Shown: piece after piece, positions 1-64,000 of the stretch | How positions within the stretch are numbered: position 1 is the stretch's first letter | How the letters are laid out: each line of letters begins with the position of its first letter | Translations under genes and position numbers: made by a program | The notes under the pieces: model-generated | Seen by the model: the letters and a program-made list of their open reading frames with translations, nothing else | Databases searched by the model: none | What the model was told of the DNA's origin: nothing | Source of the DNA: an uncultured Flavobacteriales bacterium | Lineage (GTDB): Bacteria; Bacteroidota; Bacteroidia; Flavobacteriales_F; PHOS-HE28 | Assembly: GCA_963814325.1 (NCBI GenBank) | Contig: CAWFCK010000017.1 | Coordinates: forward strand, 47,855 to 111,854 | Direction: 5' to 3' | Length of the DNA stretch: 64,000 bases

Positions 1-204
1 TTTGGCGAACATCGAACGCAACACACTCTTGCGTGACATGGCAGCTATGCGCGATGCGCTCCGCCCGGGTGGCGTATTGCTGCTCAGCGGCTTTGTTGTT
101 CAGGATCGTGACGTCATGCGCGATGCCGTCGATTGCTGCAGGGCATGCATCACCGATGTGATCCGCTGGCCCAAGGTGAATGGGCGCTGATAGGTTGCAG
201 GTAG
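1..204 (+). CDS. prmA: 50S ribosomal protein L11 methyltransferase, 3' part (partial, frameshifted)
   Basis: LANIERNTLL...LRPGGVLLLSGF matches the PrmA C-terminal motif; an alternate frame ends GEWALIGCR* at 202-204. Confidence 0.8.
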
Positions 205-207
205 ACC

Positions 208-3200
208 ATGAGCATATCCAGCATGAATTTCCGGTTAAGGACAGGTCCAGCCGTAGTGCTGCGGGACTCATGGCCCTGTTCTCCACTTCGGCATCGGCAC
301 AGACCAAACCGTTCACCAGTCGATCAGGCCACCTTCCTGGCGGAGATGACCGCCTTCATGGAGGATGCGGACAAGAAGGAGGGCAAGCCCTTCATGGAGG
401 ATGACTTCGCGCCGGCATGGAACGGCACCTTCTACAACACGCGCCCAGCGGACGCGCATCGTGGAGGTGGCCAACTACATGCTGAAGAAGCGCTTCGAGG
501 CCTTCCCCGCATTCCGGGACTATCTCGTCCGCGCTGGCTGCCTTCGCGGCAGCCGGCGCAGTGCGCGACGGAGTTCGATGCCTGGATGAACTGCCTGGAG
601 AACGCCGGTCGCAGCACGCCGCAAACAGAACTTCGCGGACCTTATCGCCATGTGCGCGGGCCTGTTCAAGGACAACACATTCTACAAGAGCGCCAGCGCG
701 CAATGGCAGAGCAGCAGCGAGCCAGTTCACCTTCGCCTTCGACAGCATACCCAAGGTCATCTTCGCCGCGCATGGACCTGCGTTGCCTGGCCAAGGGCGA
801 CAGCGCGTGATCCGCAACACCAGCGGAGTCTACTATCCGACGCAGGGCATTTTCCGCGGCAAGGGCGGGCTACGTCACGTGGGAGCGTGCCGGACTGAAG
901 CCCGCGGCCACATTCGCCGAGTGGAACCAGTGCATACGAAGTGCGCGCTGAAGAGCTCCGACGTTCGAGGTGGACAGCGTGCAGTTCAACGACCCGTACT
1001 TCGAGCGGACCTTGATGGGCCGGGTGATCGACAAGGTGCTGGCGAACGTGACGGCGGACAACGCGAGCTATCCGCGCTTCGAGAGCTACGATCGCCGCAT
1101 GCGGATCCGCGACATCGTCGAAGGCATCGACTTCGAGGGCGGCTTCACCATGCAAGGGCGCCAAGCTGCAGGGCTATGGCACCAAGGAGGAACCCGCGCT
1201 TCCTCACCTTCTACCGCGACAAGCGCCCCTTCATCGTCACCAGCGGCCTGCTGTTCACCATCGAACCGGAGAAGATCACCAGCGAGCACGTGGCCTTGAC
1301 GCTGCGCCTGGAGAAGGACTCCATCTTCACACCCGAGCGTCAGCCTACGCTTCCTAAAGGACAAGAAGCAGCTCACCATCATCAAGAGCGATGAAGGCTT
1401 GAGCAAGGCGCCGTTCTAGGACAGCTTCCACCAGCTGGACATGTACTTCGAAGAGCTGCGCTGGAAACAGGGCGACCCGCTGCTGGAGCTCGGGCAACCT
1501 GCAGGGCAGCGCGCAGACGCGCAGCCAACTTCGAGAGCTTACAACTACTTCAAGCGGAGCGCTACGAGGCGCTCATGCTCGGCATCGATGCCATGCATCC
1601 GCTTGTGCGGCTCCGCGAGTATCAGCAAGCAGGCGGGGAACGATTTCAGCGGCCACGGAGTTCGCGGTGTTCACCAAGCTGCAGAAGCCACAGGTGATCC
1701 CCATGCTGATCGACATGGCGAACAAGGGCTACATCGATTACGATCCCGAGAGCGAGAGGTGCACGTGAAGCCGCGGCTGCGGCGAGCACATCCTGGCCAG
1801 CGCGAAGAAGATCGACTACGACGTGCTGCAGTTCAACAGCAATGCCGACGATGGCGTGAACGGCACGATCAACCTGTTGAACAGCGATCTGTCCTGAAAG
1901 GCGTGGCCACGCATCGTCATGAGCGATTCGCAGGACGTGAAGATCTACCCGGCCGGTCAGCGAGGTGACGGTCAAGAAGGACCGCGACTTCACCTTCGGC
2001 GGGAAGGTCAGGCGGGCAAGCTCAACTACTACGGCAAGGAATACTACTTCCACTACAAGCCCTTCATCATCGACCTGCTGAACGTGGACAGCGTGAGCTT
2101 CTATGCCGACAGCTTCGAGCCGGACGAGAACGGCGAGCTATGGACTGTGCGGGTGAAGAACGTGCTGGAGAAGGTCACCGGCACGCTCGAGATCGACGAG
2201 CCCAACAACAAGAGCGGCATCCAGCAGGTGATGCGCGACGGGAAGATGAAGGGGCGTTACCCGGCAGTACCCGAAGTTCAACAGCACACAGGAGAGCTAC
2301 GTGTTCTACGACCGCGGGCACATCCAGAAAGGCGTGTACAACCGCGACAAGTTCTACTACAGGAGCGATCCCTTCCAGATCGACAGCCTGGACGACTTCA
2401 CCAACACGGGTCTTAACGTTCAGCGGCACGCTCATGAGCGGCGGCATCTTCCCGGACATCCGCGAGCCCTTGACGCTGCAGACCGATTACGCGCTGGGCT
2501 TCGTGCGGCCAACGGGCGATGGCGGGCTGCCGCTCTATGGAAGAAGGCCACCTTCACCAACACCATCAAGCTGAACGACAAGGGCCTGCACGGCGATGGC
2601 GACATGAGCTACCTCACCACCACTGGCCAGCAGCAAGGACCTTGTAGTTCTGTCCGGACACCACCTATGGAGTTGCGGATACGCTATCGAACAAGGAGTC
2701 GGCAACGGCCACGCATGAAAGTGCCCAAGGTGCACGCGTCGCAACGTGTTCATCCGCCTGGAACCGGCGAAGGACGTGCTCTTGGCCAAACAGATCGAAA
2801 AGCCCATGGTGATGTACAGCGGCATGGCGTACCTTCATGGAAGAACCGAGTTAACGCCAACGGGCATGACGGGTGCAGGCCTTGTGGACTTCACCAACGC
2901 CACGCTGAAGAGCCGCCTGTACTCCTTCGAGACCATGAAACTGCATGCTGATACGAGCGACTTCCGCCTCACGGAAGGGGATACCGCGAGCATCGCCTTC
3001 CGCACGGATAACGTGAACGCCACGGTGAAGCTCGATGAGCGCATCGGCGAGTTCGTCAGCAACGGTAACGAGACCAAGGTGGAATTCCCCGTGAACCAGT
3101 ACATGTGCTACATGGACCGCTTCAAGTGGTACATGGACCAAGGCGACCTGGAACTGGAGAGCGATCGCAAGGTGGCCGCCGTGAACGAGGACCTGCAACT

Positions 3201-4732
3201 GTCCGGCACCAACTTCATCAGCACGCGTGCCGATCAGGACTCCCTCAGCTTCATGGCACCCAAGGCCCGCTATGACCTGAAGCAGCACCTGATCACCGCG
3301 AACGATGTGCAGTACATCGGCGTGGCCGATGCCTTGATCACACCGGACAGCAACCGCGTGCGCATCCGTCGCAATGCGGAAATGGACCCGCATCACCAAC
3401 GCGGTGATCACGGCCAACGAGGTGACCAAGCACCACACCATCTACAACGCCACGGTGAACATCAAGGCCAAGCGCAACTATAACGCGAGCGGCGACTATG
3501 ACTACGTGGATGAAACGAAGAAGGCCTTCAAGTTCCATTTCGCCAACATCAATGTGGACACCGCGTACCAGACCTATGCGCGTGGCCGCATCGGTGAGGA
3601 CGAGCGCTTCCAGTTGAGCCCGGCCTTCGACTACTACGGCGATGTGCTGCTACAGGCCAGCAGCAAGGAACTCACCTTCACAGGAAGCACGCGGATCCTG
3701 CACGACTGCCGTGGCATCGAGCGGAATTGGATGCGCTTCACCGGCAAGATCGACCCCAACGAGGTCTTCATTCCCGTGGGTGATACCATCAGCGATGAGA
3801 GCGGTGCCGATGTAGGCGCGGGCATCTTCCTGACCAGCGAAGATCCATACAAACCATATGGCACCTTCCTCAGTCGCAAGGAGGCCAAGGCCGACCGGGT
3901 GGTAATGAAGGCCAATGGGCTGCTGTACTACGACAAGGCGAAGAAGCAGTACATGATCGGTAGCAAGGACAAGATCCGGCAGTCGGACCTCGCCGGCAAC
4001 TTGATCAGCCTGGGCACCGAGAGCTGTGCGCTGCTCGCCAATGGCAAGATCGGCACCGGTACGGATCTGGGCCGGGTGGAAGTGGCGAGCTACGGCAATA
4101 TGGAATACCGTGGGGATAGCGCCCAGATCAAGGCCGACCTCTCGATGTACATCAACTTCTTCTTCCATGACAACGCGCTGGAGAAGATGGCCCAGGACAT
4201 CCTGGCCTATCCCGAGCAGAAGGCGGTGGACATCACCAAGACCCCCTACGAGCGGAGCATGCGCGAAGTGCTCGGCAAGGAGAAGAGCGATAAGCTGATC
4301 AGTGAGCTCAGCATCAAGGGCGAGATCAAGAAACTGCCGGACGAGCTCGTGAAGTCCTTGGTACTGGCCGATGTGAAGCTGCGCTGGAATGCGAACGAAC
4401 AGGCCTGGCAGAGCAGTGGCCCCATCGGCATTGCGACCATCCTGAAGAAACCGCTGTTCCGCGCGGTGAAGGGAAAGATCGAATTCCAGCGCAAGCGCAG
4501 CGGCGATGCCTTCACGATGATCCTCATGCTGGATGACCAGACCTACTGGTTCTTCCAATATGCCCGTGGTCAGATGCTCACCTACAGCAGCGACCCGGCC
4601 TTCAATACCATGCTGGCGGAGTTGAAGGAGGACAAGATGAAGCAGGAAAGTCGCAAGGATGAAGCGGAGTTCCGCTTCATGGTCACCAACAAACGCAAAG
4701 CGGACGAATTCCGCGATCGCTTCGGCCTTTGA
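208..4732 (+). CDS. Large (~1500 aa) exported beta-rich hypothetical protein, split by several indels
   Basis: Consecutive + ORFs (365-589, 561-1394, 970-1299, 1919-2416, 2301-2951, 2746-3483, 3374-4732) share coherent codon usage; signal-peptide-like LMALFSTSASAQ near 270-300; isolated TAG near 1418. Confidence 0.65.
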
Positions 4733-4735
4733 ACC

Positions 4736-5380
4736 ATGGACGCACACTGGGTGTATGCAGGGATTGCGATGGTGCTCAGTTACCTCTGCGGGAGCATTCC
4801 CACCAGTGTGTGGTGGGGCCGCGCATTCTATGGCGTGGATGTCCGCGAGCACGGCAGTCGGAACGCGGGCGCCACCAACACCTTCCGCGTGCTGGGGGTG
4901 AAGGCTGGCGTGCCTGTGCTGCTCATCGACATGTTGAAGGGCTTCGCACCCGTGCGCATGCTCGCGTGGTGGAGCGGTCTGGAGACCGACTCCGCGGACT
5001 TCACCTGGTTGCGCGTGGCCCTGGCCTTGGCTGCGGTCGTGGGGCACCTCTATCCGGTGTTCGCCGGATTCCGTGGCGGCAAGGGTGTGGCCACTTCCTT
5101 TGGTGGCATCCTCGCATTGCACCGCGGCGTGGCACTGATCTGCGCGGGCGTGTTCCTCTTGGTATACCTGTCAACGCGGTACGTCTCCCTGGGATCGCTG
5201 TGCGCTGCGTTGGCTTTCCCGATCTCGGTCTTCATCATGGTGCAGGACCGGCACGACGTGCTCCGCGGCTTCTCCGTGGTCATCTGCCTCATGGTATTCT
5301 GGACCCACCGAGCGAACATCGGTCGGCTGTTGAAGGGGGAGGAAAGCAAAATGAGCTTCTCAAGCGGTACGCACCGATGA
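4736..5380 (+). CDS. plsY: Glycerol-3-phosphate 1-O-acyltransferase PlsY
   Basis: SYLCGSIP, DVREHGSRNAGATNTFRVLG, GHLYPVFAGFRGGKGVAT and HRANIGRLLKGEE motifs. Confidence 0.95.
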   Translation: MDAHWVYAGIAMVLSYLCGSIPTSVWWGRAFYGVDVREHGSRNAGATNTFRVLGVKAGVPVLLIDMLKGFAPVRMLAWWSGLETDSADFTWLRVALALAAVVGHLYPVFAGFRGGKGVATSFGGILALHRGVALICAGVFLLVYLSTRYVSLGSLCAALAFPISVFIMVQDRHDVLRGFSVVICLMVFWTHRANIGRLLKGEESKMSFSSGTHR

Positions 5381-8300
5381 AACCAAATCGCAACCAAATG
5401 GGTTTAAGCCCCCACTCTCGGATGAACCGCACATTTGGACTGACCTTAGTGTTCTGTGCTCCTCTGGCCTTGGTGGCCCAGGGTGGCGATACGGAACTGC
5501 GCTCTTCGGCCGACGCCATGTTCGCCAAGGGTGAGTACGCCAAAGCATATGAATCCTACCAGACCCTGCTGGGGAACAACCGGGAGGATTTCGACCTGAA
5601 CTTCCGCTACGGCACCTGCGTGCTGCACGCCGGAGGGGACAAGGACGATGCGATCGTTTATCTGAAGCGGGCCACGCAAGGGCCCACGCCGCCTGCCTTG
5701 GCCTGGTATTTCCTCGGGAAGGCCTACCACCAGAGCTATCGTTTCCAGGAAGCGCTTCAAGCCTATGAGCGCTTCAAAGGCACCGCGGAGAAAAAAGTGC
5801 TGAATGAGCATCCTGTGGATGCACTGGAACTGCAATGCCGTAATGGCATGAACCTCCTGAGCAACCTCAAGGAGATCGACGTGCACAACAAGGTGGAGGT
5901 GGACGGCAACGAGTTCTTCCGATTCTACGACCTCAGCAGTATCGGTGGCCGTATCGTGGTGACACCGGACGAGCTCAAGAGCTCACTCGATAAAAAGCGC
6001 GGTGACCGGTCCCTGATCTACCTCTCCGACAAGGGAGGCCCCATCTGGTTCGCCAGCTATGGAAAGTTCGGCGACACGGGTCGCGACATCTACCGCACCG
6101 AACTGATGCCGAACGGTGAGTATGCCACGCCGGTGAAACTGGCGGGCTACATCAATACCGACCAGGATGATGATTTCCCCTTCCTCGCACCGGATGGCCG
6201 CACCTTCTTTTTCTGCAGCAAAGGCCACAACAGCATGGGGGGCTACGACGTGTTCCGCAGCACCTACGATAAAGGCCTGGATGTCTTCGGCCCGCCGGTC
6301 AACCTGGACTTCGCTGTGAACACGCCGTCGGACGAGATGCTCTACCTCACCGATCCGTCGGGTGCCGAAGCCTGCTTCGCCAGCGGCAGGGACAGCAAAC
6401 AAGGCGCGTTGAACGTGTACCGCGTGTCCACCTCGCAATCGCCGATCAACATCACCGTTCTGAAAGGGACGTTCGCTTCCGTATTGAAGCCGGAGGACCG
6501 CAAGGCCCACATCATCGTGCAGGATGCGCTCACACAGGCCGATGTGGCTGATGTGCGTACCGACATCAACGGCAACTACGTGCTCGCCCTTCCCAAGAGC
6601 GGACGGTACCGATTCCTCGTGGAGGCCGGTGATGGTGGCCGCACCCACGTGGGCTCCGTGGATGTGCCCCGGAACGATGCACCCAAGGCCTATCGCCAGG
6701 AAATGAGCCTCGTGGATCAGGGAGGGGAGAAGCTGCTGATCAAGAATTACTTCGAAGCTCCGCTGAACGAGGACATGATCGCCTTGGCGATGGACGAGAT
6801 CAAGCGCCGTGCAAGGCTTGATGTGACCGCGCCAGCACCGGCTGTCAGCGAGCAACAACCGCCGCCGGCCGCGGGTGGTGATGTGATCACGCAGGCCGGG
6901 TTCGCCGGAAATGTGTCGAAGGAACAGGCCGTGCAAATGGCGAACACCGATGCACAGGAACTCGCGACCCGTCAGAAACAATTGGACGAGCGCGCCGCGG
7001 TGGCCTTCAGTATGGCCTTGGAGAATGCAATACAGGCCGAGGTTCATACCCGGCAGGCCGAGGAGCTGATCGCGCAGGCCCAAAGCGCCACGGATGAGAC
7101 CGAGCGCAACCGCTTGATGACCGAAGCGGCCCGCCAACGTCAGCAGGCCCGCGCAGCGGATCGCCGGGCGAATGCCGCATTACAGGCCGGCAATACCTAC
7201 GATTCGGAGCGTGCGGGCATCTCGATCAAGGCCCAGAACGCGAGCAAGCTCGCTCTGGACCTGCCGTCAGCGCTGGCCGGTTCTGATCAGGCGATGGCCG
7301 TGGCCAAGCTGAAACAGCTGCGCCTGCGGATGGATGAGAAGAACGCGCCGGATGGTGCGATCACGGCGACCGAAAAGATGCGCCGCGCTGCAACGGACCG
7401 CGAACGCGAAGCTGCCCAAATGCTCCAGCGCGCCAACGCTGGTCGCACCGATGAGAATGAACTGGCCGATCGCGTGGCCCGCAAGAAGCGCGAAGAGCAG
7501 GAGGCCAAAGGAGGAAAGAAAGCCACCATCGCCGGCGAACGTGCCGAACTGGAACGCCAGATGGCGGCGCTGCACGAGGAGAACGAGGCCGCTTTCGCTC
7601 GCGCACGCGCTGCGGAGAACATCACCGCCACGGCGCGCGGACAGGCTGAACTGGCGAAGCACCTCGATACGGCACCACCGCCTGCAACGGTCACGGAGCT
7701 TACCCCGGAACAGGTACGACAACTGTCCGATCGCATCAGTGGCAATGGCATCCGCCTGTCGGCCTTGGCCGTGGATGAGCGCTATGAAGCGGCCATTGCC
7801 GAGGAGGCGCTCGCCGCGGAACGCACACAGTTCGATTGGACGGCCGCTCCGGACGCCAATGCCGGTGCACCTATCGCGGCAACGGCTGTGGCTCCAAGGG
7901 ATAACGCCGGTGTGGCAAGGACACAGGGCACCACGGTCACCCTCAGTCCTGCTGAACTGGCCGCACAGCGCCTGATGCAGGGCGGGCAGGTGCAACAGCC
8001 TGCACTTACGCCTGACGCTGAAGCACAGGCCCGACGTGAAGCGCTGGCGCAACAAGGCATCAACTCCACGCCAGTGGGTTCAGCACAGACGAGCGGCACT
8101 AACGCGCAGACGATGGCCGTGAGCCCCGCGCGCACGGATACCGACATGGCCTCGGCGCGTGGTATCGTTCCCTTCACAGCGGACGAGACCGGTGAGGTGA
8201 CGCCCGCGCAGCGCCGCATGGAGGATGGCGCGGTGCAGGATGATGGTCCGCTGGTGGCCGTTGCACCGCCCGCAACGCCTGAGGAGCGCGCGTTCGTCCT

Positions 8301-11300
8301 CTCGAATGAGCTCGCCGAAGTGCAACAGTTGCGCATGGCAGAGAAGACCAAGGCACGCAAGGATAGCCTGGACCAACGCATTGCTGCGATCAAGCGTGAA
8401 CTTGGCGCAGTGGCTGCCGAACAGGCGGCCATGACCGCGCGTCAAAAGGAGGGCAACACCGCTGATGCCAACGACACTTCACAAGGCACACAGGTCGGCA
8501 ACGCTGCCGAAAGCAGGGAGGAGAACGCCACGGCAACACGTCCGGCCATGGTGTTCCCCACCGATGCCACAGAGGGTTCGTTGATCGAAGGTGTGTTCCC
8601 GGATTACGTTGGCGATCGGACGCGCATGCGCGATCAGGTGACCGATCCGCAGGAACGCCGCGCCGCATTGCACGGATTGGAGTTGATGTTGGTGGACAGC
8701 ATCGACGCCGAGAACGCACGACAGCTGACCGCTCTGGAGCGCAGCCCGGCGGAAGCCACCACCATTCTTGCACGCGTGGATCGTTTGCGCCAGTTGAAGG
8801 AGCAGCACGTGCAGGAGGCGGATCGCGTGCTGGCCGAAGGCGACCAGGCATACGCAGCACAGGAATCGAAGGCCATGGAGGATGCGGTGATCGCCGAGGC
8901 AAGCCGACAGCAGAGCCGTGCGGACGGACCGGCCGCAGAGCAGAGCCTCACGCCGCACAACGATGCCTACGTGAAACTGTCCAAGGATCCCGAGGACATC
9001 TATTCCAGCGTGCTGGAGAACTACTCCACCGATGGAGATCTGCGCGAGGCGGTGCGCGAGCGCGATCGTGACCTGATCCTGATGGTGGATCTGGAGGATC
9101 GCATCGACTCCATGGAAGAGGCATTGGCCGCCATGGAGAACGGCAAGGCAGTATGACGCATTGCGCGAGAAGGCCGATCGCGTTGCGGATGATCACATGA
9201 TCATGCGCACGGAGATCGGTCAACGCACCGCGTTCATTATGCGCGAGGAGTTCAAGGCCGCACAGGACAGCGCCAAAGCCTTGCAAGGCAACATGAACCG
9301 CATGGGGCTTCCTGCCAACGAGCCCTTGCTCCTGATGGCGGGCAGCTACGAGCAGGAGGCCAAGCAAGGCATGGCCGGGGCAGCAAAGCTCCGGAAGGAG
9401 GCGGACCGCACGGAGAAGATCGAGGCACGTGACAGCCTGCTGCGCGCGGCCTACACCGAGGAACTGCTGGCCTTGAAGAACATGGACCGCGCGATCACCG
9501 CACGCAACTATGTCGTGGGCGACGATTTCAAGAAGGGCGAGCAGTTGAGCTATGAAGTGATCGAACAACGGATGTTCGGTGTACCCGCTCCGCTGTTGGC
9601 GCAGCAGGCCACCCCGAAATCCAACACGGCTGGCGACCAGCGCACGGGGGATGGCGCGCAGCCCAACAGCGGCGTTCCTGCGGCGAACACAACGCAACAA
9701 CCGCCTGTGGCTTCGCCAGCAGTGGGTGCTCCGGTAAGCGTGGATCCAGTTGCGATGGGTGATCAGCCACGGCCACCAGCGACCACCGGGAATGCCGCAA
9801 CTACAGGGAATACTACGACCACAGGGAATGCCGCGACCACCGGGAATACTGCGAACTCCGAGAACAATGCAGCAGGCGTGACCAATACTGGACCGGCGAA
9901 CAATGTTCCTGAAACCAACACTGCGGCTCAAGGTTTGCCTCCAGCGTCCAACACCGGGCAGCTTGCAGCTAGTACCACGGTACCGAACACAGCACGCACC
10001 ACTACCAGCAACCCGGTTCCGGGTACCACCCCGGCAGTTGCCGTTCAGCCGGCAGCTACTGCCGGAACCTCGGTATCCGCCAATACGGTCCCGAACACTT
10101 CGGCCAACCCAGTGGCACCCGCTCAGCCGGTTGCCCAGGGCGGTGCAGTGCCGCGCATGGATGCTCCCGTGGTCAGCAATGTGCCACCGCAGCAGACCAT
10201 GGATCCTGCGGCTGCAGCCCAGCGCGCACAGGAACTGGAGAACCTCTCCATTGCAGCGGCCGATCGTGCCAGCGCATTGGAGGACAGCGCTGCCAGGGCA
10301 CCACGCGCAAAACGTGAGCTGATGCTTCGCGAAGCCGTGAACCAGCGCCAGCTTTCGGATTCATTGCACATGGCATCGATGAAAGCCGCAACGGGTGCGT
10401 ATGAGATGCAGGCGAGCAACGAGAAGGCAGCGGATGCCGCCGAGTTCAACCAGCGCCTGAAGAAGTACTACTACCTGAAGGACCAGGAAGAAGCTCTGGT
10501 GATCAATTCGGATGACATGAGCCGCTACTTCGAGGCGCGTTCCAAGGCGCTGCAGCAGCGAGAAGAAGCAGTGCGTGCGCATGAGCAGGCCATCAGCACC
10601 AAGGCCTTGTCCGATACGTTGCTGGCCCAGAGCGGCGACATCCTGGCCAACCCCAACCCGGGAGGCGCGCCGTTGACCCCCGAACAGATGGCCACGGCAT
10701 CGCGCCTATCCGATCAAGCGGTCCGTCTGGCCCAGCGCGCAGACTCCCTGCGCCGCGCAGAGGATAGGCTGAAGATGGCGGCCACCATGAACGAATCACA
10801 GGCCGGTGCCATCCTGCAGGGTCTTGAGCCGCAACGCGGCACCGACATCATGGCCTTGGAGCAGCGCACCCGCCGCACCGAACCCGGTCTGGCCATGGCG
10901 CGCGCCAATGCCATCGACGCCTCCAACCTGGTGGTACCAGCCCGCCCGGTGTCCGCATCGGTTACGCCGAATACATCACCGCGACAGAACGCGGCCGACA
11001 ATGCAGCCCCCGCTGTCAGCGCGGCCGTGCCCAACCCGGCAGCACCCGCAGGGGACGCAGGCAGTGGGGCAGCGCCTCGTTTGCTGGCACCGCTCACCGC
11101 CGATCTCTTCGCGATCGACGCCACGAACGCCACGCCTGATGGCCCCATCCCTGTGGATGTACCCATGCCCGCGGGTGTTGTGTACAAAGTGCAGATCGGC
11201 GCCTTCCGTCATGACATCGCTGAAGGGTCCTTCGGTGATCTGGCACCGGTCAGCGGCGAACATGTAGGCAATGGGATCACGCGCTATACCGCCGGCCTGT

Positions 11301-11980
11301 TCACCACGCCCCAAGGTGCGGTGCAGGCCACGGCCAAGGTGCGTGACCAGGGATACCGCGATGCGTTCGTGGTGGCCTACCAGGATGGCCGACGCGTTCC
11401 GCTCGCAGAGGCCATGCGCGCCTCACGCCCGGCAGGAGCTGCACAGCCTCGGGTCACAGCAAGTATTCCCGCGCGCCCCGCCACGGAAATACGACCGGTC
11501 GTAACGCCGATCGCCGCTTCCACCTCGGACAGCGACAAGGCAACGGAAGCGGAAGTGCTCGCCAAGTACCCCGCCACACCGGAGCAGTTGCTTGCCCAGT
11601 TCGCGCCGCCCGCGGATGCCACGGCCTACTACAACGATCCCAAGGCAGCTCCGGCCCGCCAGGTGGAGACCGTCAAGGGCCTGTTCTTCACCGTGCAGGT
11701 AGGTGTGTACAGCAAGCCCACGGCCCTGGACAAGCTCTTCAACATCACCCCGCTCAACAGCGAACGCACCGAACTGCAGAAGATCCGCTACACCACTGGG
11801 GTATATGTGGACATGGAGAAGGCCCGTACACGCAAGGACCAAAGTGTTTCGCTTGGTGTAAAGGACGCCTTCATCACCGCCTACCTCAACGGCAAGCGTA
11901 TACCCATGCGCGATGCACGAGCGCTCATCGCCAAGTTCGGTACGGCGGTGTTCGTGGATCCGGCGATCGTTACGCGCTGA
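5377..11980 (+). CDS. Giant (~2200 aa) TPR + PD40 + coiled-coil + two SPOR-like domain protein (one frameshift near 9156)
   Basis: Signal peptide MNRTFGLTLVFCAPLALVAQ (ATG 5422); TPR AWYFLGKAYH; PD40 repeats INTDQDDDFPFLAPDGRTFFFCSKGHNSMGGYDVF and PVNLDFAVNTP; long A/E/R/Q helical region; C-terminal YKVQIGAF...GYRDAFVVAY and FTVQVGVY...GVKDAFITAY. Confidence 0.75.
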
Positions 11981-12020
11981 TCGCTGACGGCTGCGGCCCT
12001 ATTTTTGCGGTCACATACCT

Positions 12021-12308
12021 GTGACCATGAAGATGCACCTGCACCCGGAAGAGGCCTTGCTTCAGGAAGTGCTCCTGGAGGAAGGCCCCGTTAAGGAGAT
12101 CATCCTGCACAACGACGACGTGAACACGTTCGAGCACGTGATCATCAGCCTGATGGACATCTGCGGGCACGAGCCGCTGCAGGCCGAGCAATGCGCGTGG
12201 ATCGTGCATCACAACGGCAAGTGCAGTGTGAAGCGTGGCACCTTCGATCAACTGGAACCCAAGTGCACCGCTCTGCTCGATCGCGGTCTGTCGGCCGATA
12301 TTGAATGA
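12021..12308 (+). CDS. clpS: ATP-dependent Clp protease adaptor ClpS
   Basis: IILHNDDVNTFEHVI...QAEQCAWIVHHNGKCSVKRG. Confidence 0.9.
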   Translation: MTMKMHLHPEEALLQEVLLEEGPVKEIILHNDDVNTFEHVIISLMDICGHEPLQAEQCAWIVHHNGKCSVKRGTFDQLEPKCTALLDRGLSADIE

Positions 12309-13108
12309 CCATGAAACGCACCTTCGCCATCCTGATGAGCGCGATGCTCATCGTATCCTGCTCCAAAGTGCCCATCACGGGCCGCCGACAGCTCAACCTG
12401 CTGCCGGAGAGCGAGGTGATGGCCATGAGCCTTGGTGCATACCAGGATTTCCTGAAGGAGACCGCGCCCTTGCCGGCGTCGGACCCGAATGTTCAAATGG
12501 TCCGGCGGATCGGACAGCGACTGTCCGTGGCGGCCACGAAGTACCTCACGGATAACGGGGCCGCCAACCGGGTGGAAGGGTTCAACTGGGAATTCAACGT
12601 GGTGGATGAACCCACCGTGAACGCTTGGTGCATGCCTGGCGGGAAGGTGGTGGTGTACACGGGTATCCTGCCGGTAACGCAGAACGAGGTCAGCCTCGCG
12701 CTGGTGATGGGGCACGAGATCGCGCACGCCATTGCGCGCCATGGCAACGAGCGCATGAGCCAGGGTATGGCCGTGCAGGGCGCCGGCATGACGCTTCAGG
12801 TGATGGCCTCACAGAAACCGAGCCTGGCCAAGGACATGCTGCTGCAATCCTTCGGCATCGGCAGCCAATTGGGCATGTTGGCCTACAGCCGCAACCACGA
12901 GAGCGAGGCCGATAAAATGGGCTTGGTGTTCATGGCCATGGCCGGCTACGACCCGCGCAGCGCACCGGAATTCTGGAAGCGAATGGCGGCGCAAAGCGGC
13001 GGCGCGAAACCACCCGAGTTCATGAGCACCCACCCCAGCGACGAACGCCGTGTGGCCGATCTGGAGGCGTATATGCCCGAGGCCATGAAGTATTACAAGC
13101 CGCAATAA
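12305..13108 (+). CDS. M48 family metallopeptidase, lipoprotein
   Basis: Lipobox LIVSC; VNAWCMPGGK, HEIAH zinc motif, YSRNHESEAD, PEFMSTHP. Confidence 0.92.
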   Translation: MTMKRTFAILMSAMLIVSCSKVPITGRRQLNLLPESEVMAMSLGAYQDFLKETAPLPASDPNVQMVRRIGQRLSVAATKYLTDNGAANRVEGFNWEFNVVDEPTVNAWCMPGGKVVVYTGILPVTQNEVSLALVMGHEIAHAIARHGNERMSQGMAVQGAGMTLQVMASQKPSLAKDMLLQSFGIGSQLGMLAYSRNHESEADKMGLVFMAMAGYDPRSAPEFWKRMAAQSGGAKPPEFMSTHPSDERRVADLEAYMPEAMKYYKPQ

Positions 13109-13171
13109 GGGTAGCGAGATACCGTAATTCATCCGGGATACCCCATCCCGGCCCGCTATGTTTACCACCCG

Positions 13172-13756
13172 ATGAATAAGTCGATCATAAGCCTACCGGA
13201 TGAAGTGGTCATGCGCCGGATCCATGTTGATTCCGTGGACAGAAGGTGATGCTGGACCGGGACCTTGCAGAGCTGTACGTGGTGGAAACCAAGTACCTCA
13301 AGCGGCAAGTGAAGCGGAACATCGAACGCTTCCCTGAGGACTTCATGTTCGAGCTGAGCAAGGAAGAGTTTGAAGAATGGAGGAGCCAAAATGTCACCTC
13401 CAAATCCTCTGACACCATGGGTCTGCGTTACGCCCCATACGCCTTCACAGAGCAAGGTCTGGCCATGTTGTCCAGTGTACTCAACAGCCAACGAGCGATC
13501 GCCTGCGAACATCCAGATCGATACGGCTGTTCACCAAAATGCGCGAAGTACTGTTCGCCCACAAAGACCTGCTGTTACAGGTTGAGAAGGTCAAAGGCAA
13601 GACCCTCGAAGAACAGCCGTGACATCAAAGCGATCTTCGCTCAACTTAGGCGGATGCGCGAAGAAGAGCAAGAACCGGTTGTTACTCGCGCAGGTCCCCA
13701 AGGAGAAGAAGAAGCAAGCACCCATCGGGTTCAAGCAGTCCAAGGGCAAGCGCTGA
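13172..13756 (+). CDS. ORF6N DNA-binding domain protein (frameshifted)
   Basis: [36 protein letters not shown] and [18 protein letters not shown]; C-terminal PIGFK motif in another frame. Confidence 0.85.
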
Positions 13757-13937
13757 CCCGCCTGCGCTGAAGCTCCGGCGGGCGAGCTCGGGGATATGGG
13801 TCTGCCACCGGATAGGCCTGTAAGCTTCCCCCCAAGCCGGGCAAGTGAGCCCCGAGGTCTCAGGGCGTTGGAGGTTCCGCCCGGACCGGCTTGGCCATGG
13901 GTTATGAGGCCGAAATGTGCTAATTGACTCCGCGATC

Positions 13938-13946
13938 TATCTTCGC
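13938..13946 (+). promoter_or_regulatory. Bacteroidota-type -7 promoter element (TAnnTTCG variant) for tRNA-Arg
   Basis: TATCTTCGC 12 nt upstream of the tRNA; the same motif recurs ahead of other genes. Confidence 0.6.
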
Positions 13947-13958
13947 AGCCACTTTCAC

Positions 13959-14032
13959 GGACCCGTAGCTCAATTGGATAGAGCACCTGACTACGGATCA
14001 GGAGGTTTGGGGTTCGACTCCCTACGGGTTCA
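13959..14032 (+). tRNA. tRNA-Arg (ACG)
   Basis: Acceptor stem GGACCCG/CGGGTTC; D-arm TAGCTCAATTGGATAGAGC; anticodon arm CCTGA-CTACGGA-TCAGG; T-loop GGTTCGACTCC. Confidence 0.97.
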
Positions 14033-14045
14033 CGAAGTATGAATG

Positions 14046-14069
14046 GAGGCGCTGCGCAAGCAGCGCCTC
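14046..14069 (+). terminator. Hairpin downstream of tRNA-Arg
   Basis: GAGGCGCTGC-GCAA-GCAGCGCCTC, 10-bp stem with a weak U tract. Confidence 0.55.
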
Positions 14070-14169
14070 TGTCATTTCCGCTGGTTCCGGACGGTCCGAG
14101 GGCAACCACGGTCAAAACCTTCCGCTTACTCCCGCGGGCTACATTCGCAGCCCTTTTCAACGGAAAACC

Positions 14170-15267
14170 ATGGGATTGAAGTGCGGTATCGTCGGTCTGC
14201 CCAACGTGGGCAAGAGCACCTTGTTCAACTGCCTGAGCAACGCCAAGGCGCAGGCGGCCAACTTCCCCTTCTGCACTATTGAGCCCAACATCGGCACCAT
14301 CACCGTGCCCGATGCGCGACTGAACAAGCTGGCCGAACTGGTGAAGCCCCAGCGCATCATGCCCACCACCGTGGAGATCGTGGACATCGCGGGCCTGGTG
14401 AAGGGCGCCAGCAAGGGCGAAGGGCTGGGCAACCAGTTCCTGGGCAACATCCGCGAGTGCGATGCCATCCTGCACGTGCTGCGCTGCTTCGACGACCCCA
14501 ACGTGGTGCACGTGGATGGCAGCGTGGACCCGGTGCGCGACAAGGAGGTGATCGACATCGAACTGCAGTTGAAGGACCTGGAGACCGTGGAGGCCCGCCT
14601 GAAGAAGGTGGAGAAGCAGGCGCAGATCGGCGAGAAGGAGGCCAAGCGCCGCTTCGACCTGCTCTCCCGCATCCGCGAGCACCTGCTGAAAGGCCACAGC
14701 GCACGCGCAGCCATCGGCGACAACGACGACCCCGCATTGCTTGCGGAATTCCAACTGCTCACCACCAAGCCCGTGATGTACGTGTGCAACGTGGATGAGA
14801 AGAGCGCCATCAATGGCAACGCCTACGTGGACAGGGTGAAGGCCGCCGTGGCGCATGAGAACGCCGAGGTCATCTTCGTCACCGCCGCCATCGAGGCCGA
14901 GATCGCATCGCTGGAGACTCCCGAGGAGCGCGAGATGTTCCTGAAGGACATCGGGCTTGACGAGCCCGGGGTGAACAAGCTGATCCACGCCGCCTACCAC
15001 CTGCTGAAGCTGCAGACCTACTTCACCGCAGGGGTGCAGGAGGTGCGCGCCTGGACCATCCACCAGGGCGACACGGGTCCGAAGGCGGCCGGCGTGATCC
15101 ACAGCGACTTCGAGAAGGGATACATCCGCGCGGAGGTGATGGCCTACAACGACTTCATCACGCTGGGGAGTGAAGCGGCCTGCCGCGCATCCGGCAAGTT
15201 GAAGGTGGAAGGGAAGGAGTATGTGGTGAAGGACGGCGACGTGATGCACTTCCTCTTCAACGTCTAG
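14170..15267 (+). CDS. ychF: Redox-regulated ATPase YchF
   Basis: GIVGLPNVGKSTLFN, ANFPFCTIEPN, DIAGLVKGASKGEGLGNQFL, EGKEYVVKDGDVMHF. Confidence 0.98.
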   Translation: MGLKCGIVGLPNVGKSTLFNCLSNAKAQAANFPFCTIEPNIGTITVPDARLNKLAELVKPQRIMPTTVEIVDIAGLVKGASKGEGLGNQFLGNIRECDAILHVLRCFDDPNVVHVDGSVDPVRDKEVIDIELQLKDLETVEARLKKVEKQAQIGEKEAKRRFDLLSRIREHLLKGHSARAAIGDNDDPALLAEFQLLTTKPVMYVCNVDEKSAINGNAYVDRVKAAVAHENAEVIFVTAAIEAEIASLETPEEREMFLKDIGLDEPGVNKLIHAAYHLLKLQTYFTAGVQEVRAWTIHQGDTGPKAAGVIHSDFEKGYIRAEVMAYNDFITLGSEAACRASGKLKVEGKEYVVKDGDVMHFLFNV

Positions 15268-15333
15268 GCGGCAACCTCTCATCCGGGTCACGTCTTCAGG
15301 CCATTCGCCGGGAATACCACATCTTCGCCACGC

Positions 15334-16046
15334 ATGCAGGTCCGATCGCTCAGCATCATCATTCCGGCGTACAACGAGGAGCGCACCATCCACGAAGTGT
15401 TGGGCGTGGTGCATGCCTTGCAGCTCCCCAACGGCATCACCAAGGAGATCATCGTGGTGAACGATCAATAGCAAGGATGGCACGTCGACCGAGGTGAAGC
15501 GCTTCCAGGCAGGATCAGCCGCATGCCGGTGTGGTGCTGGTGGATCAGCCGGTGAACAAAGGCAAGGGAGCCGCCATCCATCGCGGCATGCAGGAAGCCA
15601 CGGGCGACATGCTCATCATCCAGGACGCCGATGTGGAGCTGGACCCGAACGAGATCGTGCACTTGTTAGAGCCGGTGTTACGGGGTGAAGCGGACATCGT
15701 CTTCGGCGATCGCTTCGCGAACGGGCTTCCTTATCCCGGCTTCAGCAAGAAGAGCTACTACGCCAACAAGTTCCTCACGTGGTTCAGCAACGTGGCCACC
15801 GGCAACCCCGTGCGCGACATGGAGGTGTGCTACAAGCTGATGCCCACGCACATCGCCAAAGGCCTCGGCCTGAAGGAGGAGCGCTTCGGATTCGAACCGG
15901 AGGTCACCGCGCGGTTGAGCCGCATCAAGGGCCTGCGGTGGAAGCACGTGCCGGTGAGCTATACGGCCCGCACACGTGCGGAAGGCAAGCACATCGGTTG
16001 GAAGGACGGTATCCGGGCGCTGTGGTGCTCGGTGAAGTACCGCTGA
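15334..16046 (+). CDS. Glycosyltransferase family 2 (DPM1-like), frameshifted
   Basis: MQVRSLSIIIPAYNEE at 15334; NKGKGAA, IIQDAD, FGFEPEVT, EGKHIGWKDG. Confidence 0.88.
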
Positions 16047-16133
16047 GCCGTTCGCCCACATTCCATCCACTGGTCCGACCACCGAAGGACGACTCGTCCC
16101 ATTGGCCTACATTTCGCGCCCATTCCACCTCGC

Positions 16134-18275
16134 ATGTTCAACCGTATTTCCCGCCTCGGCCTCGCCACCATCATCCTTGCCAGCGCCTGTGGCGAGGTAC
16201 CGGTGACCACGACCAACACTGAACTTCCCGCCATGTCCAACCCGCTCGCGACCGCCAGTCCGCTCGTGTTCCAAGCCCCGGTCTTCGACAAGCTGAAGGA
16301 CAGCGACTACGAGCCCGCCATCGAGGCTGGCATGAAAAAGCAGCTCGAGGAAGTGCGGGTCATCAGCGAGAACAAGGAGCCCGCCACCTTCGAGAACACC
16401 ATCGTGGCCATGGAAAAAAGCGGGGTGGACCTCGCACGTGCCAGCAAGATCTTCTTCGGCCTCACCGGCAGCGCAACGAACGACACGCTGCAGGCCATCA
16501 AGGCCCGTGTGGCACCGAAGCTCACCGCGCACGGCGATGCCATCACCCTGAACGATGCGCTCTTCCAACGCGTGAAGTCCGTGTACGATGGGCGCGCCAA
16601 CGCGGGCCTCGATCCTGTGTCCACGCGCTTGATCGAGCGATACTACACGCGCTTCGTGCGTGCGGGCGCCATGCTTGATGCAGGCGCGAAGGAGCAGATG
16701 AAGAAGCTGAACGAGGAGGAGTCCAACCTGAGCACCAAGTTCCAGGACAACATCTTGAAGGCCCGTTCGGCCGCATCGATCATCGTGGACAAGAAGGAGC
16801 AACTGGACGGCCTGAGCGATGAGGCCATCGCTGCCGCTGCCGATGCCGCCAAGGCGAAAGGGCAGGAGGGCAAGTGGCTGATCGAGATCGTGAACACCAC
16901 CACGCAGCCGGTGTTGGTCAGTTTGAAGGACCGCTCGTTGCGCGAGCGCATCTACAAGGCGAGCATCTCGCGCAACAGCAGCGGCGATACGGACAACAGC
17001 AAGATCGTGGCGCGGCTCGCGCAGCTCCGCGGGCAGAAGGCCAAGTTGCTCGGTTTCCCCAACTGGGCAGCCTACGTGATGGACGACCAGATGGCGAAGA
17101 CGCCCGAGGCCGCGCTGAAGCTGCTGGGCGGCCTGGCTCCCGCTGCCGCGCGCAATGCCAAGGCCGAAGCCGTCAAGCATGCAGGCGCTCATCGACAAGC
17201 AGAAGGGCGGCTTCAAGCTGGAGCCGTGGGATTGGGACTTCTACGCCGAGCAGGTGCGCAAGGCCGAGTACGACCTGGACGAGGCCGCGATGAAGCCGTA
17301 CTTCGAACTTCGACAGCGTGCTGCGTGAACGGCGTGTTCTACGCCGCGAACGAGATGTACGGTCTCACCTTCAAGGAGCGCAAGGACATGCCCGTCTACC
17401 ATCCGGATGTGCGCGTGTTCGACGTCTTCGACGCGGGCGGCAAGGTCGATCGGCCTGTTCTACGGCGACTACTTCGCCCGCGACAACAAGAACGGCGGCG
17501 CCTGGATGGACAGCTTCGTGGACCAGTGCGAACTGCTCGGCCAGCAGCCGGTGGTCACCCAGAACTGCAACTACGTGAAGCCCGCCGCCGGCCAGCCCGC
17601 GCTGCTGAGCTTCGACGACGTGACCACGCTCTTCCACGAGTTCGGCCACGCGCTGCACGGCATGTTGAGCCGCCAGAAGTACCCGCTCTTCGCCGGCACG
17701 GCCACCGCCGCGCGACTTCGTCGAGTTCCCCTCGCAGTTCAACGAAGCATTGGGCCACGGATCCCGCGGTGCTCGGGCATTATGCCAAGCATTACAGGAC
17801 CGGCGAAGCCATGCCTGCCGAGCTCATTCAGAAGATGAAGAACGCCAAGACCTTCAACCAGGGCTACGCCACCAGCGAATACATCGCCGCCGCGCTGCTC
17901 GATATCGAGTGGCACAGGATGGGGGCGGATGCCGCGTTGGTGACCGATGTGCAGGCATACGAAGATGCTGCGCTGGCGAAATATGGCCTGCTGAACCCGC
18001 AGGTGCCGCCGCGTTACAAGACCAACTACTTCAGCCACATCTGGGGCGGTGGCTACAGCGCCAACTACTACGCTTACATGTGGAGCGAGGTGCTCGATGC
18101 CGATGGCTGTGCGTGGTTCGCCGAGAAAGGCGGGTTCAACCGTGCCAATGGCATGCACTTCCGCAGCACCGTGCTATCGCAAGGTGGCAGCAAGGAGAGT
18201 GGACAGTTGTACCGTGACTTCACCGGCCGTGATGCACGCCTTGAGCCGTTGTTGGAACGCAGGGGTTTGAACTGA
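16134..18275 (+). CDS. dcp: M3 family peptidyl-dipeptidase Dcp, lipoprotein (compensating frameshifts ~17180-17750)
   Basis: Lipobox LASAC; ATFENTIVAME; TLFHEFGHALHG in frame 17407-17838; YFSHIWGGGYSANYYAYMWSEVLDAD. Confidence 0.88.
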   Translation: MFNRISRLGLATIILASACGEVPVTTTNTELPAMSNPLATASPLVFQAPVFDKLKDSDYEPAIEAGMKKQLEEVRVISENKEPATFENTIVAMEKSGVDLARASKIFFGLTGSATNDTLQAIKARVAPKLTAHGDAITLNDALFQRVKSVYDGRANAGLDPVSTRLIERYYTRFVRAGAMLDAGAKEQMKKLNEEESNLSTKFQDNILKARSAASIIVDKKEQLDGLSDEAIAAAADAAKAKGQEGKWLIEIVNTTTQPVLVSLKDRSLRERIYKASISRNSSGDTDNSKIVARLAQLRGQKAKLLGFPNWAAYVMDDQMAKTPEAALKLLGGLAPAAARNAKAEAVKHAGAHRQAEGRLQAGAVGLGLLRRAGAQGRVRPGRGRDEAVLRTSTACCVNGVFYAANEMYGLTFKERKDMPVYHPDVRVFDVFDAGGKVDRPVLRRLLRPRQQERRRLDGQLRGPVRTARPAAGGHPELQLREARRRPARAAELRRRDHALPRVRPRAARHVEPPEVPALRRHGHRRATSSSSPRSSTKHWATDPAVLGHYAKHYRTGEAMPAELIQKMKNAKTFNQGYATSEYIAAALLDIEWHRMGADAALVTDVQAYEDAALAKYGLLNPQVPPRYKTNYFSHIWGGGYSANYYAYMWSEVLDADGCAWFAEKGGFNRANGMHFRSTVLSQGGSKESGQLYRDFTGRDARLEPLLERRGLN

Positions 18276-18433
18276 GCAGGAGGAGCGTCACAGTTGTCGA
18301 CGTTTCGCTGGATCACCCCGAATGATCGGCTGAACGGGCTCCTCGAACGTCAGAAATGTCCCTCGGCGAGACCGCTCCGGGGTGATGTACTTTGCATCGC
18401 TCCCGCTTCTCTTCACCTTAGCGTTCCACGCCC

Positions 18434-21386
18434 ATGCGATCCCTGTTGTCAGGTATTTTCCTCGTTGTCCTTGCACTTGCCGTCTCTGGTCAACAGACCA
18501 ACCCGGATCGGTCACGTTCCCCTTCATATTCTGGAGCTTCGATCCAGCGGCGTGCGCTTTGCTCCGGTGAACCTGTTGCGTTCCGTGGTTCCCAACGCCA
18601 AGACCGATGCACTTTGGTCGGATGCATGCCGCAGTGCCCAGGTGCTGAGTTACGACCACGCGGCCGCGGCCGCCCTGATCACGTCGAGGCCGGAACACAT
18701 CGCCTTGTCCTTTCCCACGGCGAATGGCACTGTCGTGCTGGAGTTGGAACGCACGAGCGCGGTCACGGATGACCTTGTGGTACGGCAGGCGAGCGATGGG
18801 CGGACCATCCGACCCGAGGCCAGCGTGCATTACAAGGGCATGGTGCAGGGCGTTGCCAATTCGCTGGTATCGATCAGCGTGTTCGCGCGCGAGGTCATGG
18901 GCCTCATCTCCGACGACTCCGGCGAGCAGGTGATCGGCCGCTTCGACCGTGCACCGGATGATCTGCATGTGCTGTACCATGAACGTGACCTGCGCCGCAC
19001 GAATGGTGCGGTGTGCGGCACGCCCGACAGCCCGGGAGTGTACGGCCACGATGAACTTCAGGCCGATGAGGGGGAGCGGTCGATCCGCTGTGTCCGCTGG
19101 TATTGGGAAGTGGCGAACGACATCTACCTGAACAAGGGCAGCGTGTTCGAACGCTACGAATTATGTCACAGGCCTTTTCAACCAAAGCGCCACATTGTAT
19201 TCGAATGACGGTATCAGTGTCTCGTTGTTGGAGGTGTTCGTATGGAATGTGGCCAGCCCGTATAACGGGACCAGCAGCAGTTCGCGTCTGAACCAATTCG
19301 GCACCACGCGCACCAGTTTCAACGGCGATATGGCGCACCTCCTGGACAATGGCGGCTACGGTGGGGTGGCCTGGTTGAACACCTTGTGCAGCGGCACCAG
19401 TTCGCGCATGGCGTACAGTGGCATCAACAACAGTTACAACAACGTGCCCACGTACAGCTGGAGCGTGGAAGTCGTGACGCATGAACAGGGCCACAACCTC
19501 GGATCGCGACATACGCACGCCTGTGCATGGAACGGGAACGGCACGGCCATCGATGGCTGCGGCCCCACGGCTGGCTACACGGAAGGCAGCTGTCCTACCG
19601 CGCCCAATCCTGCCGGTGGCGGCACCATCATGAGCTATTGCCATCTGGTCGGCGGTGTGGGGATCAACTTCAACAACGGGTTCGGTCCGCAGCCCAAGGC
19701 CGTGATCCTGAATGCTGTGAACGGTGCAACCTGCCTGTTATCCTGTGGCACCAGTTGCGATCCGCCAGGGCTCAGTGTCTCTGCGCTCACGCCAGTGTCC
19801 TGCACCCTCAACTGGACGAATGTGGGTGCGGTGAGTTACACGATGCGCTGGAAACCACAGGCCAGCGGCACTTGGACGACCGTGACCGGTCTGACCACCA
19901 CATCTTATGCGTTAACAGGCCTCACACAGACCACGGCCTATGAATTCCAGGTGCTCACCGTGTGCGCAGCCTCCAGCTCGGCGTATTCCGCCTCGTACAA
20001 CTTCACCACGCCAGCGCCCTGTCCGGATTCCAACGAACCGAACAACTCGCTCGCAGCGGCCGTGGTGATCACGCCCCCGACAGCGATCAACGCGCTCATC
20101 GCATCAGCAAGCGATCAGGACTTCTACAAGTTCACGACGACAGGGGGGGCGGTGAACCTGTCCTTGAGCAACCTGGCCGGTGATTACGACCTATACCTGC
20201 TAAGTAGTACAGGAACCCAATTGGCCGCTGCGGAGCTGGGCGGAACGAGCAGCGAGAGCATCAATTACACGGCGGCGGCCGGGACCTATGTGATCAAGGT
20301 GGTCGGCTACAACGGGGCCTTCAGCGCGTTCCAGTGTTACCTCCTCAATGTGAGCGTGTATCAAGCCTGCGGCCCGGTGAGCGGATATACCGCCACCAAC
20401 ATCACCTACAACAGCGCGCTGCTGGGCTGGGGCGCAATAACCACGGCCACGAGCTATGACCTGCAATGGAAGCCAACCAGCGGCAGCACATGGACAACGG
20501 TGAGCGGCATCGCCACGAATTCATACACACTCGGGTCATTGGCTGCAAGCACCTCATACGACTTCCAAGTACGACCCATCTGTCAGGGATCGCAATCGGT
20601 GTATGAGGCTTCTTCGGGCTTCACCACAACGTCGGCTCCATGCGAAGTGTCACCGCCGGTCCTGCTGTCCGTGAAGGTGCTGCTGGAAGGGCCTTACAAA
20701 ACGGCGAACGGGCTGATGACCGATTCGCTGCGCGTGAAGAACCTGATCCCGCTGACAGAGCCGTATAGCGCTTTGGGATTGGCCGTGACAGGAGCAACGA
20801 GCGTGACCTCCGGTGTGCTGGCGGTCACCGGCAACAACGCCATCGTGGATTGGGTGGTGGTGGAACTCCGGAACCCGGCCAGTACATCCACGGTGGTGGA
20901 ACGCAAGGCAGCACTGCTGCAGCGCGATGGGGATGTGGTGGCCTTGGATGGCACCAGCGCGCTCGGCTTCTGTTCGGTAGCGGGATCTTACCATGTGGCC
21001 GTGCGTCATCGCAACCACCAAGGCTGCATGACGGTCCTGGGGATGACCCTGGGGAACACGGCGACGAGCGTGGTCGACCGCCAGCGGAACGGGCACATAT
21101 GGCATCAATGCCCGCAAACAGGTGGGCGCGGTACTGGCCCTGTGGATGGGCAACACCACCGGCGACACCATGGTGATGTACAGCGGTGCGGGCAATGAGT
21201 CGGGACCCGATCCTCACCGCCGTGGGCAGCACTACGCCCAATAACAGTGTAACCGGTTACTTGCGCACCGACCTCACCATGGATGGCCAGGTGAAGTACA
21301 CCGGCAGCGAGAACGATCGCGACCCGATCCTGACCAATGTGGGCAGTACAACACCCAACAATGTGCGGGTGGAGCAGTTGCCTTGA
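18434..21386 (+). CDS. Secreted M12/reprolysin-like zinc metalloprotease with FN3 and PPC domains and a dockerin-like C-terminal module (frameshifted)
   Basis: Signal peptide MRSLLSGIFLVVLALAVSGQ; HEQGHNLGSRH metzincin motif with GTIMSY Met-turn; two FN3 repeats; PPC-like DQDFYKF...DYDLYL; C-terminal VLLEGPY...RHRNH...DRDPIL x2 ending VEQLP*. Confidence 0.85.
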
Positions 21387-21395
21387 TGTTGGGGA

Positions 21396-21417
21396 GGGCC
21401 GACCTGGCCCATTTTTT
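21396..21417 (+). terminator. Putative intrinsic terminator
   Basis: GGGCC-GACCT-GGCCC followed by ATTTTTT. Confidence 0.45.
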
Positions 21418-21455
21418 CGCATTTTCGCGCCCCCACCAACCAATACCCACCGACC

Positions 21456-22673
21456 ATGCTTCGGAACATGATGACGGCTGCCGCCATTGCCGGCGGTCTA
21501 TTGTTGCAGGCCCAGAGCACCTACTTCCTGCTCGAACCACCGGAGGCGAACATGCCGAACGTGAAGAAGATCGCGGTGCTCGATTTCGGCGGCGAGCGCG
21601 GAAAGGCCTTCTCAGAGCGCCTCATGGCCGAGCTCATGAAGAACGACAACGGCATCGAGGACGTGAGCGCTGGCCTGTTCAAAGTGGTGAAAGGCGAGAG
21701 CATGCAACAGGGCGCGCATACGCAGGTCTTCACCATCATGGAACGCAGCGAGATCCAGCGCGTGTTGAACGAGCAGCGCTTCAGCAATTCGGGCGTGGTG
21801 GATGAGTCCACGGCAGCGGAATTGGGACGGGTGCTCGGCCTGGATGCCATGATCATGGGCAGCACCAACTATAACCGCACGTACAACACCAGCACTCAGG
21901 GCGAGACGAGCTGCAAGGAGTTAAAGGTGATCGCCACGGTGAGCCTGAAGGTGGTGGATGTGACCACTGGCCAGGTCCTGAGCGTGAAGAGCGATGAGCG
22001 GACGGCCATGCATAAGGCCTGCGGGAATGCCTCATTGAAGTCGATCGGTGAGCTGCTGGATGACGCGTTGGCGAAGTGCGCGGTCGCCATGGCCGGCCAC
22101 GTCGGGCCTCATTTCAAGGCGCGCAAGTTCGAGTTCGAGCGGATCAAGGTGAAGGAGTTCTCCGCCATGAGCAAGAAGGCCGAGGACCTGGTGGAGCAGA
22201 AGGACCTGCCGGGCGCTTACAACCTGTACAGCACCATCAGCACATCGGACCCCTACAACGCACAGAGCCTGGGCAACATGGCCATGATCCACGAGATCTA
22301 CGGCAACTTCGATGAGGCGGTGAAGTTGTTGGAGCGCGCCGCGGCCATCGATCGCGAGAACTATGGCGAACCGCTGAAGTTCGCGCAGACCAAGCAGGCC
22401 GATGCGGCCAAGCTGGCGGCCATGGGCATCACGATCACGCCCAAGGAGTTCAGCGTTACCGAAGGTGCTGCCATCATGAACAGTGTGACAACACGTGGAA
22501 ACAAGGATGACCGCCACGAGGTGCGTCGCGATGCCAGTTCCGGATCGGAAGTGATCGCCAAGGTGCCGGGTGGGCTGAACTTCAATGTGATCGAGACCAA
22601 GGGCGAATGGAGCCTGATCAAACTGCTGGACGATAAGCAGGGCTGGATCAAGGCCGACAGCGTGAAGCGCTGA
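21456..22673 (+). CDS. Exported CsgG/HfaB-like + TPR + SH3 domain protein
   Basis: Signal peptide ending QAQ; KIAVLDF...IMERSEIQRVLNEQRFSNSGVVDESTAAELGRVLGLDAMIMGS; TPR (SLGNMAMIHEIYGNFDEAV); SH3b-like GEWSLIKL-DKQGWI. Confidence 0.75.
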   Translation: MLRNMMTAAAIAGGLLLQAQSTYFLLEPPEANMPNVKKIAVLDFGGERGKAFSERLMAELMKNDNGIEDVSAGLFKVVKGESMQQGAHTQVFTIMERSEIQRVLNEQRFSNSGVVDESTAAELGRVLGLDAMIMGSTNYNRTYNTSTQGETSCKELKVIATVSLKVVDVTTGQVLSVKSDERTAMHKACGNASLKSIGELLDDALAKCAVAMAGHVGPHFKARKFEFERIKVKEFSAMSKKAEDLVEQKDLPGAYNLYSTISTSDPYNAQSLGNMAMIHEIYGNFDEAVKLLERAAAIDRENYGEPLKFAQTKQADAAKLAAMGITITPKEFSVTEGAAIMNSVTTRGNKDDRHEVRRDASSGSEVIAKVPGGLNFNVIETKGEWSLIKLLDDKQGWIKADSVKR

Positions 22674-22692
22674 TCAACCTCGCGAAGCATTG

Positions 22693-22724
22693 GAACGGAG
22701 TGCCTGGCAACAGGCGCTCCGTTC
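22693..22724. terminator. Hairpin between convergent genes
   Basis: GAACGGAGTGCCTG-GCAA-CAGGCGCTCCGTTC. Confidence 0.65.
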
Positions 22725-22747
22725 TGCTTTCCGCCCGAACCTGCCGG

Positions 22748-24072
22748 TCAATTCAGCGTGTAGGGCACCTTGCGTGTTACCACCTGCGGCACCTGCACCG
22801 TGCGCGTTGCGAACCGCTCCTTCAGCGCCGCTGCGGATACCTTCACCAGCACATCCACGGCGCCCAACATGTTGTCGTTCGCAAGCCCCAGGTGTACGCG
22901 ACCTTCGAGCGGCGTGCGTATTTCGGCAGCTTCGCAGACCACATCACCTTGCAGCATCGGATCGAATCCTTGTCCTGCCCGGAACAACTGGGCCTGCTCC
23001 GCGTTCGGGAGGAAATAGAACTTCACCGCCTCCATGCCATCGACGCGTTCAAAGGGGCTCATCGACCCCAAGAGCAGGGGCGTCAATGGGTTCGCGCCAG
23101 GGGCGATCTTCGGTAGCGATCCCCGCTGGTGCGGAACCGGTCCCTGGCCCGTTCGAATTCGGCCCTGCCAGCGCTGCCCGCACCGATGAAATAGGCCCAC
23201 GCGAATGTGCCCTTCGGCAGGTCGATGGAGAGCAGCGTTTTGTTCGCGTTCAGGTCGTTCATGTCGCCGGTCTGCACGCGAACGGTCTGGCCGAGCAGTT
23301 CCGTGATCACCGTATCGTTCTTCACGAAATAGGATTCCTCCTTGGGCACCTGGATCGTCTCCGTGCTGGTACGCCATTTCACTTCTGGGTTGAACCGCAC
23401 AGCGGCTTTGCTGGCCGGGATGCGCCGGATGCGCAGGGAAGTGGTGCGGTCGTAGGGCTGCTCGGTGCTCAGCTTGAAGCGCAGGATGCATCGCTCGTAC
23501 ACGGGGAACGTCTGGTGGTTAAGCGCAGAGAACGAGCGTTTGCTGAAGATCGGTGCGCCATCGGGCTCCGAGAACACGTCGATCGAGTTGCTCGTGAGCG
23601 CGCTCTTCATGGGCGAGTCGATCACCACGAGGTCGCCCTTCTCGAACGCATAGTAACAGGTGGGGTAGGCGTAGTCCTCGCCGCGATGGTCACGCTGCCA
23701 TGCGCCCACGGACTGGCGGCCGGGAATGGCCATGGGCAGGTCGGCCACGAAGATCGTGTCCATTCCCGGGACCACAGGGGCCACGGTAGCGGTGGTGATC
23801 GCGAACTCCACGGCCTTCTGGCGCCCAGCCTCCACCGCGACCAGCTCGTTCTTCATGGCCGGTCGGCCTCGATCGAGATATTCCAATTGCACCAGGTGGT
23901 CACCCACGGTCACCACCTGGATCAGGGGGGTGTTGGGTTCCACGGTCCCGATGATCCGGCCATCCACCTGCACCTCGCCCCGCGTGTTGGAGATGATCAA
24001 CAGCTTGCCGGTGGTCTGGCCGAAGGACAATGAGGTGAGGACGGTAAAAGCCAGGACGAGTACGGACTTCAT
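22748..24072 (-). CDS. Exported hypothetical protein with an N-terminal PEGA-like domain (frameshift ~23090)
   Basis: MKSVLVLAFTVLTSLSFGQ signal peptide; GKLLIISN-GEVQVDG-IIG-VTVGDHLVQL pattern; continues in frame 22748-23491. Confidence 0.65.
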
Positions 24073-24249
24073 CGGAGGGCGTGGTTTGTTCAACCGCGAT
24101 GATACAAAAGCTTGAAGCAACGGGAAGTTAGGCCGCAAGTCCCAAGGCCCGGTTCTATCGGTCTCCGATCGCCGCGGATGTTGAAAACTCCCCCGCGATC
24201 GTTGAAAACCGCCGTCCGGCGCGGGGTCTGAAGGGGGGGAGAGCCCATC

Positions 24250-24258
24250 TACCTTCGC
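24250..24258 (+). promoter_or_regulatory. -7 promoter element upstream of parE
   Basis: TACCTTCGC. Confidence 0.5.
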
Positions 24259-24391
24259 TGCGACATCGGGGAACCCTTGTCGTTGTTGGAAAAACAGGTT
24301 GAACTGAACCGCTCCAACGCCGCCCGCTACGCTTCCTGTTGCGTTGCGTTCACCAAGGGTCGTGGCGTCGTTGCGGTTCTTGGATCGAAGC

Positions 24392-26303
24392 ATGAGCGAA
24401 ACGAATTATTCCGAGGAGCATATCCGGTCGCTGGACTGGAAGGAGCACATCCGCCTGCGGCCGGGCATGTACATCGGCAAGCTGGGCGATGGCAGCAGCT
24501 ATGACGACGGCATCTACATCCTGCTGAAGGAGGTGCTGGACAACTGCATCGACGAGTACATGATGGGCCACGGCAAGAAGGTGGAGATCAAGATCGAAGG
24601 CACGCGCGTGGAAGTGCGCGACTACGGCCGCGGCATTCCGCTGGGCAAGGTGGTGGACGTGGTGAGCAAGATCAACACCGGCGCCAAGTACGACAGCAAG
24701 GCCTTCAAGAAGAGCGTGGGCCTGAACGGCGTGGGTACCAAGGCGGTGAACGCGCTGAGCAGCTACTTCAAGATCGAGAGCGTCCGCGAGGGCGAGATGA
24801 AGCGCGCCGAGTTCGACACGCGGCGTGCTGCGCAAGGACAACAAGCTGGAGAAGACCGACGAGCGCAACGGCACGCGCGTGGTGTTCACGCCGGACGAGG
24901 ACGATGTTCCGCAGCTTCCAGTTCCGCGAGCAGCACATCGAGCGACTGCTGTGGAACTACTGCTACCTGAACACGGGCCTCACGCTCCACTCAACGGCCA
25001 GAAGTTCCAGAGCAAGAACGGCCTGCTGGACCTGCTGACCACCAAGATGGACGGCGAGCCGCTCTACCCGATCATCCACCTCGAGGGCGATGACATCGAG
25101 GTGGCCATCACCCACGGCAACCACTACGGCGAGGAATACTACAGCTTCGTCAACGGCCAGCACACCACGCAGGGCGGCACGCACCTCGCCGCCTTCCGCG
25201 AGGCGGTGGCCAAGGTGATCAGCGACTACTTCAAGAAGGACTGCGACGCGGCCGACATGCGCACGGGCATCGTCGCGGCCGTGAGCGTGCAGGTGACGAG
25301 CCGGTCTTCGAGACCCAGACCAAGACCAAGCTCGGCTCCACTGGAGATCGAGCCCGACGGGCAGAGCATGCGCGTCGTTCATCGGCAACTTCGTCGGCCA
25401 GGCAGCTCGACACCTACCTGCACAAGAATCCGCGAGACCGCCAAGGCGCTGCAGGAGCAAGATCGAGGAGAACGAGCGCGAGCGCAAGGAACTCGCCGGC
25501 ATCCGCAAGATCGCCCGCGAACGCGCGAAGAAGGCCAGGCTGCACAACAAGAAGCTGCGCGACTGCCGCCTCCACCTCGGCGACCGAAGAACGATCCGCG
25601 CCAGAGGAGAGCACGCTCTTCATCACCGAGGGCGACACCGCCAGCGGCAGCATCACCACCAGCCGCGACGTGAAGACGCAGGCCGTCTTCAGCCTGAAGG
25701 GCAAGCCGCTCAACACCTACGGCCTCACGAAAAAGGTCATCTACGAGAACGAGGAGTTCAACCTGCTCCAGGCCGCGCTGAACATCGAGGACGGCCTCGA
25801 CGGCCTGCGCTACAACAAGATCGTCATCGCCACCGACGCCGACGTGGACGGCATGCACATCCGCCTGCTGCTGATCTCGTTCTTCCTGCAGTTCTTCCCC
25901 GACCTCATCCGCAACGACCACCTCTACATCCTGCAGACGCCGCTCTTCCGCGTGCGCAACAAGAAGGACACGAACTACTGCTACAGCGAGGAGGAGAACC
26001 AGGCCGCCCTCGCCGAAGCTCGGGCAAGACCACGAGATCACGCGCTTCAAGGGCCTCGGCGAAATCATCCCGGCGAGTTCAAGCACTTCATCGGCCCGGA
26101 CATCCGCCTGGAGCCGGTGATGATCACCAAGGCCGCCAAGCGTCCACGAACTGCTCGCCTTCTACATGGGCAAGAACACACCGGAGCGGCAGGAGTTCAT
26201 CATCGACAACCTGAAGATCGAGAAGGACGTGGTGAAGGAGGAGACGCCGATGAAGGCCATCGCGCGCAAGCTGGCCGAGAACGAAGTGGAAGCGGAAGCG
26301 TGA
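24392..26303 (+). CDS. parE: DNA topoisomerase IV subunit B (multiple frameshifts)
   Basis: [73 protein letters not shown]. Confidence 0.95.
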
Positions 26304-27058
26304 TGCGCAGCAACTGGTATCTCCGCAGCATGTGGGCATGTGGTCATGTGGTCATGTGCACATGGATGCTTGCATTTGTAACTCCGGAGGCATCCGCGCA
26401 AAGCGTCGGCAAACTGCGTCTGCTGGTGGATCCGGGCGGCGATTTCCAATTCGTGGTGGACGGCAAGTACAAGATGCAGCAACGCGAAGTGGAGCTGAGC
26501 CCCGGCCCGCACAAATTCACGTTCTGGGCTCCCGAGCGCAGCATGAAGGACACCACGCTGAACGTTGAACCCGGCCGGACAAAGGACGTGATCCTGCGAC
26601 TTTCCTACTCGCCCGAGTACGAGCAATGGCGTGGGGAGATGGAGCGATATCGCAACGACCGGAAGCTGCGCCGACTACTGCCTTCCGCGCTCACGGCCGG
26701 ATCGCTCGTGTATACCGCTGTGAAATGGTCGGCGTACAAGAAGGCCCATGACCAATTGAACGATGACCTGGTGGCCTACCATGAAGGTTACTCGCCGCAG
26801 GCCATCAATATCCTCAAGGACCGCACGATCCCGCAGCACAAGGACGAGTTCAAGAACGCGCGCAGCAACTTCTACTTCGCTGCTGGGTTGAGCACGGTGC
26901 TCACCGCCACCACGATCTACCTCTTCCATCGCTCGGCCGCTCGCGAGGTGCCTGTGTTCCAGGACCGCGAAAAGGTGCGCTTCGACGGACTGGTCTGGAT
27001 GCCCGGTACGGATGGCGGCGAATGGCTTGGTGGACTCACATGGAACTTCACACGATGA
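26303..27058 (+). CDS. Exported/membrane hypothetical protein
   Basis: ATG overlaps the parE stop (TGATG); signal-like segment ending ASAQ; PEGA-like FVVDG-ELSPGPHKF; two hydrophobic segments. Confidence 0.65.
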   Translation: MRSNWYLRSMWACGHVVMCTWMLAFVTPEASAQSVGKLRLLVDPGGDFQFVVDGKYKMQQREVELSPGPHKFTFWAPERSMKDTTLNVEPGRTKDVILRLSYSPEYEQWRGEMERYRNDRKLRRLLPSALTAGSLVYTAVKWSAYKKAHDQLNDDLVAYHEGYSPQAINILKDRTIPQHKDEFKNARSNFYFAAGLSTVLTATTIYLFHRSAAREVPVFQDREKVRFDGLVWMPGTDGGEWLGGLTWNFTR

Positions 27059-27479
27059 AGCGCCTCTTGTCCATCCTAACAGTCCTGTCCATCGGTCTTT
27101 CAGCCTGCTTGAAAGATGAAGTGGATGTGGCCGCCCTTACCACCAACGGGCTCGATCCCGACTACAGCGGACCGGCCATTATTGACCTGGTCAGCGACAC
27201 CACGGTCATCCTGTACGACCAGCAGAATCAACCCGTGGACACGGTGGTGCGGCAATTGGTGCGGGTGAATGAAACACTGTTACCTGCCGGAACGACTGGG
27301 ACCTCTACATCGTGAAGGAGAACACCGGTGAGATCATCGACTACACATCGGACATTCCACAACCCGATAGCACATATCACCATGTGCAGCTCGGGACGGA
27401 CTACTGCTACACCTATCAATTGAAGGTGCAATACTCCCTGACGAAGGCGTACCGCTATTGCACCACGGCTGCATTATGA
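27055..27479 (+). CDS. Hypothetical lipoprotein (frameshifted)
   Basis: MKRLLSILTVLSIGLSAC lipobox; ends YRYCTTAAL*, overlapping the parC ATG. Confidence 0.65.
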
Positions 27480-30286
27480 ACATGAACGACGAGAACATCG
27501 GGCCTATCGACGGTCCGGAGGAAGGCGCGGAGGGAACACCACCCGAGGGCGAGGAGCGCACGGAGGGTGCGCAGGACAGCGGCGCTGACAGCAAGTATCC
27601 GGGTGTGCCGGGGGCTGGACAGGCCGGTACGTACAGCGTGAGCGGCATGTACCGCGAATGGTTCCTCGACTACGCCAGCTACGTGATACTGGAACGTGCG
27701 GTACCAGCCTTGTATGATGGACTGAAACCGGTCCAACGCCGCATCCTGCACGCGATGAAGGACCTCGACGATGGTCGCTACAACAAGGTGGCGAACATCA
27801 TCGGTCACACCATGCAGTACCACCCGCACGGTGATGCCAGCATCGGCGATGCGCTGGTGCAGATCGGCCAGAAGGACCTGGTGATCGACTGCCAGGGCAA
27901 CTGGGGCAACACGCTCACCGGCGATAGTGCGGCCGCACCGCGATACATCGAGGCGCGCCTAAGCAAGTTCGCGCATGATGTGGTCTTCAACCCAAAGACC
28001 ACCGAATGGCAGCTCAGCTACGACGGCCGCAACAAGGAGCCCATCTTCCTGCCGGTGAAGTTCCCGCTGCTGTTGGCCCAAGGCGGTGAAGGCATCGCGG
28101 TGGGCCTCTCCTGCAAGATCCTCCCGCACAACTTCAACGAGCTCATTGACGCGAGCATCGCGGTGCTTCGCGGCAAGAACCCCAAGCTCGTTCCCGACTT
28201 CCACACCGGCGGCCTCGCCGACATGGTGAACTACAACGACGGTGAGCGCGGCGGTCGTGTGCGTGTGCGTGCCCGCATCCGCAAGGAGGACGCCAAGACG
28301 CTGGTGATCACGAGATCCCCTTCGGCACCACCACCACCAGCCTCATCGAAAGCATCCTGAAGGCCAATGAAAAGGGCAAGATCAAGGTGCGGCACGTGGA
28401 GGACAACACCGCCGAGTTCGCCGAGATCGTTATCCACCTCGCCGCAGGCGTATCGCCCGACAACACCATCGATGCGCTCTTCGCCTTCACGGACTGCGAA
28501 TTGAGCCTGGCGCCCAACGCCTGTGTGATCGAGAACGACAAGCCGCGCTTCGTGGGCGTAACCGAACTGCTGAAGAAGAGCACCGACAACACCCTGCGGC
28601 TGCTGGAGCTGGAGCTGAAGATCAAGAAGGCCGAACTGGAACAGCAGTGGCACTTCGCCTCGCTTGAGAAGATCTTCATCGAAAAGAAGGTCTACCGCAA
28701 GATCGAGGAGGCCGAGACCTGGGAGGAGGTGATCAGCTTCATCCACAAGGGCCTGAAACCGCACATCCATGAGCTTCGCCGACCCATCACAGATGAGGAT
28801 ATCGTCAAGCTCACCGAGATCAAGATCAAGCGGATCAGCCGATTCGATGCCTTCAAGGCGGATGAGCACATCGCCAACCTCGAGGAGCAACTGGCCGATA
28901 CCCAGGCCAAGCTCGATGCCATCATCGAGTACGCCATCGACTACTTCAAGGAACTGAAGAAGAAGTATGGCGAGGGTCGCGAGCGCCGGACCGAACTGCG
29001 CACCTTCGACAACATCGTGGCCACCAAGGTGGCCGTGGCCAACAAGAAGCTCTATCTCGACCGCAACGAGGGCTTCATGGGCTGGAGCCTGCGCAACTTC
29101 GAGTTCGTGGACGAGTGCTCGGAGATCGATGACATCATCGTCTTCCGCGAGGATGGCACCATGATGGTGACCAAGGTGGCTGACAAGAAGTTCATCGGCA
29201 AAGGGCTGCTGCACGTGGGTGTGTGGAAGAAGGGCGACGAGCGCACCATCTATCACATGATCTATCAGGATGGCCCGCAGGGCGCTTACTACATGAAGCG
29301 CTTCGCGGTAACGGGCATCGTGCGCGACAACGTGTATGACCTTACGAAGGGATCACCGAACAGCAAGGTGCTCTACTTCACCGTGAATCCGGATGGTGCC
29401 TCGGAGACCGTTCGCATCCAACTGCGTCCACGCGCCAACCTGCGCAAGTCGCAGTTCGACGTGGACTTCGGCCAGATGTTGGTGAAGGGCCGCGGCAGTC
29501 AGGGCAACCTGCTCACCCGTTACATGGTGCAGAAGATCACGTTGAAGGAACGGGGTGGAAGCACGCTCGGGGCCATCCCGGTGTGGTTCGATGAGACGGT
29601 GCGCCGCCTGAACGACACGGGCCATGGGCGATACCTCGGTCGATTCAAAGGCGATGATCGCATCCTCGCGATAATGGCCAGTGGTCAGTACCAGCTGTTC
29701 CCCTTCGCGCTCAGCACCCATTTTCCCGATGATGCCCTCACCGTGGTGAAATGGAATCCGAAGGAGGTCGTGAGCGCCGTGTATTGGGAAGGGGAGAAGC
29801 AGCAATTCCAGGTGAAGCGCTTCGCGATCGAAGAACCTTCGCGTCGATCCCGTCGTCTTCATCACGGACCACCCCGAAAGCAGGCTCACCCTGCACAGCC
29901 TGGTGCCGGAGCCGGTGCTGCACGTGGCCTATGACAAGCGGAGTACAAGCCGCGAGGATGAGGACGTGAACCTGAAGGACTTCATCGGTGTGAAAGGGGT
30001 GAAGGCCTTGGGCAACCGCCTGACACCGCATAAGGTGAAGGAGATCACGCTCAATACACCGGTATTCATTCCCATGACCGCCGAACTCGAGGAGAAGCAG
30101 GCCATGCTGATCACGGACGAGGAGATCGGCAACATGGAGGCCCCCGAAGAGGAGGACCTCGAAGAGTCACCGGTGAAGCAGTTCAAGAAGCAGCTGAGTG
30201 CCGACGAAGGTGTGGAGGACCGGTCGCCCGATGATCCGATCATCGGCTACAAGCCGGGCAAGCAGGCCAAGCTGGGGTTTGATTGA
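27476..30286 (+). CDS. parC: DNA topoisomerase IV subunit A (frameshifted)
   Basis: DYASYVILERAVP, DGLKPVQRRILH, YHPHGDASI, AAAPRYIEARL; follows parE. Confidence 0.95.
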
Positions 30287-31078
30287 TGCGTTCACCGCGA
30301 GGTGCTGTTGCGCTCGGTGTTCTGGCCCTCGCAGGTATGGACCTGCGCGCACAAACGGTGCGAGTGGACACGATCAGGGAAGCGCAGCCGTGGGGCCAGC
30401 GCGAGGTCTATTCATTCCCTCGCGTAAGCACCCCCGAGGATCCGGGGATCGCAGCCCGCATCAACAAGGACATCTGCACGGAGTTCCTGGAGGTGCATCC
30501 CGACTCGGCGCATCGAGGGATGTTCGTAGAGGTCTGGGGTGAGCCCGGTGGCAGCGTCATGCCTTCGGTGAATGCGCTCACCTGGTCGTGGACGCGGCCT
30601 GTTCCCGATGTGATCAGCATTGAATTGATCGGTGAGTTCTGCGGGGCCTATTGCGAGGACTTCATCATTCATTACAACTACGACCTGCGCCATGGAGATC
30701 GTCTTCTCTTTGATAGCCTGTTCACGGAGACCGGTCTTCTGCAGGTGACCGATTCCCTGGATCGCCGTTGGCGGATGCTGGTTCAAAAGGAGGTCGACCC
30801 GGTTGCAAGCTCAGTTGGCTGTTGGCGATACATCATCCGTGGAGGCGGAAATGCTCAGCCGCGCCATCGTAATGTATACAGACTGCACGGAGCAACGGAA
30901 CTCATTGTACGTTGAGGACCTGATACCGCAAAAGGAAGCGATGATATTCAGAATATCACGTTGCAGCAACCACGCTGTTCGCGCGCTCGACGAATTGGAT
31001 GCGGTGGAGCTGGAACTTGGTTACGCTTGGTTGGCGCCCCATTTCCGACGGCCCGTGTCGCCCGTGTTCGTCCGTTGA
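30283..31078 (+). CDS. Exported hypothetical protein (frameshifted)
   Basis: Signal-like N-terminus ending RAQ; EFCGAYCE...YNYDL; continues in frame 30803-31078. Confidence 0.55.
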
Positions 31079-31191
31079 GACGGTCCTGGCCGTCACCGTC
31101 AGCCCTGTGAGGGAAAGACCACATTGGTGTGTAATAATTCCACAGCTCCGCTGTCAACAAGCAGCGGTAGTGATCAGCGGTGAGTGGAGTG

Positions 31192-31662
31192 TTACGCCGC
31201 CATCGCTTCGTTCTGCTCCTCGGACACGCGCTTCAACCCGACCAGTGCCTCCACCCACGAGCGTCCTGCTTCCCGCGTACGACGTACATCCTGCGGCAGC
31301 CCGGCAAAATCCCCATGCCAGAGGGTCACCAGTGTGCGGCCGTCCTTCTGCTGGTCCAACGTGATGTCTACCGTGGTGTAACTCGCGGCCTCATCGGGCA
31401 ACCCGCTATCCACGACGTAATAGGTGTAGCGCAGGCGATGGCCCGGCAGGCTCTCCATGATGGTTCCTTTGGCCCGGATGATGCCTTCCGGACCCACGCG
31501 CTCCGTCCAGGAGATGGGGGTCCCGCGTTTCCATTCGCTTTCCGCCATCCAGTTGTACTGGTACAAACGGATCAACTCGGGTTCGGTGAGTGCCTTCCAC
31601 ACCGAGGCGGGTGAAGCTTGCACCAGCATCGAGCGTTCGATGATCGTTCCTTGGTCATTCAT
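31192..31662 (-). CDS. SRPBCC/AHSA1 domain protein
   Basis: VQASPASVWKALTEPELIRLY...ESEWKRGTPISW; C-terminal helix W-EAL-GLKRV. Confidence 0.85.
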   Translation of the reverse strand: MNDQGTIIERSMLVQASPASVWKALTEPELIRLYQYNWMAESEWKRGTPISWTERVGPEGIIRAKGTIMESLPGHRLRYTYYVVDSGLPDEAASYTTVDITLDQQKDGRTLVTLWHGDFAGLPQDVRRTREAGRSWVEALVGLKRVSEEQNEAMAA

Positions 31663-31764
31663 GGTCTGAGGCGCGCACTATCCGTGCCGATCGCCTACAT
31701 CCAAAGCCTGCGCGACAGCTTGTCACGCCCCGTTAACCAATTTTATGGGTTGACCTTCAGTCTA

Positions 31765-32559
31765 TTAGATGGCACACAGCACCGGAATGCCATGGGCGTT
31801 CGTCAACAGGCGCTCCTTTTCGGCATCTGCGATCCACCGATAATCGTCGCTGGCGATGGCCATGATGGCAATGGCACCAGCACCGATATCATGCGCATGG
31901 CGGATGGTCTGCTCCGCGAAGCCCATACTGAACACGGTTGCGGGAACATTGTCCTCCACACAGCGCACGTTGTCGGCCCGGAGGCGGTCGAGCATCAGGT
32001 GCTTATTGCGCAACAAACTCTCACTGGGCGACTCACCGGGTCTGAACACCTGGAAGACGTGCACCTCGGAATTGAACGACCGAGCCAGATAGCAAACGGC
32101 ATCCAACAGGCGGTGGATATCGGCATGGCCGGCCACGGGCATCAGGATCCGCTCCAAGCGCACCTGCTCAGGGCTTTCCGCTTGCACTACGAGCGAAGGT
32201 ATGTTCACGTGGCGTACGAGCTTCAGGATATCCGCTCCCAACAACGTCTGACGCAGTCCGCGCGGACCGTGCGTACCCACCACCATCAAGGCATGCCCCT
32301 GGCTGCTCTCGGCGATGATCTGCTTCAATGGGTCGCCTTCCCGGAACACCTCATTCACCTTGTTGGTAGGCGTCAGGGAATCGGCGGCATTTCCCATGCG
32401 CGCACTGGCGCTGGCCAACGCTCCGCTTTCGCTGTCCCGTTTATCCAGTACGTGTAACAACGTGATGGAGGCGTTCGAACGTTCGGCGATCTCCGTGGCA
32501 TACACCTGTGCGCGTTCGGCGGCCTTGGTGAAATCGGTGGGACAGAGGATGTCGGTCAT
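31765..32559 (-). CDS. Universal stress protein (tandem Usp domains)
   Basis: ILCPTDFT, ITLLHV, LMVVGTHG-RGL-LLG. Confidence 0.9.
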   Translation of the reverse strand: MTDILCPTDFTKAAERAQVYATEIAERSNASITLLHVLDKRDSESGALASASARMGNAADSLTPTNKVNEVFREGDPLKQIIAESSQGHALMVVGTHGPRGLRQTLLGADILKLVRHVNIPSLVVQAESPEQVRLERILMPVAGHADIHRLLDAVCYLARSFNSEVHVFQVFRPGESPSESLLRNKHLMLDRLRADNVRCVEDNVPATVFSMGFAEQTIRHAHDIGAGAIAIMAIASDDYRWIADAEKERLLTNAHGIPVLCAI

Positions 32560-32690
32560 GGTGTGCTAAGGTAGTGAGGTGCGATCGCATGGCGTATGCG
32601 CTTGGCTTTCCTCTGGAAGTAGCGGATAGTTGTTGGCCCCGGTGGCCGGGTCCTGCTGTTCCGGTACATTCGGCGGCGCATTCCCCGAAC

Positions 32691-35073
32691 ATGAAAAAGT
32701 CCCTTCTGCTGGCCACGGCCCTTTGCTCCGCATCCCTGTTAAGCGCCCAGTTGAACATCACCCAGCTCGGTCACCTGGATTATCAGGCACTTCGCGGAAG
32801 CGACCTGAGCAACCTTTGGGGCTATACCGACGAGTTGGGCAACGAATACGCACTGGTAGGGGTGAACGGAGCCGCTGGGAACAACAACAGCGGTGGCTTG
32901 AGCATTGTGAACGTCACCGATCCCGCGAACCCGCAGGAGATCTTCTTCGCCTCCGCCCCGAACAGCATCTGGCGCGAGATCAAGGTGTGGGACGATCATG
33001 CCTACATCACCACAGAAGCTGAATCCGGTCTGCTTATCGTGGACCTGTCCCCATTGCCACAAAGCACGAACCTGCCTACTACGTTGTTCAATGGGCAGGG
33101 CTGGATCACGTCGCACTCGCTCTTCATCGATGAGAACGGACGCTTATACCTGAACGGATCCAACCGGGGCGCCGGCGGTGTCATCATGTACGACCTCACG
33201 CAGGATCCGATGGCGCCGGTGGAGGTGGGGGAGTTCGACACGTGGTACGTGCACGACTGTTTTGCGCGCGGCGACACCTTGTATGCGGCGCATATCTACA
33301 ATGGCTTCTTCAGCATCGTGGACGTGAGCGATCCTGCAGCTCCGGTATTGCTGGGAACACAGACCACACCGAGCAACTTCACGCACAATTGCTGGCTTGA
33401 TGACTCAGGGCAACACCTGTTCACCACGGATGAACAGCCGAACAGTTACCTGGCTTCGTACGACGTGTCGGATCCTTCCGACATCCAGTTCGAGGACCAG
33501 TTGCAGACGGGTCCAGGGTCGAATGCGATCATCCACAATACATACTGGTTGAACGACTATGTGGTGCAGAGCTATTACACGGAAGGGGTTTCGATCTACG
33601 ATGTGGCCGACCCGACGAACATCGTGGAGGTGGGCCACTACGATACGTCGCCCTTCACCGGTGACGGCTTCAATGGGGCGTGGGGTGTGTATCCCTTCGC
33701 ACCAAGCGGCAACCTCTACGTGAGCGACATCGAAGGTGGATTATACATACTGGGACCGCAATACGTTCAAGCCTGCCGTCTCGAAGGAACCATCAGCGAT
33801 GCACAGACGTCCGCAGGCGTTGTGAACGCGACGCTCAGCATCGTGACCACCACGGCCAATGATCTCACGAGCTTCGACGGAGCGTACAGCACGGGTTGGG
33901 CCACCGCAGGCACATACCAGGTATCGGTGAGCGCTCCCGGCTATGTTCCCCAGACCGTGGACGGTGTTGTGCTGCAGAACGGACTGGTGACCGTCCTCAA
34001 TGTGCAGCTTGTGCCGTTGAACTCCTTCGCCTTCGGCGGGCAGGTGATCGAAGAAGGGACCACCACGCCGGTGGCCGATGCCCAGGTGTTGGTACGCAGT
34101 GCGGAATTCACCTTCGCGGTGCTCACGGACGCCAGCGGGAATTTCACGATCCCGGTTATGTTCGACCGGACCGTACACGATCACCGCCGGTAAGTGGGGT
34201 TACCGCACGATCTGTCTGCCGCAGGCTGCCATTGACCAGAATTCGCCGGATGTGGTGTTGCAACTCCCGCTGGGCTATGCGGACGACTTCGCACTTGATC
34301 TGGGCTGGAGCGTTTCTGGCGATGCGGAAACAGGCTCCTGGGAACGCGATACGCCTGTGGGCACCACCTTCGGCGGACAGCCATCGAACCCGGACTTGGA
34401 TGTTCCAGGGGATTGCCTCAACCTCGCGTACATCACCGGCAACGCCGGTGGGCAGGCCGGACAGGACGATGTGGACAACGGAACAACGGTTCTCACCTCA
34501 CCGGTTTTCGATGTCTCCGGCATGTCCGATCCCTGGGTGCGCTATTACCGCTGGTATTTCAACGGGGGTGGCAATGGCACGCCGAACGACACGCTTTTCG
34601 TGCGGCTTTCGAACGGATCGGAGACCGTGAACATTGAAACGGTCACGGCCATCAGCCCCGGCAACCAGGCTTGGTCGTTGCGCGAGTTCTCCGTTGCCGA
34701 TGTCATTGCCCCCACGAGCACGATGCAGTTGATCATCAGTGCGAGCGACCTGGACCCAGGGCATCTTGTGGAGTCCGGCCTCGACCAGTTCGAGGTGCTG
34801 CCGCAGTCTCCCTTCTTCGGTGTGAACGAACGGAACGACGCGATCGGCGTGGTGGTGTTTCCCTCACCGAACGATGGCAGCTTCACGGTGGAAGTGGCCG
34901 GCATGAACGGAACCATCGAGCTCTTCGATGTGCAAGGCCGGGCGGTGATCACGCCCGTGCGCATGACGCATGGCAGGGCCATGGTGCACACATTCCGGAC
35001 TGCGGGTGTATATGTGCTACGCATCGTTACCGATGATGGTCGCACGGCCATGCGCCGCATCATGATCAGGTAG
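32691..35073 (+). CDS. Choice-of-anchor B family protein with carboxypeptidase-regulatory-like domains and T9SS CTD (frameshift ~34165)
   Basis: MKKSLLLATALCSASLLSAQ; SNLWGYTD-GNEYALVG, SIWREIKVW, HNCW, GAWGVYPF; CTD VFPSPNDG...FDVQGR...GVYVLRI. Confidence 0.85.
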
Positions 35074-35084
35074 GTGTGGCGGGC

Positions 35085-36029
35085 TCAGCGCTGCGGAGCG
35101 ATGCCGCTGCAGTGCTGCTCGATGAGCTGATCGATATCCTGCACACCTCCGAGGATGCGGGCCAGGTTCAGATCGGAACAGGCCTTCTCCTTATCGCCCT
35201 TATGGGCCAGCAGGATGGCGCGCGTGCGCAACGCGAAGGCGTTGGCCGGGTAACTGCGAAGGCTGCGTTGAACATCATCGAGGGCCTCCTTCTCCCGTCC
35301 AAGTTGAAGCAGCGCGTGCGCACGGTTGCTCAGCACGGTGGGTTCATCCTTGTCAACCTTCAGGGCTTGATCATAGATCGCGAGTGCATCCTCGTGACGG
35401 CCCAATGCACTTAGTTCGTAGCCACGATTGGTCCAGTTGCCGATGTCATTGGGTTCGACCACGCAGAGCTTTTCGAGCACGGCAAGGCTGGCCGCATGAT
35501 CACCGTCGGCATCATGTGCGCGGGCCAGGCTCTTCATGGCATCGGTGTCTTCTGTGCGGTCGCCTAACGCTTCCTGCAGATCCTGTATGGCCGCCTTGTA
35601 TTTCTTGAGCTCGGTGAGGGATTGACCGCGCATGAGCAGGCACTGGCGTCGCAGATCGTTCTGCGCCCCGTGCGCCAGGGCGCGCGTGCACAAGCGGGCG
35701 GCCACAGCATGTTCCTCACCCCGGAACGCATACAATGCTCGCTGCCAGTTGGCCTCCACATGCACGCTGTCCAGTTGAAGGGCCTTTTCGGTATCCAGCA
35801 GGAAGCGGTCCATGCGGTCCATGTACAACCAGGCGCGGGCACGGGCCGAATAGGAAGTGGCGGTGGGCTCGATCTCGACCGCTGCACTGTACTTGTCAAG
35901 GGCTTTCTGGGGCCGGTCGAGCGCGAGCAGGCTATCCCCTTCAGCGATCAACTGCGCGGTCGATTGACCGTTGGCACCCGAAGCGAGCAGAAGCAACAAG
36001 GACAGCGTGATCACGGGAAGGGACCTCAT
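35085..36029 (-). CDS. Exported tetratricopeptide repeat protein
   Basis: MRSLPVITLSLLLLLASGANGQ; repeated TPR helices; C-terminal KACSDL. Confidence 0.85.
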   Translation of the reverse strand: MRSLPVITLSLLLLLASGANGQSTAQLIAEGDSLLALDRPQKALDKYSAAVEIEPTATSYSARARAWLYMDRMDRFLLDTEKALQLDSVHVEANWQRALYAFRGEEHAVAARLCTRALAHGAQNDLRRQCLLMRGQSLTELKKYKAAIQDLQEALGDRTEDTDAMKSLARAHDADGDHAASLAVLEKLCVVEPNDIGNWTNRGYELSALGRHEDALAIYDQALKVDKDEPTVLSNRAHALLQLGREKEALDDVQRSLRSYPANAFALRTRAILLAHKGDKEKACSDLNLARILGGVQDIDQLIEQHCSGIAPQR

Positions 36030-36121
36030 TCGTCGCCCAAATGTAGGGCAGCCCTCCAAGGCATGCATCGTGCCAGAGCAGCTCGTGGCTGACAGCGGAG
36101 TGTTCGGAAACGACCGGGCCT

Positions 36122-37144
36122 TCATGGGTGCACCCGCGTGAGCGGCACAACGTCCATCGATGCGTGGCGGCCCGCCAGCAAGAGGTAGTGGCCGGCCATG
36201 GCGATCATGGCCGCATTGTCCGTGCAGTAAGCGAACGGCGGTATGAACACCTCCCACCGCTCCTCATCGCCCAGAGCCTTCAAGCGCGCGCGCAGGCCGC
36301 TGTTGGCCGCCACGCCCCCTGCGATCCCGATGCGTTCAAGGCCCTGTTCGCGCATGGCGCGACGTGTTTTCGCCAGCAAATGGTCCAAGATGGCGGTTTG
36401 CAGTGTGGCGCAGAGGTCAGGAAGTTGTGCGGCAACGGTTCCGGCATCCTGGGCTTCGAGCTTGCGCACGCCTTGCAGGAAGGCGGTCTTGATGCCGCTG
36501 AAGCTCATGTCCAACCCGGGCACGGAGGGTATCGGCATGGGAAAAGCGCACGGCTTCCCGCTCACCGCGTAACGATCGATCAGTGGGCCACCGGGGTAGG
36601 GAAGACCAAGGATCTTGGCGCCCTTGTCGAAGGCCTCACCCGCGGCGTCATCCAACGTGGTCCCGATGAGCTGCATATCCAAGGGAGAGCGCACGAGCAC
36701 CAGCTGGGTATGACCGCCGCTCACCGTGAGGTTGAGAAAGGGGAACTCCGGTACTGCGCGTTGCTCGTTATCCCTGATCAGATGGGCCAGCACATGGGCC
36801 TGGATATGGTCCACGGCGAGCAGGGGGATCTTCAAGGCCTGGGCCATGGACCGCGCAAAGCTGGAGCCCACCAGCAAGGCGCCCATGAGGCCCGGGCCTT
36901 GGGTGAAGGCCACCCCCGACAGCTCGCGCTTATCCACGCCGGCCTGCAACAAGGCTTCGCGCACCACCGGAACGATGTGTTCCTGATGAGCCCGGCTGGC
37001 CAGTTCGGGCACCACGCCTCCCCAGCGGGCATGCACCTCCTGCGAGGCCACCACGTTGCTGCGCACCACGCCGTCGACGAGCACGGCCGCGGCCGTTTCA
37101 TCGCAGGAGCTTTCGATGCCGAGAATGATGGGGGCGTTGTCCAC
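36122..37144 (-). CDS. tsaD: tRNA N6-adenosine threonylcarbamoyltransferase TsaD
   Basis: ILGIESSCDETAAAV, GGVVPELASRAH, VSGGHT, DDAAGEAFDK, CTDNAAMIA. Confidence 0.97.
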   Translation of the reverse strand: MDNAPIILGIESSCDETAAAVLVDGVVRSNVVASQEVHARWGGVVPELASRAHQEHIVPVVREALLQAGVDKRELSGVAFTQGPGLMGALLVGSSFARSMAQALKIPLLAVDHIQAHVLAHLIRDNEQRAVPEFPFLNLTVSGGHTQLVLVRSPLDMQLIGTTLDDAAGEAFDKGAKILGLPYPGGPLIDRYAVSGKPCAFPMPIPSVPGLDMSFSGIKTAFLQGVRKLEAQDAGTVAAQLPDLCATLQTAILDHLLAKTRRAMREQGLERIGIAGGVAANSGLRARLKALGDEERWEVFIPPFAYCTDNAAMIAMAGHYLLLAGRHASMDVVPLTRVHP

Positions 37145-37250
37145 AGGGTGAGGGCTACTTTCGCCGATCGGTCCGATGTTCGCTTGTTGAACGGGTCGAA
37201 ACTACAGGAAGCTGGCCGAGAGAAAGGTCATAGCCCGGCGCCTGCGCCGC

Positions 37251-40200
37251 ATGGCGCGATGGTCCTTCAGGAGCATCGGGGCTTTGCTGTTCCTTCTGGT
37301 GACGCTGATCGTGCTGCTGTTGCTTCCGCGTGTGCAGACCTGGGTGGGGGGCAAAGTGGCCGACAAACTGAGCCGGGACCTTGGGATAACCGTGCGGATC
37401 GACCGCATCGAACTGCGCCCGTTCGGTCCCAACCGACTGCATGGTGTGTTCGTGGCGGACCTCAACGGGGATACACTGCTTACAGCCGATGAACTATGGA
37501 TCCGTGGTCTGAAGGTGAACACCAAGGACCACCTCGTGAAGGTGCGTCGCATCGAGTTGCACGACACCCGCTTTGCCTTGGCGAAGGCGCAGGGAGATCC
37601 GCACAGCAACCTCACGAACATCCTGAACAAGCTCGCCGGAGCGGATACCACCACAGGCGGAGCTGCCTGGAACATCCAGTGCGGTGATGTCGATATCCGG
37701 CGCCTGCACTTCACGTACCATGATGCGAACACGCCACCGATCCCCTTCGGCGTTGATTTCCATCATGTGGACGTGAACACGGCGGACATCGTGGGCTCGC
37801 ATCTGGGCGTTGCCGGGGATTCCGTGCTGATCGACCTGGAACGTATCGCCTTGAACGATCGCAGCGGACTGGACCTTCGGGAGCTCAGCGGTCGCACGCA
37901 ACTGAGCCCGCGTGGATTGAGCATCGACGGCATGCGCATACGAACGGCCGATTCCGACCTGCATGGCAGGCTGCAATTCACCACCACGAGCTTCGCGGAC
38001 TACGATGCCTTTGAGTCGAACGTGATCATGCGCGTGGACCTGGACAGTTCGCGGCTGCAGTTCGCCGACATCGCGCTCTTCGCGCCGGACCTTCAGGGCA
38101 TCGATCTGCCATTGTACATCAGTGGCCGGTTCAGGGGCACGGTGAATGAACTGAAGGGGCGCGACATGGACCTTCGCTTCGGCGAGCACTCACAGTTCAA
38201 GGGCGCTGCTGAACTGAGCGGGTTGCCGGACATGCCCAACACCTTCATGGTCATCGATGTGGAGCGGTTCACGGCGTACCCTTCGGACCTCGCGGCAATA
38301 CCGGTGCCTCCGTTCATGGAGCGGGCCCGTTTGCAGCTGCCCGAGGAAGTGAAGCGCCTCGGTGTGGTCTCCTTCAATGGCAACTTCACCGGCTTCATCA
38401 ATGCGTTCACTGCATACGGACGCAGCACCACGGAACTGGGCGCGGTGACAACGGACATCACCTACGACCGCGATACGGTCAGCGGATACTTCCAGGTGCG
38501 TGGGCAACTGGCCACCGATGGATTCGAACTGGGGCGCATGCTGGGCGATGCCACCGTTGGGCGCATTGCCACCAATGTGAAGGTGAAGGCCAGTGGACGG
38601 AACCTCGCGACGTTGAAGGCGAGCATTGAAGGCACGGTGCCGTCCATCCACGCCGCCGGATTCGATGTGGGCGGCATTGCGCTGAACGGGCAGTTGGAGA
38701 AGAACCTCTTCAACGGTCATCTGGAGTGCGATGATCCCAAAGCCCAATTCACCTTCGATGGACTGGCCGATCTGCGTGGCCGTTGGCCCAAGGTGGACTT
38801 TACGGCCGATGTGACCCAACTGGACCTGCGGGCCTTGGGCCTGATCGGTGGCGAAGGCTACAGTTCCATCTCCATGAAGGTCGCTGCACAAGGCGAACTG
38901 GCTCCGGACAGCCTGAAAGGTTCCATCCACCTGAAGAACGTCAGCTACTGCGACGATTCCTGCACCCTGTTGATCGGCGACCTGGACCTGCGCAACATGC
39001 GCGAAGGAGGCTCGCCGGTCCTCGAGCTGCGCAGCGACCTGGCGGACGCCACCGTGCGTGGTCCCTTTTATCCAACGCGGCTTCCACTGGCGATAAAAAG
39101 TGTGGTCTACAGTGTCTTTCCCGCCCTTCAGGACGAGGTGGTCTACGACCAGGAGGAACAGGACTTCACCTTCGACCTGCTCGTGAAGAACGCCCAGCCC
39201 CTGTTGGACCAGGTGGCTGCCGGGTTGAAGGTTGACAGTGGTCTGGTGGTCTCCGGTTCATTTGACAGCCGGACCTTCGACATGGGGCTATCGGCGCACA
39301 TACCGCATATCCAGTATGGAGCCATCAGCGGCGATTCGGTGGATGTGGTCATGGACAAGACGCTTGATCTGCTGGCCTTCCGTTTCCGCAGCGACCGGCA
39401 GGTGCTGAGTACGGGCGGTGCCTACCTGAGCGGCATCACCCTCACCGGCAAGGCGTACCAGGATGAAGTGCAGCTGACGGCCGGCTGGACCGGAAGCGAT
39501 GCCGGGACGGGCGGCGAATTGAACATGAACGCGCTGGTGCTGAACGATCACAGCATCACCATCGACGTGCTCCCGAGCAAGTTGTACTTCGGTCGTGGCG
39601 ACTGGCACAACGAGCGCACCGCCACCATACTCGTTGATACCTCCAGCATCTCCGTTGATTCCTTGGAGCTGATGAACGGCAAGCAATATGTCATGTTGAA
39701 CGGTACGGTGAGCCGCGACCCCACCACCGCGCTCAACTTCGATCTGCGCGACGTTGACCTGGACAATGCCGCACCGTTCTACAGCGGCCCCCCGCTGCAC
39801 GGGCTTCTAGGCGGTGATGGTCGCGCCTTCGATCTGTACCGCCATCCTTATCTGCTGAGCTACCTGTGCGTGGACAGCCTTGCCGTGGACAAGTATCCGG
39901 TGGGTGATCTGGTGGTCAGCGCGTCATGGAACAACGAGCGCAATGTGATCGACCTCAACGGTGAACTCCGTCGGGATACCTTGAAGATGTTGGGCTATAG
40001 CGGGATCCTCGCGCCCGGTCAGGAGGAGCGAACTGAAGTTGGCGCTGACCTTCGATCGCTTCGATCTGTTGTTCCTGGAGCCCTATCTGCCTTCTGCGAT
40101 AAGCGATGTGCAGGGAAGGCTTTCAGGCCAGGTGGCCATCACGGGCAAGCTTGCCGACCCGCAGATGAACGGGCAGGCCATGTTGGAGGATGCCGGTCTC

Positions 40201-41661
40201 CGGATCAACTATCTCAACACCAAGTACACCTTCAGCCACCCGGTGACCATCCGGCCGGACGCGTTCTGGATGGATGGGGTCACCCTGCATGATGAGGTGG
40301 GGGGAACGGCCGTGGCCAGTGCATTCACCATCAACCACAAAGCCTTCTCCAAATGGAACTTCGACGTTGCGGCCGAGCTCAACTCGATGATGGTGCTCAA
40401 TACCACCTACAGCGATAATGATCGGTACTATGGGCGGGCGTTCGGTTCGGGTGAATTGTATGTTGACGGCTACACCGAGAACCTGGGCATCACGGTGGAT
40501 GCGCGCACCACGAGCGGCACGGACATCCATTTCCCGCTTGGTGGTAGCGCGGACATCGGTGGCATCCCGTATGTCCGGTTCCTTTCGGGCGATGCCAAGA
40601 GCGACTCGCTGAATTTGCCGCTGGATCTGACGCGGGGTGCACCTGGACATGAAGGTGGGCATCACACCGGATGCACATTTCGAACTGATCTTCGATCCAA
40701 CGGTGGGCGACATCATGAGCGGCCGGGGCCGCGGAGATATCGCCATGATGATCACTCCCAGCGGTGAGTTCACCATGCGCGGGGATGTGGAACTTACACA
40801 AGGCGAATACCTCTTCACGCTGCGCAACCTGGTGAACAAGAAGTTCACCGTGGATCCCGGCGGGCATATCACCTGGTACGGCGACCCCTTCGATGCCCAG
40901 TTGAACATCAATGCCGTGTATAAGCTGCGAGCCCCCCTCTACGACATCATGCCAGTGGGTGAGCGTACCGAGGCCTACCGCAAACGTGTGCCGGTGGAAG
41001 TGCTCATGCAGTTGAGCGATAAATTGATGAACCCCCAGATCGACTTCCAAGTGCGGTTGCCTTCCGTGGACGAAGGGACCCGCACCCAGGTGGCGAGCAT
41101 CCTGGGCGACAAGGACAAGCTGAACCGGCAGGTCTTCGGCCTTATCGTGGTGAACAAGTTCATTCCCGAGGATGTCGGATCCTCACCGGGATTCGCTGTG
41201 GATGCGCGCACGGGCGGGGCCACAACACTTTCGGAGTTCGGCAGCAGCCAGTTGAGCAATGCGTTGAGCAAGCTCACGGACCAGGTGGACATCGGCGTGA
41301 ACTACCGACCAGGCTCGGCCATTGCTGCCGATGAATGGGAAGTGGCCCTGGGCACGGCCGTGTTCAATGATCGCGTGCAGCTGAGCACCAACGTGGGTGT
41401 GGCCACCGGCACGGCCGCAGCACGGCAGGGCAACCAGTTCCTGGGCGACTTCAGTGCCGAATACCTGATCACGCGCGACGGCAAGCTGCGCTTCAAGGCC
41501 TTCAGCCAGAGCAATGATCGCAACCTGAACCAGTTAACCAGGCGCTCACCACCCAAGGGGCCGGCCTTGCCTACCGTGAGGAGTTCGACACCCTCGGAGA
41601 GTTCTTCTCCAAGATCGGCGATCTGTTCCGCAAAAAGGGGCACGAGCGACCGGTGGAGTAG
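37251..41661 (+). CDS. tamB: Translocation/assembly module TamB (AsmA-like) protein (frameshifted)
   Basis: N-terminal TM followed by PRVQT; long beta-rich body; C-terminal GGHITWYGDPFDAQLNINAVY...LNRQVFGL...DGKLRFKAF; divergent from tsaD as is usual in Bacteroidota. Confidence 0.85.
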
Positions 41662-42031
41662 GTACTGCCGGACCTGTACAGTGAGCTTCACGTTGCACAT
41701 GGGCTTTTTGGGTGGATCGATCCACCCCCTTCGTTCGGCTGGATCCCTCATCGCAACCCGCTGCTGGCAGAACACATGTGACGCTCTGTTCCCGTCGTGC
41801 GCTCCTAACGCGCATTTTTCTTTGGAAACCAGCCCTCGCCAACACCTCTGAGATGAATACGAACGTTGGCCTTGCTTCGGCGAACGACAGGATAGGCGGT
41901 CGTTCAGGGAACCAATTGTTCACAACTTTCCCTCAATATACCCGATCCCGGGTATTTTTCCATAGCTTCATCTGCCCCTGCTTCGTCATCGCTCCCGCCG
42001 CCCAAGGTGTGGAGCGTTAAACCCAACAAGC

Positions 42032-45000
42032 ATGATGCAGTCGTTATGGACAAGTCAGCGGCCAGGGTACAACGCCATGGTCGAGGTGGGGCAGAAGCGA
42101 TCTGCAAGGCCCGCCAGTGCTGCGAAATTCACATGGGGGGGGTAATTCTCCTCGCGCTGCTTTTCGTTGATCCTGGGCGCAGTGTTGGACAGGTTGCTGA
42201 AGTGATATGGGAGGGGAACCACTCAGTTCATGAACTACCCCCTGGCCGTGATTGGACACGTGTTCCAGGAGCGCTTCCATCCGACGCGAACTACTATGAT
42301 TACGTGGATCAAAGCTCTTCGGTCTTCCGCACCAACGCAGAGTCGCTCATTGACTGGTTGAACTGCGTGGTGAAGCTCTACGTGGGCGGGGTCCATGTTG
42401 GCTATGTTGCCTCGGGATATGCATTTCCCACGAATTGGATGTATCGGGTCGATGATTGCACCCAAGCACTCCCTGTGGAGTGGAACGTTGCACCTCAGAC
42501 CGGCTTTCTCTGGGAGACATATGACAAGTGGAGCGCTTTCTACCAGATGCTGACCGTTGCACGTTTCGACCTACAAGGCAATATGGTCTGGCATAGGGCC
42601 TATCACAGCGGGCAAAGCTTCGGACTCATTCAGGACAGTGAGGGTAACATAGTGGTCACCGGAGAGATACGCGACGGGAAGCCTGTTACCTCCCCCAACG
42701 GGGCCACCGCTCCATGGGCCAACGTGCCGATCTTTATGGACCCCACCACGACCACTCAAACGGATATGGCCACGGTGGTTTGTACCAGTGCTCAAAAGCT
42801 TCTGGTCGTGGACAAGATCGATCCCGATGGGAACCTGCTCTGGAGCCACACCTTTACCGCACCAAGTAATACTTTTCCTGGGCCCAACGCCCGTTCGCTC
42901 CGGACTTTTGGCAAGTCCATTGTGGAGACACATATCAACGGACAACTCGGTTATCGTGTGGTGGGCTATGCCAATGTCAACGTCTCGGATCCGTCGACCC
43001 CGCTCTATAAAGGGCGCCCTTTCGTGGTGGATATGGATGGAAATGGGCTCTTCAATTGGAAGAAAGTGTTCACCGATTTCGCCTCGACCGGCGATGGCGA
43101 TGCTTGGTACATCGCACGGCATCCTGATCCCGCAATGGAACGCTACGTGGTTTGTGGGACGGGTAGGCGTACCGGTTCGCCAAATCAAAGCGTTTGGCTC
43201 ATGTATTTCAATGAGAATGATGCACAGAACCCAGCCTGGGTCAAGGATACCTATACCGATAATGCGCTGTTCCCTGGGGTGGATATCACCAGACCCCAAC
43301 TGGCTACCCGCGTCACTTTCGCCGTGAACGGCCCCACCACCGGTATTGTTTGGCCTGTGCTCACCAATTTCTACGGGGGCACTAGCGGCAGCTTGGACCA
43401 TGAGGCTACGGGCAAGCTCTTCCGCTTCGGCCTGAACGGTGTGCCTGACCCCAATTGGACCATACCCGGCCTGGGGATGATGCGAGGGTATGAGATCCAC
43501 CTGTCAGCCATACAAACGCAGGACGGCTCCATCGCCGTGGCCAGCACCAAACGACCCGGCCCGTGGTCATTGAGCAACCCATTTACATGGCCCAATGTTG
43601 ACCCCGCGGTCAAAAACTGCCTGGTGGGCGCAGGTCGTTCCCCGAATGTTTCCGATGGCTATTGGGACTTCGACCGAGATGGGACCGGAACAACATTCGT
43701 CGCATTTGATTGGGCTGGTTACCTTAGCAGTAGCCTGAACACGGGGAATTGGCTCTCCGAAAGCTATGTGGCCAAATTGGATGCGCTTACCGGTGCACTT
43801 CAGTGGCAGTTCCAGTGGAGCGAGGATATCCCCATAGACCCGAACGAGTTCTGTGCTCTGGGTAATCTGCGCGGACGCCAATGCAGCTTCATGCTAACTG
43901 AGGATCCGGACGGTGGCCTTGTGGTGTGCGGCAACAGCGGCCATACAGGGGACGATGGCTACTTGGCCAAGATCAAGTACACGTGCGAGAACAAGGCATC
44001 CCTCTACACCGCCTTCCATGCGCTCTACCCTTACAACCAGAGCAACGTGTACACCCTTCCGCCACCAACACCACCTGGAGCACCAGCATGAACGTGCATG
44101 GCAGTGTAGTGGTACCTTCGGGAAAGACATTGACGATCAACAACAACGCCGTGATCTCCTTCGCCGACAGTCGCCGCATCGGCTACACCACCAACATCGT
44201 GGTGCAACCAGGCGGCACCCTGAACGTGATGAGCGGTGCGCTCCTCACCAACATCGGGCCCTGTGGCGATGGCATGTGGGACGGAATCAAAGCCCTGGGC
44301 AATACGAACCTCGCACAGTCGCCCACCAACCAGGCCACGGTGCAAGTGACCAGCGGCGCCACCATCGAGAACGCCTTCGTGGCCGTGCTCGCTGCGAATG
44401 CGGACATCAACGATCCCGTGAACAGCACCGCCACCCAGCGCGGCGCCCGCGTGATCTGCACCAACGCCACTTTTAAGAACAACATCTACGACGTAGTGCT
44501 CCGGCCATACACCACTGCGGACGGCAGCACCGTTACCAAGTTCCACGAGTGCGACTTCCTCACCACCAGTGCGCTCAATTACACGGACAGGACGCCGAAG
44601 ATCCACCTCTATGCGAACACCTATCCGCGCCTCAACATCAAGGGCTGCACCTTCGATGGTACACACCCGGGGCTGGTTGGTAGCAACGTGGCCGCACGGG
44701 GCAAGGGCATCGAAAGCTTCGACACCGACCTGCGCATAGCTCCCATGAATGGCCGGAACCCCACCTTCCTCAGCTTGGAAAGTGGCTGTTTCGCCAGCAA
44801 TGCCGCCAACGCCAAAACCGTACGCATCGATTGGGGTCAGTTCACCAACTGCGGCCATGGCCTGGGTATCCTGTTCGCCAACCCCGCGCATGTGACCAAT
44901 TGCGATTTCAAAGAACCCGATCTGGACATGGTGGGGCAAGGGTTGGGAGCGCCGGTGTACGGTACGTATCTGGAAAAAACACTGACCATCCTTTTTGAGC

Positions 45001-46705
45001 ACAATAGCTATTGGGCGGCCGGAGTAGAAGGCATGGAGCCGCCGTATGGAAATCCACTTGTAGGCAGCACCTTCAACGCCATTGGAGAGAACAGCAACCG
45101 CTTCTTCGACAACAAGTACTACGGCTTCAAAGCCAACAACGGTGCGCAATACAGCGCGGCTGTCACCATCCAGGGTGATAATGATGGTCCAGGCCTTGGT
45201 GACGGCCTGCAGTTCAAGTGCAACCAATTCAGCTTCTCGCCTCCGGGCGGCGATGACGATTACGACCTCGCCTTTACCGGGCCCGGAGTGAGCGTGGGGG
45301 ATAGACAGGGTGGTAATACGGATGCGCAAGCACCTGCTGGGAACACCTTCCTGATGAACTGCGCGGGTGAGGCGCACATGAAGGTGGATGATGTGCCCAG
45401 CAACACGGGCCTGTACTTCCAGTATTGGCACCATACATGGACCTCCACGGCACAGGTAGTACCAACCTGCTTAACCAACCCACCGTTGGTTCCATATTCC
45501 ACCGCCGTGCCACCATTTTCCCCCACGCCCGGTACCATCAATATGGATGCGAACCTACAATTCAATAGGGCGATAGCGTGCGGCGGTGGAGCCATGATGT
45601 TGATGGCCAGCGGTGGCCAGAACGCGGCGAACGCGGTTTCCAATGCCGCCAGCGAGCGCACCACTTTGAAGGCCGTGTACGACAATTGGACGGACGGTGG
45701 CAATACCGAGGGCTTGGCGGACTACGTACGCAACCTAGCGAACACCAGCTACCAGGTGCGTAACCAGTTGATGCTGGTGGCACCCAAGGTGAGCAGTGAC
45801 GTGTGGAAACTGGTCTTCTACCGTGAAGTGCCGATGAATTCCTGGCATTTGGCGCAGGCCCTCATCGCCAACAGCCCCTTGGAACCGGAGGTGTACCGCA
45901 TGATGGAGGAAAGTGAGCTTACCGCCTACTACAAGCAACTGGTAGCGAACGAGCAAGGCGGCATGAACATGCAGACCATCATGGAAAGCGAATTGGCCTA
46001 TTGGGAGAGCGAGCAGAGCCAAGCACTTTTCGTGTACTCGGCACTGGCGTTGGAAGAAGATGCGACCGTGACTATCGCCGATGCCATTAGCCCTGCACCA
46101 ACAATATCACGGTGGCAGGTAGTAACGAGGCGATACATCTGTTGCGCATGGCCGCAGGAGATCACGCTACGGCGCGCGCAGCGATGAACGATGTGCTCGC
46201 GGGCGATCACAGTGGCTGGTGGGATGTGCAGAACATCAACCTCACCCTGCAGGAAACCGGCGCTGAAGCGCTCAGTCCTTCTCAGATCGGTACGCTCCAA
46301 ACGCTTGCAGCAACCGACGGCGACGGCAGCGCACCAGCCCGTGCATGGTTGGGAGCCATCAACGGCGAACGACCTGTTGTGGAGGTGATCCTGCCGGGTA
46401 CGGGCACCCGCATGTTCATGGGCGGGCGTGCAGGAATGGAGCTTATAGTTCCAGAGCTGCTCGGCATCTACCCGAACCCCACAAAGGGCGACGCATACAT
46501 CACCTACCAATTGCCGGAAGGCGCTGAGCAGGGCACCCTGGAAGTACATGACCCCACAGGGCGCTTGTTGCTAGCAAAGAACCTGCAAGTCGGTGGCGGT
46601 ATCGTGGAGTTGCCACGCGCACAACTAGGTGCTGGCGCTTACGTGGTGGGCTTGAAGGCGGATGGCCTGCGTGTGGCTACCGGTAAGTTCATTGTACAAC
46701 GCTGA
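42032..46705 (+). CDS. Large T9SS cargo protein 'A': N-terminal propeller-like region, parallel beta-helix region, helical region and CTD (frameshifts ~42140, ~44060, ~46110)
   Basis: Signal h-region VILLALLFVDPGRSVGQ; blade-like repeats (QDSEGNIVVTG, EDPDGGLVVCG); beta-helix-like VVVPSGKTLTI, WDGI, NIKGCTF, NCDF; CTD IYPNP...VHDPTGR...GAYVV...KFIVQR. Confidence 0.75.
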
Positions 46706-46708
46706 GCT

Positions 46709-48288
46709 ATGAAGAGCAGGCTTTTCGCATGCTTGCTTGTGATCCTGCTGCACGGGGGCTTCTGCTCCCGTGCAGCCGCACAAGGTGGCTTCCAAGTACG
46801 GCACGATGCATTTGGTCAGGGTCATTCCCGCTCTTGTTTCGGGTTCGAACAAAGCAGCGATGGATCGTTCGTGCTGTTCGGGAATGGCATGTACTACAAT
46901 TGGGATGACAGCCTATTGTACAGTTCAGTGGTTTCTGCGGAGCGCTTTTCGGCAAACGGCTCATTCCTGAATGAGGACACTGTGCTTGTGCCATTGATCG
47001 CTACGTATGTGGGGTGGTCCAATTGCTCAACAAAGTTGCCCGACGGCCGCATTGTGGTATCGGGTGGGTTCTCGGAGGATCCAGATACGAACCGGATCGC
47101 GATCTATCTGGTTCAGCCCGGATGGTACAGCGCTGGATCATGTTACTATCCTACCCAATTCGCGCTCATGGATCGCCTACCAGCACAAGAACACTCCTGA
47201 TGGCGGTTTCATTCTCACGGGTGTCACGTCCGCCACCGGCCTGCAAGACATCTTCCTTTTGAAGACCGACAGCCTGGGCAATGTGCAGTGGTGGCAGACC
47301 TATGGGCACCCTACCAGGTTGGATTATGCGACCTCGGTCGATCTTTTGCCCGATGGTGGTTACTGCATCGGTGGCATCTATCAACAAATACCCTGGTGGT
47401 GGTGGTCAATATGTGCAGTGGGTGCTACATACTGATAGCCTGGGAGGATTGATATGGGAGTACCTTGGTGGAGCGCCGTCGTACGATGCTGCGAATGCCG
47501 CAGTGCTCTCCACCGCTGATGGCAATATGGTATATGCTGCGGCCAAGTTCGTTGGCGGACCGGATCAAGGCCAGAAGCCTGAAATGGTGAAGATGGATGT
47601 GGATGGCAATGTACTTTGGGAGAAGACCTACGGTGATTCCGTCTTTGCAACGGGCTTTTTTTCGGTAGCTGAAGTGCCTGTCAATGGCGATTCTGATCGC
47701 CTGCGGGCAGAAGTGGTTCCAAACCGATGGCGGCTTCGCTTACCGCAAGGGCATTTTGGTGCGGGCGAACAGCGAGGGCGATAGCCTATGGATGCGGGAG
47801 TATGTCTACTACGACAGTTTGATGAATGATGGTCAAGGTCTATTTCGCGATGTGCAACCTACAGCAGATGGTGGCTTTGTAGCCGTTGGTCAGACGGCAG
47901 GTAGCATCAGCGGCAACAACCCACCGGGCCTCAGCCAGGATGTGTGGGTGGTGAAAGTGGATACAGCCTGGGCTGCATCATTCCCGGCTGCGATGATTTC
48001 AGCACGGTGATCACCATGCAGGCCACAAACCTGAGAGATGCTCTTGCGGTGTATCCAAACCCTGCGAGGGAAAGCACTACGGTGAATGTCGCGCTATCTG
48101 CGGGTTCGTCTTTGGTGGCCGACCTGCGCTTGCGGTTGGTGAGCGCGCAAGGGCAGGAAGTGCTGGTGCAACGCGCCGCGCTCGGCGAGAACCAATTGTC
48201 GCTTCATGGACTGGCTGGGGGCATCCACTACCTGCACCTTACGAGTGGTACCACTTGGTTGAGCGGGACCAAACTCCTTGTGGAATGA
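46709..48288 (+). CDS. T9SS cargo protein 'B1' (beta-propeller-like + CTD), frameshifted
   Basis: Signal peptide ending RAAAQ; repeats TPDGGFILTG/LLKTDSLGNVQW, PTADGGFVAVG; GCIIPGC linker; CTD VYPNPA...GIHYLHL...KLLVE. Confidence 0.8.
48071..48225 (+). repeat. 155-bp direct repeat, copy 1 (B1 CTD)
   Basis: Matches 50248-50402 with 4 mismatches in a manual alignment. Confidence 0.9.
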
Positions 48289-48926
48289 TGTTCACGAACG
48301 GACTATTGAGCGCAGGGTCGCGAGGCGCAGACCCTGCGCGAGGGAAAGAACTGGTTCGCCTGCACATCGCGAACGCTGACCTTCAGAGTGCTCGCGCCTT
48401 GGTGAACCAACAGGTGGTTGCAACGCCGTGCACATGGTGGTACGTGCAGGACCTTTGGCTGTCGCACTTGGAGGATGGCCAAGACCCGGATGCCATGGAC
48501 AATGCGTTGCGCCTGCAACTCGAAACCCTCGCCGCTACGGATGACATTGGCGCAGGTGTGGCGAGAGCTGGTTGGCTGCGGCGGGTTTACCCTACCAGGC
48601 AGATGTGATCCTGCCTTCGCTCAACCGCGCCGCACAAGCCTACCCAGATCGCCACCAGGGTATCTCACCGACTTGCTGCGCTGAGTGTACACCCGAACCC
48701 TTCGCAGGGAGAGGCCTATATCACGTACAACTTGCCGGAGGGAATGACCGAGGCGAGCATTGAGGTGATCGATGCGACCGGTCGCATGGTCTGGAACGAA
48801 ACCACAGGGCGCTCAAGTGGAATTGTGGAGTTGCCACGGCGTGTTTTGCTGCCAGGGCTTTACCACATCGCTTTGCTTTCTGAAGGTGTGCGGATCGAGA
48901 GCATCAAATTCACCACGATCCGCTGA
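48285..48926 (+). CDS. Orphan C-terminal fragment 'A-prime' (helical region + T9SS CTD, no signal peptide), frameshifted
   Basis: LETLAATDDIGAGVARA, DVILP, HPNP-GEAYITYNLPEG and GIVELPR align with the A C-terminus (LQTLAATDGDGSAPARA, EVILP, YPNP-GDAYITYQLPEG, GIVELPR). Confidence 0.7.
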
Positions 48927-48929
48927 ACC

Positions 48930-50465
48930 ATGCTACGGCAAGCCATTGCGCTCGGCCTTGTTTGTGTGTTGCACGGGAGTATGTGCTCCCGTGCAACCGC
49001 ACAGGGCTTTAACAAGAGGTATGACGTCATGTCACCGGGTTGGTGGCAAGTGGCATTCGCAATAGAGCAAGGAGCTAGTGGCAGCTATTACATTATCGGA
49101 GGAGCTCCGCGGGTTGACTCCTTGTACGCTAGTTCGACTGTTCAGATCATCACGCTGAATCAGCTGGGCGATACCATCTCGGTTTCACGCAATGCTGTGT
49201 TGAATGATGCGGCTGCGTATCCGGGTGCCTACAACTCGGCAGTCACACTCGGTGATGGGCGCATTGTGGTTTGCGGTAGTACATATAGCCCCGACCTGAT
49301 CTCGCGCATAGCCTTCTATTGGTTCGATCCAAATGGTATTGCACAGAACTACGTGGAACTTGACCTTCCCTCCAATTGGGTGGGTAGGCATTTGAAGGCT
49401 ACCCCGGACGGCGGCTTCATCATTGTGGGCGATACGTATGATGGCGGGCCGGAGGATGCTTTCATCATGAAGACGGATAGTGCGGGTACTCCGGAGTGGT
49501 GGCAAGTACATGGGTTGCCAGGGCGTCGGGATTTTTTCTTCTCCGTAGATCTTGCGCCACAAGGGGGTTACTACATCGGTGGGAATGTAAGCGTGAACTC
49601 AGGGCAGTACGATCCGTGGGTGCTCATGTGCGACAGCACAGGTGCGGTGGTGTGGGAATTCACGCACGGCACACCCTACGAGGATTTCTCCCGTGCCCAG
49701 GTTACCGGCCTTGCCGATGGTGCCGCGATCGTGGGTTCCGGATTGCCAAGCGGAACGTTTGGGAACCAATGGGCACAGTTGTTCAAGGTAGATAGCAATG
49801 GCACTATTCTCTGGGACAAGCCTATGATGTGGATTCGTACAGCACAACGCTGACCCAGGTGAAGGAGATCACATCGAGTGGTGACCTGATAGCTTGTGGA
49901 CTGAGCTTCGCGTCCAATGTGACAGACGGCATACTCTTGCGCACTAACCACGATGGTGATAGTATCTGGATGCGGCACTATTTCTATGTCGACAGTTTGA
50001 TGGACGATGGCACTGGGCAGCTTAATGATGTGGAACCGACAGATGATGGTGGATTCATTGCGGTGGGTACGGCTTTGGGCAGTGCGAGCGGCAATAATCC
50101 ACCAGGGCCTTACGCAGGACATCTGGGTAGTGAAGGTGGATAGTCTGGGTTGCATCATCCCCGGCTGCGATGACTTCAGCACAGTGATCACGGTACAGGC
50201 CACGAACTTGGGGAGCGCATTATCGGTGTACCCGAACCCGGCACGCCAAAGCACTACGGTGAAGGTCACGCTATCTGCGGGTTCGTCTTTGGTGGCCGAC
50301 CTGCGCTTGCGGTTGGTGAGCGCGCAAGGGCAGGAAGTGCTGGTGCAACGCGCCGCGATCGGCGAGAACCAATTGTCGCTTCATGAACTGGCTGGGGGCA
50401 TCTACTACCTTCACCTCACCAGTGGCAGCACTTGGATGAGCGGTGTTAAATTGGTGGTGGAGTGA
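48930..50465 (+). CDS. T9SS cargo protein 'B2', paralog of B1, frameshifted
   Basis: Signal peptide ending RATAQ; TPDGGFIIVG/IMKTDSAG repeats; GNNPPG..QDIWVVKVDSLGCIIPGC; CTD ending KLVVE. Confidence 0.8.
50248..50402 (+). repeat. 155-bp direct repeat, copy 2 (B2 CTD)
   Basis: Matches 48071-48225. Confidence 0.9.
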
Positions 50466-51692
50466 TCACTCTGCCCCCAATCCCAGCGAGTGCCCCATCT
50501 TCAACTTCTTCGTCAGTAGGTAGTGCCGGTTGTGCTCGTTGGCAGCGATCTCGATGGCGATGTTCTCCGTGATCTCCAGGCCATAGCCGACGAGTCCCGT
50601 GCGTTTCTTCGGATTGTTCGTCATCAACTTCATGCGGCGCACGCCGAGGTCGAACAGGATCTGAGCGCCCACACCGTAGTCGCGCGTGTCGTTATCGAAG
50701 CCGAGGAGGCGGTTGGCCTCCACGGTGTCGATGCCTTCCTGTTGCAGTTTGTAGGCGCGCAGTTTGTTGATCAGCCCGATGCCGCGACCTTCCTGGTGCA
50801 TGTACAGCACCACACCTTTGCCTGCGCGCTCCACCATCTCCATGGCCGCATGCAGTTGGGGTCCGCAATCGCAGCGCTGGCTGCCGAAGATGTCGCCGGT
50901 GACGCAGCTGCTGTGCACGCGCACCAGCACCGGTTCATCGGGCCGCCAGGTGCCTTTCACCAGCGCGAGGTGCTCTTCGCCGTTATCGATCTGGCGGTAG
51001 GCATGCAGTTCGAACTCGCCGTGTTCGGTCGGGAGCTTCACATCCACCACGCGCTCCACGAGGCGTTCGTTGCGCATGCGGTAGGCCACCAGGTCGGCGA
51101 TGGTGATCAGCTTCAGGCCGAAGCGTTCGGCTATAACGCGCAATTGTGGCAGGCGGGCCATGGAGCCATCCTCGTTCAGGATCTCCACGATCAGGCCGGC
51201 GGGCCCAAGCCCCGCGAGCCGGGAAGAGATCAACGGCGGCCTCGGTGTGGCCGGTGCGACGTAGCACGCCACCATCCCGTGCCCGCAGCGGGAAGATGTG
51301 ACCTGGGCGCGCGAGGTCGTCGGCGTGGGTGGCGGGATCGATCAGGGCCTGGATGGTCTTGCTGCGGTCGCTGGCGCTGATGCCCGTGGTGGTGCCGCGC
51401 CCTTTCACGATCCACGCTCACGGTGAAGGGCGTCTGGTGCAGGGCGGTGTTGTCGCGCACCATCAGTTCAAGGCCCAGTTCGGCGCATCGCTGCTCGGTG
51501 AGCGAAACACAGATGAGCCCACGGCCATGGGTGGCCATGAAGTTCACCACTTCCGGGCGTGGCGTTATGCGCGGCCGTCAGGAAGTCGCCTTCGTTCTCG
51601 CGATCCTCGTCGTCCACCACGATCACCACACGGCCTGCGCGGATCTCCTCGATGGCGCTCTCAATGGTGTCGAACTCTCCGGTATGTGCCAT
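50466..51692 (-). CDS. ribBA: Bifunctional DHBP synthase / GTP cyclohydrolase II (frameshifted)
   Basis: [63 protein letters not shown]. Confidence 0.95.
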
Positions 51693-51742
51693 GTGCAGAA
51701 GGACCCGCAGCGGTCCGGACATGGACCGATGGGGGGACGAAG

Positions 51743-52948
51743 TTAGGAAGCTGGGGCAGGCGGGTCGGGGCGGGGCACCGAGCGAATGAGGCGATCGAGG
51801 TCATCGGCACTGCGTTCCCAGTCGAAATGTTCGCGCACGAAGGTGTAGCCATTGCCGGCGATCCGTTCACGTTCGGCGGGGTCCACCAGCAGTCGCAGGA
51901 TGTGCTCGGCGTAGGTCGCCGGTTCCGAACCCAATAGGATGCTCACGTTGGGCTCGGCCCCCACGGCGTTGTTCGCCAGGGCGCTGGTGACGCACGGCAT
52001 GCGCATGGCCATGGCCTCCAATAACTTGTTCTGCAGTCCAGTGCCGATCTGCATGGGAGCGGCGAACACCCGGGCACAGGCATACGCATCACGGATGTCC
52101 GGCACGCGCCCACTGACCGTGATCAGCGGGTCGACCTTGGCCAATTCGCGCACCTGGGGCGACTGGGATCCACGCCGCTGATGAGCAGCGACGTACCCGG
52201 CCGCTGTTTGCGAACGATGGGGAGCACGTTGTTGACCAGATAAAGCACGCTGTCGATGTTCGGCGGATAGTTCATGTTGCCGGTGAAGAGCAGGTCATGC
52301 GTCTTCTCCGCATCGCGTGGGCTGAAGTAGGTGGTGTCGACACCATTCGGGATCACGGCCACCTGATCGCGCGCCGGGTGGTAGAGCAGGTCGCGGTCCT
52401 GTGCGCTGATGATCACGTGCCGGTCGAACAGGTCGAGCATCAGGTTCTCGTAGGCGATCAGCCGTCGCGTTTCCGTCTGCATCAGAGGGCGGCTCCAAAA
52501 GCTTGCGTTCTCCGTTCGCCGTTCCATGCCCTTGCTCAGGGTGTCCATGTAATCCAACGTTTTCGGCAGATCGTAATGGTGCCGCACGTATTCGGTGGTG
52601 CGCACAAGCTGGCACAGCACATGGTCGGGCTTGAAGTTGGCGATCACATCATCGATGGCCCGCTGCGCGATGCGATGGTGGAAGTAGGCCACCTGGAAAG
52701 GGAGCCGGGAGAAGGCCGAGGTGGCCAGTCGGGCCAGGATGCGCCATCGCGCCAGGCGCACCACCTGGATGTGCGCGCAGATGGCCCGCAGATGGTCCAG
52801 GTGCTCCGGGCATCACGCGCTGGTCGGTGAGGCAGAACAGGTACACCTCATGCCGCATGGCGAGGCGCTTCACCAAGTGATAGGCCCGCAACTTGTCGCC
52901 CTTTTCCAAAGGAAAGGGTACACGCGAGAGCACGACCAGCAGCTTCAT
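51743..52948 (-). CDS. Glycosyltransferase family 4 (frameshifted)
   Basis: [24 protein letters not shown]; [10 protein letters not shown]; [14 protein letters not shown]. Confidence 0.88.
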
Positions 52949-54150
52949 GCCTTGCCCAGCGAGTCGGAAGAAGGCGATGAGGTCGCGCACGATGATGTCG
53001 TTCGAGTAGTGCGACAGGACCAGTTCGCGGGCCTGTTGGCCGATGCGTGTGGCGAGGGTGGGGTCGTCGATGATGGAACCGATGCTGCGGGCCATCGCCT
53101 CAGGCGTGTCCGCGAGCAACACATCGCGCCCATCCTGGCACGCGATGCCTTCGGCTCCCATGGTGGTGCTGATCACGCACTTGCCCATGGCCATGCCCTC
53201 GATGATCTTCACGCGCATGCCGCCGCCACTGAACAGGGGCACCACCATCACATGGTGCTGGGCCATGAAGTGATCCGCGTTCTCCACGCGACCCATCACG
53301 GACAAGCCGGGCATCTTCAGGTCGATGAGGTCCTGCGGCATTTTGTTGCCGGCCAGATGCAACTGGGCCTTGGGATGTGCATGGGTCACCTGCGGCCACA
53401 CCTTCGTCACCAGCCAGCGGATACCTTCCTCGTTCGGCAACCAGTCCATGCTGCCCAGGTGGAAGAAGACCGGTGCCCCCTTCGGGTTCCTGGCTCGCGT
53501 ACTGATGCCGGGTCCACACCAAAGGGAATGGTGACCACCGGTGTTTTACCACCATAGGACATCAGGTGTTCTGCATCGCCTGGGGTGATGGCGGCCACAC
53601 CATCCACGCGCTGCAGCACGGCCACCTCATATTGTTTCAACTGTTTCGCCAGGAAACGGCGATAGGGCTTCTTGAAGAAGTTCGTCTCCCCGTGCGCAAT
53701 GCGCTCCTGGATCACGTGCTCCAGGTTGTGCGACCGCAGGATGATGCGCGCCTTGGTGTACCGCCGGATGGTGGCGATGTACGGCGTCATGAACAGGCTC
53801 TCGAGGATGACCACATCGAACTTCTCGCGGGACAGCAGCCGGATCAACCGGATGTCCATGTCGGGCGAGAAGAAGCGACTGATGTTGTAGTTGTCCGCGG
53901 TCACCAGGTCGGTGAAGGCGTCCACGATGTTCAGGCTTGTGTCCACATAGATGCCTTCCATGCTTCGTGGGTTCGAGGATGTCGGGCGGAACGATGGTCG
54001 GCATCGAAGCGGATGTTTCGGCGTGCTGATGCAGAGCACCTTTACGTCATGGCCATTATGCAAAAGCCCCAGGGTGATGCCGTACATCGCCTTGGTGCCC
54101 CCGTCGATGGGCGGGTAGGGGGGCTTATTGCAGAGTTGGAGGATGCGCAC
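52945..54150 (-). CDS. Glycosyltransferase family 4 (frameshifted)
   Basis: GTG start RILQLCNKPPYPPIDGG; MDWLPN-EGI-W; SGGGMRVKIIEGMAMG. Confidence 0.88.
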
Positions 54151-55574
54151 GGGTGGAGCGGAGGGAGCGCAATTTATCCCACACGCGGGCATACGCATCG
54201 GCATCCAGCAGAGGACTGTCGGTGGCGGCCTTCCAGGTGAGGAAGGCGCCAATGGGCAACAGCACGAAGGTGCTGATCCACATGCCCGGGGAACGGCGAC
54301 AGCTCGCCGGCCTTCACGAGTTGTTCGGTGGAGTAGGAGATGATGTGGAAGAGCAGGAAGAAGACGATGGCGAACACCGTGGGCAGGCCCATGCCTCCCT
54401 TGCGCACGATGGCGCCCAGCGGCGCCCCGATGAAGAAGAAGATGAAGCAGGCCACGGCGAGCATCAGCTTCCGGTGCCATTCGATGCGGAACTTGGTGAG
54501 CTGTGAAAGCCGTCCGTCGCGCTCCTCCATCGTGCGATCGATGAAGTTGATCGTATTGCGCACCTGATCGGCGGCCAGGCCGTACAGTTCACGCCGCTGC
54601 CCGGCCTGAAGTCCGCCAAGGAACTTCCGCATCTGCTTGTATTCCCCGGGGGCACCGGCGCTGGCGCTGTCGCGGGTGGTGAAGAGCCCGTTCCGCAGGT
54701 AGTGCTCCTGTTGCAAACGCCGCTGTTCGAACTTCGCCACCAGGCTGTCCTCGGCGTTCTGCAGCTGTCCGAGCGTCAGCATTTTGTAATGGTCCTTGAA
54801 GAGGTCCTCATCGGTGCGCTTCATGCCCAGGCTGGTCATATCCAAGCGGATCTCATCGCGCTCGAACCTTCCGCGCAACACCGGCATGTTCGCACCATGG
54901 CCTTGCGGGCCGTTATCGCGTTCGTCGTAGATATACCCGTTATCCAGTTCCAACACCAGGAAGTGGCCGTCGGTGCTGCGCTTCATGCGTCCATGCTCGG
55001 CGCGCACCACGGTGCGATCGGCCTGGTTGATCTGCCGGTGGTCGTAGATCAGCACATCATCCAGGCGCCCGGTCTCCTCGTCCTTACCCATCACGCGGAT
55101 GGTGAATCCTTCGATCCCGCTGTAGAACACCCCCGGCTGCAGGTTCAACGCTGGCTTCTTCTTGGTCACATCCCATAACAGACTTTGGAACTTCAGGTTC
55201 GCGATGGGTAGCACGTTGTTGCTGAAGTAGAAGGAGAAGCCGGCGATGCCGAAGGCGAACAGCGTAAGCGGGAACAGGATGCGGAACAGCCCGAGCCCGG
55301 CGCTGCGCATGGGCGTTAGTTCGCTGCGCTCGCCCAGGCCGCCCATGGTCATGATGGAACTCAGCAACACGGCCAGTGGTATCGCCAGCGGAACGAAGCT
55401 GGCCGTGGCGTAGGTGAGCAACTGCACAATGGTGAACCACGGCAGGCCTTTGCCCATCAGGTCATCCACATACTTCCACAGGAACTGCATGCTAAGGATG
55501 AAGAGCACGATGATGAACGACACGAAGAGCGGGCCCAAAAAGACCCGGATCATCATGAGGTGCAGTTTCTTCAT
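54125..55574 (-). CDS. LptF/LptG family LPS export permease
   Basis: MQFLWKYVDDLMGKGL, GERSEL-PMRSAG, FFFIGAPLGAIVRKGGMGLP; 3' end lies in a shifted frame. Confidence 0.92.
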
Positions 55575-55706
55575 CGGAGACGCGGCAAAGCTATCCGCTC
55601 AACCGGCGTGGTAGAGCGAAAGGACCGTGCCGATCCGCCGCTGCTGGTCACGCAGGCCCCATGCCTGCACGTCCGGTACGTATGCGGAAGTCGCGGAATT
55701 GCTCAC

Positions 55707-56710
55707 TTATGCGCCCAACACGCGCTGCAGCGTGTGGATCTGAGAATCCCACAAGGCCTTGGCCTCGTCCATGTCCTTGGGCCACGCATGGTCGGTGACG
55801 ACCAGACAGGTCTCGTTGGTCATGGGGTCAATGCGGATGCGCAGTTCGAAATACGAACCGGGGTCCTCGTCCGTCTCCCATTGGAAGCGGATCAGTTCCC
55901 CGAATCGACGGCTGAGGCATTGCGCCACCTGCTCATCGTTGCCCCAGCGGAAGGTGAACTGGTCACCTCGCACGTCCACATCATCACAGAACCATTCACT
56001 GAATCCGCTCGGTGAGCTGATCAGGTCGTATAGCGAACTGGGCGTAGCGCGCAGGTAGAATTCCATTAGAAAACGCTCCTTCATGGGGCGCTTTAGAGTG
56101 CGGGCGGGTGCGCCGAGCGGTTCGATGCCGGTCATTACAGCGATCACGGGCTCCTTGGGCTTGGCTTCGGCCTTGGAGGCCTTTCCCTTGGCCACCGCGG
56201 GCGCTTTGGCAGCCGGCGCAGCCACAGGTGCGGATCTGGCCGGAACTGCCGGGGCGACGGCCTTTGTGGGAACGACCTTCAGGGCCACCGTGGCCTTTGG
56301 GGCAGGAGCGGGGGATTTAGACGTGGGTGCAGGTACCGGCTTTGCGGTAGGCGCCTTGGGCGCGGGCTTCACTGGTGCGGTCGCTTTGGCCGGGGCCTTG
56401 GCCGGTAGTTTCGGGGCTACTTTCTTCTGGGGAACAGCGGACTTCACCGGCCTTTTTTGCCGTGGGCTTCACCACCTTTTTCGGAGTGGCTTTCACCACT
56501 TTTACCACCTTCTTCGGGGCCGGTGTCGCGGGCTTCTTCTTCGCTACAGGCTTGGCCTTGGGCGAGGGTTTAGAGGCCTTTTTCGCAGCGCCCTTGCCTT
56601 TGCCGGCAGGCCTTGGTAACCACCTTCTTCTTCACGGATGAGGCCTTCCTGGCAGCCGGCTTGGCTTTCGCTGGGGTTTTCTTCTTTACGGCCGACTTCT
56701 TCTTCGCCAT
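55707..56710 (-). CDS. START-like domain protein with a long K/A/P-rich N-terminal extension (frameshifts in the extension)
   Basis: C-terminal ERFLMEFY-ATPSSLYDLISSPSGFSEWFCDDV...LWDSQIHTLQRVLGA; N-terminal MAKKKSAVKKKTPAKAKPAARK... Confidence 0.8.
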
Positions 56711-56802
56711 GGGTCCCGATCGTGCATTGGTCTGCGGGCAAGGTAAGAAGATGCTTCACCTGTGCAAGTCGTGAAGGGGCTTCTCCAGTGGATCCTTGTT
56801 TT

Positions 56803-56811
56803 TATATTCGC
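56803..56811 (+). promoter_or_regulatory. -7 promoter element for tRNA-Met
   Basis: TATATTCGC 11 nt upstream of the tRNA. Confidence 0.6.
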
Positions 56812-56822
56812 GGCCCCAATTT

Positions 56823-56896
56823 GGCGCGGTAGCTCAGCTGGTTAGAGCGCGTGATTCATAATCACGAGGTCGGGAGTTCAAGTCTCCCCCGCGCTA
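56823..56896 (+). tRNA. tRNA-Met (CAT), elongator-type
   Basis: Acceptor stem GGCGCGG/CCGCGCT; anticodon arm CGTGA-TTCATAA-TCACG; T-loop GTTCAAGTC; lacks the initiator GGG/CCC anticodon stem. Confidence 0.93.
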
Positions 56897-56897
56897 C

Positions 56898-56922
56898 AAG
56901 GCCACCTTCGGGTGGCCTTTTT
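56898..56922 (+). terminator. Intrinsic terminator after tRNA-Met
   Basis: AAGGCCACC-TTCG-GGTGGCCTT followed by TTT. Confidence 0.85.
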
Positions 56923-56935
56923 CGTTCCAAGCCCC

Positions 56936-57361
56936 ATGTCCCACAAGCTCCTTTTCATCGCGTCCATCCTCGCCCTCACCGCTTGCCAGCAGCCCTTCGG
57001 CCCCCAGGACGAGGCCGCCATCCGCAGTGTAATGGCCGACCAGGAGAAGGCCTGGGACCGCGGCGACATCCCCGCCTTCATGCAGGGTTACGCGGACAGC
57101 ATCTGCTTCATCAGCCGCACCGGCCGCACCTGCGGCAAACAGGCGGTCACCGAGCATTACCTGAAGACCTATCCCGACAAGGCCACCATGGGCGATCTGG
57201 ATTTCGGTGGACTGGAAGTGCTGGGCGCTGACCCCGATCACGCCTGGTGCACCGGCACCTGGGAACTGCGCCGCGCGCAGGACACCATCGGCGGCGGCTT
57301 CAGCCTGTTCTGGGCCAGAGGGGCGGAAGGGTGGCGGATCGTGCGGGACCATACGTACTAA
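56936..57361 (+). CDS. NTF2-like (DUF4440/YybH) lipoprotein
   Basis: Lipobox LTAC; QEKAWDRGDIPAFMQGY, YP-KATMG-LDF, WRIVRDHT. Confidence 0.85.
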   Translation: MSHKLLFIASILALTACQQPFGPQDEAAIRSVMADQEKAWDRGDIPAFMQGYADSICFISRTGRTCGKQAVTEHYLKTYPDKATMGDLDFGGLEVLGADPDHAWCTGTWELRRAQDTIGGGFSLFWARGAEGWRIVRDHTY

Positions 57362-57372
57362 TAGGTGAGCCG

Positions 57373-57659
57373 AGCCAGCAGCCAGCAGCCAAAGGCCAGT
57401 AGCCAGAACCGAGACTCCGTCACGCAAGCCAGCAGCCAGCAGCCAAAGGCCAGTAGCCAAATCCGCGACTGCGTAAGCCGAGCCAGCAGCCAGCAGCCAA
57501 AGGCCAGTAGCCAGAACCGAGACTCCGTCACGCAAGCCTGCCAGCCAGCAGCCAAAGGCCAGTAGCCAAATCCGCGACTGCGTAAGCCGAGCCAGCAGCC
57601 AGCAGCCAAAGGCCAATAGCCAAAACCGCGACTGCGTAAGCCGTGCCAGCAGCCAGAAC
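57373..57659. repeat. Tandem array of ~5.3 x 54-bp units built from AGCCAGC-type heptamers, with alternating A/B variants
   Basis: Units start at 57373, 57427, 57481, 57535, 57590 and 57644 (partial). Confidence 0.92.
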
Positions 57660-57724
57660 AGTACCTGCGGCGATCAACCAGCGCCCCTATCTTTCCCGGC
57701 GTTAGTGGAACATTCCATATTTCA

Positions 57725-58344
57725 ATGACCTACGCCATCATCGGTTTCACCGTGCTCATTTCACTCCTGGCGTTCCGCGATCGGAAGGTCTTCGACAGCA
57801 TGGTCTTCGAGCCGTTCACCATCAATACCCAGCAGGACTGGTTCCGGTTATTGACACATGGGTTCATCCATGGCAACATGCCGCACCTGGCGGTCAACAT
57901 GTTCGTGCTGTTCATGTTCGGCCCAACTGGTTGAGCGGGGCTACATGGAACTCACCGGGCGCAGCAGCCTGTTGCCCTTCATCATCCTCTACATCGCCGG
58001 GCATCACGCTCAGTTCGCTGCCCGGCTACTACAAGCACCGGTGGGACCCGAGTACCGCGCCGTGGGTGCCTCCGGCGCCACCAGTGCCGTGGTGTTCGCC
58101 AGCCATCCTGATGTACCCCACCAACACCATGTACCTGTTGATCCTGCCTATACCCGCACCGGCCTGGGTCTTCGGTTTGCTCTATCTCGGCGTATGAGTG
58201 GTACATGGGACAAGCGCGGCAGTGATGGCATCGCGCATGATGCGCACTTCGCCGGCGCCTTGGTGGGCATCCTCTTCACGCCATTGCTGGATCCCGGCGT
58301 GGCTGGGCCGCTTCGTGGAGGCGTTTCCGGAACCATTCGCATGA
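57725..58344 (+). CDS. Rhomboid family intramembrane serine protease (frameshifted)
   Basis: WFRLLTHGFIHGN-PHLAVNMFVLFMFG; AVGASGA catalytic Ser; IAHDAHFAGAL catalytic His. Confidence 0.9.
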
Positions 58345-58838
58345 GCGGCAGGCCGGCCATATTCCTGGACCGCGATGGGGTGATCAACCGCGAGCGCGGC
58401 GAACATACGTGGCGGATGGAGGACTTCGAAGTACTGCCCGACGGTGGCCGAGGCGCTCAAGGCGATCGATGCGAGCGGTCGACTGATCGTGTGATCACTA
58501 ACCAGAGCGGCATCGGGCTCGGGGCTTGTACGGGCAAGCCGAGGTTGAACGCCTGCACGACTTATCTTCACGCGCAGCTCGCCGCACAGGGCGCGGCCAT
58601 CGACGCGGTGTACTACTGTCCCCACCATCCCACCGCAAGGGCGCTGTCTCTGCCGCAAGCCGGGATCGCTGTTGCTGGAGCGGGCCATCGCCCGGCTACG
58701 GTATCGATGCCTCAGCTCCGTGATGATCGGTGATCGTGACCGTGACGTGCGAAGCGGCCGAGGCGGTCGGCGTGAGAGGCATCCTGGTGGAGCCGAAACG
58801 CCCTTCTATGGACGTATGCAGACCAAACGATGATCTGA
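58341..58838 (+). CDS. HAD-IIIA family phosphatase (GmhB-like), frameshifted
   Basis: AIFLDRDGVIN, VITNQSGIG, YYCPHHP, MIGD. Confidence 0.85.
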
Positions 58839-59683
58839 TGGATGGGGCGGTGATCGTCAATGGCGAACTGGTGCCGGCGGCCAGCCGGCGATCAGCTCGG
58901 ACAATCGCGCGTTCCATTATGGCGATGGCATTTTTGAGAGCATCCGCGTGATGGACGGTGAGGCGTGCTTCCTGGATGCGCATTGGACGCGATTGGTCGA
59001 AGGCATGAAAGTGCTGCGCATCCAGCATGCCGAGCTGCATTGGACCGTACCTCGCCTCGAGGAATACATACGGAAGTTGTGGATGGAATGCGGCCTGCCG
59101 AACGGTCGTGCACGCCTTACGGTGTACCGCGATTCGCCCGGCTACTTCCGTCCGCGCACGCATGAAGGACGGCTTCACCTGGAACTGCAGCCGGTGCCTT
59201 CGCCCGGGTATCATCCTCAATGCACCAGGGCTACACCGTTGACCTCTACCCTGAGATGCGCAAGGCGGTGAACATGCTCAGCGTGCACAAGACACTGAAT
59301 TGCCAGCTGTACGTGATGGCCAGCCTGTGGGCGATGGAGCGCGGGCTGGACGACTGCCTGTGCAGAACGACCGCGGCAACATCATCGAGAGCAGTTCGGG
59401 CAACATCTTCATCGTGAGCAATGGGGTGCTGTACACGCCTTCGCTCGCGGATGGTTGCATCGGCGGCGTGATGCGCATGCAGGTGATCAACCTGGCCCTC
59501 GCGAACGGCATCAAGGTGTACGAGTGCTCGCTGAACCCGCAGAACCTGCTGGCGGCGGATGAGGTGTTCTTCACCAATGCCACGCGCGGCATCCAGTGGG
59601 TTGGGGCGTACCGCACCAAGCGGTATGCGCATCGCATGGCGCTGCACCTCACGGACCTGCTGGTGAAGAAGGCGCTCAGTTGA
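58838..59683 (+). CDS. Aminotransferase class IV (PabC/IlvE-like), frameshifted
   Basis: HYGDG-FES, HWTRL, HKTLN, IIESSSGNIF, TPSLADGCIGGVMR, ADEVFFTNA. Confidence 0.88.
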
Positions 59684-60266
59684 GCGACGGGTCGTCCGGG
59701 AAGTTCGCCAGCGGTGCGAAGGGTGCGCCCATGGCCCGCAGCGTATCGCCCCACAGATCGTTGGGCGCGTGTCCATGATGCGGCGCTTGTTCGCGGCGGG
59801 ATATCAGCCAGGCGCGCTCGTTCAGTTCCTTGCTCAGCTGGTCCTGTGCCCCACCCGCTGTAGCCGACGAAGAAGCGTACGTGCTTGGCGAGCTTCGGAT
59901 CGGTGGCGAGCATGCTGCGCAACTGTTCGAAGTCGCCGCCCATATGCACGCCATCCACCACTTTCACACTGCCCTCCACGCGGGCGCCGAGGGTGTGCAG
60001 GTAATAGAGGTTGCCGCTCTGCACCGGGCCACCGATGCTCACGCGGCTCTGGATGGGCGGCATGTTCTCCATCAGGTCCGCGACGTCCATGTCGATGTAC
60101 CGGTTCAGCACGAAGCCGAAGGAACCTTCGCGATCATGCGCGCAGAGCAGCACCACCGTGCGGCGGAAATACGGGTCGGTGAGGAAGGGGCCGCTGACGA
60201 GCAGGCGACCCGCGCGCCGGCGCGAGGAGCGTTGTCGGGGTCGAGGTCGAGTCTGTCGGTGGACAT
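59676..60266 (-). CDS. YqgE/AlgH family protein (frameshifted)
   Basis: DPYFRRTVVLLC-H-GSFGFVLN, IGGPV, RFFVGYSGW, ANFPDDPSLN*. Confidence 0.92.
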
Positions 60267-60361
60267 GGCTGTGCCTTCGGCATACCAAGTTACGAAAGCG
60301 CGGCCTTCGGTGGATGCGTGGGCGATGGCGGATATCTTCGTCGCAAAGAACACAGGAGCTG

Positions 60362-61011
60362 ATGGAAGAGAGCAAGCACGTGCATGCCCGCACGCGAATA
60401 CACGAAGGGTGAACTGGATGAGGCGAACGCGGGCAACGGATCCGATGGCGCTCTTCGGTGCCTGGTTGGAGGAGGCCGAACGATCGGGAGTACCGGATCA
60501 CAATGCGATGTCGCTGTCCACCGCGGGCAGCGCGAGCATCAGTTGCCGCATTGTGCTGTTGCGCTGCTACGACGCACAGGGCTTCGTGTTCTATACCAAC
60601 TACAACAGTCGCAAGGCGATGGACCTGGAGCGCGATCCGCGCGCGGCGCTCACCTTCTTCTGGCCAACGTTCGAGCGGCAGGTGCGGATCGAAGGCAAGG
60701 CGGAACCGGTCACGGCGCAGGAGAGCGATGCGTACTTCGCGAGCCGCCCCCGCGAAAGTCGGATCGGCGCCTGGAGCAGCGATCAGAGCCGTACTGTGGA
60801 GGACAGGACGAAGCTCGAGGAGCGGATGGTGCGCTGGCAGGAGCGGTTCAAGGACATGGCGCAGGTGCCACGTCCGGAGCATTGGGGCGGCATTCGCGTG
60901 AAGCCCGTGCGCATCGAGTTCTGGCACGGTCGCATGGACCGCATGCATGACCGGATCGTGTTCGAGCGCTTCGCGGATGGCACATGGCAGCGCATGCGCC
61001 TGCAGCCATGA
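60362..61011 (+). CDS. pdxH: Pyridoxamine 5'-phosphate oxidase (frameshift near the 5' end)
   Basis: REYTKGEL, NAMSLST, FVFYTNYNSRK, ERQVRIEG, YFASRPRES, PRPEHWGG, EFWHGR-DRMHDR. Confidence 0.95.
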
Positions 61012-61030
61012 TCGATACCCTATAATGCAG

Positions 61031-61057
61031 AAGACCCCCGACATCGTCGGGGGTCTT
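61031..61057. terminator. Bidirectional terminator between pdxH and thx
   Basis: AAGACCCCCGAC-ATC-GTCGGGGGTCTT. Confidence 0.8.
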
Positions 61058-61075
61058 TGCTTCTGTAGCAGCTGC

Positions 61076-61262
61076 TTACTTCTTCTTCTTGGCAGCAGCC
61101 TTCTTCTTGGGGGCCGCCTTCTTGGCAGCTGCCTTTTTCTTCGGAGCTGCTTTCTTCGCAGCAGCCTTCTTGGCAGCGGCTACCGTGCGCTTGGCAGGAC
61201 GGCCTTGCCGCGGCTACCATCGTACGCTTGCCTTTCTTGGTCTTCTTGTCACCTTTTCCCAT
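61076..61262 (-). CDS. 30S ribosomal protein THX with a K/A-rich C-terminal tail (two apparent 1-bp deletions)
   Basis: MGKGDKKTKKGKRTM(G)SRGK is typical of bTHX; tail AAKKAAAKKAAPKKKAAAKKAAPKKKAAAKKKK*; TACTTTTG promoter box at 61288-61295 (-). Confidence 0.8.
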
Positions 61263-61520
61263 TGTATGGAGTGTTAAGGGTTTGAGTCAAAAGTATCCGG
61301 GGGCGTGTACGTGCACCGTTACCGCAGGGTTGCACTTCTGAACGTGCCGATGTTGACAGCGCCACGATGCGCACATCGTTCACCATGCACTCGGAATGTC
61401 ATACCGATAAACGGGTACTACATTGAAATGCCTGTTAGGCGTGGGTTACAGCGCGTCGACGGAGATGGGGAATAACGCGGTGCATAGTTCAGCGATGCAT
61501 GTAAGTGCTGCGGGAAAAGA

Positions 61521-62210
61521 TCAACCGTGATGTTCGTTCGATGCTTCACGGCGGAAACGTTCCTCAAGAAGGTCGGCGCTCTGCACGGTGCTGCGCGCCC
61601 ATGAAAGCTTCAGTGCGGTCAGCGCGTGCTCATCGAGCCGCCAGTTCACATCGCTTGCGCGCAGACGCTCCATCACGGTGAAGAGCGTGATCGCTGCGCT
61701 TACGCTGATGTTGTAGCTCTCGGTGAATCCGTACATCGGTATGCGCAGTTGGATGTCGGCCTGATGCATGATGGTGTCGCTGAGGCCGGTGAGCTCGGTG
61801 CCGAAACAGAACGCCAGGGGCGCATCGAGCGGGATGGTGTGCGGTGTTACGTTGTCGGCGCGCGGCGTGGTGGCCACGATACGGTAGCCCTGCTTCTTCA
61901 ACGCGGTGATGCATGCGGCGGTGTTGTCGCCGTCGCCGCGATACCGATGCAGATCGGTCCACTTCGATGAACCCAGGGTGACATCCGGGTTCAGGGTGTA
62001 GGCGTTCCTGTTCTCGATCACATGGATGTCCTGCACCCCGAGCAGGTCGCAGGTGCGCACCACCGCACTGGCATTGTGGCTTTGGTAGATGTCCTCCATC
62101 ACCACCGTGACATGTCGCGTGCGCTCCCGGGCGAGGCGTTCGAAGAGGTCGCGCTTGTTGGGGGAGAGGAACTCGGAGAGCCGATCGTAAAGCTGTGCGT
62201 CGCTGAGCAT
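61521..62210 (-). CDS. TrmH/SpoU family RNA methyltransferase
   Basis: VVMEDIYQSHNASAVVRTCD, FGTELTGLS, IPMYGFTESYNISVSAA. Confidence 0.92.
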   Translation of the reverse strand: MLSDAQLYDRLSEFLSPNKRDLFERLARERTRHVTVVMEDIYQSHNASAVVRTCDLLGVQDIHVIENRNAYTLNPDVTLGSSKWTDLHRYRGDGDNTAACITALKKQGYRIVATTPRADNVTPHTIPLDAPLAFCFGTELTGLSDTIMHQADIQLRIPMYGFTESYNISVSAAITLFTVMERLRASDVNWRLDEHALTALKLSWARSTVQSADLLEERFRREASNEHHG

Positions 62211-62230
62211 GGAAGGGGTTCGATGGGTGC

Positions 62231-62263
62231 AAAAGAAAAGGTCCCCCGGTGTGGAGGACCTTT
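62231..62263 (-). terminator. Intrinsic terminator after hup
   Basis: AAAGGTCC...GGACCTTT stem with an A-run on + (U tract on -). Confidence 0.6.
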
Positions 62264-62282
62264 CAGGAGTTCGGAAGGTCGA

Positions 62283-62562
62283 TTACTTCACCTTGCTGCT
62301 CAGGTCGGCACCGGCCTTGAACTTCACCACCTTCTTGGCAGCGATCTTTGATCTCTTTGCCGGTCTGTGGGTTGCGTCCTTTGCGGGCAGCACGCTTGGT
62401 GATGCTGAAGGTGCCGAAGCCCACGAGAGCTACGCGGTCGCCTTTCTTCAGAGCCTTGGTCGTGTTGTTCACGAATGCGTCCAGGGCGCGCTTTGCGTCA
62501 GCCTTGGAGATCTTCGCCTCAGCGGCGATCGATTCGATCAGTTCAGCTTTGTTCAGTCCCAT
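62283..62562 (-). CDS. hup: DNA-binding protein HU (one frameshift)
   Basis: [13 protein letters not shown]...LVGFGTFS...[14 protein letters not shown]. Confidence 0.95.
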
Positions 62563-62603
62563 TGTTAAAGTGTTTGGTTTGTTGGGTTGAGTGAAATCTC
62601 GTT

Positions 62604-62612
62604 GCGAATGTA
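62604..62612 (-). promoter_or_regulatory. -7 promoter element for hup
   Basis: TACATTCGC on the minus strand. Confidence 0.55.
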
Positions 62613-62817
62613 TCCTGAGAACCACGTCTGTCAAGGGTTTCCGACGGTAATGCGCCGGAAAATGTTGAAAAATCAGGGGTTTTGTTGATAAGTGCCGCTG
62701 TAGCCCGCTGCTGGCAAGGCTTTGCGTTCCCGGCCTCGGACCGCTTTTTAGCAAACGTTGGGCCAACGTTTAGTGAAGTGTTGCGGAGCACGAAAGTTGG
62801 TCGCCAAGCGGCGAGGG

Positions 62818-63785
62818 TCACGCAAGGTGGAACGGTCCATTGCCGCGCAGACCGCGGAAAAATGCAGCCGCGTCCATGCGTCGTTTGCCCTCCGGCTGCA
62901 CTTCCAGCAAGCGCAAATGCCCATCGCCGCATTGCAACAGCACGTGCTCACCAACGAGTGTCATGGTGCCGATCGGCTCGCTGCTTGCGGGCATCGTGCA
63001 GCGCAGTGCGCCACAGTTTGAAATGCGCGGCACGGGTGTCGCCATCATGGAAATGTACCCATGCACCGGGTGAAGGCGAAAGGCCACGTACCTGATCATG
63101 TACCCGCTGTGCGGTAAGCGAAGGATCCACATGGCAGTTCTCCGGTGTAAGCTTCGGCGCATGGTGCAGCACGCCGTCCACGGGCGCTTCCTGCGGACGT
63201 CTTTGCGCCGTGCCTTCCAGGATGGAACGGACCGTGCGCACCAGCAACTGTGCTCCCTCCATCATCAACCGGTCATGCACATCACCGGCCGTGTCATCGG
63301 GTCCAATGGTCACTTCGCACCGATCGATCATATCGCCGGTATCGATCTCGTGACGCATGAAGAAGGTGGTGGCGCCGGTGCATCCGCTCGCCGTTCATCA
63401 CCGCCCAGTTGATCGGCGCGGCTCCACGGTAGTCAGGCAGCAATGAGCCGTGAAGGTTGATGGTGCCCAGTGCTGGACGTGTCCAGACGACCTCGGGCAA
63501 CATGCGGAAGGCGACCACGACGTACAGCACGGCGCCCACTTCGTCCAACTGCCTGTGGAAGTCAGGGTCCTTCAGTTTCTCCGGTTGAAGAATGTGATGC
63601 TTCAACGCCGGGTGCGCCAGGGCATATTCCTTCACCGCGCTCATGCGCAACTGCTGCCCGCGGCCCGCAGGCCTGTCCGGAGCGGTTACCACAGCGGCCA
63701 CATCAATGCCTGCCTTCAGCAACGCATCCAGGGAGGCCACGGCGAACGGCGGCGTGCCCATGAAGACGACTCGCGCGTTGCTCAT
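62818..63785 (-). CDS. fmt: Methionyl-tRNA formyltransferase (frameshifted)
   Basis: VVFMGTPPFA, VVTAPDRPAGRG, INLHGSLLPDYRGAAPINWA, DTGD, QPEGKRRM. Confidence 0.95.
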
Positions 63786-64000
63786 ACCGGAAAGTCCATG
63801 CGTGTAAGAAAGCGATAAGGAAGCAACGCATCATCCCCAGCGTAGTCCACGCCGATGCGCGGGCCGGTGATCGATCTGCTGATCCGGGACCGCGATCGCG
63901 CGGTCCTCGATATAGAGTACATCCCCGGCGAGGTCCATGCCGTTGTGGCCGGTATGTATGCCCAAGGCCTGCGTGACCTTGCCCGGTCCGTTCGTGGTAA
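63782..64000 (-). CDS. DNA-3-methyladenine glycosylase (MPG), 3' part
   Basis: Minus strand TNGPGKVTQALGI...GPRIGVDYAGDDALLPYRF; runs off the window edge. Confidence 0.85.
   Translation of the reverse strand, partial: LPRTDRARSRRPWAYIPATTAWTSPGMYSISRTARSRSRISRSITGPRIGVDYAGDDALLPYRFLTRMDFPV

Follow-up and report, generated by a model that had tools for sequence, protein, structure and literature searches.

Arrays of a paired T9SS cargo locus in Flavobacteriales: a candidate scaffold and propeller partner probably diversified by C-terminal displacement

Background

What kind of locus places four T9SS cargo-like genes between two core genes, with the unit formed by the C-terminus of the first gene and the whole of the second occurring twice, and by which route could it have been built? 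The question arose in a window of 64,000 nucleotides from an uncultured Flavobacteriales bacterium (the window is the whole stretch of DNA that was analysed), for which an earlier note had proposed a cassette system comparable to the CDI, Rhs and MafB loci, in which the C-terminal helical region of the first protein, A, would be the swapped cognate of the second, B. Our analysis suggests that A and B are a scaffold and a variable propeller partner whose arrays arise by C-terminal displacement, a reading to which we give a probability of about 55% and in which binding and function are predicted from sequence. The displacement architecture taken by itself is very probable.

Results

Layout of the locus and quality of its assembly

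The four genes are read from the forward strand and lie between two core genes that we take to be tamB and ribBA, as the earlier note named them. Gene A (42032-46705) encodes a signal peptide, a propeller-like head of ~620 aa, a right-handed beta-helix, a conserved alpha-helical domain and a T9SS type A C-terminal domain (CTD), and its reading frame is broken near 42134, 44056 and 46090. B1 (46709-48288) encodes a signal peptide, a seven-bladed SBBP/DUF5122-like beta-propeller and a CTD. It is followed by A' (48285-48926), a signal-less remnant of another A allele comprising the last helices and the CTD, and by B2 (48930-50465), another B allele, which likewise has a signal peptide and a CTD and whose stop abuts the ribBA stop. 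A profile search with Por_Secre_tail gave 27.1-34.1 bits for A, B1 and B2 and 25.9 bits for the CTD of A', just below the cut-off of 27 bits; these matches and the coordinates bear out the order A-B1-A'-B2, with a T9SS CTD on each unit, that had been described before. Signal peptides, judged by eye, are present on A, B1 and B2 and absent from A', which speaks against the earlier listing of A' as a T9SS cargo.

The unit repeats at a spacing of 2177-2221 nt, in agreement with the ~2.2 kb first reported, and the A/T-richness noted by eye corresponds to a GC content of 0.568 in the block versus 0.611 and 0.619 in the flanks, within the lowest 2% of 846 genome windows. The view that both halves had diverged together had to be given up. 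Divergence is uneven: B1 and B2 are 34-50% identical over the first 400 columns and 79-86% at the 3' end, where 300 nt of B1 (47965-48264, forward strand) are 88% identical to 50142-50441 of B2 and likely form a crossover or conversion tract. The relatives compared are Flavobacteriales MAGs, and in seven of them (G093, G041, G107, G142, G003, G005 and G086) tamB adjoins ribBA; the region from the tamB stop to A (41662-42031) is likewise absent from these empty-site relatives. No TANNTTTG promoter motif (a Bacteroidota consensus) was found in the block, and no RNA data set is listed as containing the region.

Frameshifts occur in every gene of the region, the flanking core genes included. We compared the region with contigs of other runs, which are short-read assemblies from four freshwater runs and 97 to >99% identical over the pieces concerned. 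Because these contigs show compensating indels at the same places, namely 42134, 44056, 47391, 47691, 47961, 49820 and 50105 as well as in tamB and ribBA, the frameshifts at these seven places of the block and those in the two flanking genes are assembly errors; the break of A near 46090 is not among the matches listed. Two contigs of other runs span A'-B2, and no contig among the matches listed spans the joint from B1 through the hairpin described below into A'. Misassembly or a collapsed duplicate as the source of the four-gene order, a possibility that the earlier note had raised against itself, was ruled out because B1 and B2 share only 34-50% identity over those 400 columns.

Recombined alleles, which the earlier note had suggested looking for, are present, since A ends are exchanged and B genes are mosaic among close strains. 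One A allele diverges from that of the window after 46087, another has a different head after 42183, and a B2-B1 mosaic was found in contigs of other runs. In one contig from another run the match ends at 48348 and picks up again at 46388, within A.

A carries variable heads on a constant base

The model of an intact relative of A (L025, pLDDT 84.7; 75% identical to the A of the window over the modelled region and 68-80% to its nearest relatives) consists of a beta-helix, a helical stretch of ~260 residues and a CTD with an Ig-like fold. A structure search that covered the beta-helix alone placed it among tailspikes and adhesins at Z 15-19 (Z 19.5 to one tailspike) with ~10% identity, a likeness of fold only. 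Foldseek with the A model gave no credible match, and the ESM Atlas returned clusters without names or nothing. The helical domain matched no family in the Pfam and NCBIfam copies searched; PF28492, which a precomputed annotation assigns to three A proteins, is not in that Pfam copy. An A-like match is present in 68 of 121 genomes of the genus, and 36 of 301 sampled Bacteroidia genomes have the helical domain.

The C-terminal region is alignable in 45 copies, contains the most conserved window of A and ends in the CTD. The 47 distinct heads fall into clusters of 28, 5, 4, 4, 4, 1 and 1, and at least six unrelated heads occur on the same base. Pfam names among the heads are beta-helix, BNR/VPS10, M43 and S8, and in other families SprB-repeat giants, an ice-binding domain and FG-GAP are found. 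Because unrelated heads share one base, A is variable at the N-terminus and constant at the C-terminus, a polarity opposite to that of polymorphic toxins. The helical region as swapped cognate payload is thereby not supported, the more so as its link to B is hardly closer than that of the beta-helix (partial r 0.29 versus 0.26). Neither for the A base nor for B was a toxin, catalytic or ligand function identified; the earlier note had recognised no toxin motif, and in our searches there was no match to a toxin family either.

B is a propeller family paired with A

The model of a relative of B (from locus L041, pLDDT 93.7) is a seven-bladed propeller. Its nearest solved fold is the propeller of CylK (Z 42.8, E ~1e-26, ~20% identity), a sequence homolog; the match covers residues 250-662 of CylK only, and B lacks the CylK N-terminal domain and any sign of enzyme function. 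The 69 B partners align as a single family with signal peptide and CTD, and the loops of one face of the propeller are less conserved (0.39 versus 0.60). B copies inside one array are patchworks at the level of single blades, with 30-100% identity per 57-residue window.

The claim that A and B form a conserved pair held up. Where there was room downstream, B directly follows A in 74 of 77 distinct cases (2 further cases lie at contig ends), and in two of the three exceptions another propeller-like CTD gene, delta-60-like by eye, occupies the slot (L076 and L078). B is next to A at 15 of 16 further, more distant loci of the genus, and at 20 loci of other families B follows A in 13 by profile and probably also in L206. 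Unrelated propellers with a CTD stand in the B slot of L204 (Kelch) and L199 (Rax2-type), the latter having the helical domain without a beta-helix match, and in L202 a homologous propeller is fused before the CTD of A, with no B after it. The pairing fails at L122, L205 (no B shown) and L208 (B upstream), and L194 ends.

Evolutionary distances of A and B correlate at r 0.65 in 33 full pairs, equally for the beta-helix and the C-terminal part of A. The CTD of A compared with windows of B gives r 0.08-0.16, and the CTDs of B are decoupled from the B bodies in the same number of pairs, so that both CTDs are decoupled. This covariation fits shared descent with CTD exchange and does not imply a cognate interface. 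Complex prediction for the B propeller and the A helical domain of the L041 pair, run twice with alignments, scored 0.00, a result that speaks neither way.

The dependence is asymmetric. Among 129 distinct B genes, 95 lie behind an A-type CTD (full gene or stub), 6 behind another B and 28 behind neither. B does not need A, since it persists without a match to the A helical domain in six of ten chosen B-bearing genomes (G009, G084, G013, G120, G090 and G034), which are 91-100% complete.

Orphan units and their reading frame

Orphan A'-B units, which the earlier note had asked to be sought in relatives, are common and recur across Bacteroidia; arrays with orphan stub-B pairs were found in the window and at L028, L041, L044 (with up to six B copies), L046, L064, L073, L075, L179, L190, L192 and L193. 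Stubs begin anywhere from deep in the beta-helix down to the last 30 CTD codons, with lengths of ~30 to 800 codons, and some joints have no stub at all. They also precede solo B genes far from any full A, and no signal peptide was seen on them by eye. In the window, A' is closest to a remnant in L046 (57% and 55%) and only 35-45% identical to the window's own A, and B2 is 53% identical to the B behind that remnant, so that the best relatives of A' and B2 stand side by side in L046.

The ATG of A' overlaps the B1 stop, and its frame runs through the hairpin into A-like sequence. The same holds more widely: an ATG that overlaps the preceding stop shares the frame of the stub at 9 of 11 coupled joints (8 of 10 loci plus the window; p 0.0014 against an expectation of 1/3), and at 3 of 4 further independent joints the stub is in frame. 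We infer from this bias a selection for translation that would run into the next B. The same type of joint also duplicates pieces of unrelated core genes, and because joints likewise copy other upstream genes the A stub is not special. The retained payload is B, and A' is chiefly a by-product through which translation stays coupled; remnants that shrink to ~30 CTD codons or to nothing further weaken the case for the helical region as payload.

Discussion

Comparison with known systems

The likeness to CDI, Rhs and MafB loci suggested in the earlier note applies to the orphan array and stops there. CDI and Rhs loci, as described in the portions of PMC3150448 and PMC8125069 consulted, likewise consist of a full gene and partner followed by 3' fragments that differ in length and have a partner each, are shaped by homologous and illegitimate recombination, and may express their downstream partners; according to the same portion of PMC8125069, rhs orphans arise by C-terminal displacement, that is, by paired homologous and illegitimate recombination. 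Unlike in CDI, Rhs and MafB, there is no polymorphic C-terminal toxin and no junction motif in A-B, and variation lies in the N-terminal head and in B. The partner is a secreted propeller of 500 aa from one family rather than a small unrelated immunity protein, and the stubs usually have an in-frame start, which cdiA-CT orphans generally lack in what PMC3150448 and PMC8125069 say of them in these portions. Like other T9SS type A cargo (PF18962/TIGR04183), A, B1, B2 and the intact relatives carry the CTD, with a signal peptide seen by eye on A, B1 and B2; A-B differs in being a near-obligate pair of two cargos with allele arrays. The umbrella particles of Streptomyces with UmbA (PMC13274773, seen in part) offer an analogy, in that diversified propeller partners, orphans included, could broaden the targets of one scaffold. 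The secretion system is a different one, no toxin domain was seen in A, and homology is not implied.

Proposed reading and its alternatives

In the reading we prefer, A and B would be a co-transcribed pair of T9SS cargos forming a modular surface assembly, with A as a scaffold that bears an interchangeable N-terminal head on a constant base of beta-helix and helices, and B as its variable propeller partner, probably the ligand-binding or targeting subunit. An incoming piece made of an A 3' end and B, with or without a REP hairpin, would integrate at one end by homologous recombination within A, the 3'/CTD block of B or a gene upstream, and at the opposite end by an illegitimate joint, leaving the old A 3' end as a signal-less stub before the old B. 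Stubs in frame would be favoured, probably for carrying translation into the next B. In the window, integration through the 88% identical 3' block of B would yield the observed gene order.

We consider it unlikely that the pair is an extracellular effector-immunity system, in which A would attack competitors, B would neutralise the matching A at the surface, and extra or solo B genes would be acquired immunity alleles. Such a system would explain why A is nearly always found with B while B occurs alone or in arrays of up to six (L044), why the bodies of A and B covary despite the decoupled CTD between them, and why there are protease domains among the heads, and its orphan architecture would match that reported in the parts seen of PMC3150448 and PMC8125069. 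However, a single B family behind unrelated heads, a slot that unrelated propellers can fill, one fusion, and the lack of a variable C-terminal toxin domain or a toxin family match in A are not what it predicts, and blade-wise shuffling in the arrays would scramble a cognate interface.

It is also improbable, in our judgement, that A and B act independently, as co-transcribed adhesins or enzymes without contact, B relying on the A 3' end only for the initiation of its translation and the arrays being debris of duplication and transfer at a variable surface-gene locus. That each protein has its own signal peptide and CTD, that solo B genes are common (the 28 of 129 without a CTD gene directly upstream), that stub length is arbitrary and that core-gene pieces are duplicated in the same way all agree with independence, but pairing and propeller slot are kept in many families and with many heads, A and a propeller are fused in L202, and the frame bias implies selection on the arrays. 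Scaffold and partner remains our preferred reading of the pair.

REP hairpins at the joints

The earlier note missed a REP at the B1-A' joint. This REP3 hairpin (GCGCAGGGTC...GACCCTGCGC plus a purine tail; 48310-48346, forward strand) starts 21 bases past the B1 stop, and A homology begins ~7 nt behind the hairpin, from ~48346. REP3 has 28 strict sites in this genome (G000) versus 1 in 1.5 Mb of shuffled sequence; its copies cluster around the RAYT genes at C2 and C26, and REP1 copies around the RAYT gene at C28. The motifs of the C2 and C26 RAYTs resemble subclass 2.6 as presented in part of PMC6006769; a 5' GT[AG]G guide at the hairpin foot was not evident by eye, and the same part describes subclass 2.6 with atypical structures. 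In the sections seen of PMC6006769 and PMC8266576, subclass 2.6 of Bacteroidetes has, as here, genome-wide atypical hairpins that flank HUH-Y1 genes. The REPs described here differ from known REP/RAYT systems in that their 3' ends mark joints at which whole genes are captured or duplicated.

REP1 or REP3 ends no more than 60 nt from the start of the stub in 12 of 44 joint rows, and the point of A differs in each of them; some rows are duplicates and a few are not joints. Of 118 B stops, 14 have a REP in the next 150 nt, versus 7 of 1236 other ORF ends, and none of 40 full-length A starts is preceded by one; relatives share B-REP units and such kin are not independent, so that the p value of this enrichment is overstated. 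A loose REP1 pattern also matched shuffled sequence, and a stricter one was used for the counts around B stops, other ORF ends and A starts. The joint at C6 lies at +3 from the hairpin foot, and compound REP1 joints lie behind the second hairpin. The sequence behind a joint is often a copy of something further upstream: the 3' end of a NifU-like gene (L063, 97%), a glycosyltransferase-like gene (82%), both named by reading, or the CTD of B (L154, 90%). At C26 (99%) and C6 (93%) it is the RAYT gene that is copied, with an AA overlap at both; an AA is also present at the joint in the window. At the X3 joint there are 35 nt on the short side, with undefined sequence in between.

REPs are not required for joints, because no strong hairpin was seen at those examined in other families; in addition, the C7 helicase duplication has no REP at its joint, and among 7 out-of-sample joints a single one has REP1 or REP3. 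Some of the illegitimate joints of this genus would be fixed just 3' of REPs, most simply by RAYT nicking and strand transfer. On single-stranded DNA, TnpA-REP cuts on the 5' or the 3' side of REPs and performs strand transfer in vitro, as reported in the part seen of PMC8266576, and such activity would fix one end of the incoming piece. The Ssn nuclease, considered after part of PMC11893778, may be an alternative cutter, though both hairpin families flank RAYT genes here. REPs have reportedly been seen at duplication join points in Salmonella (Shyamala 1990).

It is very improbable that the REP-side joints derive from RNA, with a hairpin that stops 3' exonucleases, which stall at stem-loops, and a 5'-truncated A-B message that is reverse transcribed and re-integrated: this would give a fixed 3' end just past the hairpin and a variable 5' end, but the hairpins belong to RAYT-flanking families, and we favour a DNA route because at C26 the RAYT gene is joined to the REP by its antisense strand and all 8 REP1 copies have the same orientation, in which the sense strand bears an A-C mismatch and thus the weaker RNA hairpin.

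On the DNA route, a bolder and still tentative proposal would make RAYT and REP a gene-capture engine, in which a cut 3' of a REP on single-stranded DNA would produce an end that is joined to a variable upstream point, the piece would integrate by homology, and propeller alleles would repeatedly be loaded into a two-subunit T9SS surface machine whose heads can be swapped and whose targeting partners are combinatorial.

Conclusions

What is new is that REP hairpins of RAYT-flanking families stand shortly before the joint in the window and before about a quarter of the other joints, with ~8-12 nt between hairpin foot and joint where finely mapped. Neither REP-anchored gene capture nor the A-B pair was found described in the mostly open-access literature searched. 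The part seen of bioRxiv 2021.07.10.451892 states that no study ties REPIN function to RAYT beyond cleavage and calls the benefit of REPIN-RAYT to the host unclear; the gene-capture engine, if true, would give domesticated RAYTs a concrete benefit to the host. The locus offers a sharp test of what RAYT and REP do for their hosts, since the enzyme and the hairpin can be named and the position of the cut is predicted, and the diversification by orphan cassettes known from toxin loci is extended to a widespread T9SS surface pair without a recognisable toxin.

Gene duplications and fragments beside the repeats

In the genome searched for REP copies (G000), two loci of RAYT, the REP-associated transposase-like gene, contain partial self-duplications (C26:59700-60650 and C6:252900-255900) with the joint at the 3' end of the hairpin repeat REP3, and at the C6 locus the RAYT gene is separated from its fragment by two genes for secreted proteins. 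A cysteine desulfurase-like gene is present there in two copies (C21:3700-4520 and C20:81795-82400; 90%), one of which starts 7 nt behind a copy of REP1, the other repeat family. The truncated Mrr-like C-terminus at C12:14600-14760, which is 87% identical to C25:9059, also stands behind a REP1. On contig C7 (68400-75450), the 3' 355 nt of a helicase gene are present again 3.4 kb downstream with 93% identity; the two copies enclose a remnant of the T9SS C-terminal domain (CTD) of B, the propeller partner of the large cargo protein A, together with a REP1 and an FG-GAP T9SS gene, and a B gene without A is placed after the second copy.

Further hairpin elements near B

Among the loci of relatives, a third hairpin family lies immediately 5' of a 29-codon CTD stub and B in L051, L143, L145 and L149; searching G000 with a strict pattern for this family gave 0 copies. 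A fourth short element with a hairpin adjoins B genes in L025, L028, L029, L056, L178 and on C7 of G000; on C7 it precedes B, and at the other loci it comes after B.

Frameshifts in core genes

Frameshifts occur in core genes throughout positions 35000-56000 of the window, and until they have been checked, the seeming pseudogenes of its genome are best taken for errors of the assembly.

Further A-like genes and A-family proteins

At G000:C2:121900-129300, both a B-like gene and a third propeller-CTD gene come after a distant A-like gene. Two relatives' loci encode giant A-family proteins, one of 4135 aa with SprB repeats and an ice-binding domain (L193:4725-17129) and one of 3047 aa with FG-GAP, S8 and PKD domains (L199:2055-11195).
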